From a virus, in the IMG/VR virus record IMGVR_UViG_3300037467_001254, positions 1-43,320 of that record: a stretch of DNA of 43,320 bases. One strand, 5' to 3'. The notes beneath the pieces are model-generated. The model saw only the letters and a program-made list of their open reading frames with translations, searched no databases and had not been told where the DNA came from. Below, piece by piece: positions 1-43,320 of the stretch (positions are counted from its first letter, which is position 1; each line of letters starts with the position of its first letter). A program made the position numbers and the translations under genes.

Positions 1-127
1 GGCCTTGCGCTCGACAAGTCGAAGTGGGGCGGCAAGACGCTGGCGCAGGTGATCGCGGGGCAGCCGGAGCTTATTTCCAATGGCGAGCTAACGGCGAACA
101 CAAACGGTTGGACTGCTGTTAACTCCC
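1..127 (+). repeat. Terminal overlap copy 1 (identical to 43194..43320)
   Basis: GGCCTTGCGCTCGACAAGTCGAAGTGG...ACTGCTGTTAACTCCC read at both ends in the same orientation. Confidence 0.95.
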
Positions 128-765
128 CCATAGTGACGACTGGCGTCAATGGTGCCACGATCCAGAATAACGGATCGACTTACGGATTTATGTACCAAGG
201 TATCACTACGGTCGTTGGAAGGCGTTATCAGATTTCGGTGGACATAGATTTCACCGGACCCGGCTTTGCTCGTGTAGATTGGGCGGGGGGTGTTCCTGCG
301 GGAGTAGGCGGTAATCCTATAAACGTGAATGCGGATGGTCACTATTCTGGAGGGTTCACCGCTACTACAACGACGACCTACATTTGCGTAGGTAACCGCA
401 ACGACAACAACGCAGTGAATGCGTTCAAAAACGTCTCTGTCAAGGAAATTCCCGGCAACCACGCCACGCAAGCCACGGTAGCCAAGCGACGTGCATACAA
501 GACGGATGGCACTCTGTCCTGGCTGCTCGATGACGGCTCTGACGATGCGCTGCCCGTCACCTTCCCCAACCTCGGCGCAAATTGCACTGTGGCTTATGCC
601 TCGGCTTCTGGCGTCACCATCCTGACGGGGCAGACGATTTCCGGCGCGTACAACCTGCCGGTGACGGGCGGCAATCTCTACGGATGCGTCATCATCGACC
701 GCGCCCTGACGCCCACCGAAACGCAGAAACTTACCGCTTATCTCAAGAAGAAGGCAGGGCTATGA
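1..765 (+). CDS. Tail fibre-like protein, C-terminal part of junction-spanning gene (N-terminal part at 43017..43320)
   Basis: Frame 1 is open from base 1 and continues in frame from the ATG at 43017 once the overlap is collapsed. Gly/Thr/Asn-rich sequence. Last gene of the fibre cluster. Stop TGA at 763..765. Confidence 0.75.
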   Translation, partial: GLALDKSKWGGKTLAQVIAGQPELISNGELTANTNGWTAVNSPIVTTGVNGATIQNNGSTYGFMYQGITTVVGRRYQISVDIDFTGPGFARVDWAGGVPAGVGGNPINVNADGHYSGGFTATTTTTYICVGNRNDNNAVNAFKNVSVKEIPGNHATQATVAKRRAYKTDGTLSWLLDDGSDDALPVTFPNLGANCTVAYASASGVTILTGQTISGAYNLPVTGGNLYGCVIIDRALTPTETQKLTAYLKKKAGL

Positions 766-1151
766 GCGACTGGTCCCTCTCCATCGTCATGATCATCCCC
801 GCCGATCTACGAGACACAGCCAATCGCTTGGCCTGTGCCCTCGATTATGACGTGCTGCCGGGCGATACCTTCTCCGTGCCGCTGTCTGCGACCGGGACCA
901 CACCTGCCACGCATTACGGCTGCCGTTCCGCTGCCAAGCAGGAGTTTGTCGACATGCTCGCGGCAGCGGGCCAAGGCGTGCTCCCTGACGTGCCATGGGC
1001 CGATTATGGCCTGACCGTCGATGACATACCACCGATCCTCGCCTCGCTCGTTGCCGATACCCGGCTGGCCGATCAGGTCGATGGCCATTTCGAGGCGGTG
1101 CTTGCTGCAAACGGGCTGGTGCGCGTGATGGACGACGCCCCGGCCGCATAG
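762..1151 (+). CDS. Hypothetical protein (129 aa)
   Basis: ATG 762 overlaps the upstream stop (ATGA coupling). No recognisable domain. Confidence 0.65.
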   Translation: MSDWSLSIVMIIPADLRDTANRLACALDYDVLPGDTFSVPLSATGTTPATHYGCRSAAKQEFVDMLAAAGQGVLPDVPWADYGLTVDDIPPILASLVADTRLADQVDGHFEAVLAANGLVRVMDDAPAA

Positions 1152-1189
1152 CCCCACCGCTTAATTAGACAAACACAAGGATCAGAGAC

Positions 1190-1960
1190 ATGGACGTAAC
1201 CGTTCCTGCGGGCGCGGCGATTTTGCTCGACTTCATTTATCGAACAGACGCCGGAGCGCCGCCGCCCAAGTGCTACGAAACCATCTTCGGCAACCGCCAG
1301 AACCGCCTTGCAAGGCCGATCACGAAAATGACGCTGGGCGACCTGATCGACGCGCAAAAGAACTGGTCGAGCAAGGCGTGGGTGAAGGCGAATTGGGGGT
1401 ACGCCACGGCTTCTTCAGCCTCTGGTGCCGCTCAGTTCATGCGCGACACGCTGATAGGGTTGGCGAAGGAATTGAGCCTGTCCGGCAACCAGGTATTCGA
1501 CCCCAACTTGCAGGACCGACTTGCCTATCACCTGCTCAAGCGCCGAGGCTACGAGGATTTCATGGCCGGCAAGATCAGCCGCACCGAGTTCGGCAAGCGG
1601 CTGGCTCAGGAATGGGCGAGTTTTCCGGTTCTGGCATCGACAAAGGGCGCACATAGGCAGGTCCCGCGCGGCTCATCCTACTACATGGGTGACAAGCTCA
1701 ACAAATCGCTGGTCACGCCTGAAAAGGTCGAATCCGTTCTGGATGAAGTGTTGACGCTCCGCCCCCTGTCCACCGGCCCCGTATCCGGCCCGCCACCGCT
1801 CGGAACGCCTATCCCCGGCACAAAGCCCTACGTCGAGCCTATCGCGCCTCCTGTGCCGCCTGTAGCCAAACCAAAGCCGGCGCCGCGCCAGAGGCTGTCC
1901 CTTATTGAAATCATCGTAGCCGCTTTCGCGTGGCTTTTCCCCGGAAGGAAGCAGTCATGA
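1190..1960 (+). CDS. Endolysin, lambda R-like lysozyme/lytic transglycosylase family, with Pro-rich linker and C-terminal hydrophobic helix
   Basis: AAGGA SD. Motifs SSASGAAQFM, FDPNLQDRLAYHLLKRRG and EWASFP resemble lambda R (STGAGRYQLL, FSPKSQDAVALQQIKERG, IWASLP). C-terminus is PPVPPVAKPKPAP followed by LSLIEIIVAAFAWLF. Confidence 0.7.
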   Translation: MDVTVPAGAAILLDFIYRTDAGAPPPKCYETIFGNRQNRLARPITKMTLGDLIDAQKNWSSKAWVKANWGYATASSASGAAQFMRDTLIGLAKELSLSGNQVFDPNLQDRLAYHLLKRRGYEDFMAGKISRTEFGKRLAQEWASFPVLASTKGAHRQVPRGSSYYMGDKLNKSLVTPEKVESVLDEVLTLRPLSTGPVSGPPPLGTPIPGTKPYVEPIAPPVPPVAKPKPAPRQRLSLIEIIVAAFAWLFPGRKQS

Positions 1961-2181
1961 AAATCACCCTATGGCAGCGCATTCGAGCGTGGTTCAAGGA
2001 CAGCGAGACAATCGCATGGGCGCGCATTCAGGCTGCGCTCGGCATCGTCGCCGGGATCGTCACCTATGTGGATCCGTCCGTGTTACAGCCAATCATCCCG
2101 CCTGACTGGTTTCCGGTGCTGCTGGTGATGAATGGCGTGCTGACTGAGTACCTGCGCCGGCGCCGGGAGAGCGGGCTATGA
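1957..2181 (+). CDS. Holin candidate (74 aa, two hydrophobic helices)
   Basis: ATGA overlap with the endolysin stop. GGAAGGAAG SD. Helices AALGIVAGIVTYV and WFPVLLVMNGVL. Basic C-terminus RRRRE. Position in the lysis cassette. Confidence 0.6.
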   Translation: MKITLWQRIRAWFKDSETIAWARIQAALGIVAGIVTYVDPSVLQPIIPPDWFPVLLVMNGVLTEYLRRRRESGL

Positions 2182-2513
2182 GCGCGTTCGCGGTAATCGG
2201 AAGCCGTTCCTTTTCTAATCGCCGACTTATGGATGACACTTTGCGCGAGCGAGCGCCATCAGAAGTCATAAGCGGTGGCGCGCGAGGCGCTGATAGTCTT
2301 GCTGAGGCGTGGGCTCGCAAGAACGATGTGCCGACGCGGATATTCCTTCCGGATCACAAGCAATACCGCCACCCCTACCATCATCGAAACCGACTTATCG
2401 CCGAAGCCTGCGACAAACTCATTGCCTTTTGGGATGGCCGTTCGACGGGGACAAAATACACGATCGATTACGCTCGAAAGATCGGCAAGCCCGTAGAAAT
2501 CGTGAGGTACTGA
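2178..2513 (+). CDS. DUF2493 / SLOG-superfamily protein (111 aa)
   Basis: ATGA overlap with the holin stop. Pattern GSRSF...ISGGARGADSLAEAWA...HRNRLI...FWDGRSTGTKYTIDYARKIGKPV is typical of DUF2493. Confidence 0.7.
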   Translation: MSAFAVIGSRSFSNRRLMDDTLRERAPSEVISGGARGADSLAEAWARKNDVPTRIFLPDHKQYRHPYHHRNRLIAEACDKLIAFWDGRSTGTKYTIDYARKIGKPVEIVRY

Positions 2514-2753
2514 ATGACCGCGCTCCTTACCATGCTGGCGGCAAAGGCAACGCCATACATCATCGGGGCAGGGGCGGTCGTCGTCATCTTCCTCACTGCC
2601 CTCGGCAAGGCCTTCAAGGCCGGGAAAGCCGCTCAGAAGGCCAAGGAGGCCGAAGCCCGTGCCAATGAAATCGATCGCATCAAGCGCGCTGCTGGCGCTA
2701 CTCCTGTCGGGATGCAGCACGACCAGAACAACCGCGACAACCGGCCAGCCTGA
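2514..2753 (+). CDS. i-spanin candidate (79 aa)
   Basis: N-terminal TM helix YIIGAGAVVVIFLTALG followed by a charged helical segment. The o-spanin start lies inside it in the +1 frame. Confidence 0.55.
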   Translation: MTALLTMLAAKATPYIIGAGAVVVIFLTALGKAFKAGKAAQKAKEAEARANEIDRIKRAAGATPVGMQHDQNNRDNRPA

Positions 2754-2862
2754 CGTGTGTCTGGTGTGGAAGCCGATCACCTATTCGGCGTCCCAAGACT
2801 CGGCACAGACGGTTTCGGAAGTGCGGCAGGCGAACGCCAGCCGTGCGGCATACTGCAAGTAG
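2659..2862 (+). CDS. o-spanin candidate, outer-membrane lipoprotein (67 aa)
   Basis: Signal peptide with lipobox LLSGC. The gene starts inside 2514..2753 and extends past it (overlapped spanin architecture). Small Cys-containing mature part. Confidence 0.65.
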   Translation: MPMKSIASSALLALLLSGCSTTRTTATTGQPDVCLVWKPITYSASQDSAQTVSEVRQANASRAAYCK

Positions 2863-2886
2863 CATCCAGAAAGGGCGGCAGGGGAC

Positions 2887-3261
2887 ATGCGCGAGGATAA
2901 TCAGATGGCCGCACCGGCTTGGAAGTGGGAATGGAACCTCAACACCCTAGTCGTCTTGATAGGCTTTGCGAGCGGCTTCGTGGCGTGGGGCTACACGCTG
3001 GCCGACATCAAGGCGGGGCGAACCACAAACCAGGAGAATATCGCCGTCCTCACCACGCGCGTTGCCGCGAATGAAACAACACTTCGCCGGATCGACAACC
3101 ACGAACTGCGCATCACGAACATGGAAAAGGCGGCAACAGACGCCGCTGACACGATGAAATCGCTCGACAAGACGCTGAATGACTTGGCGTCGGATATGCG
3201 GGTGACGAAGGAAATCTTGCAGCGCATCGAGGCGGCTCAGAAGGTGAGATTTCAGCCATGA
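2887..3261 (+). CDS. Membrane-anchored coiled-coil protein, function unknown
   Basis: 124 aa. One TM helix LNTLVVLIGFASGFVAWGY, then a heptad-rich helical region. Alternative start at 2905. Confidence 0.6.
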   Translation: MREDNQMAAPAWKWEWNLNTLVVLIGFASGFVAWGYTLADIKAGRTTNQENIAVLTTRVAANETTLRRIDNHELRITNMEKAATDAADTMKSLDKTLNDLASDMRVTKEILQRIEAAQKVRFQP

Positions 3262-3536
3262 GGCGGCCCCAAATCCCTGTCGATCCTTTCGACGGCCTCG
3301 AACCAAGCATCCTCGGCCATACGCGCCGCCGTGTTCTTGTCGGGCGCTGATCCCGTGGCAGTCATGCCTCGGTTTCGGTAAAAGCCGTTGGCCGTCCAGA
3401 ACCAGTGCTCCGGGTTATTCCAGGTCGCGACCACATGGTAGATGCGCGTGGCCAGTTCTCCATCAGGCGTCCTGCCGACGAAATCCGGCCCTTTATCGGG
3501 CCATGTATGAGACCATGTGAGGCGTAGCCGTTTCAT
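3252..3536 (-). CDS. Hypothetical protein (94 aa), last gene of att-proximal moron
   Basis: ATGA-coupled to the upstream 33-aa ORF. Trp-rich. Loosely resembles the 3668..3862 product (W..G.G.T...A...A..W). Confidence 0.6.
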   Translation of the reverse strand: MKRLRLTWSHTWPDKGPDFVGRTPDGELATRIYHVVATWNNPEHWFWTANGFYRNRGMTATGSAPDKNTAARMAEDAWFEAVERIDRDLGPPHG

Positions 3537-3634
3537 CTCAGTATCCGGTGAATGACCTTATTGCCGTCCATATGAGATATGGCTGCCATATAGATCATCG
3601 CCAGCCAGAGGATGAAACGGGCGCGGCGATTCAT
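3533..3634 (-). CDS. Small membrane protein (33 aa), below the ORF-track cutoff
   Basis: Sequence MNRRARFILWLAMIYMAAISHMDGNKVIHRILR. Preceded by the same 21-nt AGGAGA-containing leader as the 3862 gene. Stop overlaps the next ATG (ATGA). Confidence 0.5.
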   Translation of the reverse strand: MNRRARFILWLAMIYMAAISHMDGNKVIHRILR

Positions 3635-3652
3635 GCTCTATCTCCTATAGCG
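3632..3652 (-). repeat. 21-nt direct repeat copy 1 (translation-initiation region CGCTATAGGAGATAGAGCATG on minus strand)
   Basis: Identical to 3860..3880. Includes the SD and the ATG. Confidence 0.9.
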
Positions 3653-3667
3653 CCGGTCATGCGGGCG

Positions 3668-3862
3668 TCAGGGCGTAAGCGCATCCGCCTTTTTCTTTTC
3701 GTAAGCGGCCCAATGCATCGCAGCGTTCAGTAAAGCCTCCTGTGGGGTTTTGCCTATCCCGTGGTGATCGGTGCCACTGGCGGCCCAAATATCCGCTTGC
3801 CATGGCGTTGGGTCTTTGTCACCGCGATTGCGATGAAAGATTCTTACTTCGTTTTCGCCCAT
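3668..3862 (-). CDS. Hypothetical protein (64 aa)
   Basis: AGGAGA SD within the repeated 21-nt leader. No recognised domain. Confidence 0.6.
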   Translation of the reverse strand: MGENEVRIFHRNRGDKDPTPWQADIWAASGTDHHGIGKTPQEALLNAAMHWAAYEKKKADALTP

Positions 3863-3880
3863 GCTCTATCTCCTATAGCG
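3860..3880 (-). repeat. 21-nt direct repeat copy 2
   Basis: Identical to 3632..3652. Confidence 0.9.
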
Positions 3881-3891
3881 GGGAGGAGGGA

Positions 3892-4149
3892 TCACCGCCC
3901 GGTTTTAACCCACCGCCGTACGGTCATCTCGCATCCAGAAGTCAGACATATTCCGTTCGCCATTCCGCGAAAAGTAACACGCTTCCTGCACCCGCAATGG
4001 CACATACGTCTGCACCGGTCACTTTTGTCGATAGGCTCGGCATATCTCACGTGTTCGGACGCCGAAGCGATTTGCCCCCCCCACCCGGAAGTCCCACCGG
4101 TCATCGCAGCGCGTAGAGCCTGCGGCGAAAGACTGCTGAGTTCGACCAT
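3892..4149 (-). CDS. Cys-rich small protein (85 aa), first gene of att-proximal moron
   Basis: GAGAGG about 10 nt upstream of the ATG. C-terminal half contains CRRMCHCGC...C...C. Confidence 0.45.
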   Translation of the reverse strand: MVELSSLSPQALRAAMTGGTSGWGGQIASASEHVRYAEPIDKSDRCRRMCHCGCRKRVTFRGMANGICLTSGCEMTVRRWVKTGR

Positions 4150-4322
4150 CTGCCTTTACCTCTCTGGAACAGGGAGAACGCAGAACAAACGCGGAATGGA
4201 TTCCACGCGTTTTCCACGTTCTTGTACGCCGTGTTCTGCTGTTGTTCGCTTGATAGTGCCGGATCGAAATGCCGAAAATTCCGGCAATTGAGAAAATCAT
4301 CCAACCTTTTCAAGTGGTTGGA

Positions 4323-4370
4323 TGGTGGGCGATGCAGGGATTGAACCTGCGACCCCACCCGTGTGAAGGG
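4323..4370 (-). other. attP core: 3' fragment of tRNA-Val(CAC), not a complete tRNA
   Basis: The reverse complement reads CCCTTCACACGGGTGGGGTCGCAGGTTCAATCCCTGCATCGCCCACCA. This covers the anticodon loop TTCACAC, variable loop GGGTC, T arm GCAGG/TTCAATC/CCTGC, acceptor 3' strand and CCA. The D arm and 5' acceptor strand are absent. The fragment lies 14 nt from the integrase stop. Confidence 0.75.
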
Positions 4371-4384
4371 AAAGCCGAAGGTAG

Positions 4385-5482
4385 TCATTTCAACACCTTA
4401 TGCGCAGCTTCTTCACCAGTCCACGCATTCTCCACACTTTTTGCCTTTTTCATCTGCCGCAAAGTTGGCAGCAAATCGGCCCGTTTCGATTCTTCCGATG
4501 CGACCACATGCTCGTATCTGGCGGCCGATTTCTGATCCCTCCACCGTCCAGTTCCAACCAGGCCGCGAGTGTCCAGCTTGCCATACCGACGCATCCACGT
4601 TGCCCACGTGTGGCAGTAGATGTGGAAGGTGACGAAATCCACGTCGGGTCCGGCTTTCTTCTTCACCTTTCCCATGAGCGTGTAGAGCCGACCGCACTTT
4701 CTGAACCGGAATACCTTCTGCTTTCCACGGTTCAGCCCGCGCGGATGGTTCGCCAACTCTGCCACCGCGTCAGGCGGCAGGTAGACGCCTCGCGGATCGT
4801 CATTTTTCGTTTTCGGGAAATAGGCGAATGCCTCGTTGATCATCAGCTTGTCGCACGTCAGCGCCAGCGCCTCGTTCAGCCGGCACCCCGTGTAGAGAAG
4901 AAAGGTGAGGAAAATGGCGAATTCCCTGTCAATCTCGCAAGCGGCTTCCCACATTCGGTAAGCTTGTCCTGGCTGCATCCAGTCTACGCGGGATTTCCCA
5001 CGCCATCCCTTCGGCCTCCTGATTTTGAAATCCACGCCAGCGTGCTTAAGGACCGACGATATCGGCGTGTAGACATGACGGTTGCGCGTCATGGGGGACG
5101 CGTTCGGATAAAGCGACACCGCCGTCCTGTCGATTTCCTGCTGGTCGATCTCCGATAACAGCTTGTCTCCCAACAGGGAGATGGGGCCGCCGTTCCATCG
5201 CTTCTTCTCGTCATCCCACGTGCCGAGATACCGGGCGTCACCGCCACTCTCCAGATAAGCGACGGCCGCCTCGACGAAAGTGGGGCCCGCCGGCTTCTCT
5301 GCTGCTACTAGCGCGGCAACGCGACCACGTTCGATATCTCGGCGCTTCGCTGCAAGGATTTGCTTGGCGAGTGCTTCGACAGCAGTTCCCGTGCTCTCGT
5401 CCACGCGGACTCCAAGGTACGTTCCTCGGATCGTCCAGTTGGGCGATTTGCCCTTGCGCGGCGGCTTGAGTTGGATCGACAT
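4385..5482 (-). CDS. int: Tyrosine integrase (365 aa)
   Basis: GGGAGG SD 7 nt upstream. Catalytic positions are R201 (TGCRLNE), H287, W314 and Y323 (ARYEHV) with Cre-like spacing. Cys290 sits where Arg-II is expected. Confidence 0.85.
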   Translation of the reverse strand: MSIQLKPPRKGKSPNWTIRGTYLGVRVDESTGTAVEALAKQILAAKRRDIERGRVAALVAAEKPAGPTFVEAAVAYLESGGDARYLGTWDDEKKRWNGGPISLLGDKLLSEIDQQEIDRTAVSLYPNASPMTRNRHVYTPISSVLKHAGVDFKIRRPKGWRGKSRVDWMQPGQAYRMWEAACEIDREFAIFLTFLLYTGCRLNEALALTCDKLMINEAFAYFPKTKNDDPRGVYLPPDAVAELANHPRGLNRGKQKVFRFRKCGRLYTLMGKVKKKAGPDVDFVTFHIYCHTWATWMRRYGKLDTRGLVGTGRWRDQKSAARYEHVVASEESKRADLLPTLRQMKKAKSVENAWTGEEAAHKVLK

Positions 5483-5673
5483 TCTTCTACCTCCCGTCGA
5501 AGGCTGTCCACGATAGCGAGCAAGTCATCATCGGTGAATAGCTTCCTTCGGCCGTTCGGGATGTAGTGTGGATATCTCTTGACGATCTCCTGGAAGGAGC
5601 GCCGGGAGACGCGAAGCCGCTGCGCAGCCTCGTCCATCGTATAGCACACAAGATTGTTGCTTGCCCTCGTCAT
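5308..5673 (-). CDS. xis: Excisionase-type HTH protein (AlpA/MerR-like Xis) with a long tail overlapping int
   Basis: N-terminal MDEAAQRLRVSRRSFQEIVKRYPHYIPNGRRKLFTDDDLLAIV. ATGA-coupled to the upstream gene. The reading frame stays open 175 nt into int. Confidence 0.65.
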   Translation of the reverse strand: MTRASNNLVCYTMDEAAQRLRVSRRSFQEIVKRYPHYIPNGRRKLFTDDDLLAIVDSLRREVEECRSNSSRRARANRPTGRSEERTLESAWTRARELLSKHSPSKSLQRSAEISNVVALPR

Positions 5674-5876
5674 CCCCGCTTCTCCCGTTCAAGGGCTGCG
5701 CGGCCAAAGAATGGATAGCCATAAACTGTGATTGGGACGGTCGCCGGCTCGACCATGGTCCACTTCCCGCGCTTCGGTGGGTAGAAGAAACGCCTTCTCA
5801 ACCCGGTTTCGTCATTTCGGTAGATGCCGGCTCCATGGCCGATAAACAGGCGCGCCTCTGTCAGCTTACCGGCCAT
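5670..5876 (-). CDS. Hypothetical protein (68 aa from MAGKLTEA; ORF-track start 5882)
   Basis: The start at 5876 overlaps the upstream stop by 1 nt. Confidence 0.55.
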   Translation of the reverse strand: MAGKLTEARLFIGHGAGIYRNDETGLRRRFFYPPKRGKWTMVEPATVPITVYGYPFFGRAALEREKRG

Positions 5877-6190
5877 CACCACAAATCCTCGGAAAAGAGA
5901 GTGTGCGAACCGCCGGTAGCGCCAGGCTCTTGGCCGGCCATATGGGCGATCTGTCGAGCCTGCACGCGGTTGACGAAGCGGCCCTCACTGGTGAGGAAGC
6001 CTTGGCAGGCCGTCGCGAGCTGCTCTGTGGTCAAAACCAAGTCGAGCGAGTGCATGACCTGCGCATGACGCGCCGGCTGCGGCAGGCTGAACGTGACACC
6101 GAAATACTGGATCGCGGCCGCAACGATCCGTTCTTGATCTGTCAGCTTACCGGTCATCTGCGTAATCCCAGCGCTCATGCGTGTCAGCAA
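5876..6190 (-). CDS. Hypothetical protein (probable start 6157, MTGKLTDQ)
   Basis: Open frame in the operon. Three in-frame ATGs (6190, 6178, 6157). Confidence 0.6.
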   Translation of the reverse strand: MLTRMSAGITQMTGKLTDQERIVAAAIQYFGVTFSLPQPARHAQVMHSLDLVLTTEQLATACQGFLTSEGRFVNRVQARQIAHMAGQEPGATGGSHTLFSEDLW

Positions 6191-6341
6191 TAATCCGCGT
6201 CAGATAATCCACATGGTTGCGGAATTTCTGTTGTTCGGATGGCCAAAGGTCGCGTAATTCCAGCTGCCGTTCCCACGGCGAATATGGGAATATGCGAGGG
6301 TGCGTCTCGCGGTAGATGCGCTCGTAGGTGTCAGTTGCCAT
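6147..6341 (-). CDS. Hypothetical protein (64 aa)
   Basis: Operon context with overlapping neighbours. Confidence 0.55.
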   Translation of the reverse strand: MATDTYERIYRETHPRIFPYSPWERQLELRDLWPSEQQKFRNHVDYLTRIIADTHERWDYADDR

Positions 6342-6681
6342 CTTTGGCCTCCTTGGCGCGAAGGAGGGCGATGAGCAGGGCTATGGCCTCGGAGGACCTA
6401 TGGAATGCTATCCCGACTTCTTCGCCGCCCGGTACGCTAAGCCCTGCAAAGGATTCGCCATCCGGGTGGTGCATCATATTTCGATGCAACCCCGGCAGCA
6501 CCCGCTCCACCAGAGCGATAGCGGCGTCTAGGGAGGCGGTGTAGTCAGGAACCTTTTTCCAGCCGGCTGGGCCATCGCGCTCAACATCAGCGTAGTTCAG
6601 AAGCGTTTTGCTTATGAGCGCATCCGCTTCCCGGCTCGGCTGCGTCAGCCCTTCCAGTGTGGCGATGAGGTCAGCGGTCAT
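6331..6681 (-). CDS. Hypothetical protein (116 aa), possibly NinX/DUF2591-like
   Basis: The N-terminal LTQPSREADALISKTLL pattern is a weak resemblance only. Confidence 0.55.
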   Translation of the reverse strand: MTADLIATLEGLTQPSREADALISKTLLNYADVERDGPAGWKKVPDYTASLDAAIALVERVLPGLHRNMMHHPDGESFAGLSVPGGEEVGIAFHRSSEAIALLIALLRAKEAKDGN

Positions 6682-6877
6682 GGCGGGACCTTTCGCTTGC
6701 GGGCAGAAGCATACGACGCAGGGTGTCGAAATTATCCGTCGATCCGATGGCTTCGATGGTGCGGATGATCTGCTTCACGCCTTCGAGGGCTGCAAAGCTG
6801 TTGTTGCTGGGCCAGCCGAGCGCATCTATCGCAATGCGCTTCAATTCGGATGATAGTTCGGCGTCGGTCATCATCAC
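6671..6877 (-). CDS. Hypothetical protein (68 aa)
   Basis: Operon context. Confidence 0.55.
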   Translation of the reverse strand: MMMTDAELSSELKRIAIDALGWPSNNSFAALEGVKQIIRTIEAIGSTDNFDTLRRMLLPASERSRHDR

Positions 6878-7086
6878 TCACCCCCTTGCGCCTGGAGAGC
6901 GCGACGGCCGGCAGGTGTGATGCGATACGCGACGAGAAACGGGGCAGGAGCTTCCACTTCCAAGAAATAGCCTTTGCTTGCCCATTCGGAGAGCAAGGCA
7001 TTGCTTCGGCTTGTCACCCAAGCGCAGGCCGGATTCTTAGTGACGATAGCCAACATTTCCCGTTCGGCCTTCGTCAGCTTAGCCAT
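6874..7086 (-). CDS. Hypothetical small protein, possible winged-helix (70 aa)
   Basis: 4-nt overlap with the downstream gene. Confidence 0.55.
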   Translation of the reverse strand: MAKLTKAEREMLAIVTKNPACAWVTSRSNALLSEWASKGYFLEVEAPAPFLVAYRITPAGRRALQAQGGE

Positions 7087-7375
7087 GGTGCTTCACCTCC
7101 ATGGCGCGGAGGGCAGAAGCGATGCGCTCGGCGGATTCTACTGCTCCATCCCAGTACGGTTTTGCGGTCTGATCGAACGAGGCGAAGCAGTCATTTGCTC
7201 GCTTGTCAGCAACCCCAGCCGCCCGTTCCAGCGTCGGCCCATGGTTCTCGTCGCGGTGGATGAGGTCGAAGCCGCCCTCGCGCAGAAGCTTGACGACACC
7301 TTCCGCTTCTTCGTCGTAAATCTCAATCCCGGCAAGCGTGCAAGCGTCTATCAGCGCTGTCTCTCTCGCGTCCAT
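7079..7375 (-). CDS. Hypothetical protein (98 aa)
   Basis: Operon context. Confidence 0.6.
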   Translation of the reverse strand: MDARETALIDACTLAGIEIYDEEAEGVVKLLREGGFDLIHRDENHGPTLERAAGVADKRANDCFASFDQTAKPYWDGAVESAERIASALRAMEVKHHG

Positions 7376-7377
7376 GG

Positions 7378-7788
7378 CTATTCCTTTCCTGCGAGGGCGG
7401 AATCAAAGGCATTCAATTCCGAAACAGTGCTGGAATACGCCTGCCCGTTGAGGTGATAGGTCACTGCCCGCACTTGGTTCGCGAACGCCAAACCACGCTC
7501 CCGCAGCCGCGCATTGTCAGCCGCGAGGCGCTTAATCTGCTGGTCCTGTGTTTCCACGATCAGCATAGCCTCGCCAGCTTCGACCTTGGCGCTTTGCAAG
7601 CCAGCCGCGAGGCTGTCGCGCTCAGCTTCGGCGGCTTTAGCCTGGTCTTGCCACATGCAGGCCAGTTTGAAAGAGTCGTGGCCGACCTCCCGCGCCTCGG
7701 CCAGCTGGCGCTTGAGGTCGGCATTCTCGCGTTCGATCTCGCCGCGTCTTTTGGGAGGCGAAAGCCAACCAGTCGGTTCCTCAACCAT
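7378..7788 (-). CDS. Coiled-coil protein (136 aa)
   Basis: Long heptad-like charged region ENADLKRQLAEARE...QQIKRLAADNARLRE. Confidence 0.6.
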   Translation of the reverse strand: MVEEPTGWLSPPKRRGEIERENADLKRQLAEAREVGHDSFKLACMWQDQAKAAEAERDSLAAGLQSAKVEAGEAMLIVETQDQQIKRLAADNARLRERGLAFANQVRAVTYHLNGQAYSSTVSELNAFDSALAGKE

Positions 7789-8020
7789 TCTTCCGGCCCT
7801 CCTTTGCAGGCAGTTCGCGGTGGAAATTTAGGTTGAAATCCAGCGCTGCCAGGTAAGGAGATTTGCCGAAGCCCGCTACGCCGTCCTGCAAATTGTCACC
7901 GACTAGCCAGCAATACTGATCACCGTCCACCGTCAGCTTTGCCCCGAAAATGATAACTAGGTTCATTTCGGCCGTTTGGATGATCCGCGCTTCGTCTACG
8001 TTCTGGACATAGGGCTGCAT
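7781..8020 (-). CDS. Hypothetical protein (79 aa)
   Basis: Operon context. Confidence 0.55.
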   Translation of the reverse strand: MQPYVQNVDEARIIQTAEMNLVIIFGAKLTVDGDQYCWLVGDNLQDGVAGFGKSPYLAALDFNLNFHRELPAKEGRKNG

Positions 8021-8021
8021 G

Positions 8022-8801
8022 TTACCGGCCCTCCTGTTCGAGGGCGGCGTCGATACCGGCGAGGGTAGCCTGTGCTATTGCGTCGTCAGGTCCGGTCAGG
8101 GCTTTAAGCAGCACCTTGGCGTTGTGCATCGCCTCCACCACCCGCTCATCGGCGGGATGGGGGTGGGAGAGGACGGAGAGGATGCGCGAAAAGGCGGCAC
8201 ATTCAGTTGGATCGTAGTCAGTCCAACCGGCATCACCAGCCGCTGATACGTAGCCAGCGCTGAATGCATGTTTCAGCAGGTTGGACAAGTCCAGCGGCTT
8301 CACCTTCACCGCCTGCCCTCCTGCGCCTATGGTGAGGGCTGTCACGTCAACGAGCTTAATGACGTTCTTGGCGTACGATGGCGGCGTTGACCAATGATAC
8401 GCCACAGATCGCGCCGTATCGCCTCCGGGCAATTCCTCCTCCCACATATAGGCAAGGACTGGAATGCCGTTGACGGTTTCGCCGCTTAGGGTTCGCTCCG
8501 TCACCTGCGGCGGATTGGCGGGCTGCGGGGAGGCGGGCGCAAGGTCATTCAGAACGGCAAGCACATCCTCGGGGCCGTATTCGTTTCCGGCATCCAGTAG
8601 GTCGAATTTGACCATCCACGAGAGCACAGCGTCGGCAATCCGCTCCGCCACCGGCTCGCCTGCTTGCGGCTGCGCGCTCTGTGTGGAGAGGGATTCGATG
8701 GCGTCTACTGCGCGATCCATCCATTTTCTGGCGAGGTTCGGCGTCCCTTTCGGATCGATCGACTTGCGTTCGGCTACCAGCGCCTTGTGTTCGGGGGTCA
8801 T
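8022..8801 (-). CDS. Hypothetical protein (259 aa)
   Basis: Long ORF coupled to its neighbours. No recognised domain. Confidence 0.65.
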   Translation of the reverse strand: MTPEHKALVAERKSIDPKGTPNLARKWMDRAVDAIESLSTQSAQPQAGEPVAERIADAVLSWMVKFDLLDAGNEYGPEDVLAVLNDLAPASPQPANPPQVTERTLSGETVNGIPVLAYMWEEELPGGDTARSVAYHWSTPPSYAKNVIKLVDVTALTIGAGGQAVKVKPLDLSNLLKHAFSAGYVSAAGDAGWTDYDPTECAAFSRILSVLSHPHPADERVVEAMHNAKVLLKALTGPDDAIAQATLAGIDAALEQEGR

Positions 8802-9400
8802 GCTGCCTCGCTTTTAATGGAGACGGATTGGGCTAGGGAAATCAGCGCATCCCGGAATGGTATCGGCGTGGCATTCGCCTCCCGCTTCGGAAGGGTCGGC
8901 TTATTGCGGTCCTTGCCACGCTGATCATGATAGCCGACTTGGTGTGACCCTGGTTGGCGCGACCAGTCGAGATCAACAGGCTTCGCGCCGACGAAATAGA
9001 GCCACGTCGCCTTGGCCGCTCGGTGCCCGTAAGCGGACTGCCAAACTTCGCAGACCCATCCTCCGGTTCTGCATCGCGTCCAACCGCCCTCGCTTGGTTT
9101 GGTCAGCCCAAACCAATCCCACGCGCGGCTCTTGGCGGGATGCTCGAGGACTCCACCCCATAGGCGGACTGCATGCAGCGCTGCGGCGAAGCAACCACCA
9201 TCGTTACGAGGACGATTATGCTCACCGCCCCATCGGGCATAGTTGACGAACGCCATAGAGCCCCACCGCTGGCAAGGCGGGTGCGCGACGACGGAGTACG
9301 GTCCGGCGTATTTTCGCGCATCTCGATGCTTGTCCCACGGATCGACGCCCGGCAGGCCGAAATAGGCACCGTCTTTTTCGACATATAGGGCGGCAATCAT
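8798..9400 (-). CDS. C5-cytosine-methyltransferase-like protein lacking an obvious SAM-binding N-terminal region (200 aa)
   Basis: Motif IV-like HPPCQRWG at aa ~41. Motif VI-like GGVLEHP about 43 aa later. Motif VIII-like SAYGHRAAKATWLYFVG. No FxGxG motif. Confidence 0.5.
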   Translation of the reverse strand: MIAALYVEKDGAYFGLPGVDPWDKHRDARKYAGPYSVVAHPPCQRWGSMAFVNYARWGGEHNRPRNDGGCFAAALHAVRLWGGVLEHPAKSRAWDWFGLTKPSEGGWTRCRTGGWVCEVWQSAYGHRAAKATWLYFVGAKPVDLDWSRQPGSHQVGYHDQRGKDRNKPTLPKREANATPIPFRDALISLAQSVSIKSEAA

Positions 9401-9804
9401 TCTCCCGCCCTCCGATCTGGAGCGGAGGAGAGACGGTCGAGCCGCTCGATTTCAGCTAGGATGAGCGCGCCGGCCTTGACGAGATTGCGGCGGCGGTCGC
9501 TGAATTTCCACCATTCGTCGCCCCACGGCCAAAGAGTGGCGATTGGATAACCAGCAGCATAGCAGGCCGCCGCCTTAGCCATTTCACCTTTGGTGTGTTT
9601 GTCGTCATGCTCCGGCGTCCAGCCTTCGGCCTCTATCTGCCGGAGACGCTCGGCAAGCACATCGATGGCCGCTTGGCTATCCCGCCAACCCGCTTCACTG
9701 GCGGGGAGAGCGCAGAAGCGACCGCACATGATGTCGAACACCTCCTGCGCAGTGCGGTTTTCAATTCCGATGATCGGGCGCAGCAGTTCGGTAGGTGCGT
9801 TCAT
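9397..9804 (-). CDS. Hypothetical protein with EHDDKH / WPW / RRRNLVKAGALILAEIERLDR motifs (resembles phage DUF550-type proteins; low certainty)
   Basis: Motif recollection only. 4-nt overlaps on both sides. Confidence 0.5.
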   Translation of the reverse strand: MNAPTELLRPIIGIENRTAQEVFDIMCGRFCALPASEAGWRDSQAAIDVLAERLRQIEAEGWTPEHDDKHTKGEMAKAAACYAAGYPIATLWPWGDEWWKFSDRRRNLVKAGALILAEIERLDRLSSAPDRRAGE

Positions 9805-10184
9805 GACACAATTTCTCCGGTGCGGCGGTCGATGACATCGCCGTTGATTTTTTTGCGGAAACGCGAATTGGACAGGGTCGACTTGGGCTTTCGAATGCCG
9901 AGGTGCTTGTCTTGCTGGCGAAGGGTTTTCGCCGCCACAGGAATGTCGTGCTGAAACGTCTTGAAGCGATGGCAGGGGATGCAGATCGCCGCGCAGTTCG
10001 CTAGACTGTTATCCTTGGAGTTGGCATCCAGATCGATGTGGTCGAACTCCACACCGAAGGCCAAGTCGGCATTGCAGCGCTGGCGAGGTTGCAGGCCGTA
10101 CCATTCGCCAACGGCCTCGCACTTCATGGCGGAGCGGCGCAAAGCGTCTCGCTTTGTCTGTTTGGTGAACTCGCGGCGCGCCAT
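9801..10184 (-). CDS. HNH endonuclease (127 aa)
   Basis: CEAVG...RC...EFDHIDL...NSLANCAAICIPCHRFKT. Confidence 0.8.
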   Translation of the reverse strand: MARREFTKQTKRDALRRSAMKCEAVGEWYGLQPRQRCNADLAFGVEFDHIDLDANSKDNSLANCAAICIPCHRFKTFQHDIPVAAKTLRQQDKHLGIRKPKSTLSNSRFRKKINGDVIDRRTGEIVS

Positions 10185-10185
10185 C

Positions 10186-10380
10186 CTACACCGCCTTTCT
10201 GGTCAGGGCGGCGTGAACAGCCTGGTACTTTGCCTTGCGCGCTCGACCGATTGCCTGAGTGCAACCGGTAGCCTTGGCGCGGCGCTCTGCTTCCGAAGCC
10301 TGTTTCCATTCAGGGAGGCGGGCGAGGGGCTGGTGACGAGTCTGCCACCACCAGATGATATTGGATATCCAGCGGTTCAT
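10186..10380 (-). CDS. Hypothetical small protein (64 aa; C-terminal part of ORF-track entry 10186..10731)
   Basis: The ATG at 10380 overlaps the ninB stop (ATGA). N-terminal Trp-rich hydrophobic segment ISNIIWWW. Confidence 0.5.
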   Translation of the reverse strand: MNRWISNIIWWWQTRHQPLARLPEWKQASEAERRAKATGCTQAIGRARKAKYQAVHAALTRKAV

Positions 10381-10793
10381 GCTGCGCGAGCCTCCGGTTC
10401 GTTGAACTCGACGCCATGCTCCGCACCGAACTTGAAAATCAGTTCGATGAGGTCGGTCATTTCGTCCTTGGAAAGGTCGGATGAAGACGTGCTGAGGTTG
10501 ACGAAGCCGGTGCCGTCCGTGTTCGGAACAATGTTCAGGGCTTCGGACCGTTCGCGCTTCAAGGCGTCGATGAAGATCAGCTTCCAGTCGTCGGCGCGCA
10601 GGCGCTTGCCGTGCCAGACGAGTTGCGTTGCCACGTCGGTGAGCATCGCCCACATGCGATCGTTTTGGGGCAGGGTGCGCTTTGCAGCCTTGAACTCGAT
10701 ACGGGTGCCGGCCGGGGCCTTCCACGCCCATGACGCTGCCCGTTCCCGGTCAACCTTGCCATTGATGGTGATGAGCGCGCGCGACATGGTCAA
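10377..10793 (-). CDS. ninB: NinB/Orf-family recombination mediator
   Basis: RTLPQNDRMWAMLTDVATQLVWHGKRLRADDWK aligns with lambda NinB RSLDQNRKLWACLGDVSRQVEWHGRWLDAESWK. Confidence 0.8.
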   Translation of the reverse strand: MTMSRALITINGKVDRERAASWAWKAPAGTRIEFKAAKRTLPQNDRMWAMLTDVATQLVWHGKRLRADDWKLIFIDALKRERSEALNIVPNTDGTGFVNLSTSSSDLSKDEMTDLIELIFKFGAEHGVEFNEPEARAA

Positions 10794-11458
10794 CCCGCCA
10801 TCAGTTCGCGGCCGACCAGAGGATCGTCGGCGGTTTCAGGGTCGTATTTCGAGCGGAGCCGGTGAACTGTGTCCCGAAGTTCGTTCAGGAAGTCGGTCAC
10901 GTCCCTTTCGATGACTGCTATCAGCGCATCGTCGCGCGGCACGCGACGAACATGGAGCCGCATCGACTCTGGCCAGCGAGGATCGAACGAAACGAAGTCG
11001 CACCATTTCCTGCCAGTGCAGGCCATCTGCCACATCATCTGTTGCAGATACTTGTCGGCGATGGGGGCGCCGTCGAGCGTCTTCTGGTGGGTTGCCGGGT
11101 TGGGGCACTTGATCTCCACTAGGCCGTCGTCTCCCACGAGGCCGTCAGGCGAAGCGCCGGTTTCAGCAATCGACGGGTGGCTTACGAAAGCGACCTGTGA
11201 AACGCGAGTGTTGCGAAAGAACTGATACTCGGATCGAGCATCGCCTTCGTGTTCCGTGCCCCACTGCATAGCGGCATTGGTAAAGCTTTCCGTGGGGACG
11301 CCGGTCAGGCGCTCAACGATAAGCTCGGACATGTAGTTTTCCCTGCCGGCGCCCCATCCCTTCTGAGTTCGCGCCCTGACATCTGCAATGCGTGAGGCAG
11401 TGACCTTGCCGAGGCGAAGCTGATGCCACTCCGGGGTGCCTTGAAGTATCTCGCTCAT
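10790..11458 (-). CDS. YqaJ-type viral recombinase exonuclease
   Basis: GTPEWHQLRLGKVTASRI...VEIKCP motifs. Adjacent to the annealase gene. Confidence 0.8.
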   Translation of the reverse strand: MSEILQGTPEWHQLRLGKVTASRIADVRARTQKGWGAGRENYMSELIVERLTGVPTESFTNAAMQWGTEHEGDARSEYQFFRNTRVSQVAFVSHPSIAETGASPDGLVGDDGLVEIKCPNPATHQKTLDGAPIADKYLQQMMWQMACTGRKWCDFVSFDPRWPESMRLHVRRVPRDDALIAVIERDVTDFLNELRDTVHRLRSKYDPETADDPLVGRELMAG

Positions 11459-12270
11459 TTCTGGCCGCCCTCACGAAGATTTTGCTCGTGCCAGCGCTTC
11501 AAGGCCGCATAAACGTCGTCGAATTTCTTTGCCGGCAGGTCAGGGAGGGCATCGATCTTCCACTTTTCGCAGCAAATCTCGGTATCAGCACCGGAAGCTT
11601 CGATCAGTTCGCGAAGCTGAACCAACTGCTCTTCATTGATCGGGTCGCCCGCATCCTCGGCCTTATTCCCGTCTCGGTCGTCGCCAGTGCTGATGTTGAA
11701 CAGCATGCAAAGCAGGTAGCGCCGGCCGTATGTCGCGGTGCTGCCGAAAGCCTGGGTGCCAGTCTTGTTGATGCCACCCTTTGCACCGGCACCGTCTACC
11801 GGAATGCCGGCTATATCGCTCTCGACATGCCCGCCGGAATGGCTGATCTGCCACTTGATTTGCAGCTCACCCAATTCGTTGTAGCCGCAGGGCTGAAACG
11901 TCACGCCAAACCCATATTTATGGATGATCGGCATGGCCTGTTCTTCGATGGCCGCCAGATCAGCGTAGTTCGAGTTGGTGTGCTTGTTGCGCTGGTTCCT
12001 CGTGACGACCGGCAATTCTTTCTGGCATTCGGATTTCGCAGCGAAGTATGCTCGGCGGGCTTCTTCTGCCGCATCCTCGCGGGCCTGCTGGCGTGCCCGG
12101 TCCTGTGCCTCATAGTACATGGCAAAGACTCGCTCGGCCCGCTCCACCGGTAGGCTAGGGTCCATCACGAGCCGCGATAGGATTGAGACGACGGGATTGT
12201 CGTTTTCCGGCGCGGTGCCGTGGGCGACAGCTCGGCTTTGCGGTTCCTGGATATCAAGGGCAGTGCTCAC
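11455..12270 (-). CDS. erf: ERF-family single-strand annealing protein
   Basis: SNYADLAAIEEQAMPIIHKYGF...GSTATYGRRYLL pattern. GTG start overlapping the upstream stop. Confidence 0.75.
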   Translation of the reverse strand: MSTALDIQEPQSRAVAHGTAPENDNPVVSILSRLVMDPSLPVERAERVFAMYYEAQDRARQQAREDAAEEARRAYFAAKSECQKELPVVTRNQRNKHTNSNYADLAAIEEQAMPIIHKYGFGVTFQPCGYNELGELQIKWQISHSGGHVESDIAGIPVDGAGAKGGINKTGTQAFGSTATYGRRYLLCMLFNISTGDDRDGNKAEDAGDPINEEQLVQLRELIEASGADTEICCEKWKIDALPDLPAKKFDDVYAALKRWHEQNLREGGQK

Positions 12271-12425
12271 GCTGCGATCCTCCTGTCTTGAAGTTGGTCC
12301 CGCTGCACGCGGGAGACGATTGCCAGAGCCTCGTCGGATGACAGGCCGGCGGTGATAAGAGCGACGAGCCAGCGGGACAGGGGGATTGCCCTTGCCTCTC
12401 CCGCAGTATCAGGGGAGGGAGTCAT
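12267..12425 (-). CDS. Small hypothetical protein (52 aa), below the ORF-track cutoff
   Basis: Sequence MTPSPDTAGEARAIPLSRWLVALITAGLSSDEALAIVSRVQRDQLQDRRIAA. ATGA overlap upstream and GTGA overlap downstream. Confidence 0.5.
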   Translation of the reverse strand: MTPSPDTAGEARAIPLSRWLVALITAGLSSDEALAIVSRVQRDQLQDRRIAA

Positions 12426-12670
12426 GGGGCGCTATCCGCTTCTGACACTCGGTTAAGATCGACGGCCTTACCGGCGTCAGTGACGCGCAGGCGGCGACGG
12501 TCGTAGCGCTCGACAAGCCCAAGCTGTTCGAGTTTCGACCAGGTTCCGCGCATCACTCCGGCACGTTCACCGGCAGCAAGGAGGACTTGGCCAGGACCAG
12601 CGAACACGCCATCACCGTTGCGATTGCGAAGCCATTTGAGGGCGGATAGCTGTGATGGAGTAGCTGGCAT
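12422..12670 (-). CDS. Hypothetical protein, possible winged-helix DNA binder (82 aa)
   Basis: Operon context. Confidence 0.6.
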   Translation of the reverse strand: MPATPSQLSALKWLRNRNGDGVFAGPGQVLLAAGERAGVMRGTWSKLEQLGLVERYDRRRLRVTDAGKAVDLNRVSEADSAP

Positions 12671-12795
12671 TACATCACCCTCCCATCAACCCATGCACCG
12701 AACAGGATGCAGGCTGCGATCAGAAACGCCCGACGCCATTCGTTTCCGAATAGCCAGTTGGCGAAGTGGTAAAGGTGGAGGTCGGCGGTACGCAT
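12670..12795 (-). CDS. Small membrane protein (41 aa), below the ORF-track cutoff
   Basis: Sequence MRTADLHLYHFANWLFGNEWRRAFLIAACILFGAWVDGRVM. TAATG overlaps at both ends. Confidence 0.45.
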   Translation of the reverse strand: MRTADLHLYHFANWLFGNEWRRAFLIAACILFGAWVDGRVM

Positions 12796-13148
12796 TACGC
12801 TGCGTCCTCCAGTTCGGAGACCCATGCAGCCTTGGCTACCTCGTCCTCGTAGATGCGGGCCTCAAGAGCGCGGAACATGTGCGCCTTGAACGAGCGATCA
12901 TCCGCAGCGGGCCGAGGCAGGGCCTCGTAGCTGTCCTGGTAGTCCCAGTAGCGATAGCCGTAGGGACGGTAGGCGCGTTTCCGGCGGCGGCCTTTCAGGG
13001 CGATGTGCTTGACGCAGAACAGGTCATCGTCCGTGCCGTTGGTAATCAGTTCGGCAGTTCCGTAGAAAGAGCCGAAGAACAGGCCGTCGATCTCGATTTC
13101 GATATCCTCGAACTCGTACTCGACGGAGTGAAGGGCGGGCGCGTTCAT
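12795..13148 (-). CDS. Hypothetical protein (117 aa)
   Basis: Operon context. Confidence 0.6.
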   Translation of the reverse strand: MNAPALHSVEYEFEDIEIEIDGLFFGSFYGTAELITNGTDDDLFCVKHIALKGRRRKRAYRPYGYRYWDYQDSYEALPRPAADDRSFKAHMFRALEARIYEDEVAKAAWVSELEDAA

Positions 13149-13450
13149 TTGGCGCTCCCTTCGGCTTTGGCGATGGCAACTGTCAGCATTTCAATGCGAG
13201 ACAGCACCATTGTGTGCTGCACCCAGCGCTTGCCCTTCAGAGCTTCGATGAGCCCTTTCATTTCGCGGGCGAATTGGAGATCGCGCTTAAGTTCAGCGAG
13301 CATATCCGGCGCTGCGGCGATCAGGCTGGCACGATCCGATTCTTCCGGCAGCACAGCAACAACCTGGCCTGACCAGTCGAGAACTCTCGGCTGTCGCCAT
13401 TCGTCGCCAGCGTCTATGTGCCAGCCCGTATCGATCTTGGTGCGGAGCAT
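13145..13450 (-). CDS. Hypothetical protein (101 aa)
   Basis: Operon context. LIAAAPDMLAELK motif is common in phage early proteins. Confidence 0.6.
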   Translation of the reverse strand: MLRTKIDTGWHIDAGDEWRQPRVLDWSGQVVAVLPEESDRASLIAAAPDMLAELKRDLQFAREMKGLIEALKGKRWVQHTMVLSRIEMLTVAIAKAEGSAK

Positions 13451-13465
13451 GGGTCAGGCCTCCGC

Positions 13466-14005
13466 TTACGCCGCAGCCTTGGCACGGGCGTCGGCTTCCG
13501 CCGTCTGAACGCGCTCAAGATTGGCAAGGTAGTAGATGGCAGCCTCGATCTCGTCGGGGGATAGGTCCGATTGATGGCGGCTGTCGCGGATGTCGCCGCG
13601 AACCTCTACAGCAAAGATGATGGAGCCATGACGGGGGCCGTAGTGGTATTCGCAGTCACAACGCTGGCCATACCAGTGGTCATAGCTCTTGGTGCCGAAG
13701 TACACCCGCCACAAATCGCCATAATGCTCGCGTACCGGGACGCCGGTCGCAAGCTGCTTGATGGCGTCGGCGATGACGGAAGCACGGTCATCGCCACCCT
13801 TCGCATAGGTGCCGCGTACCAAGACGATGGTCTTGGCGAGGGCAACCTTATCAAGGTCGATGCCTTGAGCGCTCAGGTCCAGGACTTCCGCGCGCTTTCG
13901 AATTTCATTGCGGAGGCGGTTCTCTTCAGCCTTCGCAGTTTCGATATGCGTGGCGAGTGCACCTTTCAGGTCGTGCATCTCGCAGGCTGCTGTCGTCAGG
14001 TTCAT
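13466..14005 (-). CDS. Hypothetical protein (179 aa), first gene of leftward early operon
   Basis: Purine-rich SD GGGAGAGAGGAGAGGAGAGG upstream. Confidence 0.7.
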   Translation of the reverse strand: MNLTTAACEMHDLKGALATHIETAKAEENRLRNEIRKRAEVLDLSAQGIDLDKVALAKTIVLVRGTYAKGGDDRASVIADAIKQLATGVPVREHYGDLWRVYFGTKSYDHWYGQRCDCEYHYGPRHGSIIFAVEVRGDIRDSRHQSDLSPDEIEAAIYYLANLERVQTAEADARAKAAA

Positions 14006-14157
14006 TCGATCCTCTCCTCTCCTCTCCCGCCTGCCGAGGCTCTGCGGGCTGTTCTGTCGAGGGGCTGGCGGGCCGTATTGCCCGCCTGATTGCCCGGTCC
14101 GGTTACATGGCCTCCTCCTGGGTTCGGGTAGGTGGCTTGATTGCCGTTCGACAAATC

Positions 14158-14187
14158 AATATACGCACAACACGTATGAACAAGCAA
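14158..14187 (-). promoter_or_regulatory. Leftward early promoter (PL-like) with operator
   Basis: The minus strand reads TTGCTT-18 nt-TATATT. The 17-bp operator ATACGCACAACACGTAT (14161..14177) lies in the spacer/-10 and matches the TACG-N8-CGTA pattern of the PR operator. Confidence 0.55.
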
Positions 14188-14235
14188 GGCCTTTACGTGA
14201 AAAAAGTAAGCGCGTTGACATTTTGCGTATGAAGG

Positions 14236-14268
14236 AGCAAAAAGAAAGCCCCGGCGGTGAACCGGGGC
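14236..14268 (-). terminator. Intrinsic terminator of the cI transcription unit
   Basis: The minus strand reads GCCCCGG-TTCACCG-CCGGGGC followed by TTTCTTTTTGC. Confidence 0.7.
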
Positions 14269-14275
14269 CTGATGC

Positions 14276-14580
14276 GGTTGGTTGGTTGAAGACAGTGGCA
14301 ACCGCGACGTTGCGAAACGTTATAGTATTACCACTGGGCGCGGACGAAGTACAGCCCTATCCCGAAAGATCGAAGGGGTGTTCGCCGTGACGGAGCGAGC
14401 CGTTACGACAAAGTGCGATCAACGAGCGGCACTCGCGATGACTGCTCGGCCCAAAGCGACGGCTGGCTCCGGCAGGCAAGATCGCAAGGGCTAGGGGCTA
14501 ACCTCGGATGCCGAAAGGCCCGGGGCTTAGTCTCCCTATGCCCTTTGCTCAGGCTTCACCAACAGGCAAACCTTCAAAGA
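14276..14580. ncRNA. ORF-free, highly structured ~300-nt segment between the cI stop and the terminator (candidate ncRNA or structured 3' UTR)
   Basis: No plausible ORF on the minus strand. A 65-nt hairpin at 14484..14548 has about 27 bp and a GAAA loop. Helix 14293..14298/14331..14336 encloses a 6-bp hairpin with a GCGA loop (14306..14321). There is an 8-bp hairpin at 14386..14407. Confidence 0.4.
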
Positions 14581-15285
14581 TCAAGCTGCTCCACCCATTA
14601 CAACGAAGTGCACCGAGTGCACATTCTCATGAGGGAACGTCAATCTCTTGGGTGGGTTGTACTGCTCAAGCACAAGTTCCTCGGCGTTGTGCCGAACGAA
14701 CCTCTTTATGTAAGCTAGGCGAGTATCGCTCTCGTCCATGATGATTTGGGCGACCACGAAGTCCCCCTTTGTCACGCGCCTGGTTGGGTCTACAAAAACG
14801 ACCTCGCCGTCAAAATAGCGAGGCTCCATCGACTCGCCGGACACCTGCACTGCGTACGCTCCGGAAACTGGCGATAGCGAAGGTGGAGCCATCACCTCAT
14901 ACAGTATACTACCGTTCAACACGAATTCCCCGTCTATGCCGCCTACAGCGCTACCATACACAGGGATCATGTTTCCGCTAGTAACAATTGGTGAGCCGAC
15001 TATCGCGTTCGGGGCTGGTGGAGCAAAATTGAATTCTGGACCTGCCAGTTCCCAAATTTCTGGGCGCGAAATCGGCGGGCTTCCTTTCCCTAGCAGAGCC
15101 TTCTCGATCTTCGTCACGAAATCCCTCTTAAGGTACCCTGCCTTCAGTTTGTCGGGGTCAAAATAACGCTGAATGCTGGATGCGTCCGCGTAGCCCATGG
15201 CACGCGCCATGTCCGCCATGGTCAGCCCAGATCGTTCACGCAAACTGCGCATGCGACCGGCGATTGATTCCGGTGAATTATCCAT
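14581..15285 (-). CDS. cI: CI-type repressor: N-terminal XRE HTH plus C-terminal S24 (LexA-like) peptidase
   Basis: HTH region RMRSLRERSGLTMADMARAMGY. Peptidase motifs GESMEP and AYIKRF. Start placed at MDNSPES because the longer ORF (to 15402) would cover the operators and the cro start. No SD is present, so the mRNA is near-leaderless. Confidence 0.85.
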   Translation of the reverse strand: MDNSPESIAGRMRSLRERSGLTMADMARAMGYADASSIQRYFDPDKLKAGYLKRDFVTKIEKALLGKGSPPISRPEIWELAGPEFNFAPPAPNAIVGSPIVTSGNMIPVYGSAVGGIDGEFVLNGSILYEVMAPPSLSPVSGAYAVQVSGESMEPRYFDGEVVFVDPTRRVTKGDFVVAQIIMDESDTRLAYIKRFVRHNAEELVLEQYNPPKRLTFPHENVHSVHFVVMGGAA

Positions 15286-15323
15286 GTGGCGCACAAGACC
15301 ATCTGTCACGTACGTTTTCCACG

Positions 15324-15353
15324 TTGACAAGCAATACGCATAATGCGTATAAC
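15324..15353 (+). promoter_or_regulatory. Rightward early promoter (PR-like) with palindromic operator
   Basis: TTGACA (15324..15329)-17 nt-GTATAA. A perfect 17-bp palindrome ATACGCATAATGCGTAT sits at 15334..15350. A degenerate site is at 15310..15326. A divergent TTGCTTGT -35-like element (minus strand, 15327..15334) is shared with PL. Confidence 0.65.
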
Positions 15354-15383
15354 GAGAGAAAGAGAGATTACCGGAAGACCCAA

Positions 15384-15623
15384 ATGCTTGTTTCTCCAGC
15401 ACACTATGTCATCGGAAAGCTTGGCGGACTTACCAAGACCGCTACCGCGCTCGGGATACCGGTAACGACAGTCCAGGGATGGAAGGATCGCAACCGCATC
15501 CCACAAGACCACTGGCAGAAATTGATCTCAGCGGCGAAGGGTGAAGGCTTCACTATCGTGCTGGCGGACTTCCTGCGCGACCATGAACTCGACGCCCCCT
15601 CCCGACAGGAGGAAGGCGTATGA
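15384..15623 (+). CDS. cro: Cro-like HTH regulator (YdaS-like, 79 aa)
   Basis: GKLGGLTKTATALGIPVTTVQGWKDRNRIP. First gene downstream of PR and divergent from cI. Confidence 0.75.
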   Translation: MLVSPAHYVIGKLGGLTKTATALGIPVTTVQGWKDRNRIPQDHWQKLISAAKGEGFTIVLADFLRDHELDAPSRQEEGV

Positions 15624-16381
15624 GCGGCGAGACGCACATTCCCGAGACAGTTTCTGCCGGCCAGTTGCGCGCCTTCATCGAGCGTATCGAACGGCTCGAA
15701 GAAGAAATCAAAACCGCGAATGGCGACAAGTCGGAAGTCTACAAGGAAGCGCGTGGATGCGGCTTCGACGTGAAGGCTATCCGCCAGTGTGTCGCGGCTC
15801 GCAAGCTGGACAGTGCTGAACGCGAGGAACGAAACGCAATTTTCGACCTCTACTGGTCTGCGCTGACTGGTTCCGTGCACGTGCACACGCCCGTACGAGA
15901 AATCATTGAACAATTTGACGCCGAAACCGGCGAAATCACAGAGGAACAGCCGGAAACGGTTGCTGACCAATCCACCACCAGCGAAGGAGAAAGCGATGCG
16001 AAGTCCGCACACGTTTCTGATCTTGAAGAAAATCTGATCGATCGCCGGCGCCAAGATGCAGCCGCAAGAGTGGAATGTCAGCCATTCAGTGATTTCCAGA
16101 ACGCGCCCACCGAGAGCGCCGCTGACACAATCTCGGCCCCTATCACCAATCCGCAAGCCGACTCCTCCCCGGACGCGGATAAGACCGGAGAGGTAGTTCC
16201 TCCTCCCGCCTCTCCGGTCGCCATTTCCGATGCAGATGTGCCCGCATTCCTCAAGAAGGGCAAAACCGTCAAGCCCGACTGCCTCAAGCTGAAAGACGGT
16301 CATTGCCGGATCGGCTTTGAAACGCCCGCACTGTGCTCGGATTGCAATAATGCGCGGATGAAGGCGAGGGCAGACGCATGA
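15620..16381 (+). CDS. GapR-like (DUF2312) domain protein with acidic linker and C-terminal 4-Cys motif
   Basis: QLRAFIERIERLEEEIKTANGDKSEVYKEARGCGFDVKAIRQCVAARK...AIFDLYWSAL matches Caulobacter GapR. C-terminus is CLKLKDGHC...CSDC. Confidence 0.75.
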   Translation: MSGETHIPETVSAGQLRAFIERIERLEEEIKTANGDKSEVYKEARGCGFDVKAIRQCVAARKLDSAEREERNAIFDLYWSALTGSVHVHTPVREIIEQFDAETGEITEEQPETVADQSTTSEGESDAKSAHVSDLEENLIDRRRQDAAARVECQPFSDFQNAPTESAADTISAPITNPQADSSPDADKTGEVVPPPASPVAISDADVPAFLKKGKTVKPDCLKLKDGHCRIGFETPALCSDCNNARMKARADA

Positions 16382-16581
16382 GCTACCTCGTCAAATATGC
16401 TGGTGCTGATCCTGTCCAACGCGGGAAGCCCTCGGCCTATGCCCTGTTTCTCATGGGGCTGGATACTGTTGAGATCGCTGAGAGGCTCGGTGTTCCCGAA
16501 GCTGTCGCATCCCGTCGCGTCTATGCTCAGCGTTGTCGTGAGAAGGGATTGCCGGTCGAGACGGAAAGATCGCCGTCATGA
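16378..16581 (+). CDS. Small HTH-like protein (67 aa)
   Basis: ATGA overlap. LDTVEIAERLGVPEAVASRRV. Confidence 0.6.
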   Translation: MSYLVKYAGADPVQRGKPSAYALFLMGLDTVEIAERLGVPEAVASRRVYAQRCREKGLPVETERSPS

Positions 16582-17087
16582 CGCCCATCATCATTGCAAG
16601 CGACCGGGCGAGGACGACGAGGACAGACATCCTCGCCCGGTCTAGCGTCCAGCGGCGGCAGACGCATTCGTACGAACACAAGGAGCGTAGCCTTTCTGGC
16701 CTCGCGATCTTCCCCACCAGTGATTTCGTCCTTGTCAGGACAGCCGGCGTCACTGGCCCCTTCGAAACTGAAACCAGGAATACCCTGCAAGCCCGGCTGT
16801 CCGTCCCCCAATCCCAATCCGCTGCTGTCACCTCCAGCAGCGCGATCCCGGCCATCTCCCCCGGCCGGTTGATTGCCGGTGCTCGCTGCGTTCTCGCGCG
16901 GCACCGGCCTTTTACCTTTCTTCGCAGATCGCGCGTCCAAGATTGCCGTCAAACGCCGCGCCGCTTCTGCGTCAGTTTCCATGTAGTTCCGTTTCCCTTC
17001 CACGCTTTGAAAAGTATCGAAGGACGAAGCGAATGGAACGAAAAACCGTTTCCAAATCCGACAAGAGTTTTGTCGAGGGTAAGATGA
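16578..17087 (+). CDS. Questionable ORF (169 aa, Arg/Ser/Thr-rich)
   Basis: ATGA overlaps at both ends. Third-position G+C is about 66-77% by hand count. However, the composition is odd and the ORF contains a perfect 13-bp inverted repeat. Confidence 0.4.
   Translation: MTPIIIASDRARTTRTDILARSSVQRRQTHSYEHKERSLSGLAIFPTSDFVLVRTAGVTGPFETETRNTLQARLSVPQSQSAAVTSSSAIPAISPGRLIAGARCVLARHRPFTFLRRSRVQDCRQTPRRFCVSFHVVPFPFHALKSIEGRSEWNEKPFPNPTRVLSRVR
16602..16642. repeat. Perfect 13-bp inverted repeat with a 15-nt loop
   Basis: GACCGGGCGAGGA-cgacgaggacagaca-TCCTCGCCCGGTC. Confidence 0.9.
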
Positions 17088-17455
17088 GTACCGAGGCGTT
17101 GATAGAGGCAAGAACGTTTCTTGAGGTTCTGCATGACGCGGAATTTCGAGGCCGGAAAGACACGGACGGGGCGGCCCGTTACCGCCTCGCAAACAGGCTT
17201 GGCGTGAAAGAGAACTACCTGTTCCGGCTCCAATACCGGGCAGCGGAAATGAAGGACGTGGCCGGGGAAGTCTATCGCCGGCTCAAACTCGCATATGAGG
17301 GACTTTGCGAGCGCAACGAAGCTGCCGCTATCGCCTACCGGGATCAGCGGCTGAAATTAAGGACGGGTCATGCGGTTGATACGGAGCCTGTTTCGGCGGG
17401 CGTGGGAACGACTACGCCTCGCCGTCGAGCGGGCAATCAGAAAGATGAAAGGTGA
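17084..17455 (+). CDS. Hypothetical protein (123 aa)
   Basis: The ATG at 17084 overlaps the upstream stop (ATGA). The ORF-track entry starts earlier, at 16943. Confidence 0.6.
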   Translation: MSTEALIEARTFLEVLHDAEFRGRKDTDGAARYRLANRLGVKENYLFRLQYRAAEMKDVAGEVYRRLKLAYEGLCERNEAAAIAYRDQRLKLRTGHAVDTEPVSAGVGTTTPRRRAGNQKDER

Positions 17456-17462
17456 CTGACAG

Positions 17463-17888
17463 ATGAAGATTGTGAGCAAAGCTACTATTGCCGCAGCGCT
17501 GGTAGGATCGACTCTGCTTATAGCTGGATGCACTGACGCGGACATTGCGTCCAGTAACCTCTCCAAGGCCGCCGACCAATTCGAGATAAACCGGCGCGTT
17601 GTCTTCTACAACGGAATCACCGGGGCATACATCCTGTCCATCGAGGGGCTGTGCTCTCTCGGCAACTTCGACAAAGGCGGGGAACTGTCCGTCACCTGCA
17701 AGACCGGGCCGCACGCATACAAGAAGCATTTTCTCGGCCTGTCTGACAACGTGACGTTCTTCGCTGAACAGATCGATGTGGCGGATGTCAGCGCCTACCA
17801 CTACCGCGTAATCTTCAAGCCTCAAACGATCCTCCCCGACGTTGATTTTGTCGGCTCTGCCTCCGAACTGACGACAAACCGGAACTGA
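17463..17888 (+). CDS. Lipoprotein (141 aa)
   Basis: Signal peptide with lipobox LIAGC. Four further Cys residues. Confidence 0.7.
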   Translation: MKIVSKATIAAALVGSTLLIAGCTDADIASSNLSKAADQFEINRRVVFYNGITGAYILSIEGLCSLGNFDKGGELSVTCKTGPHAYKKHFLGLSDNVTFFAEQIDVADVSAYHYRVIFKPQTILPDVDFVGSASELTTNRN

Positions 17889-17898
17889 GGCGGGTCTG

Positions 17899-18024
17899 AT
17901 GGACTATCTCCCCGAAGATCAGCCGTTCTGGAACAGCGATCCCGACGACCGTTTCCCTGCCTGGCTTATCTCTCTTATCGCTGCCGCCATCATATGCGGC
18001 GCTGTGATGTGGTGGGTGGTGTGA
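17899..18024 (+). CDS. Small membrane protein (41 aa), below the ORF-track cutoff
   Basis: Sequence MDYLPEDQPFWNSDPDDRFPAWLISLIAAAIICGAVMWWVV. The stop overlaps the methyltransferase ATG. Confidence 0.5.
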   Translation: MDYLPEDQPFWNSDPDDRFPAWLISLIAAAIICGAVMWWVV

Positions 18025-18881
18025 TGATGGCTGATTACGACGCCGCCAAAGACTCCCATGACAGCTACTTCGATGCGATTGAGGCCAAGAGGTTGCGCGG
18101 CGATCACATCATCCGTCGCCGCGAGGTGATTGGCGATTGCACGTTGCTGCTGGGTGATTGCCTCGAAATCCTGCCGACGCTGGGCGCAGTCGACCATATC
18201 ATCTCCGATCCGCCGTATGAGGACGAACTGCATAAAGCTATGGGCCGCATTCGCCGCAACGATGGCCGGGAGATGATTCAGGATCTTGGCTTTGACGGCA
18301 TCAATGCTTCCCGCGCCGAGATCGCCGCTGCCATCGTTGCAGCATCAAAGGGCTGGGCGCTTATCTTCACCCTTGCCGAAGGCGTGCGTGCCTGGCGTGA
18401 CGATTTGCAGGCGGTCGGGGCGAAATGGGATACCGTTCTCGTCTGGATCAAACCGGATGCATCGCCGCGTTTCAACGGGCAGGGCGCAGCGCGTGGATTT
18501 GAGAACTGCATCACGGTCTGGTGCGGGAAAGGCTACCGCTCATGGAATGGCGGTGGCAAGCGCGGCGTCTATTCCCATTGTGTAAATGTCGGGCGAGACG
18601 GGAGGCATCCGACGGAGAAGCCTGTCCCGCTGATGACCGATCTCGTCTCTGATTTTACCCAGCGCGGCCAGACCATCCTCGATCCTTTCATGGGTTCCGG
18701 CACGACCGGCATAGCCTGCATGAAACTGGGGCGTTGCTTCATCGGCATAGAACGCGACGAAGCACATTTCGAAACCGCCTGCGACCGCATTCGCAAGGCC
18801 TATGCCCAGCCGGATATGTTTGTCGCACCACGTGAGCCTGAGCCTGTTCAGCAGCCCTTATTTGCAGAGGGAGCCGCCTGA
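18024..18881 (+). CDS. DNA methyltransferase, N6-adenine/N4-cytosine beta class
   Basis: DPPY (motif IV) precedes HPTEKP and FMGSGTTG (motif I). No adjacent restriction endonuclease. Confidence 0.85.
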   Translation: MMADYDAAKDSHDSYFDAIEAKRLRGDHIIRRREVIGDCTLLLGDCLEILPTLGAVDHIISDPPYEDELHKAMGRIRRNDGREMIQDLGFDGINASRAEIAAAIVAASKGWALIFTLAEGVRAWRDDLQAVGAKWDTVLVWIKPDASPRFNGQGAARGFENCITVWCGKGYRSWNGGGKRGVYSHCVNVGRDGRHPTEKPVPLMTDLVSDFTQRGQTILDPFMGSGTTGIACMKLGRCFIGIERDEAHFETACDRIRKAYAQPDMFVAPREPEPVQQPLFAEGAA

Positions 18882-18882
18882 C

Positions 18883-19257
18883 ATGCCCGATACCATGACA
18901 GCGGCAGAGGCATGGGCGGTCGTTCTGCCGTGGCCCCACAAAGACCTGTCGCCTAACGCGCGTGTCCATTGGCGCGAAAAGCGACGTCGCCATCGCTCTT
19001 ATAGGCATACGTGTTCATGGGAATGCGTCGATCAGGGCATCCGCAAGATCGACGCGCAGGTCATCAAGGCCACCATAATCTTTTCCCCTCCAGACAGTCG
19101 CCGTCGCGATATCGATAACATGATTGCCAGCGTCAAGGCGGCGATTGACGCTGTGGCTGAGGCCATTGGCGTCGATGATAGCCGCTGGCAAATCGAGCCT
19201 CGCCGGGGAGTGCCTGTCAAGGGTGGCAACGTCCGTATCGTGCTGGAGGCAGCATGA
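18883..19257 (+). CDS. rusA: RusA-family Holliday junction resolvase
   Basis: SPNARVHW...RRRDIDNMIASVKAAIDAVAEAIGVDDSRW. Confidence 0.75.
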   Translation: MPDTMTAAEAWAVVLPWPHKDLSPNARVHWREKRRRHRSYRHTCSWECVDQGIRKIDAQVIKATIIFSPPDSRRRDIDNMIASVKAAIDAVAEAIGVDDSRWQIEPRRGVPVKGGNVRIVLEAA

Positions 19258-19820
19258 GCGAGCGTATTCCCTCCCTCGATATGGCCGACGCACACGTCAG
19301 CCGTTCTGGCCGATTAATAACGGCTAAACGCGAAATCCACGGGATGCGAAAGTCTCCCGAATACAGTTCATGGGTTGCGATGAAAACCCGGTGCCTGAAT
19401 CCGAACCATCGATCGTATCAGGATTATGGCGCGCTCGGCGTGACCATTTGCGCCGAGTGGATGCAGTCTTTCATGGCTTTCTACCGTGCCATGGGGCCGA
19501 GGCCGGGCCATAACTACTCGATTGATCGTATTGATAACCGGCGCGGATACGAACCAGGAAATTGCCGTTGGGCGACACCTAAAACTCAAAGTCGGAACCG
19601 CCGTCGCTGCTTTCTGATGGTAAATGGCGTGACGAAATCACTGCGGCAGTGGGCGTCTGAAGCTGGCATCGCGAAAGACACTATCCGTCTGAGGTTGGTG
19701 AATGGCGCTACGCCAGAGCAAGCGATCCTACCGCCGACGCCGCGCGGGCAACGCAACAAGAAATTATTCGAATACCGCGCGTCCGCTGAGCGGGCAGGCA
19801 TTACGCGGGAGGCGTCGTGA
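19254..19820 (+). CDS. HNH-type endonuclease (HNH_3-like)
   Basis: SWVAMKTRCLNPNHRSYQDYG...SIDRIDNRRGYEPGNCRWATPKTQSRN. Confidence 0.7.
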   Translation: MSERIPSLDMADAHVSRSGRLITAKREIHGMRKSPEYSSWVAMKTRCLNPNHRSYQDYGALGVTICAEWMQSFMAFYRAMGPRPGHNYSIDRIDNRRGYEPGNCRWATPKTQSRNRRRCFLMVNGVTKSLRQWASEAGIAKDTIRLRLVNGATPEQAILPPTPRGQRNKKLFEYRASAERAGITREAS

Positions 19821-20341
19821 GCGTCGTCTGGTCAAAATTCTTTTGGCAGGATTGGGAGTCTGATCCTGCCGTCCGTCTCTGCTCCATGGCGGCGCAGGGA
19901 CTTTGGATGCGTATGCTCTGCATTGCGGCAGCGCACGACCCTATCGGCTACGTCGCGGTAGCAGGCAAGGGCCTTGATGAAACCTCGCTCGCTCGTTTGA
20001 CCGGGTGCCAGGAATCCGAGGTGCTTTCCCTGCTGGGCGAGCTAGACCGAAACGGCGTGTTCTCCCGTGATCGGCATGGGCGCATCTACTCTCGCCGTAT
20101 GGTCCGCGATGCGCGGAAGGCGGCAACCGCTCGGAATAACGGGCGGAAAGGCGGAAACCCAAGTCTTTCAAAAGACAACAGAAATCCGCCGTTGGATAAG
20201 GGGTCGGATAACCACCGACTTAACCCCCATAAGCCAGAAGCCAAGAGCCAGAATGAAAAAGCTAAAGCTTTTTCTAGGCGCGCCAGCGCGCAGAAAAAAT
20301 CTTGGGAACATGAAATCGATGAGGTGGTCGCCAATGGGTGA
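19817..20341 (+). CDS. DUF1376-family protein (replication-module associated)
   Basis: N-terminal WSKFFWQDWESDPAVRLCSMAAQGLWMRMLCIAA pattern. Confidence 0.65.
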   Translation: MSVVWSKFFWQDWESDPAVRLCSMAAQGLWMRMLCIAAAHDPIGYVAVAGKGLDETSLARLTGCQESEVLSLLGELDRNGVFSRDRHGRIYSRRMVRDARKAATARNNGRKGGNPSLSKDNRNPPLDKGSDNHRLNPHKPEAKSQNEKAKAFSRRASAQKKSWEHEIDEVVANG

Positions 20342-20963
20342 CGTTGTGCAGGTGGACAAATTTTCTCGGCTTCCAGAGCGATACCAGCGCCGAGCGCGGG
20401 AGATTGCCAGCCGAGTTTCGGAGATCGACGCCCTCTGCTCCCCAGCAACCTCAGAGGCTATCGGTTCGGAGTTGAAGCGGATGCGCCGGCAGTTGCTTCC
20501 GCAGCCTGGTATCGAGGATGCTGACATGGCGAAGGGATATCTCGACGCCTGCCGAGACTTGCCCGAATGGGCGCTGGCGGAAGCAGCCAACGACTATCTC
20601 GGCGGGAAGGTTGACAACCACACAGGGCGGTACATGCCGCTTTGCGCAGAGTTTGCTAAGCGGGCGCGATCAATCCTGATGCCATTCCTCGCTGAGCGGG
20701 CTGGGTTGCGGACCGAGGCTTCAAAGCTGGTGGAACGTGCCACAGACGAGGCGCGCCGTGACCGGATTGCCGTCGAGAAATCGGACCCTGCCGTAAAAGC
20801 GAGAGTGGCGACGCTGGTCGAGAAAGTCACCAAGGGCGCGGCCAAGAAGCTGTCTTTGACCCATACAGGGATTGACGATGACGCCCGCCGCCGCATGGAC
20901 GTGCTTCGTAAGCCCGTCCCTTTCAAATCGAAAATCGACCAGACCAAGATCGGCAGGAGTTGA
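20334..20963 (+). CDS. Hypothetical protein (209 aa), replication-module position
   Basis: Start at MGDVVQV, with an 8-nt overlap with the upstream gene. The longer ORF-track start at 20067 lies inside the upstream gene. Confidence 0.6.
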   Translation: MGDVVQVDKFSRLPERYQRRAREIASRVSEIDALCSPATSEAIGSELKRMRRQLLPQPGIEDADMAKGYLDACRDLPEWALAEAANDYLGGKVDNHTGRYMPLCAEFAKRARSILMPFLAERAGLRTEASKLVERATDEARRDRIAVEKSDPAVKARVATLVEKVTKGAAKKLSLTHTGIDDDARRRMDVLRKPVPFKSKIDQTKIGRS

Positions 20964-20966
20964 ACC

Positions 20967-21482
20967 ATGTACGCAGTGTCATGCAGAGCGACAGAAAGAG
21001 GCATCCAGGAGCGTTTGATGCTTCGCCGCCAAATCCCGGTTGTGCGTGAGGTTGCCCGGCCTATGGAGGATATTCGGCGCGAACGGCAGGAGGCCATACA
21101 GGCCCGTAAGCGCGCCGAAATGGCGGAATGGGTGAGGCAGCATGACGAACGGGTAAGGCAGCAGGCACAGGACCGGCTATGGCAGGAAACCCTCGCCAAA
21201 TACCGGACCATAGATGTTCGCAGCATCAAGACGCCCGCCACAGAGATCATCGAAAAGGTTGCGGCGTTCCACGGCCTGCCAACCGAAGCGCTGACGGGTA
21301 ACTCTCGGGAGAGGGTGATTATCGAAGCGAGGTTTGACGCCATCAAAGCGGTTGCTGACACGCGGCCGGACATGTCTCTGACGCAGATCGGGAAGATTTT
21401 CAACCGTGACCACACCAGCATCCTTCACGCGCTCAAGCAGCGCGGCGGCAGGACTGGGCGCGATTACGGGAGCCCGTCATGA
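20967..21482 (+). CDS. Protein with C-terminal DnaA domain IV-like HTH
   Basis: RERVIIEARFDAIKAVADTRPDMSLTQIGKIFNRDHTSILHALK resembles the DnaA C-terminal DNA-binding domain. Confidence 0.65.
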   Translation: MYAVSCRATERGIQERLMLRRQIPVVREVARPMEDIRRERQEAIQARKRAEMAEWVRQHDERVRQQAQDRLWQETLAKYRTIDVRSIKTPATEIIEKVAAFHGLPTEALTGNSRERVIIEARFDAIKAVADTRPDMSLTQIGKIFNRDHTSILHALKQRGGRTGRDYGSPS

Positions 21483-21700
21483 GCAAGGTAGAGGAAGTCG
21501 CGAAGGCGATACTGGCCAAGGTGCCAAACGGTTACGGCATGACGAACGACGAGGCGTTGGAATACGCCCGCGCAGCCATAGAGGCAATGCGGGAGCCTAC
21601 GGAAGCGATGTGCCTTGCGGCAAAAATCTGGTCTCCGTCATTGCGGGAGTCCTACCAGCAGATGATCGACGCCGCTCTCAGCGAACAGGAGCAGGGGTGA
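21479..21700 (+). CDS. Hypothetical protein (73 aa)
   Basis: ATGA overlap. Confidence 0.6.
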   Translation: MSKVEEVAKAILAKVPNGYGMTNDEALEYARAAIEAMREPTEAMCLAAKIWSPSLRESYQQMIDAALSEQEQG

Positions 21701-21870
21701 TGACGCCAGACGATTGGATAGCGCGTGACGGATATCAGTGGGAGTACGTCTGCCTGCTTGCTCATGAAATCGAAAAGCAAAAGCGGAGGACCAAACAGTG
21801 GGCCATACGATTCTCGCTCGGGTTGAACCTGGTCTTTCTTCCTCTTCTCATCTGGTTGTTTGGTTTCTGA
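21700..21870 (+). CDS. Small membrane protein (56 aa)
   Basis: The ATG shares its first base with the last base of the upstream TGA stop (21698..21700). C-terminal TM helix LGLNLVFLPLLIWLFGF. Confidence 0.5.
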   Translation: MTPDDWIARDGYQWEYVCLLAHEIEKQKRRTKQWAIRFSLGLNLVFLPLLIWLFGF

Positions 21871-21871
21871 C

Positions 21872-22144
21872 ATGACCCCCATCCCCGACGAGATAATGGA
21901 ACAGGCGAGGGAAGCTTGGAGCAATGCGTTCCACGTCGGTCCCGAAATCGAAACCATAGCCACCGCCCTTCTCGCCGCAGAAAAGCGCGGAGAGGAAAGG
22001 GAGATGGAGCGGTGCGCGAAAGTGGCCGCTGGGAACTCGGCGGATTTCGATTTCCAGAAGGCGTTGGCTGAATGCCGCGACAGTGAGCACGGCTTTCATT
22101 CGGGCCGGCTCCATGCCGCCGCCGCCATCCGCAGCGGAAAATGA
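21872..22144 (+). CDS. Hypothetical protein (90 aa)
   Basis: Start at MTPIPDE, just after the upstream stop. Confidence 0.6.
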   Translation: MTPIPDEIMEQAREAWSNAFHVGPEIETIATALLAAEKRGEEREMERCAKVAAGNSADFDFQKALAECRDSEHGFHSGRLHAAAAIRSGK

Positions 22145-22151
22145 GGACGGG

Positions 22152-22253
22152 ATGATGACGAGCGAGCACAAGGTTTGGGCGATTTTCTGGATATCCATGT
22201 TCGCGGCTTTGGCTGTCGGAAACATGGGCTGCATCGCCTTTTGCGGCAACTAA
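22152..22253 (+). CDS. Small membrane protein (33 aa), below the ORF-track cutoff
   Basis: Sequence MMTSEHKVWAIFWISMFAALAVGNMGCIAFCGN. Confidence 0.4.
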   Translation: MMTSEHKVWAIFWISMFAALAVGNMGCIAFCGN

Positions 22254-22349
22254 GGCAGGCAACGAGGTTTCGATCCTCGCCCGAGAAATTGGGCGACAGC
22301 GGCAGTCTAAATCACCCGGAGACATTTGCAATATGAAGCGAGGGCACGC

Positions 22350-23027
22350 ATGACCTGGTACGCGGTGAGGACGCTCCCCGGCGCGCAACAGCCAAAGCGC
22401 GAATACTGGACGGAAACCGAGAACGAGGACGGACGGCCTGTCGGCGGCAAGAAGGGCTATCGTGTCGTTTCCGGTGTGGCGTCCGATCACTCAGCGGTCG
22501 AGTTGGCTCTGGCCGACGCCGGCTTCACCTATTTCATGCCGGCCGAATTCGTCGCGGTTCGCAAGCGCCAGAAGGCAGGCATGTATGAGTTGCGCCGCTT
22601 CGCCTTGCTCAAGGGCTACATGTTCGTGGACGTTGCCGACGAGGACTGGCTGCGTCTCTATGATGTCCCGGGAATTCGTGGCGTGGTCAAAAACTGCGGC
22701 AAGCCGTTCGCGATCAGCACCTTGGACCTGTTCCGGCTGCGCATGTACGAGCAGAACAACCGGGCGGTAGCGCAAGCCAAGGTAGACAGCCTCTCCAAGG
22801 CGGGCGAGCGCATCGAGCGCGAAAAGCGCAAGGGCGTCATTAAGGGCGCTCGCAAGAAGCTATTCCCTGGCCGAGACGTGAAGTTGATATGGGGCGACAA
22901 GGCCGGTCACGACGCGACAGTGCAGGCTTGGGAAGATCAGGATCAGGTGCGAGTCTTGCTCAGCAGCCTCGAAGCGGCGACGGAGACGATCACCGTTCCG
23001 TTTGAGTTTTTGAAGGCCGCATCTTGA
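22350..23027 (+). CDS. NusG/RfaH-like (NGN + KOW-like) putative late-gene antiterminator
   Basis: The WYAVRTLPGAQ N-terminus is typical of NGN domains. KOW-like C-terminus GRDVKLIWGDKAGHDATV. Located immediately upstream of the late promoter/terminator. Confidence 0.7.
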   Translation: MTWYAVRTLPGAQQPKREYWTETENEDGRPVGGKKGYRVVSGVASDHSAVELALADAGFTYFMPAEFVAVRKRQKAGMYELRRFALLKGYMFVDVADEDWLRLYDVPGIRGVVKNCGKPFAISTLDLFRLRMYEQNNRAVAQAKVDSLSKAGERIEREKRKGVIKGARKKLFPGRDVKLIWGDKAGHDATVQAWEDQDQVRVLLSSLEAATETITVPFEFLKAAS

Positions 23028-23051
23028 CATTAGACGCTTCGCGTCTAAAAT
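23024..23051 (+). promoter_or_regulatory. Candidate late promoter (PR'-like) with a palindrome in the spacer
   Basis: TTGACA (23024..23029)-16 nt-TAAAAT (23046..23051). The spacer is the perfect 8-bp-arm palindrome TTAGACGC-TTC-GCGTCTAA (23030..23048). Confidence 0.5.
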
Positions 23052-23140
23052 TGTGGTCCTGAGATACGAGCGACGGGGCCAGAGGCCCGGCTTGATGCCA
23101 TAATCTCAAATGGCGTCGGGCGAAGCTGTGCCTGGTGGTT

Positions 23141-23166
23141 GGCTGCTTCGGCGGCCTTTTCGATTC
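23141..23166 (+). terminator. Intrinsic terminator about 90 nt downstream of the late promoter (tR'-like)
   Basis: GGCTGC-TTCG-GCGGCC (one G-U pair, UUCG loop) followed by TTTTCGATTC. Confidence 0.6.
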
Positions 23167-23191
23167 AGTTTCCGCGAGAGCGGATAGAGTT

Positions 23192-23250
23192 GGGACGGCG
23201 CGAGAGGGTTACCGGCGGCTGACCGCTAGGCACCAAACCGCTCCCGTCCC
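23192..23250. other. 59-nt extended hairpin in an ORF-free region
   Basis: GGGACGG/CCGTCCC closes further helices (about 20 bp in total by manual pairing) capped by CTGA. Not tRNA-like, as there is no T loop. Confidence 0.4.
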
Positions 23251-23288
23251 ATTCATTCGCCGTCCATGACGGCAACACCAATGCGAGA

Positions 23289-23471
23289 CTAGTCCGGCCA
23301 AGGCTGAATGCCGCGAGCAATGGCAGCGCAAGCTAGGGCGATGTAGAGTGGGATAGGCTGTCCTTCCTCATAGCGTTGTGGTTGGTTTCGCCCAAGACCA
23401 AGAACCTCAGCCGCTTGGGTGCGGTTGAGGCCAAGGCGATTGCGCCATGCGATAAAGTCGTCGGCGGTCAT
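23289..23471 (-). CDS. Small XRE-like HTH protein (60 aa), last gene of the counter-oriented cassette
   Basis: WRNRLGLNRTQAAEVLGLGRNQPQRYEEGQPIPLYIALACA. About 60% identical to the C-terminus of the 24094..24603 product. TAATG overlap upstream. Confidence 0.7.
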   Translation of the reverse strand: MTADDFIAWRNRLGLNRTQAAEVLGLGRNQPQRYEEGQPIPLYIALACAAIARGIQPWPD

Positions 23472-23710
23472 TAATATCCTACGTAGTCTCTGTCAGCCCA
23501 ATCGATCGCTACCCCAGGCATCCTGGCGCGGCTGTCATCAGTCCAGTTGCAGTACCCGCCGCGCTCAAGATCGTCCTCGTAGTTTTCGAAGGCCTTGTTG
23601 ACTTCCTCGACCTTATCGAGCGGGACGCGGAAATAGACGATATCGTTGGCAAAGCCGCGAGGGGAAACCTTAAAATAGCGGACCTTGCTGCGGCTTGGAT
23701 GATTTGTCAT
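23471..23710 (-). CDS. Hypothetical protein (79 aa)
   Basis: Strong AGGAGG SD. No recognised domain. Confidence 0.65.
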   Translation of the reverse strand: MTNHPSRSKVRYFKVSPRGFANDIVYFRVPLDKVEEVNKAFENYEDDLERGGYCNWTDDSRARMPGVAIDWADRDYVGY

Positions 23711-23723
23711 TTTATCCTCCTGA

Positions 23724-23996
23724 TCAAAAAGGTGAGCCGCCGCGCGAATTGCGCAGGCCTACATGCTCGGCAAAGGCGCGGGCGTTGCGGATGAAATCGG
23801 ACGGGAAGTTCCCCTTGTCGCCCTGGAATTCCCAGCCGGTCTGCGCGTCGTAGTAGACCTTGAGATTGCGGCACCCGGCGAAGGAGCGATCAGCGCCGGC
23901 GAAGTTGATGTAGACGCGACGATCATTCCAGACCGAGGCCCTAAAGACGCCCTCGAACTTCTCGGCTTCGGTCTTGATTTCGGTGAGGGTGGTCAT
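23724..23996 (-). CDS. Hypothetical protein (90 aa)
   Basis: Operon context. No recognised domain. Confidence 0.65.
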   Translation of the reverse strand: MTTLTEIKTEAEKFEGVFRASVWNDRRVYINFAGADRSFAGCRNLKVYYDAQTGWEFQGDKGNFPSDFIRNARAFAEHVGLRNSRGGSPF

Positions 23997-24093
23997 TTTC
24001 GGTACTCAGCCCCTGAAAGCCCGAGGCGCGGTATCAACGTCTTGTTGATGACCGTTTATCGCACAATGCACCAATTAGTGCAAGCCTTTTTTG

Positions 24094-24603
24094 TCAGCAT
24101 GTGGAGTTTTTTAAGAAAAAGCTGGCCATCGCCATAGCAACATACTTTGGGATTGGCTGCCCATCTTCGTAACGCTGCGGTTGATTCCGGCCCATCCCAA
24201 GCTCTTCTGCGGCGCCTATCCTGCTCAAACCCAAAGACGCTCTCCATTGTCTGAACAAGTCGGGATCGCAGTCTCCCATTATGAGTCGTGAAACTTCTGC
24301 TTCCGGTAAGGGGTCGGGTATCTTCTTTCTCGGTGCCAGGGTCTCGATTTCAGCGTCCATATCCTTGAGGGCGCTTTTTATGTCGGCGATGGGTAAGTCG
24401 AACCATTCACCAGAAAGAGAAAATTCCCGAAAGGATCTGTGGAGCGCTCTTTCATAGCGCGGAGCACAATCGTCTTTTACGAGTAGTAGGCAACTTAGAA
24501 CCGTCGGGTTGCCAGTCTGCAGTTGCTTTAACCGTTGGTACGGCGCGGCAGAAACGCCAATTTTGTACGGCCCATTTTCCCCTCCTATGACATATAAATA
24601 CAT
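24094..24603 (-). CDS. T5orf172 (GIY-YIG superfamily) domain fused to a C-terminal XRE-like HTH (169 aa)
   Basis: GGAGG SD 8 nt upstream of the ATG at 24603. MYLYVIGGENGPYKIGVSAAPYQRLKQLQTGNP...ERALHRSF...GEWFDL. C-terminal GRNQPQRYEDGQPIP HTH. The ORF-track start at 24702 is unlikely. Confidence 0.7.
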   Translation of the reverse strand: MYLYVIGGENGPYKIGVSAAPYQRLKQLQTGNPTVLSCLLLVKDDCAPRYERALHRSFREFSLSGEWFDLPIADIKSALKDMDAEIETLAPRKKIPDPLPEAEVSRLIMGDCDPDLFRQWRASLGLSRIGAAEELGMGRNQPQRYEDGQPIPKYVAMAMASFFLKNSTC

Positions 24604-24726
24604 TCGTATACCTCCAATCCTCTGCATTAAACAGTGCATAATATACTGGAAAATAACCCAGAATATAACCCCAATTGGTGAAAACAATGTGCTGCGGCGC
24701 ACAATCGCCTAACCCAAGAGGTTCCC

Positions 24727-24924
24727 ATGGCTGAGCGAGAGTATGTCCGGGTGCATCGTCTCGGTGACATAGACGAGAACGTTGACGGGGAGAACTATCT
24801 GGCCCGCACGGTCTACGAGGATCGCGAGTTGATCGACATCGGCATCGTGGACGCCAACGGCGAGAAGATCATGGCGCGGCAAAAGATGGACGCTATTGGT
24901 TTTGTCCGGTGGCACCATGGCTAA
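24727..24924 (+). CDS. Hypothetical protein (65 aa), first plus-strand gene before the terminase
   Basis: Acidic small protein, divergent from the cassette. Confidence 0.55.
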   Translation: MAEREYVRVHRLGDIDENVDGENYLARTVYEDRELIDIGIVDANGEKIMARQKMDAIGFVRWHHG

Positions 24925-25096
24925 GCCAGAAGCCGCAGCAATCGAATTTCATCCGTCCCGCCTTTTCAAGGTGAAGCGGCAGTAGCCTTGCATAGCGATC
25001 CATGAGCGGTCCGGGACGGGCTGCGAAAGCGGTTTGGCATGGGGCCAATGGATCGCGAGCCGCAATATTCTCGGCAACAATCCGAAAGGAATTGCC

Positions 25097-25333
25097 ATGG
25101 CACGAGGTGTACGCCTCAACCCTGCTCACGATGAGCGCACTCGAGCAAAAATCCAGACCAGTCAGATCATCAACCGTTTGGAGAAGTTGGTGAAAGGCGA
25201 GATCGACATGTCGCCGCAGCAGGTCAATGCCGCAAATATTCTGCTGCGCAAGACATTGCCCGACCTTTCCGCGGTGACCATGGATGCGACAGTGGCGATT
25301 TCCCATGAGGACGCGCTAGGTGAGCTTGAATGA
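25097..25333 (+). CDS. Terminase small subunit candidate (78 aa)
   Basis: AAAGGAA SD. KIQTSQIINRLEKLVKGEIDMSPQQVNAANILLRKTLPDL pattern. Overlaps the TerL start. Confidence 0.5.
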   Translation: MARGVRLNPAHDERTRAKIQTSQIINRLEKLVKGEIDMSPQQVNAANILLRKTLPDLSAVTMDATVAISHEDALGELE

Positions 25334-26861
25334 TCGTGAGCGCGCGATCCGCCAGCGTCTCAAGAGCGACTTTTCGCACTATGCCGAGAAATGCCTGCGC
25401 ATCCGCGCCAAAGATGGCACGATAGCGCCGCTCAGCCTGAATGAGGCACAAATCTACCTGCACTCGCGCCTTGAAGCGCAGAAAGCAGAAACCGGAAAGG
25501 TTCGCGCCCTTGTCCTTAAGGGGCGGCAGCAGGGCATATCAACCTATGTCGGCGGGCGTTTCTATCACCGCGTCACACATAATCGCGGCCTCCGTTGCTT
25601 TATCCTTACTCATGAACAGGACGCCACGAACAACTTGTTCGGGATGGTGGATCGCTATCACCAGCATTGCCCCGCGCTTGTGAAGCCATCGACCGGTGCT
25701 GCAAACGCCAAGGAGTTGTACTTCGACCGGCTCGAAAGCGGCTATGCGGTTGGTACTGCGGGGGCGAAGGCAACAGGCCGATCACAGACGGTGCAACTGT
25801 TCCACGGCTCGGAGGTCGCGTTTTGGCCGAATGCGCCGACGCATTTCGCTGGTGTTGTGCAAGCTATCCCGGATTTGCCTGGCACGGAGATCATTCTGGA
25901 GAGCACCGCAAACGGCATGGGCGGTGAGTTTCATGAGCGCTGGCAACAGGCAGAGCAGGGGGTAGGCGACTATCAGGCCATCTTCATCCCGTGGTTCTGG
26001 CAGCCGGAATATCGACGCGCCGCACCGGCTGGCTTTGAGATGGACGAGGAAGAAAACGCCTACATGGATGCGCATCGTCTCGACATTGAGCAAATCGTCT
26101 GGCGGCGAAACAAGATTGCCGAACTGAAAGACCCGATGCTGTTCAAGCAGGAATATCCGGCAACAGCGGCCGAGGCTTTCCAAATGACGGGCCATGATAG
26201 CTTTATCCCGGCCGAGCGGGTGTTGAAAGCCCGCAAGGCTGAGGTCGAAGCATCGGGACCGTTGGTCATTGGATATGATCCGGCGTGGAAGGGGGCAGAC
26301 AGACATTCCATGGCATTCCGGCGCGGTCGGAAAGTCGAGAAGGTCGAGAGCCGACACAAGCTCGACACGATGGCTGGGGCGGGCTGGGCCAAGCAGGTTA
26401 TCGACGCCGAGAAGCCGGCGCGCATGTTCATCGACGTGGGCGGCGTTGGTGCTGGCGTTTATGACCGGCTGGTTGAGATGGGATACGGCGAGATTGTCCG
26501 GGCCATCAACTTCGGCTCAGCACCGCTGGAGCCTCAACCGCTCGATGAGATGGGTAGGCCGAAAGGCGGGTATGCCAATCGGCGCGCCGAAATGTGGGGC
26601 AAGTCCAAAGACTGGCTCGATGAGCCGGGTGGCGTGAGCATCCCGGACTCTGACGCTCTACAGGTCGATGCCTGCGCTCCGGGCTACAAATACGACAGCC
26701 TAAGCCGCGTGGTGCTCGAAAGCAAAGACGATATTCGCAAACGCGGCCTGCGCTCCCCTGACGAATGGGACGCGGTTGCCCTGACCTTTGCCGAGCCGGT
26801 GCATGAAGCGCGGCCAAGGCCAAAGCCGGTCGCGTACGGCGCAGGAAGCTGGATGGGTTGA
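25320..26861 (+). CDS. terL: Terminase large subunit
   Basis: 513 aa. GTG start. Walker A-like LKGRQQGIST. Located upstream of the portal gene. Confidence 0.85.
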   Translation: MSLNDRERAIRQRLKSDFSHYAEKCLRIRAKDGTIAPLSLNEAQIYLHSRLEAQKAETGKVRALVLKGRQQGISTYVGGRFYHRVTHNRGLRCFILTHEQDATNNLFGMVDRYHQHCPALVKPSTGAANAKELYFDRLESGYAVGTAGAKATGRSQTVQLFHGSEVAFWPNAPTHFAGVVQAIPDLPGTEIILESTANGMGGEFHERWQQAEQGVGDYQAIFIPWFWQPEYRRAAPAGFEMDEEENAYMDAHRLDIEQIVWRRNKIAELKDPMLFKQEYPATAAEAFQMTGHDSFIPAERVLKARKAEVEASGPLVIGYDPAWKGADRHSMAFRRGRKVEKVESRHKLDTMAGAGWAKQVIDAEKPARMFIDVGGVGAGVYDRLVEMGYGEIVRAINFGSAPLEPQPLDEMGRPKGGYANRRAEMWGKSKDWLDEPGGVSIPDSDALQVDACAPGYKYDSLSRVVLESKDDIRKRGLRSPDEWDAVALTFAEPVHEARPRPKPVAYGAGSWMG

Positions 26862-27133
26862 TGGAAAAGGATGGGTTGATGGAGAAACCTGCACAGGTTG
26901 GCGTGGATATTAAGCTTCCCGATGACTTTTCTCAGGAGGAATTGGTCCGAAACATTATCACGGCCGTTGGGGTCGTTTACGAGAACGCAGCCGCTGCCTT
27001 TAACGGTCGCCGTCGATTCCTGCAAAAGATCGACTTTCGGGATGGATCGGTGAGCCTGACGCTCAGTCCATCTATGTCCATTCGCGAGATACGCAAGGCC
27101 ATTCGCGAGACAATGGCGGGCATTGATGCCTGA
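26858..27133 (+). CDS. Hypothetical protein (91 aa) between TerL and the portal
   Basis: 4-nt overlap with TerL. Confidence 0.55.
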   Translation: MMEKDGLMEKPAQVGVDIKLPDDFSQEELVRNIITAVGVVYENAAAAFNGRRRFLQKIDFRDGSVSLTLSPSMSIREIRKAIRETMAGIDA

Positions 27134-29228
27134 CGATCTCCTGAAAGAGGCCAAGGACGCGTTTGCCGCGTCCGCCGATGCATCGGACGAAAACCGGCAG
27201 ACGGCGCTCGACGACGTTCGCTTTGCCCGTTTGAGCGAGCAATGGCTCGAAGCTGACGTTAGCGCGCGTCAACGTAATCGGCGTCCGTGCCTGACGATCA
27301 ACAAGCTGCCTGCCTTCATCCGCCAGGTTGTGAATGACGCGCGCCAGAACAAGCCATCGATCAAGGTGCACCCTGCCGACAGCGGGGCTGATCCTGAGAC
27401 GGCCGAGGTCATCAATGGCCTGATCCGCAATATCGAATATGCATCCTCGGCTGACGTGGCCTATGACACTGGCGTGGAATGCGCCGTCACCTGTGGTTTT
27501 GGATACTGGCGTGTCGGGCTGGACTATGCCTTTGACGACAGCTTCGACATGGACCTCAAGATCAAGCGGGTGCTCAACCCGTTCTCGGTCTACGGCGACC
27601 CTCATTCGACCGAGGCGGATTCGTCGGACTGGGACAGCGCCTTTGTCGTTGACCGCCTGACCAAGGCCGATTTCGAGGCCCAATACGGCGACAAGGCAAA
27701 GGTCGATTGGGACGATACCTCATGGTCGAGTGCCGGAGAGCCGTGGCGCACCGAAAACGAGGTAATGGTCGCAGAATGGTGGAAGCGGGAGGAAAAGGAC
27801 CGGAAAATCCTTCTCTTTGCCGATATCCGCGACGGCTCCATGCATGTCTACGGCGAGGACCAGATTGCCGAGGATGAGGATTTCCAGAGGGTCCAGCAGT
27901 TCCTTGAGTTCCGCCAGGAGCGCATGACCAAAACGCACCAGGTCACGCAGCACATCATGACCGGTGCGGAAATTCTCAAGTCGGAACCGTGGGCGGGCCG
28001 GTATATTCCGATTGTCCCTGTCTACGGCGATGAGTTCGACATTCAGGGCAAGCGGTATTTCCGTTCGCTGATCCACAACGCCAAGGATGCGCAGCGGTCG
28101 TTCAACTATTGGAGGACTGCGGGAGTGGAACTCGTTGCGCTTGCGCCGCGTGTTCCGTTCATCGGGCCGAAAGGCACGTTCGACAGCGACATAGAACGAT
28201 GGATGACTGCCAACACGCGTAATCATTCGTACCTGGAGTACGACCCTGTTGCCGGCCAGCCTCCCCCGCAGCGTCAGCCGATGGACACTGGCGTGGCTGC
28301 CGGGGCCTTGCAGGAAGCCCTCAACGCTTCCGACGACATCAAGGCCATTGTCGGCATGTACGATGCCTCTCTCGGGGCGCGGTCGAACGAAACCAGCGGC
28401 AAGGCCATCATGGCCCGTCAGCGCGAGGGCGACGTTTCGACGTTCCATTTTGTCGACAACATGGCTCGCGCAATCCGTCATACAGGCCGCATCCTGATCG
28501 ACATGATCCCGCACGTCTACAGCGCGGAGCGGATCGTCCGGGTGATCGGCGAGGATGGGTCGCAGGAGGCCAAGCAGGTCAACAAACCCTATCAGGTACG
28601 CGATCCCAAGACCGGCCAGCCCATGCAGCAGCCGGTCATGGGGCTGGACGGCCAGCCAGTGCAGGACGATGCAGGCAATCCTCTCCTTGAGCCGATCATG
28701 GCTCTGCACGACTTGACGGCCGGCAAATACGATCTGACCGTCTCTACCGGCCCCAGCTACACGACGCAGCGCGAGGAAGCGGCGGCGCAGATGACGGAGA
28801 TGATCCGTGCCTTTCCGCAGGCCGCTCCGATTGTCGGGCCGGAACTGGCAAAGAACCTCGATTGGCCCGGTGCCGACGAAATTGCCGAGAAGATGGAGCA
28901 GATCGCATCCGGCCAAGTGCCTCCCGGGGTCCAGAAGCAGATTGAGGAAGGCAAGCAGAAGCTGCAACAGCAGGCCGAGGAAATCCAGAACCTCAAGAGC
29001 GATCAGCAGGCCAGCGCAGCCAAGTTGCAGGCCGATCAGCGGCAGGCCGCCGCCAAGATCGAGGCGGACAAGCAGATCGCGGTCATGAAAATTCAGGCCG
29101 AGATGGAAATCGAGCGCATCAAGATCGACGCTCAGAAGGAAATCGAAGCCTACAAGGCGCAACTGAATGCCGCAGCCCTCGCATCGCGGCCCGCGCCGGC
29201 ACCCAAGCCCAACGGAATGAGGGAATAG
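27126..29228 (+). CDS. Portal protein, P22 type, with C-terminal coiled-coil barrel region
   Basis: RRPCLTINKLPAFIRQVVNDARQNKPSIKVHP...EVINGLIRNIEYASSADVAYD...GFGYWRV. Long Gln/Ala/Lys helical C-terminus. Confidence 0.85.
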   Translation: MPDDLLKEAKDAFAASADASDENRQTALDDVRFARLSEQWLEADVSARQRNRRPCLTINKLPAFIRQVVNDARQNKPSIKVHPADSGADPETAEVINGLIRNIEYASSADVAYDTGVECAVTCGFGYWRVGLDYAFDDSFDMDLKIKRVLNPFSVYGDPHSTEADSSDWDSAFVVDRLTKADFEAQYGDKAKVDWDDTSWSSAGEPWRTENEVMVAEWWKREEKDRKILLFADIRDGSMHVYGEDQIAEDEDFQRVQQFLEFRQERMTKTHQVTQHIMTGAEILKSEPWAGRYIPIVPVYGDEFDIQGKRYFRSLIHNAKDAQRSFNYWRTAGVELVALAPRVPFIGPKGTFDSDIERWMTANTRNHSYLEYDPVAGQPPPQRQPMDTGVAAGALQEALNASDDIKAIVGMYDASLGARSNETSGKAIMARQREGDVSTFHFVDNMARAIRHTGRILIDMIPHVYSAERIVRVIGEDGSQEAKQVNKPYQVRDPKTGQPMQQPVMGLDGQPVQDDAGNPLLEPIMALHDLTAGKYDLTVSTGPSYTTQREEAAAQMTEMIRAFPQAAPIVGPELAKNLDWPGADEIAEKMEQIASGQVPPGVQKQIEEGKQKLQQQAEEIQNLKSDQQASAAKLQADQRQAAAKIEADKQIAVMKIQAEMEIERIKIDAQKEIEAYKAQLNAAALASRPAPAPKPNGMRE

Positions 29229-29230
29229 CA

Positions 29231-29482
29231 ATGGCCAATCCCGTCGAAGATCGAGGCGCAGCGCAGCTTCGCGCCGTCACGCCGTCTGACACGCTCGACC
29301 TGCCCGCCGGCACCTGCCGGGCCTTGTGGGTAGGCGGTGACGGTGATGTTGCCGTCATTGCCGACCGAGACTCCAGCGCCGTGACGATCAAAGGCGCGCT
29401 GGCTGGGACTATCCTTCCGGTCCGTACCCGGCGCGTCATGAGCACCAACACCACGGCCACCAACATCGTGGCTCTCTATTAG
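29231..29482 (+). CDS. Small virion-module protein (83 aa)
   Basis: Position between the portal and scaffold genes. Confidence 0.55.
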   Translation: MANPVEDRGAAQLRAVTPSDTLDLPAGTCRALWVGGDGDVAVIADRDSSAVTIKGALAGTILPVRTRRVMSTNTTATNIVALY

Positions 29483-29551
29483 CAGCATCGCTGCAATCGG
29501 ACGCGCCACGTAACGGCGCAAACAGCACCAATCTCGAAAGGAAGTGCGCAC

Positions 29552-30424
29552 ATGGACGGCGAACAGGAAACCATTGCCGAAATCGAACAGGAAACCCCTG
29601 CAAACGATCCGGAAGTGGAAGCTGAGCAGCCAGTAAACCTCGATGACGCCGGCAACGAGCCGGAAGTCGAGGAAGAACCTCAACCCGAAGAAGAAGAATT
29701 CGAGGAATTCGACTGGAACGGGAAGAAGGTAAAGGGGCCGAAAGGCCTCAAGGACGGCCTCATGATGCAGGCCGATTACACGAAGAAAACGCAAGAGGTT
29801 GCGGCCACTCGCAAGGAACTGGAGCAGCGCGCCGAGCGCCTGAACCAGCAATTCGCGGCAAGTGACGAATATCTCGATGCACGAGCGGACCTTCGCACGA
29901 TCACGAAGGAGTTGGAGCGCTTCAAGGAGTTCGATTGGTCAGCGTACCAGCAGGCTCGCTTGAGCGACCCCTTGGCGGCGGATGAGGCGTGGAACTACGC
30001 CCAGCATCTGCGCGGCCAGAAAGCCAACCTGGAGGCTGCCATCCAGGACCACGAAGGAAAGCGTACTGCCGAGGCGCAGCAAGAAATTGCCAAGCGCATG
30101 CAGGAAACGTCCGACTACGTGAAAGCCAATCTCAAGGGCTGGACGCCTGAAACCGACAAGCAGGTGATCGACTTTGCGCTCTCCAAGGGTGTGACCAGAG
30201 AGCAGATGCAGAGCCTGATGAATCCGCTGATGTACGAGATGATCTATCTCGCCCGGATCGGCCAACAGACCCTTTCCAAGCCAGCCCCCGCAGCCAAGCA
30301 GACGGCGAAACCGGCACCCTTGCAGGTTGTCGGCGGTCGCTCGACGCCGGCCGCCCGCAAGTCCCTCGGTGAAATGTCGATGGAAGAATACGCGGCGGCA
30401 CGAAAGGCGGGCAGGGGCAACTAA
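29552..30424 (+). CDS. Scaffolding protein candidate
   Basis: Highly acidic N-terminus and helical/coiled-coil body. Position between portal and coat, as for P22 gp8. Confidence 0.65.
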   Translation: MDGEQETIAEIEQETPANDPEVEAEQPVNLDDAGNEPEVEEEPQPEEEEFEEFDWNGKKVKGPKGLKDGLMMQADYTKKTQEVAATRKELEQRAERLNQQFAASDEYLDARADLRTITKELERFKEFDWSAYQQARLSDPLAADEAWNYAQHLRGQKANLEAAIQDHEGKRTAEAQQEIAKRMQETSDYVKANLKGWTPETDKQVIDFALSKGVTREQMQSLMNPLMYEMIYLARIGQQTLSKPAPAAKQTAKPAPLQVVGGRSTPAARKSLGEMSMEEYAAARKAGRGN

Positions 30425-30495
30425 CCCCAACCACAGATTGAACGTCGGATGACGTCCAGTCCCAGCGCGGCTGCGGCCGCCCGATGGAGCCTATC

Positions 30496-31737
30496 ATGGC
30501 AAACACTACCCTGACTGCGGACATCATCGCCAAGGAAGCGGTGATGATCCTCGACAACGAACTCGTCATGGCCAAGAAGGTATTTCGCGGCTACGAGAAC
30601 GAGTTCGACAAGAAGATCAACGGCTACACCGTGGGCGAAACGATCTCGATCCGCAAGCCGACTGACTTCACCGTCCGCACCAATGCCACCATGGCGGTGC
30701 AGGACGTGACGGAAGGCAAGACCAGCCTCAAAGTCGATCAGCGTCGTGGCGTCGATTTCGAGTTCACGTCGCAGGACCTGACCCTCAAGATCGGTGAACT
30801 GTCCGAACGCGTCATCAAGCCGGCCATGGTCCAGCTTGCCAACTCGGTCGACACCTATCTGACCGGCCTCTATGCCGATGTGCCCAATTGGGTCGGCACG
30901 CCTGGCCAGGTCATCAACTCCTTCTCGGACTTCTATGCCGGCAAGGAGCGCCTGATGGAAATGGCGGTCCCGACCGACAGCCTGTCTTCTGTCCTGTCAC
31001 CTGCGGACGAGGCTGGCATGCTCGGCTCTCAGACCTCCCTCTACATTCAGGCAGCGGCCAAGGACGCCTATCGGTCCGGTAGCCTTGGCATGATCGGCGG
31101 CGTCGATACCAACATGTCGCAGAACATCCGCACGCATACCGTGGGCGTTGCCACCGGTACGCCTCTGGTGAACGGCGCCAATCAGACCTCGGCCTACGCC
31201 GATGTCAAGGACACGAACACTCAGACGCTGAATACCGATGGCTGGACCAACTCCACCACCGGCATTCTGAAAAAGGGTGACGTGTTCACCATTGCCGGCG
31301 TCTACGCCGTCAACCCGGTGACGAAGGCGGTGCTGCCGTTCCTCAAGCAGTTCACCGTGACTGCCGATGCGGACTCCGGGGCGTCGACGGGGCCTGCCGC
31401 GCTGACGATCAGGCCGGCCATCATCACCAGCGGAGCGTTCCAGAACGCATCCGCTGCGCCGGCAGACAACGCGGCGATCACCGTCATGGGTACGGGCGGC
31501 GCGAACTACCGCCAGAACCTGATGTTCCATCGCAATGCGTTCGCGCTGGCGATGGTGCCTCTGGTTTCGCCTCCCGGCGCGGTGGACGTGTCGCGGCAGT
31601 CCTACAAGGGCACCAGCGTGCGCATCATCCCGGTGTACGACGGCACGAACGACAAGTCGGCCTGGCGCTGCGATATCCTGTTCGGTGCCAAGACCATCGA
31701 TCCTCGCCTCGCTATCCGTCATTCGGGCGCGGCGTAA
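30496..31737 (+). CDS. Major capsid protein, P22 coat (gp5) family
   Basis: GGAG SD. MANTTLTADIIAKEAVMILDNELVMAKKVFRGYENEFDKKINGYTVGETISIRKP N-terminus is typical of the family. Confidence 0.85.
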   Translation: MANTTLTADIIAKEAVMILDNELVMAKKVFRGYENEFDKKINGYTVGETISIRKPTDFTVRTNATMAVQDVTEGKTSLKVDQRRGVDFEFTSQDLTLKIGELSERVIKPAMVQLANSVDTYLTGLYADVPNWVGTPGQVINSFSDFYAGKERLMEMAVPTDSLSSVLSPADEAGMLGSQTSLYIQAAAKDAYRSGSLGMIGGVDTNMSQNIRTHTVGVATGTPLVNGANQTSAYADVKDTNTQTLNTDGWTNSTTGILKKGDVFTIAGVYAVNPVTKAVLPFLKQFTVTADADSGASTGPAALTIRPAIITSGAFQNASAAPADNAAITVMGTGGANYRQNLMFHRNAFALAMVPLVSPPGAVDVSRQSYKGTSVRIIPVYDGTNDKSAWRCDILFGAKTIDPRLAIRHSGAA

Positions 31738-31747
31738 CAACGATAAG

Positions 31748-31778
31748 GGGGCTGGCTTCGGCTGGCCCCTTTCATTTT
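31748..31778 (+). terminator. Intrinsic terminator/attenuator after the coat gene
   Basis: GGGGCTGGC-TTCG-GCTGGCCCC (9 bp including two G-U pairs, UUCG loop) followed by TTTCATTTT. Confidence 0.65.
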
Positions 31779-31793
31779 GCGCGAGGGTGAGAC

Positions 31794-32432
31794 ATGGCGA
31801 TCACCAACTACACCGAGTTGCAGCAGGCCGTATCCGACTGGATGGCCCGCGCTGACGTGCTCGGCAACGCGACGGATTTCATCTCCCTGGCTGAGGCGTG
31901 GCTAAACCGCGAACTCAACCCGGTTGAGGTTGACGCATCCCTAACCGGTGTTCTCGGCTCCCGAGCCATCGATATTTCGTCGCTGGCCATGGTCGAGCCG
32001 ATTGCGCTCTATCTCAAGGATACGGGCGGCGAATTGCGGCTTTTGCCGAGGGCGGAGGGCACGTTTCCGCATCTCGACAGCATCGGCAAACCAGCCATTT
32101 GGACTATTGACGGCGACAGCATCGGTTTCAACCGCCCGTGCGATCAGGCCTACGATTTTCGCTTTCGCTACAAGCAGAAATTCACCCTTTCCGATAGCGC
32201 CGCGACGAACTGGCTGCTTTCCGAGCATCCCGACGTGTATCTCGCGGCCTCACTCATGTGGGGCGGCGTATTCACGCAGGATGGCAACTATGCCGCATCG
32301 TTCAAGGCCGTGCTGGACGATACGATCCCATCCATTCGCAGCGCCATCGCACAGAAAAAGCGTGGCGAGTTGATGGTTGATCCTGCCTTGTCATCGATCA
32401 GCCAGCGCCGCCATGGGTGGGATTTCGCGTGA
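31794..32432 (+). CDS. Head-tail adaptor/connector candidate (212 aa)
   Basis: Call is by position after the coat gene only. Confidence 0.45.
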   Translation: MAITNYTELQQAVSDWMARADVLGNATDFISLAEAWLNRELNPVEVDASLTGVLGSRAIDISSLAMVEPIALYLKDTGGELRLLPRAEGTFPHLDSIGKPAIWTIDGDSIGFNRPCDQAYDFRFRYKQKFTLSDSAATNWLLSEHPDVYLAASLMWGGVFTQDGNYAASFKAVLDDTIPSIRSAIAQKKRGELMVDPALSSISQRRHGWDFA

Positions 32433-33874
32433 TCCAGTTCGCCCCATTCGAGCCGGATCGCACCAAATACGCGCTCGATGCTTCGACATCATTGGTCAAC
32501 GCTATTCCGGTCAAGGATGGCTGGGGGCCGCTGCCTGATCTCGTACCCTTGTCGCAAGCCCTGCCGTCCGGGGCCATGGGCGGATGGTCGGTCAGAAAGC
32601 AGGATGGCACGTATCGGACCTTCGCCGCGACCGCGACGGCGATCTATGAACTGAGCGGGACGGACTATTCATGGGGAGACGTGTCAGGGCCTTCGGCTCC
32701 ATACGCATGTCCAGCCGGCGACCGCTGGAGCGCGACCAAATATGGCCAGTTGCTCATTGTCTGCAATCTCGGCGGGCCGATCCAGTACATCGACATCGAC
32801 ACGGGAACGGCCTTTGCCGATCTGCCAGGCTCCCCGCCTGTAGCGCGCTATCTTGCGACCGTGGGCGAATATCTGGCCCTCGGGTATCTCAGCGGGCATC
32901 CGAACCGCTTCATGCTGTCCGGGATTGGTGACGCCAGTTTCTGGACCCTCGGCCAACGCGGTTGCGACTTGCAGGACTTCGCGGACGGCGAGGAAATCAT
33001 GAACATCCAGGGCGGCGAGCGGGGCGCAATCCTGTCGCATCGGACCGCCTTTACCGAAGTGGCTCTTACGTCTGGCGGGGATTACTCATTCACGACACGG
33101 GTTATCAACCCGTCACGGGGCGTGGTCGCCCCTCTCTCGGTTGTTCCAATCGGGCCGGGCGTGTTCTGCTACCTCGCGCAGGACGGCTTCTTCATGAACG
33201 TGGAGGGGACGCCAATCGGCGCGGAGCGCGTCGATATGTGGTTTCAGGACCTGATCGACAGCCAGTATATCCGGGAGGTTCGGGGCTTCCCCGATCCATT
33301 CCGCAAAATCGCATGGTGGCAGTTCCAGGACGCGACGGGGAGAAAGTATCTCCTTGGCTATCACTGGCAGTTGGACCGCTGGTGCCTCGCGGACAGCAAT
33401 GTGTCGGAAATGGGGGTTATCGCCACTCCCGGCATCACGTGGGACGGCATGGATGCGCTGTTTCCGGATTGGGACAGCGCCGACGTTCCATGGGATAGCG
33501 CGATCCTGTCGGGCGGCGCGCAGCGGTTCGCGGCATTCGATACCAGCAATCGTCTCGGCTTCTTCACGGGCCTTCCGAGGGCCGCAAGGCTGGTCACGGC
33601 TGACGTGGAACTCAATCCCGGCGCTCGATCCTTTCTGCAACAGGCGAGGGTCTACACGGATTCTCCGGCCTTCACGCTGCGGGTGGTCACTTCCGACCGG
33701 CATGGAGGGCCAAGGACGACCGGCAGCGCCGTTTCGCCATATGGGACAACCGGGATTTGCCATTTCCGATCTTCGGGCCTGCTCCATGCCTTCCAGATGG
33801 ATATCCCGGCCGGGACCGATTGGGATCACGTCATGGGCCTTGAGGCCGTAGCACGCCGGGAGGGCCAGCGATGA
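32417..33874 (+). CDS. Tail hub/nozzle-type structural protein candidate (485 aa)
   Basis: GTG start. Large beta-rich protein in the tail module. Confidence 0.45.
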   Translation: MGFRVIQFAPFEPDRTKYALDASTSLVNAIPVKDGWGPLPDLVPLSQALPSGAMGGWSVRKQDGTYRTFAATATAIYELSGTDYSWGDVSGPSAPYACPAGDRWSATKYGQLLIVCNLGGPIQYIDIDTGTAFADLPGSPPVARYLATVGEYLALGYLSGHPNRFMLSGIGDASFWTLGQRGCDLQDFADGEEIMNIQGGERGAILSHRTAFTEVALTSGGDYSFTTRVINPSRGVVAPLSVVPIGPGVFCYLAQDGFFMNVEGTPIGAERVDMWFQDLIDSQYIREVRGFPDPFRKIAWWQFQDATGRKYLLGYHWQLDRWCLADSNVSEMGVIATPGITWDGMDALFPDWDSADVPWDSAILSGGAQRFAAFDTSNRLGFFTGLPRAARLVTADVELNPGARSFLQQARVYTDSPAFTLRVVTSDRHGGPRTTGSAVSPYGTTGICHFRSSGLLHAFQMDIPAGTDWDHVMGLEAVARREGQR

Positions 33875-34245
33875 GCATTGTCGTTCCCGTCGCCGGCAAT
33901 ATCCAGCAACCGGCATCGCTCAAGCTTCCTGACACGGCCATAAATGACGTGCTGGCACTGTCCGTGGACACGACGGGCGGCATCACCACGGTTGTGGGGC
34001 TTATCATTGTCAACCAGGACACGGCCGCGCAATTGGTGACTGTGTGGTGGAACGACGGCGTTGCCGATCATGCCATTTTCGAGCGATCGGTTCCGGCCAA
34101 CGATACGGTGACGGTCGCGCTCGATGCGCCAATCGTCCTTTATACCAAGGCGGCAGCCAAGAAGATCAGGGCGCAGGCCGCAAAGGCTGGTGTGGTCACT
34201 GTGACAGCGCTCTACACCCTGGCAAGTCAGAGGGCGCAGGCATGA
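33871..34245 (+). CDS. Virion-module hypothetical protein (124 aa)
   Basis: ATGA coupling. Confidence 0.55.
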   Translation: MSIVVPVAGNIQQPASLKLPDTAINDVLALSVDTTGGITTVVGLIIVNQDTAAQLVTVWWNDGVADHAIFERSVPANDTVTVALDAPIVLYTKAAAKKIRAQAAKAGVVTVTALYTLASQRAQA

Positions 34246-34655
34246 GGGTTACTCTCGTCCCGGTGCATCTTGTCGACCCTATATGGCCCAGCGTCACGAA
34301 AGGCTTTCAGCGGGCGTCGGCGCGGTTTGGCGGCGACCTGACCGTTGGCGAACTGTGGCAACTGTGCCGATCCGGCTACGCCTTTCTGTTCGTGGTGCAT
34401 GACGACAGGGAAATCGTCGCGGCAACCGCATGGCGGCCCGAGCAATGGGGCAGCGGCCCGAAATTCCGATGCCTGGCACTCTATGGCAAAGGCATGTCCG
34501 ACTGGATGCCCGATCTCCACGAAAAGGTGAGGCAGACGGCAATCCAGTGCGGGGCGGCGTCTCTCATGTCGGACGGGCGCGTCGGTTGGAAGAAGGTTTT
34601 CCCGGGGGCCAGGGTGCTCAGGGCGGTTTACGAGGAGCCTATCGATGGGCGGTAG
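34242..34655 (+). CDS. Virion-module hypothetical protein (137 aa)
   Basis: The ATG at 34242 overlaps the upstream stop. Confidence 0.55.
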   Translation: MRVTLVPVHLVDPIWPSVTKGFQRASARFGGDLTVGELWQLCRSGYAFLFVVHDDREIVAATAWRPEQWGSGPKFRCLALYGKGMSDWMPDLHEKVRQTAIQCGAASLMSDGRVGWKKVFPGARVLRAVYEEPIDGR

Positions 34656-35484
34656 CAGCGGCACCACGACGACAACCAGCAATCAGCCCTACAAGGCTTC
34701 CGAACCGCTTCTTAAGCAGGGCATGGGCGATGCGCTCAGCCTGTACAAGAACGGTGCGCTGGTCCAGCCAAACACGATGAGCACGGTCGTGCCCTACGCC
34801 CAGCAGACCACCGAAGGCATGGGCGCGTTGCAGAACATCGCGCAGAACAACATGGGCGGGCAGGGCCTCTCCGGGCAGTTGCAAGGCATCATCAATGGCG
34901 GCGGCTATAATCAGGACCAGCAGACGGCTTTGGAAGGCATCCGAAACACAGCGACGGGCGCTTTCGACATCAACGCCGATCCCGGCTTTCAGCAGGTGCT
35001 CGACAAGACGCAGAACATGGTCAACCAGAATGCGGCCGGCCTTGGCCGGTATGGTTCGGGCACGCATACCGGCGTCATGACACAGGAGCTGGGCGACCTC
35101 GGTGCCAGGCAGTTTCAGGACTGGCAGAACCGCAGGGATGCGGCGCAAACGCAGCTGTTCAATGCCGGCCAGCAGGCGCAGGGCAACATGTCGTCGGCCT
35201 ACGACAGTATGAAGGCTCCCATCACCGACCTGATGGGCGTCGGCAGCATGAACGAGGATCTGTATGGCCGCGCCCTGAACGATCAGTTGCGCATTGCCAA
35301 CGAACAGGCAAACGCACCGCTCAGTAATATCCTCGCTCTCAACAGCGTGGCTGGGGGCGCTGGCAGTTTCGGGACTCAATCACAAAGATCGCAGGGGCCA
35401 TCCAACACCTTGAGCAATATAGCCGGTGCGGGGCTGGGCGCGATGAGTATGGGCAATTCTGCGTCCAGCAAACCGAAAATCTGA
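34645..35484 (+). CDS. Internal virion/ejection protein candidate (Gly/Gln/Asn-rich, 279 aa)
   Basis: Composition and position. Confidence 0.5.
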   Translation: MGGSSGTTTTTSNQPYKASEPLLKQGMGDALSLYKNGALVQPNTMSTVVPYAQQTTEGMGALQNIAQNNMGGQGLSGQLQGIINGGGYNQDQQTALEGIRNTATGAFDINADPGFQQVLDKTQNMVNQNAAGLGRYGSGTHTGVMTQELGDLGARQFQDWQNRRDAAQTQLFNAGQQAQGNMSSAYDSMKAPITDLMGVGSMNEDLYGRALNDQLRIANEQANAPLSNILALNSVAGGAGSFGTQSQRSQGPSNTLSNIAGAGLGAMSMGNSASSKPKI

Positions 35485-35494
35485 GAGGCACGAC

Positions 35495-35734
35495 ATGGGC
35501 GGATCATCTGGCGGCGGTGGCAAGAAAACGCCGAAAACCACGATCATGGACAGGCCGACGATCACGGTTCCCGGCTCGATGCCGGGGCAGTTGGACGCGC
35601 TCTCGGCCCAACTGGCGGCAGGCTACGGACAGTCGCAGCCCGACATCATGGCGCTGCTCAGCCAGGTCTACCAGCCCATGAAACTGCCGGATTACAGCCA
35701 GCCGTTCAAAATCCCGGACGCTCCGAAGAAGTGA
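35495..35734 (+). CDS. Small virion-module protein (79 aa)
   Basis: Shares the MGGSSG N-terminus with the preceding protein. Confidence 0.5.
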   Translation: MGGSSGGGGKKTPKTTIMDRPTITVPGSMPGQLDALSAQLAAGYGQSQPDIMALLSQVYQPMKLPDYSQPFKIPDAPKK

Positions 35735-35743
35735 GGCAGGCAA

Positions 35744-36787
35744 ATGGCCAATAGTTTCCTCCAAACCCTGCTTTCGCCCGAAGTCGCCATGCCGATGGCG
35801 CAGGCGCTCATGGGACAGCAGGGCAACATGGCCAATTTCGGCAATGCGCTGGGTGCATACGGAACGGCACAGGCCCAGCGTGCCGGCCAGAACAAGACGC
35901 TGGAGTATTTCCGCCAGAACGCGCCGGAATTTGCCGCCATGGTGGAGTCCGGTATGCCGATGGATCAGGCGTGGCAGACCTATGCCAAGCAGCGATTCGC
36001 ACAGCAGGCCGATCCGTACCTGTCGGTCGGCGGCAAGATTTTCAACAAGCAGGACCAGTCGTGGATTTCGCCTCCATCTGATCCGAATGCAGCGCCTGAA
36101 ACGGGCCTCGTCCCTCAGATGATGAAGGATGAACAAGGAAATACGATTTTCGTGCAGCCTACGAAGGATGGTCGGTTGGTGCGTTCTCAGGTGCCGGAAG
36201 GTTTCCAGCCGTACGATCCCTATGCGAAGGCGTATGAAACCGGGCGCGGGACGACCGAGGGCAAGGGTATAGGGGAGCGCAACCTTGGCCAGCCACAGGC
36301 GGAAATGGCGCTTGGTTCGGCTGTGAGCGGGCTTGATCGCCTGGAGAACGTCGCGACCGAGATCAGGAATGATCCGGCGCTCAGTCGCATCACGGGTGTG
36401 ATGGGCATGATCCCGAACTATCCGGGCAGCGCGGCATCTGGTGTCCAATCAAAGCTCCAGACCTTGAAGTCGCAGGTCAGCTTTACCGTCCTCCAAGCCA
36501 TGCGTGATGCTTCCAAGACTGGCGGCGCGCTCGGTCAGGTTTCCGACAAGGAAAACGAGCTGCTGCAAAACAATCTCGCTGCCCTAAACCAGGCGCAGTC
36601 GGTCGAGGATTTTCAGCGCGAACTCGACAAGATCATTGAGTTCACGCGCGGAGCAAAGCAGCGGTTGCAAGGGGCGTACAATCAGACCTATGGCGGCACT
36701 TCAAATGCGCCGCAGGCAATGCCGAGTGGCGCGGCCCCGGCCGGCGGCGTTGTAGATTACCGCGACTATTTCCCCGGAGGGCAGTAA
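35744..36787 (+). CDS. Internal virion/ejection protein candidate (347 aa)
   Basis: Position and composition. Confidence 0.5.
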   Translation: MANSFLQTLLSPEVAMPMAQALMGQQGNMANFGNALGAYGTAQAQRAGQNKTLEYFRQNAPEFAAMVESGMPMDQAWQTYAKQRFAQQADPYLSVGGKIFNKQDQSWISPPSDPNAAPETGLVPQMMKDEQGNTIFVQPTKDGRLVRSQVPEGFQPYDPYAKAYETGRGTTEGKGIGERNLGQPQAEMALGSAVSGLDRLENVATEIRNDPALSRITGVMGMIPNYPGSAASGVQSKLQTLKSQVSFTVLQAMRDASKTGGALGQVSDKENELLQNNLAALNQAQSVEDFQRELDKIIEFTRGAKQRLQGAYNQTYGGTSNAPQAMPSGAAPAGGVVDYRDYFPGGQ

Positions 36788-38473
36788 ATGCCTCAGGTTC
36801 GCATGCCCGATGGCGTGGTCGTCGCTTTCCCCGACGACATGCCGGCCGAACAGATCAAGGGCCTGATCGCCAGCAAGTTTCCGCAGGTTGCGGGCGGCGG
36901 CCAGCAGCCATCCGATGCCTACAACCAGGCTGCGTCCGAAATGTCGGGCATCACGCGCAGCATGGATAATGGCGTGGAAGGCAACCCCGTCGCTGATAAG
37001 CAGCGCGCTCAGTATGATGCGCTTCCGGCGTGGCAGAAACCGCTTGTGGCTGGCAGTGATATCCTCCAGACATTCGCCAACGGCGCTACCTTCGGCTTCG
37101 GGGATAAAGCTGTAGCTGCGGCGCGCGCTCCGTTCACCGACAAGACCTATGCCCAGGAACTGGCGGCGGCTCGTAACCAGACGCAAGCGGCGCGCAATCG
37201 AGCCGGCGGGGCTGCGACGACGGCAGAGATTGCCGGCGCGGTTGCCGTCCCTCTCAAGGCGGCGAGCAAGGGTGCTACGCTTGCCGGCAGGTTCGGCACG
37301 GCAGGACTGACGGGCGCGAAGGGCCTAGCAGCCAGAACAGCCCTGATGGGCGCGGAAGGTGCTGGCTATGGCGGTTTGACGGCTGCCGGCAACGATCAGG
37401 ATGTCGGCGCAGGAACGGCCATTGGCGCGGCAGGCGGCGTCCTCGGCAATCTTGCCGGTGAAGCGATCAGCGCAGGCGTCAGCAAGGTTGCCGGGGCATT
37501 CAATCCTAAGGTTCCACAGCCTACCGTTGCCGAACTCAAAGCGGCGGGAGGCGCAGCCTTCAATAGGGCCGATAGGGCCGGCGTCGTTTTCAACAAGCAG
37601 GCGGTTGGCCAGCTACAGCGGAACATCGTGGACGACCTGACGGGCTTGGCTTTCCATCCGCAGAACGAGCCTGGAGCCGTGGCAGCGTTGAACACGTTGC
37701 GCCAGATCAGCAAGGGCAACGTCACGATGAAGGGCCTGCACGCCGTCCGCAAGATGGCGCAGAATGGCTACATCCCCGGCAACAACTCTAACAATGCGGC
37801 CATCGGCAAGATTGTCGAGCGCATTGACGAACTCATCAATGCAGCCGATCCGGCGTCTGTTCTCATGTCTACCGGCAACCCCAAAGCGGCGGCAGCGGCT
37901 TTCAACGAAGGGAAAAAACACTGGCATCGCGCCATGAAGCTGGAGACGGTCGAAAAGGCCATCACTCGCGGCGCGCAGAACGCGGATGCGCAGGTCAGTG
38001 GCGATGTTGGTCGCACTACCATGGGTCAGTTGAAAAAGGTGCTCCAAAGCGAAGCCAAGACGCGGGGATTTTCACCGGCTGAGTTGAAGGCCCTCGGTAA
38101 AGCGTCGGGGTATTCAACTGGCCAGCGCGTAGCCCATGCAGTAGGCGGGTTGATGCCGCGCGGACGGTTGCTTTCCAGTATCCACGGAGCGCTTGCTCTC
38201 GGCACGGGCGGCGCTTCCATTCCTATGCAGGCAGCCGGCGCGGCTGTTGGGTATGGCGCTCAGAAAACCGCAGAAATGATCGCGAGGAAGTCAGTCTCCG
38301 AATTGACCAGCCTCATCGCGAATGGCGGCGTTCCGCCGGCGGTGATGAAGAACGCGGTTCAGCTTCTTTCCGAGGCGAAACGCCAAGGGCTTGCGCGTGC
38401 TCTCAATGCTATCGCCGTCAACCGAGGGAATGCCTGGTATAATCAGCCAAGCCATCAGGAACAGCCACAGTAG
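36788..38473 (+). CDS. Internal virion/ejection protein candidate (561 aa, Ala/Gly-rich)
   Basis: Position and composition. The 3' 183 nt overlap a convergent ORF. Confidence 0.5.
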   Translation: MPQVRMPDGVVVAFPDDMPAEQIKGLIASKFPQVAGGGQQPSDAYNQAASEMSGITRSMDNGVEGNPVADKQRAQYDALPAWQKPLVAGSDILQTFANGATFGFGDKAVAAARAPFTDKTYAQELAAARNQTQAARNRAGGAATTAEIAGAVAVPLKAASKGATLAGRFGTAGLTGAKGLAARTALMGAEGAGYGGLTAAGNDQDVGAGTAIGAAGGVLGNLAGEAISAGVSKVAGAFNPKVPQPTVAELKAAGGAAFNRADRAGVVFNKQAVGQLQRNIVDDLTGLAFHPQNEPGAVAALNTLRQISKGNVTMKGLHAVRKMAQNGYIPGNNSNNAAIGKIVERIDELINAADPASVLMSTGNPKAAAAAFNEGKKHWHRAMKLETVEKAITRGAQNADAQVSGDVGRTTMGQLKKVLQSEAKTRGFSPAELKALGKASGYSTGQRVAHAVGGLMPRGRLLSSIHGALALGTGGASIPMQAAGAAVGYGAQKTAEMIARKSVSELTSLIANGGVPPAVMKNAVQLLSEAKRQGLARALNAIAVNRGNAWYNQPSHQEQPQ

Positions 38474-38650
38474 AACAAATGGGACGTTCCATAGGTCGAA
38501 CTTCTCACCAGGGTACATTCGGAAATAGGTCATGCTGGCGAAGGAAATAGCCAGCATCAGCATAAGGGTGATCCGGCCCGACCAAATTGCGACAAGCAGT
38601 GGTCGGCGGAATTCTCCGGGATCGTGTTCGATGGTGGGCGGCTTGGTCAT
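38291..38650 (-). CDS. Integral membrane protein (119 aa), last gene of the envelope moron
   Basis: Helices LLVAIWSGRITLMLMLAISFASMTYF and VPFVLLWLFLMAWLIIPGI. 4-nt overlap with the upstream lipoprotein gene. Confidence 0.55.
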   Translation of the reverse strand: MTKPPTIEHDPGEFRRPLLVAIWSGRITLMLMLAISFASMTYFRMYPGEKFDLWNVPFVLLWLFLMAWLIIPGIPSVDGDSIESTRKPLAFRLGKKLNRVLHHRRRNAAIRDEAGQFGD

Positions 38651-38889
38651 TTAATCCCACACCCGTCGTTGTCACAGCGTGTAGTGTAAAACTGCTGCAA
38701 ATCCTGTGATTGGTAGGTGCAGGAGATGAGATACCCGTCCTGCTTGACGCTATCTACCAATTCCCACCCGTTTCCGTCTTGGCCCTCGCATATGACGAAG
38801 TAGTGTTTCGGCTTGTTGTCACACCCGCTCAAGGCGGTCAACGCCAATAGCGATGCTGCTACTGCCAACTTCATTTGCAGGGTGCCCAT
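38647..38889 (-). CDS. Lipoprotein (80 aa)
   Basis: Lipobox LSGC. Five further Cys residues. About 50% G+C locally by hand count. Confidence 0.65.
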   Translation of the reverse strand: MGTLQMKLAVAASLLALTALSGCDNKPKHYFVICEGQDGNGWELVDSVKQDGYLISCTYQSQDLQQFYTTRCDNDGCGIK

Positions 38890-39122
38890 TCCTGTTCAGC
38901 CGTGCCGAAGCAGTAGCCGTTCGCCTTCAACTCTTTCTCCAACTTCGCCCGCTCGGCACACGCCGCGTCGTTATCCTTCTTTGAAAGGTCTGTCCCATCC
39001 GGGGTCTGCCCCAACCGGCAGAGTTCGTGAACGGAATACCATTCCGCAGCCGTAACAGGGCCGCTGAAAGCGAAAGCCGTGGCCGGTGCGAGAAGTAGAG
39101 CGAAAATCGCCAAGAAACGCAT
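38871..39122 (-). CDS. Secreted Cys-containing protein (83 aa)
   Basis: Signal peptide MRFLAIFALLLAPATAFA. GGGGG SD. Confidence 0.65.
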   Translation of the reverse strand: MRFLAIFALLLAPATAFAFSGPVTAAEWYSVHELCRLGQTPDGTDLSKKDNDAACAERAKLEKELKANGYCFGTAEQEWAPCK

Positions 39123-39142
39123 GAAAGCCCCCTAACGGCTCA

Positions 39143-39171
39143 ATAGTAGTCATGACCTCGAAGGTTGACAA
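39143..39171 (-). promoter_or_regulatory. Candidate sigma70-type promoter of the envelope moron
   Basis: The minus strand reads TTGTCA-17 nt-TACTAT, about 20 nt upstream of the 39122 start. Confidence 0.5.
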
Positions 39172-40976
39172 TGAACGCTATGCAATATTCCGGCGTTGTC
39201 GGTGCCGGGAAGGGCTGGACGACGGTCAGGACGCCGGACGGCGGCACCTATACCGTTAGCGGCACGCGCTCGACCCGCAACAATAACCCTGGCAACATCG
39301 AGTATGGGAATTTCGCCCGCGCACAGGGTGCTATCGGGACAGATGGCCGTTTTGCTGTTTTCCCGAGCCGTGAAGTTGGCTTCAAGGCGATGCAAAGCCT
39401 CGTGTTCGGCGGAAAGTATGCCGACCTGTCGCTGCGCCAAGCCATAGAGCGATACGCCCCGGCGTTCGAGAACAACCCTGCCGCGTATGCCGCTGCCGTC
39501 GCGAAAAAGGCCGGTGTGGCGCTCACAACCAAAATGAAGGATATCCCCGAGGAAGTTCGATCCTTGGTCGCGCAGGCAATGGCCGGCGTGGAGGGCCTTG
39601 GCAAGGCCGTCGTCACCGATATGGCGGGGAATATCGTCGGGCGCATCAACCCCGGTCAGGCCGTCGCCTCTCTCCCCGACGCCATGCAGGCCCCGCCGTC
39701 GAAGTATAGTGAAATCCCATCCGTTCCGGTAGCGCCTACGCCGCAGAGCATCCAGACAGCCATGCGGCTGGCGAACATCGATAACGCGCCATATGCGGCC
39801 CCGCTCGGGCCGGCTATCGGTCGCGCGCCGCTGGGCAACATTCCATCTGTTCCATCCCGCCCGGTTTCACCGACGCCGCCCACCGCGCTGGCATCTTTGA
39901 CCGCTCCAACGCCTTCCCCTTCGTTCGGGCTTGGGCTGGTCACGCCCGCTGCGGCATCCACTCTGTCCCCGCAGGATATGCGCGCCGCCGTCAATCTAGG
40001 CGCACTTCCCGCTGGGGGCACGATCCCCGGCGCAACAACCCCGTTGGGGCAGCCGCCGTCTTTCTCGTCGCCCATGATGATGGCAGCGGCCCCGACAGCA
40101 CCCACGCAGACGTTTTCGCCGCCTTCGGTCCCGGCCATGCCGTCGCGCCCGGTAACGCCTACGCCGCCGGCTGCGCTGGCGGCAATGAATGCACCTGCCG
40201 TTCCGTCATCGTTGATGGCCCCTGATGCGCTTGGCCCGTTGGCGTCCCTGTCCCCGCCCGATGCGGTCCAGCCGACGTTCGCACCAGCAGTGCCGGAAGC
40301 AATCGCGCCGGCCGTTCCGTCTGTCCCGGCTGCTGTCAGTCCGCCCGGCGCTCGGCAATCGGCCCCATCCGCACGCCCGTCTGTTCCTGCTATGGCGAGT
40401 GCTGCCGATGTCTATGGCGGCAAGGCGAATATCGGCATGGCCACGGATGGCAATATCGTCAGCCGTGACGCGCTCGGGCGCATGAGCGTGACCAACAAAT
40501 TCGGCGCGACCACCACGACGCTTCCGGGCGGCTGGGCGAGTGTGTCTTATGGTGGAGTTCCGTCCGCTCCGTCTGCACCACCTTCGGCTCCGAGCATTGC
40601 AGGCCCGTTGGGCGGGAATATCCCCTCGGTGCCCAGCACTGGTCTATTCGGCATCTCTCCGGCCAAGACGGAAACCGGCAATCTCGCAAGAGGGATTACC
40701 GGGGCCATGGCTGGAAGCGCCCTTGGCTCGCTCGTTGGGCCTATCGGCTCGTTGATTGGGGCGGCGCTCGGCAAGTCCATCGCTCAGGGCAAGAACCCGC
40801 TGGATGCCTTCACCCAGCAGAGGACGCCGGGCCTGAGCATGAACAGTTTCCCGACTGCCCCGAGCATGGCCGGAGCGCTTGGCGGAACGCAATCCAATCG
40901 CTCCATGGAAGGCATGAGAGGCATTTCGCCCGGTGCTGCGGCTGCAATCGGCCGCGGCCAAGGCGGCTTGTATTAA
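39171..40976 (+). CDS. Large virion protein with N-terminal NNPGNIEYG domain and Pro/Ala/Ser-rich repeat region (602 aa)
   Basis: GAAGG SD. At least six degenerate PSVP-type repeats. Gly-rich C-terminus. Confidence 0.6.
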   Translation: MNAMQYSGVVGAGKGWTTVRTPDGGTYTVSGTRSTRNNNPGNIEYGNFARAQGAIGTDGRFAVFPSREVGFKAMQSLVFGGKYADLSLRQAIERYAPAFENNPAAYAAAVAKKAGVALTTKMKDIPEEVRSLVAQAMAGVEGLGKAVVTDMAGNIVGRINPGQAVASLPDAMQAPPSKYSEIPSVPVAPTPQSIQTAMRLANIDNAPYAAPLGPAIGRAPLGNIPSVPSRPVSPTPPTALASLTAPTPSPSFGLGLVTPAAASTLSPQDMRAAVNLGALPAGGTIPGATTPLGQPPSFSSPMMMAAAPTAPTQTFSPPSVPAMPSRPVTPTPPAALAAMNAPAVPSSLMAPDALGPLASLSPPDAVQPTFAPAVPEAIAPAVPSVPAAVSPPGARQSAPSARPSVPAMASAADVYGGKANIGMATDGNIVSRDALGRMSVTNKFGATTTTLPGGWASVSYGGVPSAPSAPPSAPSIAGPLGGNIPSVPSTGLFGISPAKTETGNLARGITGAMAGSALGSLVGPIGSLIGAALGKSIAQGKNPLDAFTQQRTPGLSMNSFPTAPSMAGALGGTQSNRSMEGMRGISPGAAAAIGRGQGGLY

Positions 40977-40988
40977 GGAAGGAACACG

Positions 40989-41840
40989 ATGGCCGGCATC
41001 CTCGAATATTCAACGACCGCCGCGTCCAATACGACGCTCAACGGTATCGGCATCGCCGGGTCGAACTCGGTCAAGAACGGTGATGACGCGCTGCGCCAGT
41101 TGATGGCCGACGCGGCGTCTGCCGTTACCCAAGTCATCGACAAGAGCGCCAACTACACCGCTGTGAAGGCTGACTATCGGCAGATGATCCGGGCAACGGC
41201 CACGATGACGCTTAACCTGACGGTTGCCGCCACGCTCACGGCAGGCTGGTGCCTTTGGGTCAAGGCTGATGGTGGGGCGGTTACTGTCGACCCAGCCGGC
41301 ACGGAGAAGATAAACGGAGCGAACACGCTCACGCTTGTTGATGGGAGTGCGGCCTTTATCGTGTGCACCGGGACGGCGTTCCAGGCGATCATCTTCAACG
41401 CTGCCGCTACCCTTGGCGATGCGGCTTATCTCAACGTGGGGACCACGGCTGGCACGGTAGCGGCTGGCGATGACAGCCGTATCGTCGGGGCAGTCCAGAA
41501 GGATGGTTCGACCGGGCTAAAGGGATACACCGCCGCCGCTGCTGCTGACGACGGCAATATCGCTGGCACGACCTATGAGCCGAGCCCGCTTACCCTGAAC
41601 TGGCGCAAGGTTACCAATAACGGTGCAGGCACCTTCAAGGCTCCGACAACGGCCGGCTGCTACAGCATGACGGTGCGCATCATCAACACGGCGTCGGCCG
41701 GCGCTGTCACCTTCACTGGCTTCACTGCCGGGTTTCCAAAGGGCGATGCTCTGACCCTGAGCGCTACGGGCGTTTTCGACGTGTTCATCCAGAAGATGGA
41801 CAACCAATGCACGGCCAACATCGAGCAGGTGCTCGCATGA
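40989..41840 (+). CDS. Tail fibre-like protein (283 aa)
   Basis: Ala/Thr/Gly-rich beta-type sequence in the fibre cluster. Confidence 0.55.
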   Translation: MAGILEYSTTAASNTTLNGIGIAGSNSVKNGDDALRQLMADAASAVTQVIDKSANYTAVKADYRQMIRATATMTLNLTVAATLTAGWCLWVKADGGAVTVDPAGTEKINGANTLTLVDGSAAFIVCTGTAFQAIIFNAAATLGDAAYLNVGTTAGTVAAGDDSRIVGAVQKDGSTGLKGYTAAAAADDGNIAGTTYEPSPLTLNWRKVTNNGAGTFKAPTTAGCYSMTVRIINTASAGAVTFTGFTAGFPKGDALTLSATGVFDVFIQKMDNQCTANIEQVLA

Positions 41841-42538
41841 CGCAGGGCATCTTCATGCCGAACTACCGGCCGTTCATTCGCCGGGACATCTACACCACGG
41901 ATTTCCGCGAATACACGCTTGGCGTGCAGCCGGGCGACTGGACGAGCCGATATGCCACCACAGGATTTACCGCTACGGTGGAGACGGTGCCGGGATCGCT
42001 GTCCGGCCAAGCGTTGCGATGGACTAAGACTGCCGTCACACGACAGTTTCTGTCGTGGGATCGGGTGCCGCTTGCCGCCAACGTCGAAATCCTGTGCCGC
42101 TACCGGGCTATAGAGACGTGGGCTAACGGCGAAGCCTTTGCCTGGCTAATGGCGCGCGCCAGCGGCGGCGCTGGCACGGAAACCGGTTATCTGAACCGGA
42201 CTTATGGCCAGACCTCCAGCACTCGATGGGCCGTCGATTTCGGGATGTACAACGCTGGTACGTCCTCTAACCTCGGCAACAACCAGTTCGGCCCGTCGCC
42301 AAACTACGTCGTTAACGAGTGGGCGTGGTCGCGCTTCAACGTCTCGGGGACGACGCTTCGCCGCAAGGCGTGGCATTCGGCCGCCGCCGAACCGGCGACT
42401 TGGGCAGAAACCATCACCAACAGCACCATTACTGCCGCAGGCTGGACCGGCCTGTTCAACCCGCTGGCCAACCCTGACGTAGAAATCGATTTCTTCGGCG
42501 TTGGCCTCAACGGCCAGACCGTCCCGCTACCTGCGTAG
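41837..42538 (+). CDS. Tail fibre/receptor-binding module candidate (233 aa)
   Basis: ATGA overlap. Trp/Asn/Thr-rich lectin-like composition. Confidence 0.5.
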   Translation: MTQGIFMPNYRPFIRRDIYTTDFREYTLGVQPGDWTSRYATTGFTATVETVPGSLSGQALRWTKTAVTRQFLSWDRVPLAANVEILCRYRAIETWANGEAFAWLMARASGGAGTETGYLNRTYGQTSSTRWAVDFGMYNAGTSSNLGNNQFGPSPNYVVNEWAWSRFNVSGTTLRRKAWHSAAAEPATWAETITNSTITAAGWTGLFNPLANPDVEIDFFGVGLNGQTVPLPA

Positions 42539-42546
42539 GAGGCACC

Positions 42547-43005
42547 ATGCTCGCGCTCATCAACAACCAGGATGGAATTCTCTCCGTCGTGTCCGAAGGT
42601 GTCTGGCTGGACCTCCCGAACGGCGACAGGCTCTCGGCAACGGATGGCTGGTCAAACGGCACCTATCGCCTCGCGGAAATCCAGCAGGCCGAGCCGGTGC
42701 CCGATGGTAAGCAAGTCGCATCAACCTCCGTCGATCTGGTAGCCGGCGAGCCGCGCTATGTGCATGTTCTGGAAGACGCGGTACCGGTGCGCCTCTCGGT
42801 CCTCAAATCGACCGTCCAGCAGCGCATCATCGACGCCGGCAAGATGGCCGACGCCTACGCGGCCCTGACGGCTAATCCGGTCTATTTCGCGCGTTGGTTC
42901 GCGCCTGACCATCCCGTCGTTTACTGCGACGATCCCGATGCGGTTGGGCTGGTAACGGCCTTGGGGCTTGATCCAGAAATCATTCTCGCCGCTGCGGCTC
43001 TTTAA
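42547..43005 (+). CDS. Hypothetical protein in the fibre cluster (152 aa)
   Basis: Operon context. Confidence 0.55.
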   Translation: MLALINNQDGILSVVSEGVWLDLPNGDRLSATDGWSNGTYRLAEIQQAEPVPDGKQVASTSVDLVAGEPRYVHVLEDAVPVRLSVLKSTVQQRIIDAGKMADAYAALTANPVYFARWFAPDHPVVYCDDPDAVGLVTALGLDPEIILAAAAL

Positions 43006-43016
43006 GGAAATCCATC

Positions 43017-43320
43017 ATGCAAGGTTTCGGTCTAGGCCTTGGCCTGTCACAGAGAGGGCGGGGCGGGCGATACAGCCCCTCCATCCTCTTTGCCAACGGA
43101 GAGCAAGGCGGCTGGTACGATCCAAGCGACCTAACAACGCTGTTTCAGGATGCGGCAGGGACTACGCCTGTAACGGCGGATGGACAGCCAGTCGGCCTTG
43201 CGCTCGACAAGTCGAAGTGGGGCGGCAAGACGCTGGCGCAGGTGATCGCGGGGCAGCCGGAGCTTATTTCCAATGGCGAGCTAACGGCGAACACAAACGG
43301 TTGGACTGCTGTTAACTCCC
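43017..43320 (+). CDS. N-terminal part of the junction-spanning tail fibre-like gene (continues at 128..765 after collapsing the overlap)
   Basis: The ATG at 43017 (MQGFGLGLGLSQRG...) has no stop before the window end. In frame with 1..765. Confidence 0.75.
   Translation, partial: MQGFGLGLGLSQRGRGGRYSPSILFANGEQGGWYDPSDLTTLFQDAAGTTPVTADGQPVGLALDKSKWGGKTLAQVIAGQPELISNGELTANTNGWTAVNS
43194..43320 (+). repeat. Terminal overlap copy 2 (identical to 1..127)
   Basis: Direct comparison of both ends. Confidence 0.95.

Follow-up and report, generated by a model that had tools for sequence, protein, structure and literature searches.

An uncatalogued family of structured RNAs beside the repressor genes of temperate phages of Hyphomicrobiales

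On the basis of sequence comparison with related loci, the segment between positions 14269 and 14580 of the window (the whole stretch of 43,320 nucleotides of viral DNA that was analysed) is a member of an uncatalogued family of structured non-coding RNAs of ∼325 nt which is absent from Rfam 15. The segment is devoid of a credible open reading frame and sits between the stop codon of the repressor gene and the repressor terminator. We think it probable that the element is a structured RNA gene of the plus strand with its own promoter at 14215–14243, which starts at a hairpin, runs toward the repressor gene and acts through its fold. Its place, within the immunity region of lambdoid-type phages from soil and marine Hyphomicrobiales, is defined and genetically tractable.

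The repressor gene (14581..15312, minus strand, stop codon at 14581) codes for a protein with an HTH domain and an S24 peptidase domain as judged from Pfam. It would be convergent with the RNA gene, the RNA being the exact complement of the repressor 3′ UTR. On the other side of the element lies the presumed early-left promoter region (14162..14195, minus strand), which is divergent from the putative promoter of the RNA and harbors the operator ATACGCACAACACGTAT (14162–14178). This operator is similar to the palindrome ATACGCATAATGCGTAT found between the repressor and the cro genes. In every locus of the family the element is located between the repressor gene, or genes following it, and the early-left promoter. 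Across the family the element is flanked on one side by genes for repressors with HTH and/or S24 domains, which fall into several unrelated types, and on the other side operator-like palindromes are found together with an early operon encoding ERF/RecT, YqaJ, and NinB. An earlier note on this DNA had proposed a structured non-coding RNA in a variable slot adjacent to the repressor. This proposal is borne out, and the slot does vary in its cargo: relatives of this repressor carry protein genes, nothing, or this RNA in it.

Conservation, covariation and database searches

Pattern scans and nhmmer searches of viral and metagenome contigs yielded the element in 47 loci, 35 of which are distinct and full-length; the family therefore has at least 35 distinct full-length members, and this number is a lower bound. 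An initial scan with exact patterns gave chance matches in coding regions only. The carriers are temperate phages and prophages of Hyphomicrobiales (e.g., Nitratireductor), each genome or locus having one copy of the element. About 55 alignment columns are invariant across the 35 sequences and the element is better conserved than its flanks. This number of sequences suffices to begin structure probing, cryo-EM, and genetics.

The earlier note had suggested to look for covariation among relatives and for a match in Rfam. Covariation was indeed found, and it backs ∼10 helices and two pseudoknots. In an alignment of 22 sequences, 88.1% of the cells are paired compared with 38–43% when the partners are slid, and compensatory changes occur at 31 of the 69 pairs. 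The covariation score is 0.234 as opposed to 0.109 in shuffled alignments, and none of 500 shuffles reaches 0.234. The structure was derived by manual comparison and column-pair statistics, as RNAalifold and single-sequence minimum free energy folding were of little use apart from helix P2 and the terminator; the underlying alignment is imperfect for P1, for the helix that closes module C and for the basal part of P2. When the window is folded alone, the z-score is approximately −2.7 on either strand, with 1/100 and 0/100 shuffles folding equally well. Thus, the folding signal of the single sequence is modest, whereas the signal across the relatives is decisive.

The Rfam searches did not return a known family, GOLLD, ROOL, HEARO, tmRNA, RNase P, 6S, riboswitches, C4 and group I/II introns included. 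With the gathering thresholds of Rfam 15 there was no match on either strand of the whole window. A relaxed search with the region and ten more loci gave only sub-threshold matches of 16–31 bits, to be compared with thresholds of 35–70 bits, and these weak matches fall largely on the terminator hairpin, alone or together with the adjoining helix. ARAGORN reported neither a tRNA nor a tmRNA. Some resemblances, namely to helix 18 of the 16S rRNA, to the sarcin–ricin loop, to the tmRNA motif GGACUAAGC and to the RNase P motif GGCUCC..CAUAGGG, were dismissed as short chance matches without support from a model. A search of the literature did not reveal a description of this RNA.

It is hardly credible that the segment represents the remains of a protein gene, a short ORF on one of the two strands, or a MITE- or REP-type repeat dispersed through the genome. 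Open reading frames do exist: the longest one on the minus strand inside the segment is a TTG-initiated frame of 40 codons (14357..14479), just as the earlier note had claimed in stating that there is no credible ORF, and on the plus strand there is a TTG frame of 70 codons (14282..14494). The translated frames even cluster by BLASTP, which mirrors the conservation of the DNA only. However, the frame is not conserved between blocks and the indels among the members are not multiples of three. In addition, the anchor-to-anchor spacing in 22 members spans all three classes modulo 3, from which it follows that there is no conserved reading frame and that the element is non-coding. Together with the strong covariation of the helices this speaks against the gene remnant that had been considered in the earlier note. 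A dispersed repeat (MITE, REP, or RIME) was rejected because each locus has one copy and because 72,556 plasmids (PLSDB, including rhizobial megaplasmids) gave no match; the same holds for 50,697 phage records, BLAST giving chance hits only in both collections. Protein cargo for exclusion or defence of the rexAB or bstA type was also rejected, as the slot has no conserved ORF. Likewise, retrons, DRT systems and other non-coding RNAs associated with reverse transcriptases as well as guide RNAs of IscB, TnpB, or IS110 were set aside, the neighbours being repressors and early recombination genes. In the available flanks no protein family or cluster co-occurs with the RNA.

The folded strand and the parts of the fold

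It had been pointed out in the earlier note that several G–U pairs and the GNRA loops are plus-sense, whereas the terminator is minus-sense. This is correct and proved to be the key clue to the strand. In the body helices 132 cells are G·U pairs on the plus strand and would be A·C mismatches in repressor sense, compared with 15 G·U cells on the repressor strand. The body is paired to 95.1% on the plus strand and to 88.9% on the repressor strand, interior wobble pairs number 41 on the plus strand versus 6, and GNRA or UNCG tetraloops are found 14 times on the plus strand and three times on the repressor strand. The plus strand is also more stable upon folding in 33 of the 35 members, although this is partly an effect of the composition and the z-scores of the window are equal between the strands. 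The G·U bias and the tetraloops thus strongly suggest that the plus strand is the folded one and that the RNA is antisense to the 3′ UTR of the repressor.

These counts bear directly on the alternative that the functional RNA is the minus strand, that is, a structured 3′ UTR or a 3′-UTR-derived RNA which comprises the repressor terminator and is expressed in the lysogen from the maintenance promoter. Such an RNA would fit the observation that the element is always found behind a repressor gene of the same orientation, in some members directly from the repressor stop codon on. It would also fit that a strong terminator concludes every copy, with both its T-run and its G·U pairs in repressor sense, and that transcription of the repressor gene necessarily covers this strand. 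Nevertheless, the wobble pairs and the tetraloops of the body oppose this view, a promoter-like motif is found at a fixed distance on the opposite strand (see below), and in three members (L023, L028, and L022) the repressor and the element do not adjoin, a further terminator or other genes lying in between. The repressor-sense reading, suggested by the terminator together with a small number of U·G pairs, was overturned by the full counts, and the small RNA derived from the repressor 3′ UTR, also raised in the earlier note, is disfavoured by the strand tests and by the promoter motif on the other strand. We therefore regard a functional minus-strand RNA as unlikely.

In the plus-strand reading the predicted fold includes pseudoknot 2 (14274..14305), in which GCGGUU (14274–14279) would pair with AACCGC (14300–14305) and thereby cross helix H-J. 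A helix of 5–9 bp is present at the matching place in ∼19 of 22 sequences, and it comes in at least 10 sequence variants, among them GGGCCG/CGGCCC, UGACCG/CGGUCA, and CGAGAGC/GCUCUCG. Helix H-J (14293..14336) is formed by CAGUGG (14293–14298) and CCACUG (14331–14336) and encloses hairpin I (14306–14321) with its GCGA loop. Three of the six pairs of H-J occur with two or more Watson–Crick types, and read in repressor sense this helix would have 23 A·C cells, all G·U in plus sense, and no G·U cell. The hairpins that were listed in the earlier note are all present at the positions given there; in the structure of the family they are P2, H-J, I, and F.

Domain G (14340..14385) follows with an outer stem of GCGGAC (14340–45) and GUUCGC (14380–85), which is 93% paired with compensatory changes in four of six pairs, and an inner stem of CCCU (14355–58) and GGGG (14375–78). 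From its apical loop GAUCG (14368–72) would pair with CGAUC (14416–14420) to form pseudoknot 1. Here 99.1% of the cells are paired with compensatory changes in four of five pairs, and over all 35 sequences 173 of 175 cells are Watson–Crick. Between the two strands of pseudoknot 1 lies hairpin F (14386..14407), which combines a conserved hexaloop with a variable stem of 3–6 bp, many different stems being found. In hairpin D (14423..14448; CGAGC at 14423–27 with GCUCG at 14444–48) two or more Watson–Crick types are found in six of seven pairs.

Module C (14456..14485) is closed by GCGA (14456–59) and UCGC (14482–85) and holds an invariant GGCUCC as well as the first copy of a repeat, CAGGCA (14473–14478). 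Nowhere is the family better conserved than in helix P2 (14484..14548), a long hairpin of irregular pairing capped by a GAAA loop at 14513–16. Its core is invariant in most members, compensatory changes are found in L044, L049, L057, and L060, and in repressor sense it would have 44 A·C cells versus 5 G·U cells. The conserved body ends with module A (14555..14572), which comprises the second CAGGCA (14563–14568) followed by AACC (14569–72). According to inspection of the alignment this AACC might pair with GGUU at 14284..14287 in a closing helix P1; P1 is a weak candidate, present in ∼14 of 22 sequences and lacking compensatory changes.

The putative promoter, the shared hairpin and the relation to the repressor

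The putative promoter of the RNA (14215..14243, plus strand) consists of a −35 element TTGACA (14215–14220), a spacer of 17 nt which contains the repressor half-operator TGCGTAT, and a −10-like element CAAAAA (14238–14243). The best plus-strand match to TTGACA-N16–18-TATAAT ends 4–7 nt before the hairpin in 25 of 32 family loci, and the pattern of the family motif is TTGACR, 17 nt, TAnAAA at a fixed distance from this hairpin. The −35 hexamers are TTGACG (8 loci), TTGACA (5), and TTGACT (2), the −10 hexamers are TAGAAA, TACAAA, TATAAA, or CAAAAA, and the mean promoter score is 8.0 on the plus strand as compared to 6.7 on the opposite strand. Under a strict E. coli rule 14215..14243 is not called as a promoter. 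The −10-like element is devoid of the final T which promoters of the E. coli type need, the version of the window is a poor one, and its richness in A is partly forced by the T-run of the terminator on the opposite strand. The motif TTGACR-17-TAnAAA presumably resembles the housekeeping consensus of Caulobacter, TTGACGS...GCTANAWC, and we take this likeness as a lead only.

The hairpin at 14246..14270 appears to be used on both strands. On the minus strand it is the repressor terminator with a 10-bp stem (14270..14246) followed by TCTTTTTGCT; it is the sole strong intrinsic terminator for leftward transcription and lies directly after the segment, in agreement with the earlier note. Read as plus strand, it would form the 5′-terminal stem–loop of the RNA, whose start we infer to be near 14248. 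Within this hairpin the G·U pairs favor the repressor-sense strand by 21 to 2, which is the reverse of the body. On the plus strand no intrinsic terminator was found after the body, and the conserved body may be just the 5′ part of an antisense transcript that extends beyond it.

We favor the view that the element is a fold-dependent RNA which acts in trans and is also coupled to the expression of the repressor via convergent transcription. Its synthesis would be driven by a promoter of its own, placed back-to-back with that of the early-left operon and beside the operator; the transcript would begin at the hairpin that doubles as repressor terminator and head toward the repressor gene. The conserved three-dimensional fold would bind a protein or a small ligand that is itself conserved. 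Owing to the convergent transcription and the full complementarity over ∼330 nt, the synthesis of the RNA and of the repressor mRNA would interfere with each other, and this mutual interference would tie the RNA to the lysis–lysogeny switch.

A simpler device would be a plain cis-antisense or convergent unit, in which a promoter at the left operator fires at the repressor gene and lowers the amount of repressor, the structure just stabilising the transcript. Such a unit would be in keeping with the convergent arrangement and with the complete overlap between the RNA and the repressor 3′ UTR, and a Kaistia relative without the element appears to keep TTGCCG-17-CATAAA by the terminator and aimed into the repressor gene, this being a single case and maybe due to chance. 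However, pairing as such imposes no constraint on the sequence, yet there are ∼55 invariant positions and two covarying pseudoknots despite unrelated repressors, and the element is better conserved than the flanks. Thus, for the antisense RNA which the earlier note had listed among its possibilities the geometry fits, but the invariant nucleotides and the pseudoknots are left unexplained, and we consider a purely cis-antisense function improbable.

Still less probable is a cis-acting riboswitch or attenuator leader, which would sense a ligand or factor and thereby gate either the read-on of the plus strand into the repressor antisense or the read-through of the repressor strand to the early-left operon. 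In its complexity the RNA matches a riboswitch, given its size, its two pseudoknots and its invariant junctions, and on either strand a regulatory target lies directly downstream of the element. An expression platform is absent, however: the body is followed on the plus strand neither by a terminator nor by an ORF, the repressor-strand terminator is strong in all members, and inspection revealed no conserved anti-terminator or other alternative pairing with it.

As the earlier note had suggested, the element may also be a candidate for a lysogen-expressed defensive or regulatory non-coding RNA.

Twin repeats and comparison with known systems

A further feature of the family is a pair of identical direct repeats of 6–7 nt which are ∼90 bp apart, represented in the window by the two CAGGCA copies of modules C and A. 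The copies are identical to each other in 31 of the 35 members, and seven variants are found across the phages. A complement of the repeats was found inside the RNA on neither strand, and the flanks hold no further copies or complements. We know of no mechanism that explains twin variable heptamers. They look like programmable specificity elements, and in the favored reading the two single-stranded repeats would give specificity for a second, variable partner.

One may also consider that the element works as DNA and that the repeats are sites for a phage-specific protein, as in an iteron, an origin or a recombination site. The parallel change of the repeats is what would be expected of two sites read by one co-evolving protein, and an RNA partner for the repeats is missing on both strands. 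Against this, the compensatory changes, the G·U asymmetry and the pseudoknots are signatures of RNA, no other copies of the repeats are found in the loci, and the phage encodes a tyrosine integrase and a DnaA-like replication protein elsewhere in the window; moreover, the repeats could equally be sites for a protein on the RNA. A function as DNA thus appears very improbable to us.

Pairing in trans was considered for the twin modules and the early-left leader. In the window there is a match of 13 bp (−26.5 kcal/mol) just 5′ of the ribosome-binding site of the first early gene. This match was judged coincidental, as other loci have nothing comparable and as locus L015 keeps the window-type target though its modules differ. 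Elsewhere in the 43-kb genome no antisense target longer than 12 nt was found.

Complex pseudoknotted RNAs with dozens of invariant nucleotides are rare, and those that have been solved are usually ribozymes, riboswitches, or the cores of ribonucleoproteins. As a tentative extension, for which the odds are in our view clearly against rather than in favor, the family could make up a class of its own, of large phage RNAs with two pseudoknots in the lysis–lysogeny switch. Such an RNA would face the repressor gene and have a promoter by the left operator, a conserved fold that binds a host factor or a small molecule or is catalytic, and a freely re-programmable pair of 7-nt elements that set the specificity, and it would link a cellular signal to the expression of the repressor or provide lysogens with RNA-based immunity or anti-defence. 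If a role in lysis–lysogeny or in superinfection immunity proves true, it would add a layer of RNA structure to a circuit that has been viewed as protein-based since lambda.

The Rfam families GOLLD, ROOL, and HEARO are similar in being long and borne by phages or prophages, in having many covarying helices and invariant junctions, and in that their function was unknown at discovery. These RNAs have several hundred nucleotides, whereas the present one is smaller. Unlike them it has a fixed position in the immunity region, convergent with the repressor, and has so far been found in phages of Hyphomicrobiales only.

In the parABS mycobacteriophages a lysogen-expressed non-coding RNA is required for prophage replication (Wetzel et al. 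2020, PMC7157519). Like the RNA described here, it has several hundred nucleotides, is encoded by the prophage and would share with it an own promoter and a function in the prophage state. However, these mycobacteriophages do not have an integrase and replicate as plasmids, whereas the present phage has a tyrosine integrase, and we saw no relation in sequence. An RNA-based origin of prophage replication of this type was rejected in view of the integrase and the DnaA-like protein.

The immunity regions of other phages provide further parallels. The exclusion proteins of lambda rexAB and BTP1 bstA are encoded on the repressor strand and are co-expressed with the repressor. They occupy the same slot, bounded by the repressor gene and the left operator, with cargo that varies among relatives; here, on the contrary, the slot has no ORF and the functional strand is predicted to be the opposite one. 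The lambda OOP, P22 Sar, P1/P7 C4, and P4 CI RNAs have 70–200 nt with one or two hairpins and act by base-pairing. These RNA genes as well are located in a control region of lysis and lysogeny and overlap a regulatory gene or transcript in antisense. They differ from the present RNA with its ∼10 helices, two pseudoknots and ∼55 invariant positions, for which no pairing target was found beyond its own antisense. Finally, in the convergent-promoter switches of coliphage 186 (pR/pL) and of pCF10 (prgQ/prgX) face-to-face units are controlled by collision of the polymerases and by pairing of sense and antisense transcripts. In the comparable arrangement that we infer for the phage studied here, the region of overlap is not arbitrary sequence but a conserved and elaborate fold.

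The repressor locus and its non-coding segment

The window spans an entire phage genome of 43,193 bp plus a 127-nt terminal repeat (an exact direct repeat, 1–127 = 43194–43320); the phage genome is circularly permuted or terminally redundant. Its layout is lambda-like. The leftward early operon contains ERF, YqaJ exonuclease, NinB and HNH genes and has a tyrosine integrase gene (4385–5482) at its far end. The HTH and S24 repressor is encoded on the minus strand (14581–15312), divergent from a cro-like gene (15384–15623), beyond which lie a GapR-like gene and genes for a DNA methylase, a DnaA-like protein and a Q-like antiterminator. The repressor/cro intergenic region (15286–15385) carries a perfect 17-bp palindrome, ATACGCATAATGCGTAT, and the related ACGTACGTTTTCCACGT. 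Since the relatives begin with MTNGLVR..., the repressor start codon is probably GTG 15312; with this start the gene is nearly or entirely without a leader and lacks an obvious ribosome-binding site, as does lambda cI transcribed from the maintenance promoter.

The segment under study is bounded by the repressor stop codon and the early-left promoter/operator region. The earlier note had described it as a densely structured, ORF-free stretch in a variable slot. The sequence bears this out: the repressor stop lies at 14581, there is one strong leftward terminator (stem 14270–14246, then a T-run), every hairpin listed in that note is found in the sequence, and no credible open reading frame is present, the longest frames having 40 codons on the minus and 70 codons on the plus strand. 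The segment taken as a single sequence proves little, since it folds only modestly better than its shuffles (z about −2.7 for both strands).

Distribution and position of the element

The slot is variable, as had been proposed. In the nearest repressor relative of the genome collection, a Kaistia granuli prophage (79% identity), the segment is absent and the terminator is found 35 nt after the repressor stop codon. Protein genes occupy the slot in other repressor relatives, and in metagenome assemblies the segment is present beside repressors of 82–100% identity. In the alignment of these metagenome loci, variable stretches alternate with conserved blocks, and the indel lengths are not divisible by three. 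A gene remnant is one alternative explanation for such a segment. A coding function was rejected, as the spacings of four conserved anchors occupy all three classes modulo 3, and a dispersed repeat was rejected as well, the element being single-copy per genome.

By pattern scans built on the conserved blocks, followed by nhmmer, the element was recovered in 47 loci, of which 35 are distinct and full-length. None of the cultured phage and plasmid records searched contains it. The neighbouring proteins point to Hyphomicrobiales as hosts, for example, Nitratireductor and Mesorhizobium. Where the flanks are long enough, the element is found in essentially all loci between the same two landmarks: on one side a repressor-type gene, in some loci with one or two further genes after it, and on the other side an operator-rich promoter region driving an early operon with recombination genes. 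The flanking repressors are mutually unrelated, being either S24 repressors of 220–255 aa or short HTH proteins of 112–150 aa, and the RNA is more conserved than its flanks.

Two Nitratireductor-type phages carry extra cargo between repressor and RNA, in one case an apparently HEPN-like protein, judging from its sequence, with a partner ORF (L023, 7309–8204) and in the other a secreted 203-aa protein and a low-GC stretch (L028, 4307–5941); in both a separate terminator comes after the cargo and before the RNA gene. In a further locus (L024, 116–1372) a long tandem repeat of low complexity, translated ...IASCGCRAL..., adjoins the RNA gene and produced a spurious BLASTP link to another locus, L011.

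Architecture and functional strand

Outside the long hairpin and the terminator, RNAalifold and single-sequence folding gave no consistent result; therefore, the structure model was built by comparing the sequences segment by segment and was then tested on an alignment of 22 sequences. The 69 pairs of its 10 helices are 88.1% paired, versus 38–43% after shifting the 3′ partners by 1–3 columns. In this alignment 31 pairs have changes on both sides, and the covariation score of 0.234 (0.109 in shuffles) was reached by none of 500 shuffles. Supported are the long irregular hairpin P2 (14484–14548), a closing helix around module C, the hairpins D, F and I, the two-tier domain G and the helix H-J, which is the CAGTGG/CCACTG helix of the earlier note. 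Pseudoknot 1 joins the apical loop of G to a junction strand, with 99% pairing and compensatory change in four of its five pairs (e.g., GAUCG/CGAUC, GUCCG/CGGAC, GCUCA/UGAGC). Pseudoknot 2 crosses H-J and occurs with at least 10 different sequences. Thirteen further members add compensatory changes within P2, namely in L044, L049, L057 and L060, and about 55 columns are invariant across the 35 sequences.

The terminator present in all copies suggested that the repressor-sense strand is the functional RNA, that is, an RNA from the 3′ UTR of the repressor gene. This alternative is disfavoured by the pair counts. In the alignment of 35 sequences the body helices have 132 cells that are G·U on the plus strand, and hence A·C in the repressor sense, versus 15 that are G·U in the repressor sense; body pairing amounts to 95.1% and 88.9%, respectively. 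In the terminator hairpin the pattern is reversed (21 versus 2, favouring the repressor sense). A strand-neutral test of five hairpins gave 41 versus 6 interior wobble pairs and 14 versus 3 GNRA/UNCG tetraloops for the plus strand. In 33 of the 35 members the more stable fold is also that of the plus strand, which is partly a composition effect. We conclude that the folded RNA is plus-sense, which answers the question of strand that the earlier note had left open and vindicates its clue of G-U pairs and GNRA loops. Sequence comparison thus establishes a conserved non-coding RNA fold of several domains and two pseudoknots, at a fixed position of the immunity region, with the plus strand under structural selection. 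None of the catalogued RNA families matches it, and literature searches found no description of it.

Proposed convergent transcription, twin repeats and possible role

We infer a start of the RNA at about 14248, at the hairpin that mirrors the repressor terminator; the structured body extends to about 14572, nine bases from the repressor stop codon. A promoter-like motif on the plus strand, TTGAC(A/G/T)-17 nt-TA(G/C/T)AAA, precedes the hairpin by 4–7 nt in 25 of 32 loci, in otherwise unrelated sequence. The corresponding elements of the window are TTGACA (14215–14220) and CAAAAA (14238–14243). The −10-like element is without the terminal T of Escherichia coli promoters and presumably comes close to the Caulobacter housekeeping consensus. 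An operator-like palindrome is located 6–12 nt upstream of the −35 element in most loci, between this motif and the divergent early-left promoter. The Kaistia granuli prophage (L001, 4740–4830) has TTGCCG-17-CATAAA directly before the terminator hairpin, on the opposite strand. As this locus without the RNA body retains the motif, the antisense promoter facing the repressor gene may predate the RNA, a single case that could be chance.

No terminator follows the body on the plus strand, and the transcript may run on into the repressor gene as its antisense. At the 3′ end of this gene a perfect palindrome, GTGCAC-NNN-GTGCAC (14608–14622), was scored terminator-like on the minus strand and is followed on the plus strand by ATTCTCAT; the palindrome could therefore halt the antisense RNA weakly, though only in this phage group.

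Two modules flanking P2 each contain a stretch of 6–7 nt that is the same within a phage and variable between phages (14473–14478 and 14563–14568 in the window). Seven variants occur in the plus sense (CGGUCA, CAGUCA, CGUUCA, UGAUCA, CAGGCA, CGAGCA and CGGUAA), and 31 of 35 members have two identical copies; the covariation is direct, not complementary. A complementary partner was found neither within the RNA, on either strand, nor in the flanks, nor in the remainder of the window genome. The hexamer type does not track repressor or operator type; the window and the locus L015 share their operators and differ in the hexamer. We know of no mechanism that explains this puzzling pair, which points to two equivalent sites of a single variable partner, be it a protein or a trans-acting nucleic acid.

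The leader of the first early-left gene (13466–14005) contains on the minus strand (14024–14041) AGCCUCGGCAGGCGGG just 5′ of the ribosome-binding site GGAGAGGAGAGGAGAGGA, and between AGCCUCGGCAGGCGGG and the module C copy in the repressor sense 13 contiguous pairs are possible (−26.5 kcal/mol). As no equivalent match was found in other loci, this pairing is probably chance.

The RNA would be transcribed from its own promoter, convergent with the repressor gene. The 3′ UTR of the repressor mRNA would then be its exact antisense, and polymerases coming from the repressor gene would stop on top of the start site of the RNA; for these reasons both transcription units are expected to antagonise each other. 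A pure antisense device, a cis-acting leader and a DNA-level element are alternatives. We favour a fold-dependent activity in trans, since pairing alone cannot account for the invariant nucleotides. The RNA might bind a conserved factor of the host or the phage, bind a ligand or act as a catalyst, with the twin heptamers as specificity elements.

In size and complexity the RNA is like the orphan large phage RNAs GOLLD, ROOL and HEARO, in position like the slot of lambda rexAB and BTP1 bstA, and in geometry like phage antisense RNAs and convergent-promoter switches. By their defining tests it probably belongs to none of these. The finding is confirmed and of greater interest than the earlier note had estimated: a new family of complex-folded RNAs in the centre of a phage immunity region, with strand and architecture defined. 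A functional precedent for a non-coding RNA of the prophage state is the lysogen-expressed replication RNA of mycobacteriophages, which belongs to phages devoid of an integrase (PMC7157519), whereas the window phage encodes one.

Follow-up and report, generated by a model that had tools for sequence, protein, structure and literature searches.

The window analysed here is a stretch of viral DNA of 43,320 nucleotides, and blastn of its positions 22000-26000 against 50,697 phage records gave no match. Four short genes, denoted g1 to g4, lie within this region, counter-oriented, with a late antiterminator gene on one side and packaging genes on the other:

22326..23027, plus strand, NusG-like antiterminator gene (Pfam NusG, 6.8e-8; phrog_25909, 1.6e-25)
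23024..23051, plus strand, late promoter TTGACA-16-TAAAAT, directly 3' of the NusG-like gene
23141..23156, plus strand, intrinsic terminator after the NusG-like gene and the late promoter
24603..24094, minus strand, g1, 169 aa counted from ATG
23996..23724, minus strand, g2, 90 aa
23710..23471, minus strand, g3, 79 aa
23471..23289, minus strand, g4, 60 aa

The four minus-strand open reading frames, their ribosome-binding sites (GGAGG 5' of g1 and AGGAGG 5' of g3) and the TAATG in which the g3 stop overlaps the g4 start were all recovered where a previous sequence-only reading had placed them, and the compact, counter-oriented cassette that it described, with the NusG-like gene, a promoter and a terminator on the left flank and packaging genes on the right, was borne out. 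The gaps between consecutive genes from g1 to g4 are 97, 13 and -1 nt; the longest g1 open reading frame begins upstream, with a GTG at 24702. Packaging genes start at 24727, 25034 and 25320, the first of these being a late gene for a 65-aa protein that is divergent from g1, and the product of 25320..26861 adjoins a P22-type portal in relatives. Late transcripts reaching 24727 and beyond would run through the cassette antisense. Away from the cassette, this temperate phage encodes a CI-like S24 repressor (14581-15402) and an integrase (4385-5482). The earlier estimate of about 44% G+C for the AT-rich 5' end of the cassette agrees with the computed value, 0.444 for 24541..24720 vs 0.595 for the whole window; g1 itself has a G+C of 0.504 (GC3 0.53), and g2, g4, the NusG-like gene and TerL fall at 0.59-0.61.

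The first gene of the cassette encodes a two-domain protein, as had been read from the letters:

about 24355-24603, minus strand, nuclease domain of g1, T5orf172/MUG113 (GIY-YIG superfamily), from Pfam
about 24118-24273, minus strand, C-terminal HTH of g1, Xre/MqsA/Aca2-class, from profile matches, preceded by a linker

Residues 2-82 of g1 match MUG113 (PF13455; E 1.2e-12, 48.6 bits, cut-off 22.3) and T5orf172 (PF10544; E 6.1e-8, 33.5 bits, cut-off 20), both above the Pfam cut-off, and the protein also matches phrog_8130 (3.7e-17). The Xre-type HTH at the C-terminus matches HTH_31 under the Pfam cut-off, and the HTH profile of the fusion family matches NE0471, Aca2 and MqsA, with the Aca2 chains at 8e-6 to 1e-3. 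The g1 HTH, first put at about 60% identity to g4, is 64.6% identical over 48 aa, and the recognition helix, RNQPQRYE, is identical in the two proteins. An origin of g1 as a recent local duplicate of g4 was considered and rejected, there being no nucleotide similarity between the two and both halves of g1 being uniformly low in G+C.

Across 13 fusion proteins at 29-64% identity, Y4, K14, G16, R24, E51, H55 and E66 are invariant, as are the stretches K14-I-G16 and G65-E66-W67, so that g1 keeps the GIY-YIG-type catalytic Arg and Glu; this invariance argues that an enzymatic function has been retained. By motif position, we infer that the Glu of the g1 GEWF motif is the one needed in Odn and I-TevI; cleavage by Odn requires the equivalent Glu, as indicated by E180A (PMC8263062). 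Close homologues are rare, such that among 5.8 billion proteins only three are more than 50% identical to g1, and the exact protein is recorded on one 2-kb contig only. A PADLOC search, suggested earlier as a check, returned a weak domain-level match of g1, covering residues 13-93 of the protein and positions 20-104 of the 212-position PDC-S57 model (E 1.2e-5); this match is confined to the nuclease domain, is not full-length and does not place g1 in that system.

The two middle genes had been left unrecognised, and neither matches a Pfam, NCBIfam or PADLOC family. The g2 protein (pI 8.9; AF2 pLDDT 84.6) is confidently modelled as a helix, two strands, a helix, two strands and a helix; its best Foldseek match in the PDB has an E of 0.11 and no known fold was matched, PHROGs yields a weak match only (phrog_16984, E 0.003), and its 21 homologues, at 59-89% identity, carry no annotation. 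The acidic g3 protein (pI 5.3; AF2 pLDDT 83.7) contains the motifs RYFKVSPRGFANE and PGVAxDWADR and has 38 homologues, no PHROGs match and no exact counterpart on record. With Foldseek, the best g3 matches have E values of 0.21 in the PDB and 0.11 in BFVD, not significant in either case; the top PDB match, AcrIC9 (TM 0.43), was tried as a candidate relative and set aside as not being evidence. Profiles of g2 and g3 retrieved no PDB sequence. Three g3 relatives were found in 185,579 reference species; outside phage contexts, the family is thus nearly absent. No homologue of a known Acr was detected among the cassette genes in Pfam, PHROGs, NCBIfam or PDB sequences, or with Foldseek against the PDB and BFVD.

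Both g1 and the g2-g3-g4 operon are preceded by palindromes of similar type:

24604..24726, minus strand, AT-rich g1 control region (G+C 0.44), with operator-like palindromes, then GGAGG
24671-24680, minus strand, operator-like palindrome CACCAATTGG in the g1 control region
24623-24638, minus strand, operator-like palindrome TGCACTGTTTAATGCA in the g1 control region, one mismatch to TGCAC-N6-GTGCA
24055..24083, minus strand, cargo operon promoter TTGCAC-17-GATAAA (-35 box at 24083-24078, GATAAA at 24060-24055)
24067-24082, minus strand, perfect operator palindrome TGCACTAATTGGTGCA (TGCAC-N6-GTGCA), overlapping the -35 box and the spacer

The sequence TCACC(A/G)AT(T/C)GGTG and a TGCAC palindrome occur at the same positions 5' of the g1 orthologues in two other loci (L003, L050). 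In the cassettes compared that have a g4-type terminal HTH, with the signature RN[QM]P[QE]RYE (the window, L003, L013/14, L036, L050, L065, L066, L068, L091 and L171), this HTH is always accompanied by TGCA[CT]-N6-GTGCA, about 70 nt or less 5' of the first gene. Cassettes with other HTH types have another palindrome at the same promoter position, namely TATAGCCAACAGCTATA in L017, ATACAGGCCAGGCCTGTAT in L015 and GGTGTAATTTACAC in L037, and further palindromes accompany non-g4 HTH types in L011/L044 (AGGTCCATTAGACCT), L008 (TAGGCCATTTTGGCCTA) and L042 (TACGCGCATTGCGCGTA), so that the co-variation of palindrome and HTH type spans about 20 cassettes. Because HTH type and operator always change together, g4 is very probably an Aca-like autorepressor of the cassette. 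Operator-like sites with at most one mismatch number two in the window, which equals the chance expectation; the argument therefore uses only the position and the cross-locus conservation of TGCAC-N6-GTGCA. Another candidate motif, GATTGTGCK, occurs at chance level and was dropped. The hairpin of TGCACTAATTGGTGCA together with a T-run scores as terminator-like on the plus strand.

The matches of g4 to MqsA and HTH_31 have E values of 1e-4 to 1e-3, under the Pfam cut-offs, and its nearest named matches are MqsA (Pfam 2.8e-4, TIGR03830 4.6e-6, PDB 3fmy) and HigA2. A profile of the stand-alone g4 family matches the NE0471 HTH at 1e-8 and MqsA at 1e-3, and Aca2 is absent from its matches at E up to 0.1. 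The 65-aa Aca10, in turn, counts NE0471 as one of its nearest neighbours in structure (PMC9410881). Of the 60 residues of g4, about 10 follow the HTH fold, so that the protein has no C-terminal dimerisation domain.

Between the promoter and the g2 start codon, the cargo operon has a conserved leader:

23997..24054, minus strand, 5' leader of the cargo operon, common to 16 distinct cassettes
24049-24044 / 24038-24033, minus strand, conserved leader hairpin ATCAAC/GTTGAT
24021-24031, minus strand, invariant leader motif CCGCGCCTCGG, followed by TCAGGGGCTGAG and then the g2 start codon

No Rfam family matches the leader, and RNAalifold and pair counting revealed one compensatory pair, no better than in controls; it is the sequence that is conserved. 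A leader peptide in the 5' UTR was rejected, given that the frame differs between the window and L014. The leader does not co-vary with the HTH type and could be a new cis-regulatory signal (CATCAAC..GTTGAT..CCGCGCCTCGGGG) common to the cassettes.

A survey of the synteny of homologues covered more than 20 loci and showed the components to be combined independently of one another. The same four genes, with the order kept, are present in L002/L003, but elsewhere g2 occurs without g3 (L015, L051/52), g3 without g2 (L008, L011, L006) and g3 without any HTH (L006, L025, L027, L029), a small HTH of varying sequence being located 3' of g3 in most contexts, not all. Cassettes of the g4 type lack g1 and carry unrelated cargo in L013/14, L036, L065, L066, L068 and L091, and g1-type fusions are found with other cargo in L050 and L171. 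One operator and one HTH type can flank unrelated cargo genes, and ten such alternative cargo proteins belong to no Pfam family. Cargo, HTH type and operator palindrome are shuffled among other alphaproteobacterial prophages, where the position of the cassette also varies, that is, at the ends, after the lysis genes, or between antiterminator and terminase.

The sequence-only interpretation is partly supported. The nuclease-HTH fusion and the homologous HTH of g4 stand, but the single self-contained four-gene module is not supported, its parts occurring independently; a conflict-type or accessory role for the cassette is plausible. We read the four genes as two nested accessory elements and not as one conserved system. 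We give about an even chance to a two-unit model, in which two adjacent accessory transcription units, g2-g3-g4 and g1, are wired to one operator type, with g1 as a low-G+C, separately acquired add-on. The four genes are adjacent and co-oriented, their order is kept in L002/L003, both promoters share the operator type and there is the weak PDC-S57 match (1.2e-5), all of which would suit one dedicated system for exclusion or abortive infection, or an antirepressor switch; such a system is nonetheless quite improbable, given the independent assortment at more than 20 loci, the composition of g1, unlike that of g2-g4, the restriction of the PDC-S57 match to the nuclease domain and the lack of the whole block in nearly all close terminase relatives.

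Under the two-unit model, g2-g3-g4 would be an operon like those of anti-CRISPR genes with an Aca autorepressor (acr/aca), consisting of a promoter, a leader, two orphan cargo genes and the gene for the 60-aa HTH protein at the end. As the co-variation of HTH and operator suggests, g4, presumably as a dimer, would bind the TGCACTAATTGGTGCA palindrome and repress the operon following an expression burst, and g2 and g3 would be exchangeable payloads, for which the architecture suggests anti-defence or conflict between elements as the most likely role. The layout resembles known acr-aca operons in its prophage location, its single strand, its proteins of <200 aa and its short or overlapping gaps (PMC9765179, PMC9410881, PMC13551039), with variable orphan genes first and a small HTH last, an inverted repeat overlapping the promoter and then a conserved 5' UTR, the same operator type before a neighbouring unit, and an HTH class with profile matches to NE0471, MqsA and, for the fusion family, Aca2. 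Aca proteins repress via promoter inverted repeats and often control adjacent operons too (PMC13551039). With one strand, gaps <250 bp, proteins <200 aa (169, 90, 79 and 60 aa) and an HTH protein <150 aa, g1-g4 have the form of a short-gene operon as AcaFinder defines it (PMC9765179), but no homologue of a known Acr, of which AcaFinder asks for at least one, was detected among them. The cassette differs from acr-aca operons in that its cargo genes have no counterpart among the known Acr and anti-defence proteins, that g4 fits no named Aca family and that the leader varies with no link to the HTH type. From Aca2 in particular, which is a protein of about 115-125 aa with a DUF1870 HTH, the 60-aa g4 differs by the lack of a C-terminal dimerisation domain.

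A small gene followed by an overlapping HTH gene, a palindromic operator, suggestive of autoregulation, and an MqsA/HigA2-class HTH are as expected of a toxin-first type II system of the MqsRA/HigBA kind, in which g3-g4, or g2-g3-g4, would have g4 as the HTH antitoxin. However, the MqsA and HigA2 matches, being the nearest named ones, stay under the curated cut-offs and cover the HTH only, and the 60 aa of g4 leave no extra toxin-binding domain; g3 is acidic, with no sequence or fold like those of RelE, MqsR or HigB, and g2 is likewise without a match to a toxin family or fold; and the partners are not obligately linked, g3 being without a downstream HTH in four loci and next to unrelated HTHs elsewhere, in a family almost confined to phage contexts. 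We therefore consider a toxin-antitoxin pair very unlikely. Small HTH genes with palindromic operators are also common in phage regulatory regions and the cargo proteins have no assigned function, as would befit a normal part of the early or lysogeny control of the phage, such as a Cro-like switch with small regulators, that has no link to defence or conflict; but the phage has its CI-like repressor and integrase elsewhere, the cassette is found at different genomic positions in different prophages, and its absence from nearly all close relatives marks it as accessory, not core, so that such a unit appears highly improbable.

The distribution of g1 bears on its own status as an add-on. Among about 40 terminase relatives (TerL 56-94% identical, upstream sequence of 1.6 kb or more), g1-g4 are present only in L039; in one further relative, L116, the locus is taken by a different T5orf172 gene. 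In the window, L002-5 and L171, the fusion gene and the packaging genes are transcribed divergently. Compared with L002/L003, identity drops modestly around g1, to 74-79% with unalignable gaps, vs 84-86% for TerL and portal. No exact empty-site allele was recovered, the g4-type cassettes that lack g1 (L013/14, L036, L065-68, L091) being in other genomic contexts. The patchy distribution and foreign composition of g1 fit a selfish or recently moving gene. That homologues should be mostly isolated, homing-endonuclease-like genes, which had been named as an observation that would speak against a module, is true for the T5orf172 domain generally but not for the clade of g1 fusions: those 65%, 56% and 43% identical to g1 (L003, L050 and L171, respectively) make up, together with g1 itself, four independent lineages, all located at TGCAC-N6-GTGCA operators, each with different cargo, and the conserved partner of this clade is the DNA site, the operator, not g2 or g3.

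Because its recognition helix is identical to that of g4, g1 would, in the two-unit model, be directed to TGCAC-N6-GTGCA sites, and its nuclease is probably aimed at the binding sites of g4, the putative repressor. Such sites in the promoter of g1 itself would provide for autoregulation and for cross-regulation with g4. Given the conservation of the catalytic Arg and Glu, g1 would most likely also cut DNA adjoining such operators in genomes or alleles without g1, which would make it either a homing endonuclease of the free-standing kind or a weapon between phages, in the manner of ICP1 Odn. The own genome of the phage carries these operators, so that a cutting g1 would need self-protection, which counts against the model.

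There are several precedents for parts of this design. Odn is a chimeric T5orf172 nuclease whose DNA-binding domain is common to PLE RepA and directs it to RepA sites (PMC8263062); Odn (Gp88) and g1 thus both join a T5orf172 nuclease to a DNA-binding domain homologous to a site-specific protein of another element, and both keep the catalytic Glu (PMC8263062), but the DNA-binding domain of Odn is N-terminal, of the RepA_N type, and targets a satellite replication origin, whereas that of g1 is C-terminal, of the Xre type, and its matching sites are operators of the phage's own cassette. Homing endonuclease genes with a T5orf172 domain cluster near terminase genes, mark the boundaries of recombination and exchange their DNA-binding domains (PMC10448857). 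Like those of ICP1 and T5-like phages, g1 has the nuclease domain at one terminus and a modular DNA-binding domain, and it lies beside terminase genes, is patchy among relatives and has a foreign composition (PMC10448857); it differs in its Xre HTH, most of those described using CapR, DUF723 or DUF4397 zinc-finger domains, in its much smaller size (169 aa) and in that no clean empty-site allele was found. The two traits by which homing endonuclease genes are recognised, a nuclease domain with a separate DNA-binding domain, and patchy presence with an intergenic position by conserved genes, are both found in g1. In I-TevI, the GIY-YIG paradigm, the order is likewise GIY-YIG, linker, HTH, and the protein is both a nuclease and an autorepressor, via an operator in its own promoter. 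Acr-Aca fusions (AcrIIA1, AcrIIA13/15, AcrIF24) similarly combine an effector domain with the operator-binding HTH of the operon, so that action and autoregulation reside in a single protein (as cited in PMC9410881); L171 is comparable in that a T5orf172-HTH fusion takes the place of the terminal regulator, but the effector of g1 is of the nuclease type, not a Cas-binding inhibitor, and the window has the separate HTH protein g4 as well. In L171, the fusion itself holds the terminal 'Aca' position, an arrangement that suits a pure regulator equally well as a nuclease.

A rival to a cutting g1 is a domesticated, non-cutting DNA-binding protein, acting as a second repressor or an anti-repressor of the cassette, like CapR of PLE, and neither mobile nor offensive. 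CapR is a T5orf172-derived repressor (PMC10448857), the recognition helix of g1 is the same as that of g4, operators are present in the promoter of g1 itself, and the L171 fusion is the last gene of an operator-controlled operon; yet R24, E66 and the other catalytic-type residues are invariant across fusions only 29-64% identical, and the distribution and composition of g1, as indicated above, are those of a gene that is selfish or has recently moved, so that we regard loss of cutting as rather unlikely.

We also entertain, as a speculative extension that we would not expect to hold but take seriously, that g1 belongs to a so-far undescribed class of phage nucleases with an Aca-type operator-binding HTH as the targeting module, which would recognise the promoter operators of a widespread, autoregulated and anti-defence-like family of accessory cassettes and cut beside them. 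Such a nuclease would home into cassettes without g1 or destroy competing phages with the same cassette type, and occupation of the resident operators by g4 or g1 would provide both self-protection and autoregulation. If the two-unit model holds, g1 would be the second independent case, after ICP1 Odn, of a T5orf172 nuclease that takes its specificity from a regulator-type DNA-binding domain, and, its sites being promoter operators, would link homing endonuclease biology to the regulation of anti-defence loci.

More broadly, if the proposed architecture is correct, it would define an acr-aca-like cassette family in the prophages of alphaproteobacteria, in which the g4-type HTH, the operator and the leader serve as a guilt-by-association handle for new anti-defence genes, few of which are known in this group, and g2, g3 and at least 10 further orphan proteins would become anti-defence candidates. 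The independence of the leader from the HTH type is outside what the two-unit model accounts for; should the model hold, the leader, being invariant, could represent a new regulatory signal that is independent of the repressor of the cassette.

The four minus-strand genes that a sequence-only reading had proposed to form one self-contained nuclease-HTH plus HTH module were found where it placed them, in the genome of a temperate phage, which encodes an integrase at 4385-5482 and an S24 repressor of CI-like type at 14581-15402. The features of the region are as follows.

22326-23027: NusG-like antiterminator gene
23024-23051 (+): near-consensus promoter TTGACA-16-TAAAAT, directly after the NusG/RfaH-like gene
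23141-23156 (+): intrinsic terminator, about 90 nt past the promoter
23471..23289 (-): g4, 60-aa HTH protein
23710..23471 (-): g3, 79-aa cargo protein
23996..23724 (-): g2, 90-aa cargo protein
23997-24054 (-): conserved leader, directly after the -10 box of the cargo promoter
24067-24082: perfect palindrome TGCACTAATTGGTGCA
24603..24094 (-): g1, 169-aa T5orf172/MUG113 nuclease-HTH fusion
from 24727: packaging genes

The observation itself is confirmed: GGAGG lies 5' of g1 and AGGAGG 5' of g3, g3 and g4 meet in TAATG, and the AT-rich 5' end (24541-24720) has a G+C content of 0.444, against a claimed value of about 44%. The G+C content of g1 is 0.504 (GC3 0.53) versus 0.595 for the window; that of g2, g4, the NusG-like gene and TerL is 0.59-0.61. 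The MUG113 and T5orf172 matches of g1 exceed the Pfam cut-offs, and its C-terminal end is an Xre-type HTH, which shares 64.6% identity with g4 across 48 aa (about 60% had been estimated). As noted earlier, g2 and g3 resemble nothing recognised: neither matches a family in Pfam, NCBIfam or PADLOC, and a PHROGs search left g3 unmatched and gave g2 just a weak hit (phrog_16984, E 0.003). The antisense orientation also holds from the layout; because the promoter at 23024-23051 precedes the cassette and the packaging genes start at 24727, late transcripts would cross it antisense. The stretch 23024-23156 (+) resembles a late control point in the style of lambda pR'/tR', at which a NusG-paralogue antiterminator would act.

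Genes and domains are thus as described, but the proposal of a single system stands only in part: g1-g4 are not one unit, given that they assort freely across the contigs of their homologues (3 proteins more than 50% identical for g1, 21 for g2 and 38 for g3). Only one other phage (L002-L005/L039) has the same four genes, with identities to the window of 94% for TerL, 90% for g2, 90% for g3, 83% for g4 and only 65% for g1. The best reading is that g2-g4 make up an Aca-like, autoregulated cargo cassette and that g1 is a separately acquired, predicted operator-directed T5orf172-HTH nuclease.

Gene arrangements at related loci
L013/14: g2, g3, an additional 136-aa gene, an orthologue of g4 (72%), a 189-aa gene
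L017-19 (Kaistia contigs): g2, g3, an unrelated 70-aa HTH
L015/16: g2, a 127-aa gene, an unrelated 80-aa HTH
L008-10: a 101-aa gene, g3, another HTH
L011/12/20 (Camelimonas fluminis prophage): g3 and another HTH, in counter-orientation, with a NusG-like gene on one side and an Acb2/Tad1-hairpin gene plus TerS on the other
L006, L025, L027, L029: g3 without an HTH after it
L065, L066, L068, L091 (IMG/VR contigs): one or two small, quite dissimilar genes, then a g4-type HTH

Several cargo proteins are strongly acidic, and ten from such cassettes match no Pfam family. In the Camelimonas prophage (7645-8451), the g3 homologue and its unrelated HTH lie between the NusG-like gene and the packaging genes as in the window, so this genome position serves as a hotspot for accessory genes in an unrelated phage too; the neighbouring gene carries the Acb2/Tad1 hairpin domain (PF24729), whose family is known for anti-defence sponges. 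In the 137-aa protein P0030, g3 is naturally fused to a homologue of L050's 66-aa acidic cargo protein (1087-1287), an arrangement suggesting that the two work jointly or share a target. The N-terminal motif M-(T/S/V)-N-H-P-(N/S/R)-R of g3 (23710-23690) recurs in otherwise unrelated cargo of leader-bearing cassettes (L034 1124-1384; the first post-leader gene of L040).

The palindrome overlaps the -35 box and spacer of the cargo promoter 5' of g2 (TTGCAC-17-GATAAA). Every cassette ending in a g4-type HTH, defined by the recognition helix RN[QM]P[QE]RYE, has TGCA[CT]-N6-GTGCA at this place, sometimes twice; where the HTH is of another type, so is the palindrome there. That protein type and site change together is the chief argument for binding of the promoter palindrome by the terminal HTH, and we infer that g4 is probably the autorepressor of the cassette. 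Sites with at most one mismatch number two in the window, which equals the chance expectation; what matters is their placement in the two promoter regions and their conservation at orthologous loci. In acr-aca operons, variable orphan genes are followed by a small HTH that represses via promoter inverted repeats, and Aca regulators are predicted to control adjacent operons as well (PMC9765179, PMC13551039). The layout of g2-g4 is alike, but no known Acr is among the cargo genes here, and g4 is likened to Aca by HTH class and layout. A profile of g4 proteins matches the NE0471 HTH (2auw) at 1e-8 and MqsA at 1e-3, and that of the fusion family also matches Aca2 (8e-6 to 5e-5); the structures closest to that of Aca10, an anti-CRISPR regulator of 65 aa, are those of NE0471 and Aca2 (PMC9410881).

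The stretch from -10 box to first start codon reads CATCAAC-N3-5-GTTGAT-N1-2-CCGCGCCTCGGG(G)..CAGGGGCTGGAG..ATG in 16 distinct cassettes: in the window and in L003, L006, L008, L011, L014, L017, L024, L034, L036, L037, L040, L042, L044 and L052 (twice). Since every locus fetched via g2 or g3 protein homology has this leader, it is not an artefact of the DNA search. Its bearers vary in their cargo, in HTH type and operator, and even in the G+C of the host, and g4-type cassettes with other cargo (L050, L065-68, L091, L171) lack it; we record it as a conserved, HTH-independent element, worth follow-up as such. Rfam holds no family for it. Most of the hairpin does not vary; three sequences have one compensatory AU-to-GC pair, and controls did not single out its structure. 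Many small-gene cassettes bear the nearly invariant form CATCAAC..GTTGAT..CCGCGCCTCGGGG..CAGGGGCTGGAG. On L052, the same set of promoter, palindrome and leader opens each of two tandem operons (1895-1958; 3690-3753), the second having a g2 homologue as its first gene.

With 7,515 representatives in an exhaustive search, the T5orf172 domain is common; full-length proteins of 155-220 aa that join it to a C-terminal Xre-HTH are few, about 11 among the best 150. Within the nuclease domain, residues Y4, K14, G16, R24, E51, H55 and E66 are kept in 13/13 known fusions (29-64% identity), and Odn requires the corresponding Glu (PMC8263062); g1 may instead be a non-cutting, CapR-like regulator. Four lineages tie the fusion to TGCAC-type operators rather than to any given cargo: the window with L001; L002-5; L050, where a fusion 56% identical is followed by an operator, the 66-aa acidic protein and a g4-type HTH; and L171 (3700-4534), with a fusion 43% identical. 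The L171 operon begins with two exact copies of the TGCAC-N6-GTGCA operator, followed in its gene order by a 61-aa gene, and is divergent from TerS, TerL and SU10-type portal genes; the fusion is its last gene within a contig that ends 28 nt further on. The recognition helix is identical in g1 and g4, their coding DNA has no similarity, and both halves of g1 are equally low in G+C; therefore, the fusion would have arrived as a unit and been kept to g4 specificity by selection. The dissimilar DNA and the low G+C across both halves led us to reject a recent local duplication of g4. The operator-sharing nuclease merits follow-up.

Homing endonuclease genes with T5orf172 domains lie beside terminase genes, at recombination boundaries, and have swappable DNA-binding domains (PMC10448857), a description that the features of g1 match. 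Odn shares its DNA-binding domain with a protein whose sites it cuts (PMC8263062); g1 resembles it in that its HTH is related to that of g4, a putative operator-binding protein, and it would likewise cut DNA. Among about 40 terminase relatives with upstream sequence, the g1-g4 block occurs in L039 only. L116 (TerL 89% identical) has a different T5orf172-domain ORF of 157 aa without a C-terminal HTH (2825-3298, +), upstream of TerS and co-oriented with the late genes, which looks like an independent arrival at the same locus. Between the window and L002/L003, TerL and portal are 84-86% identical; 24604-24759 (g1-p65 intergenic) and 24913-25297 (with most of the 99-aa gene 5' of TerL) give no nucleotide alignment, and L003 has about 280 nt extra between p65 and g1. 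This mosaic junction adjoins the nuclease gene.
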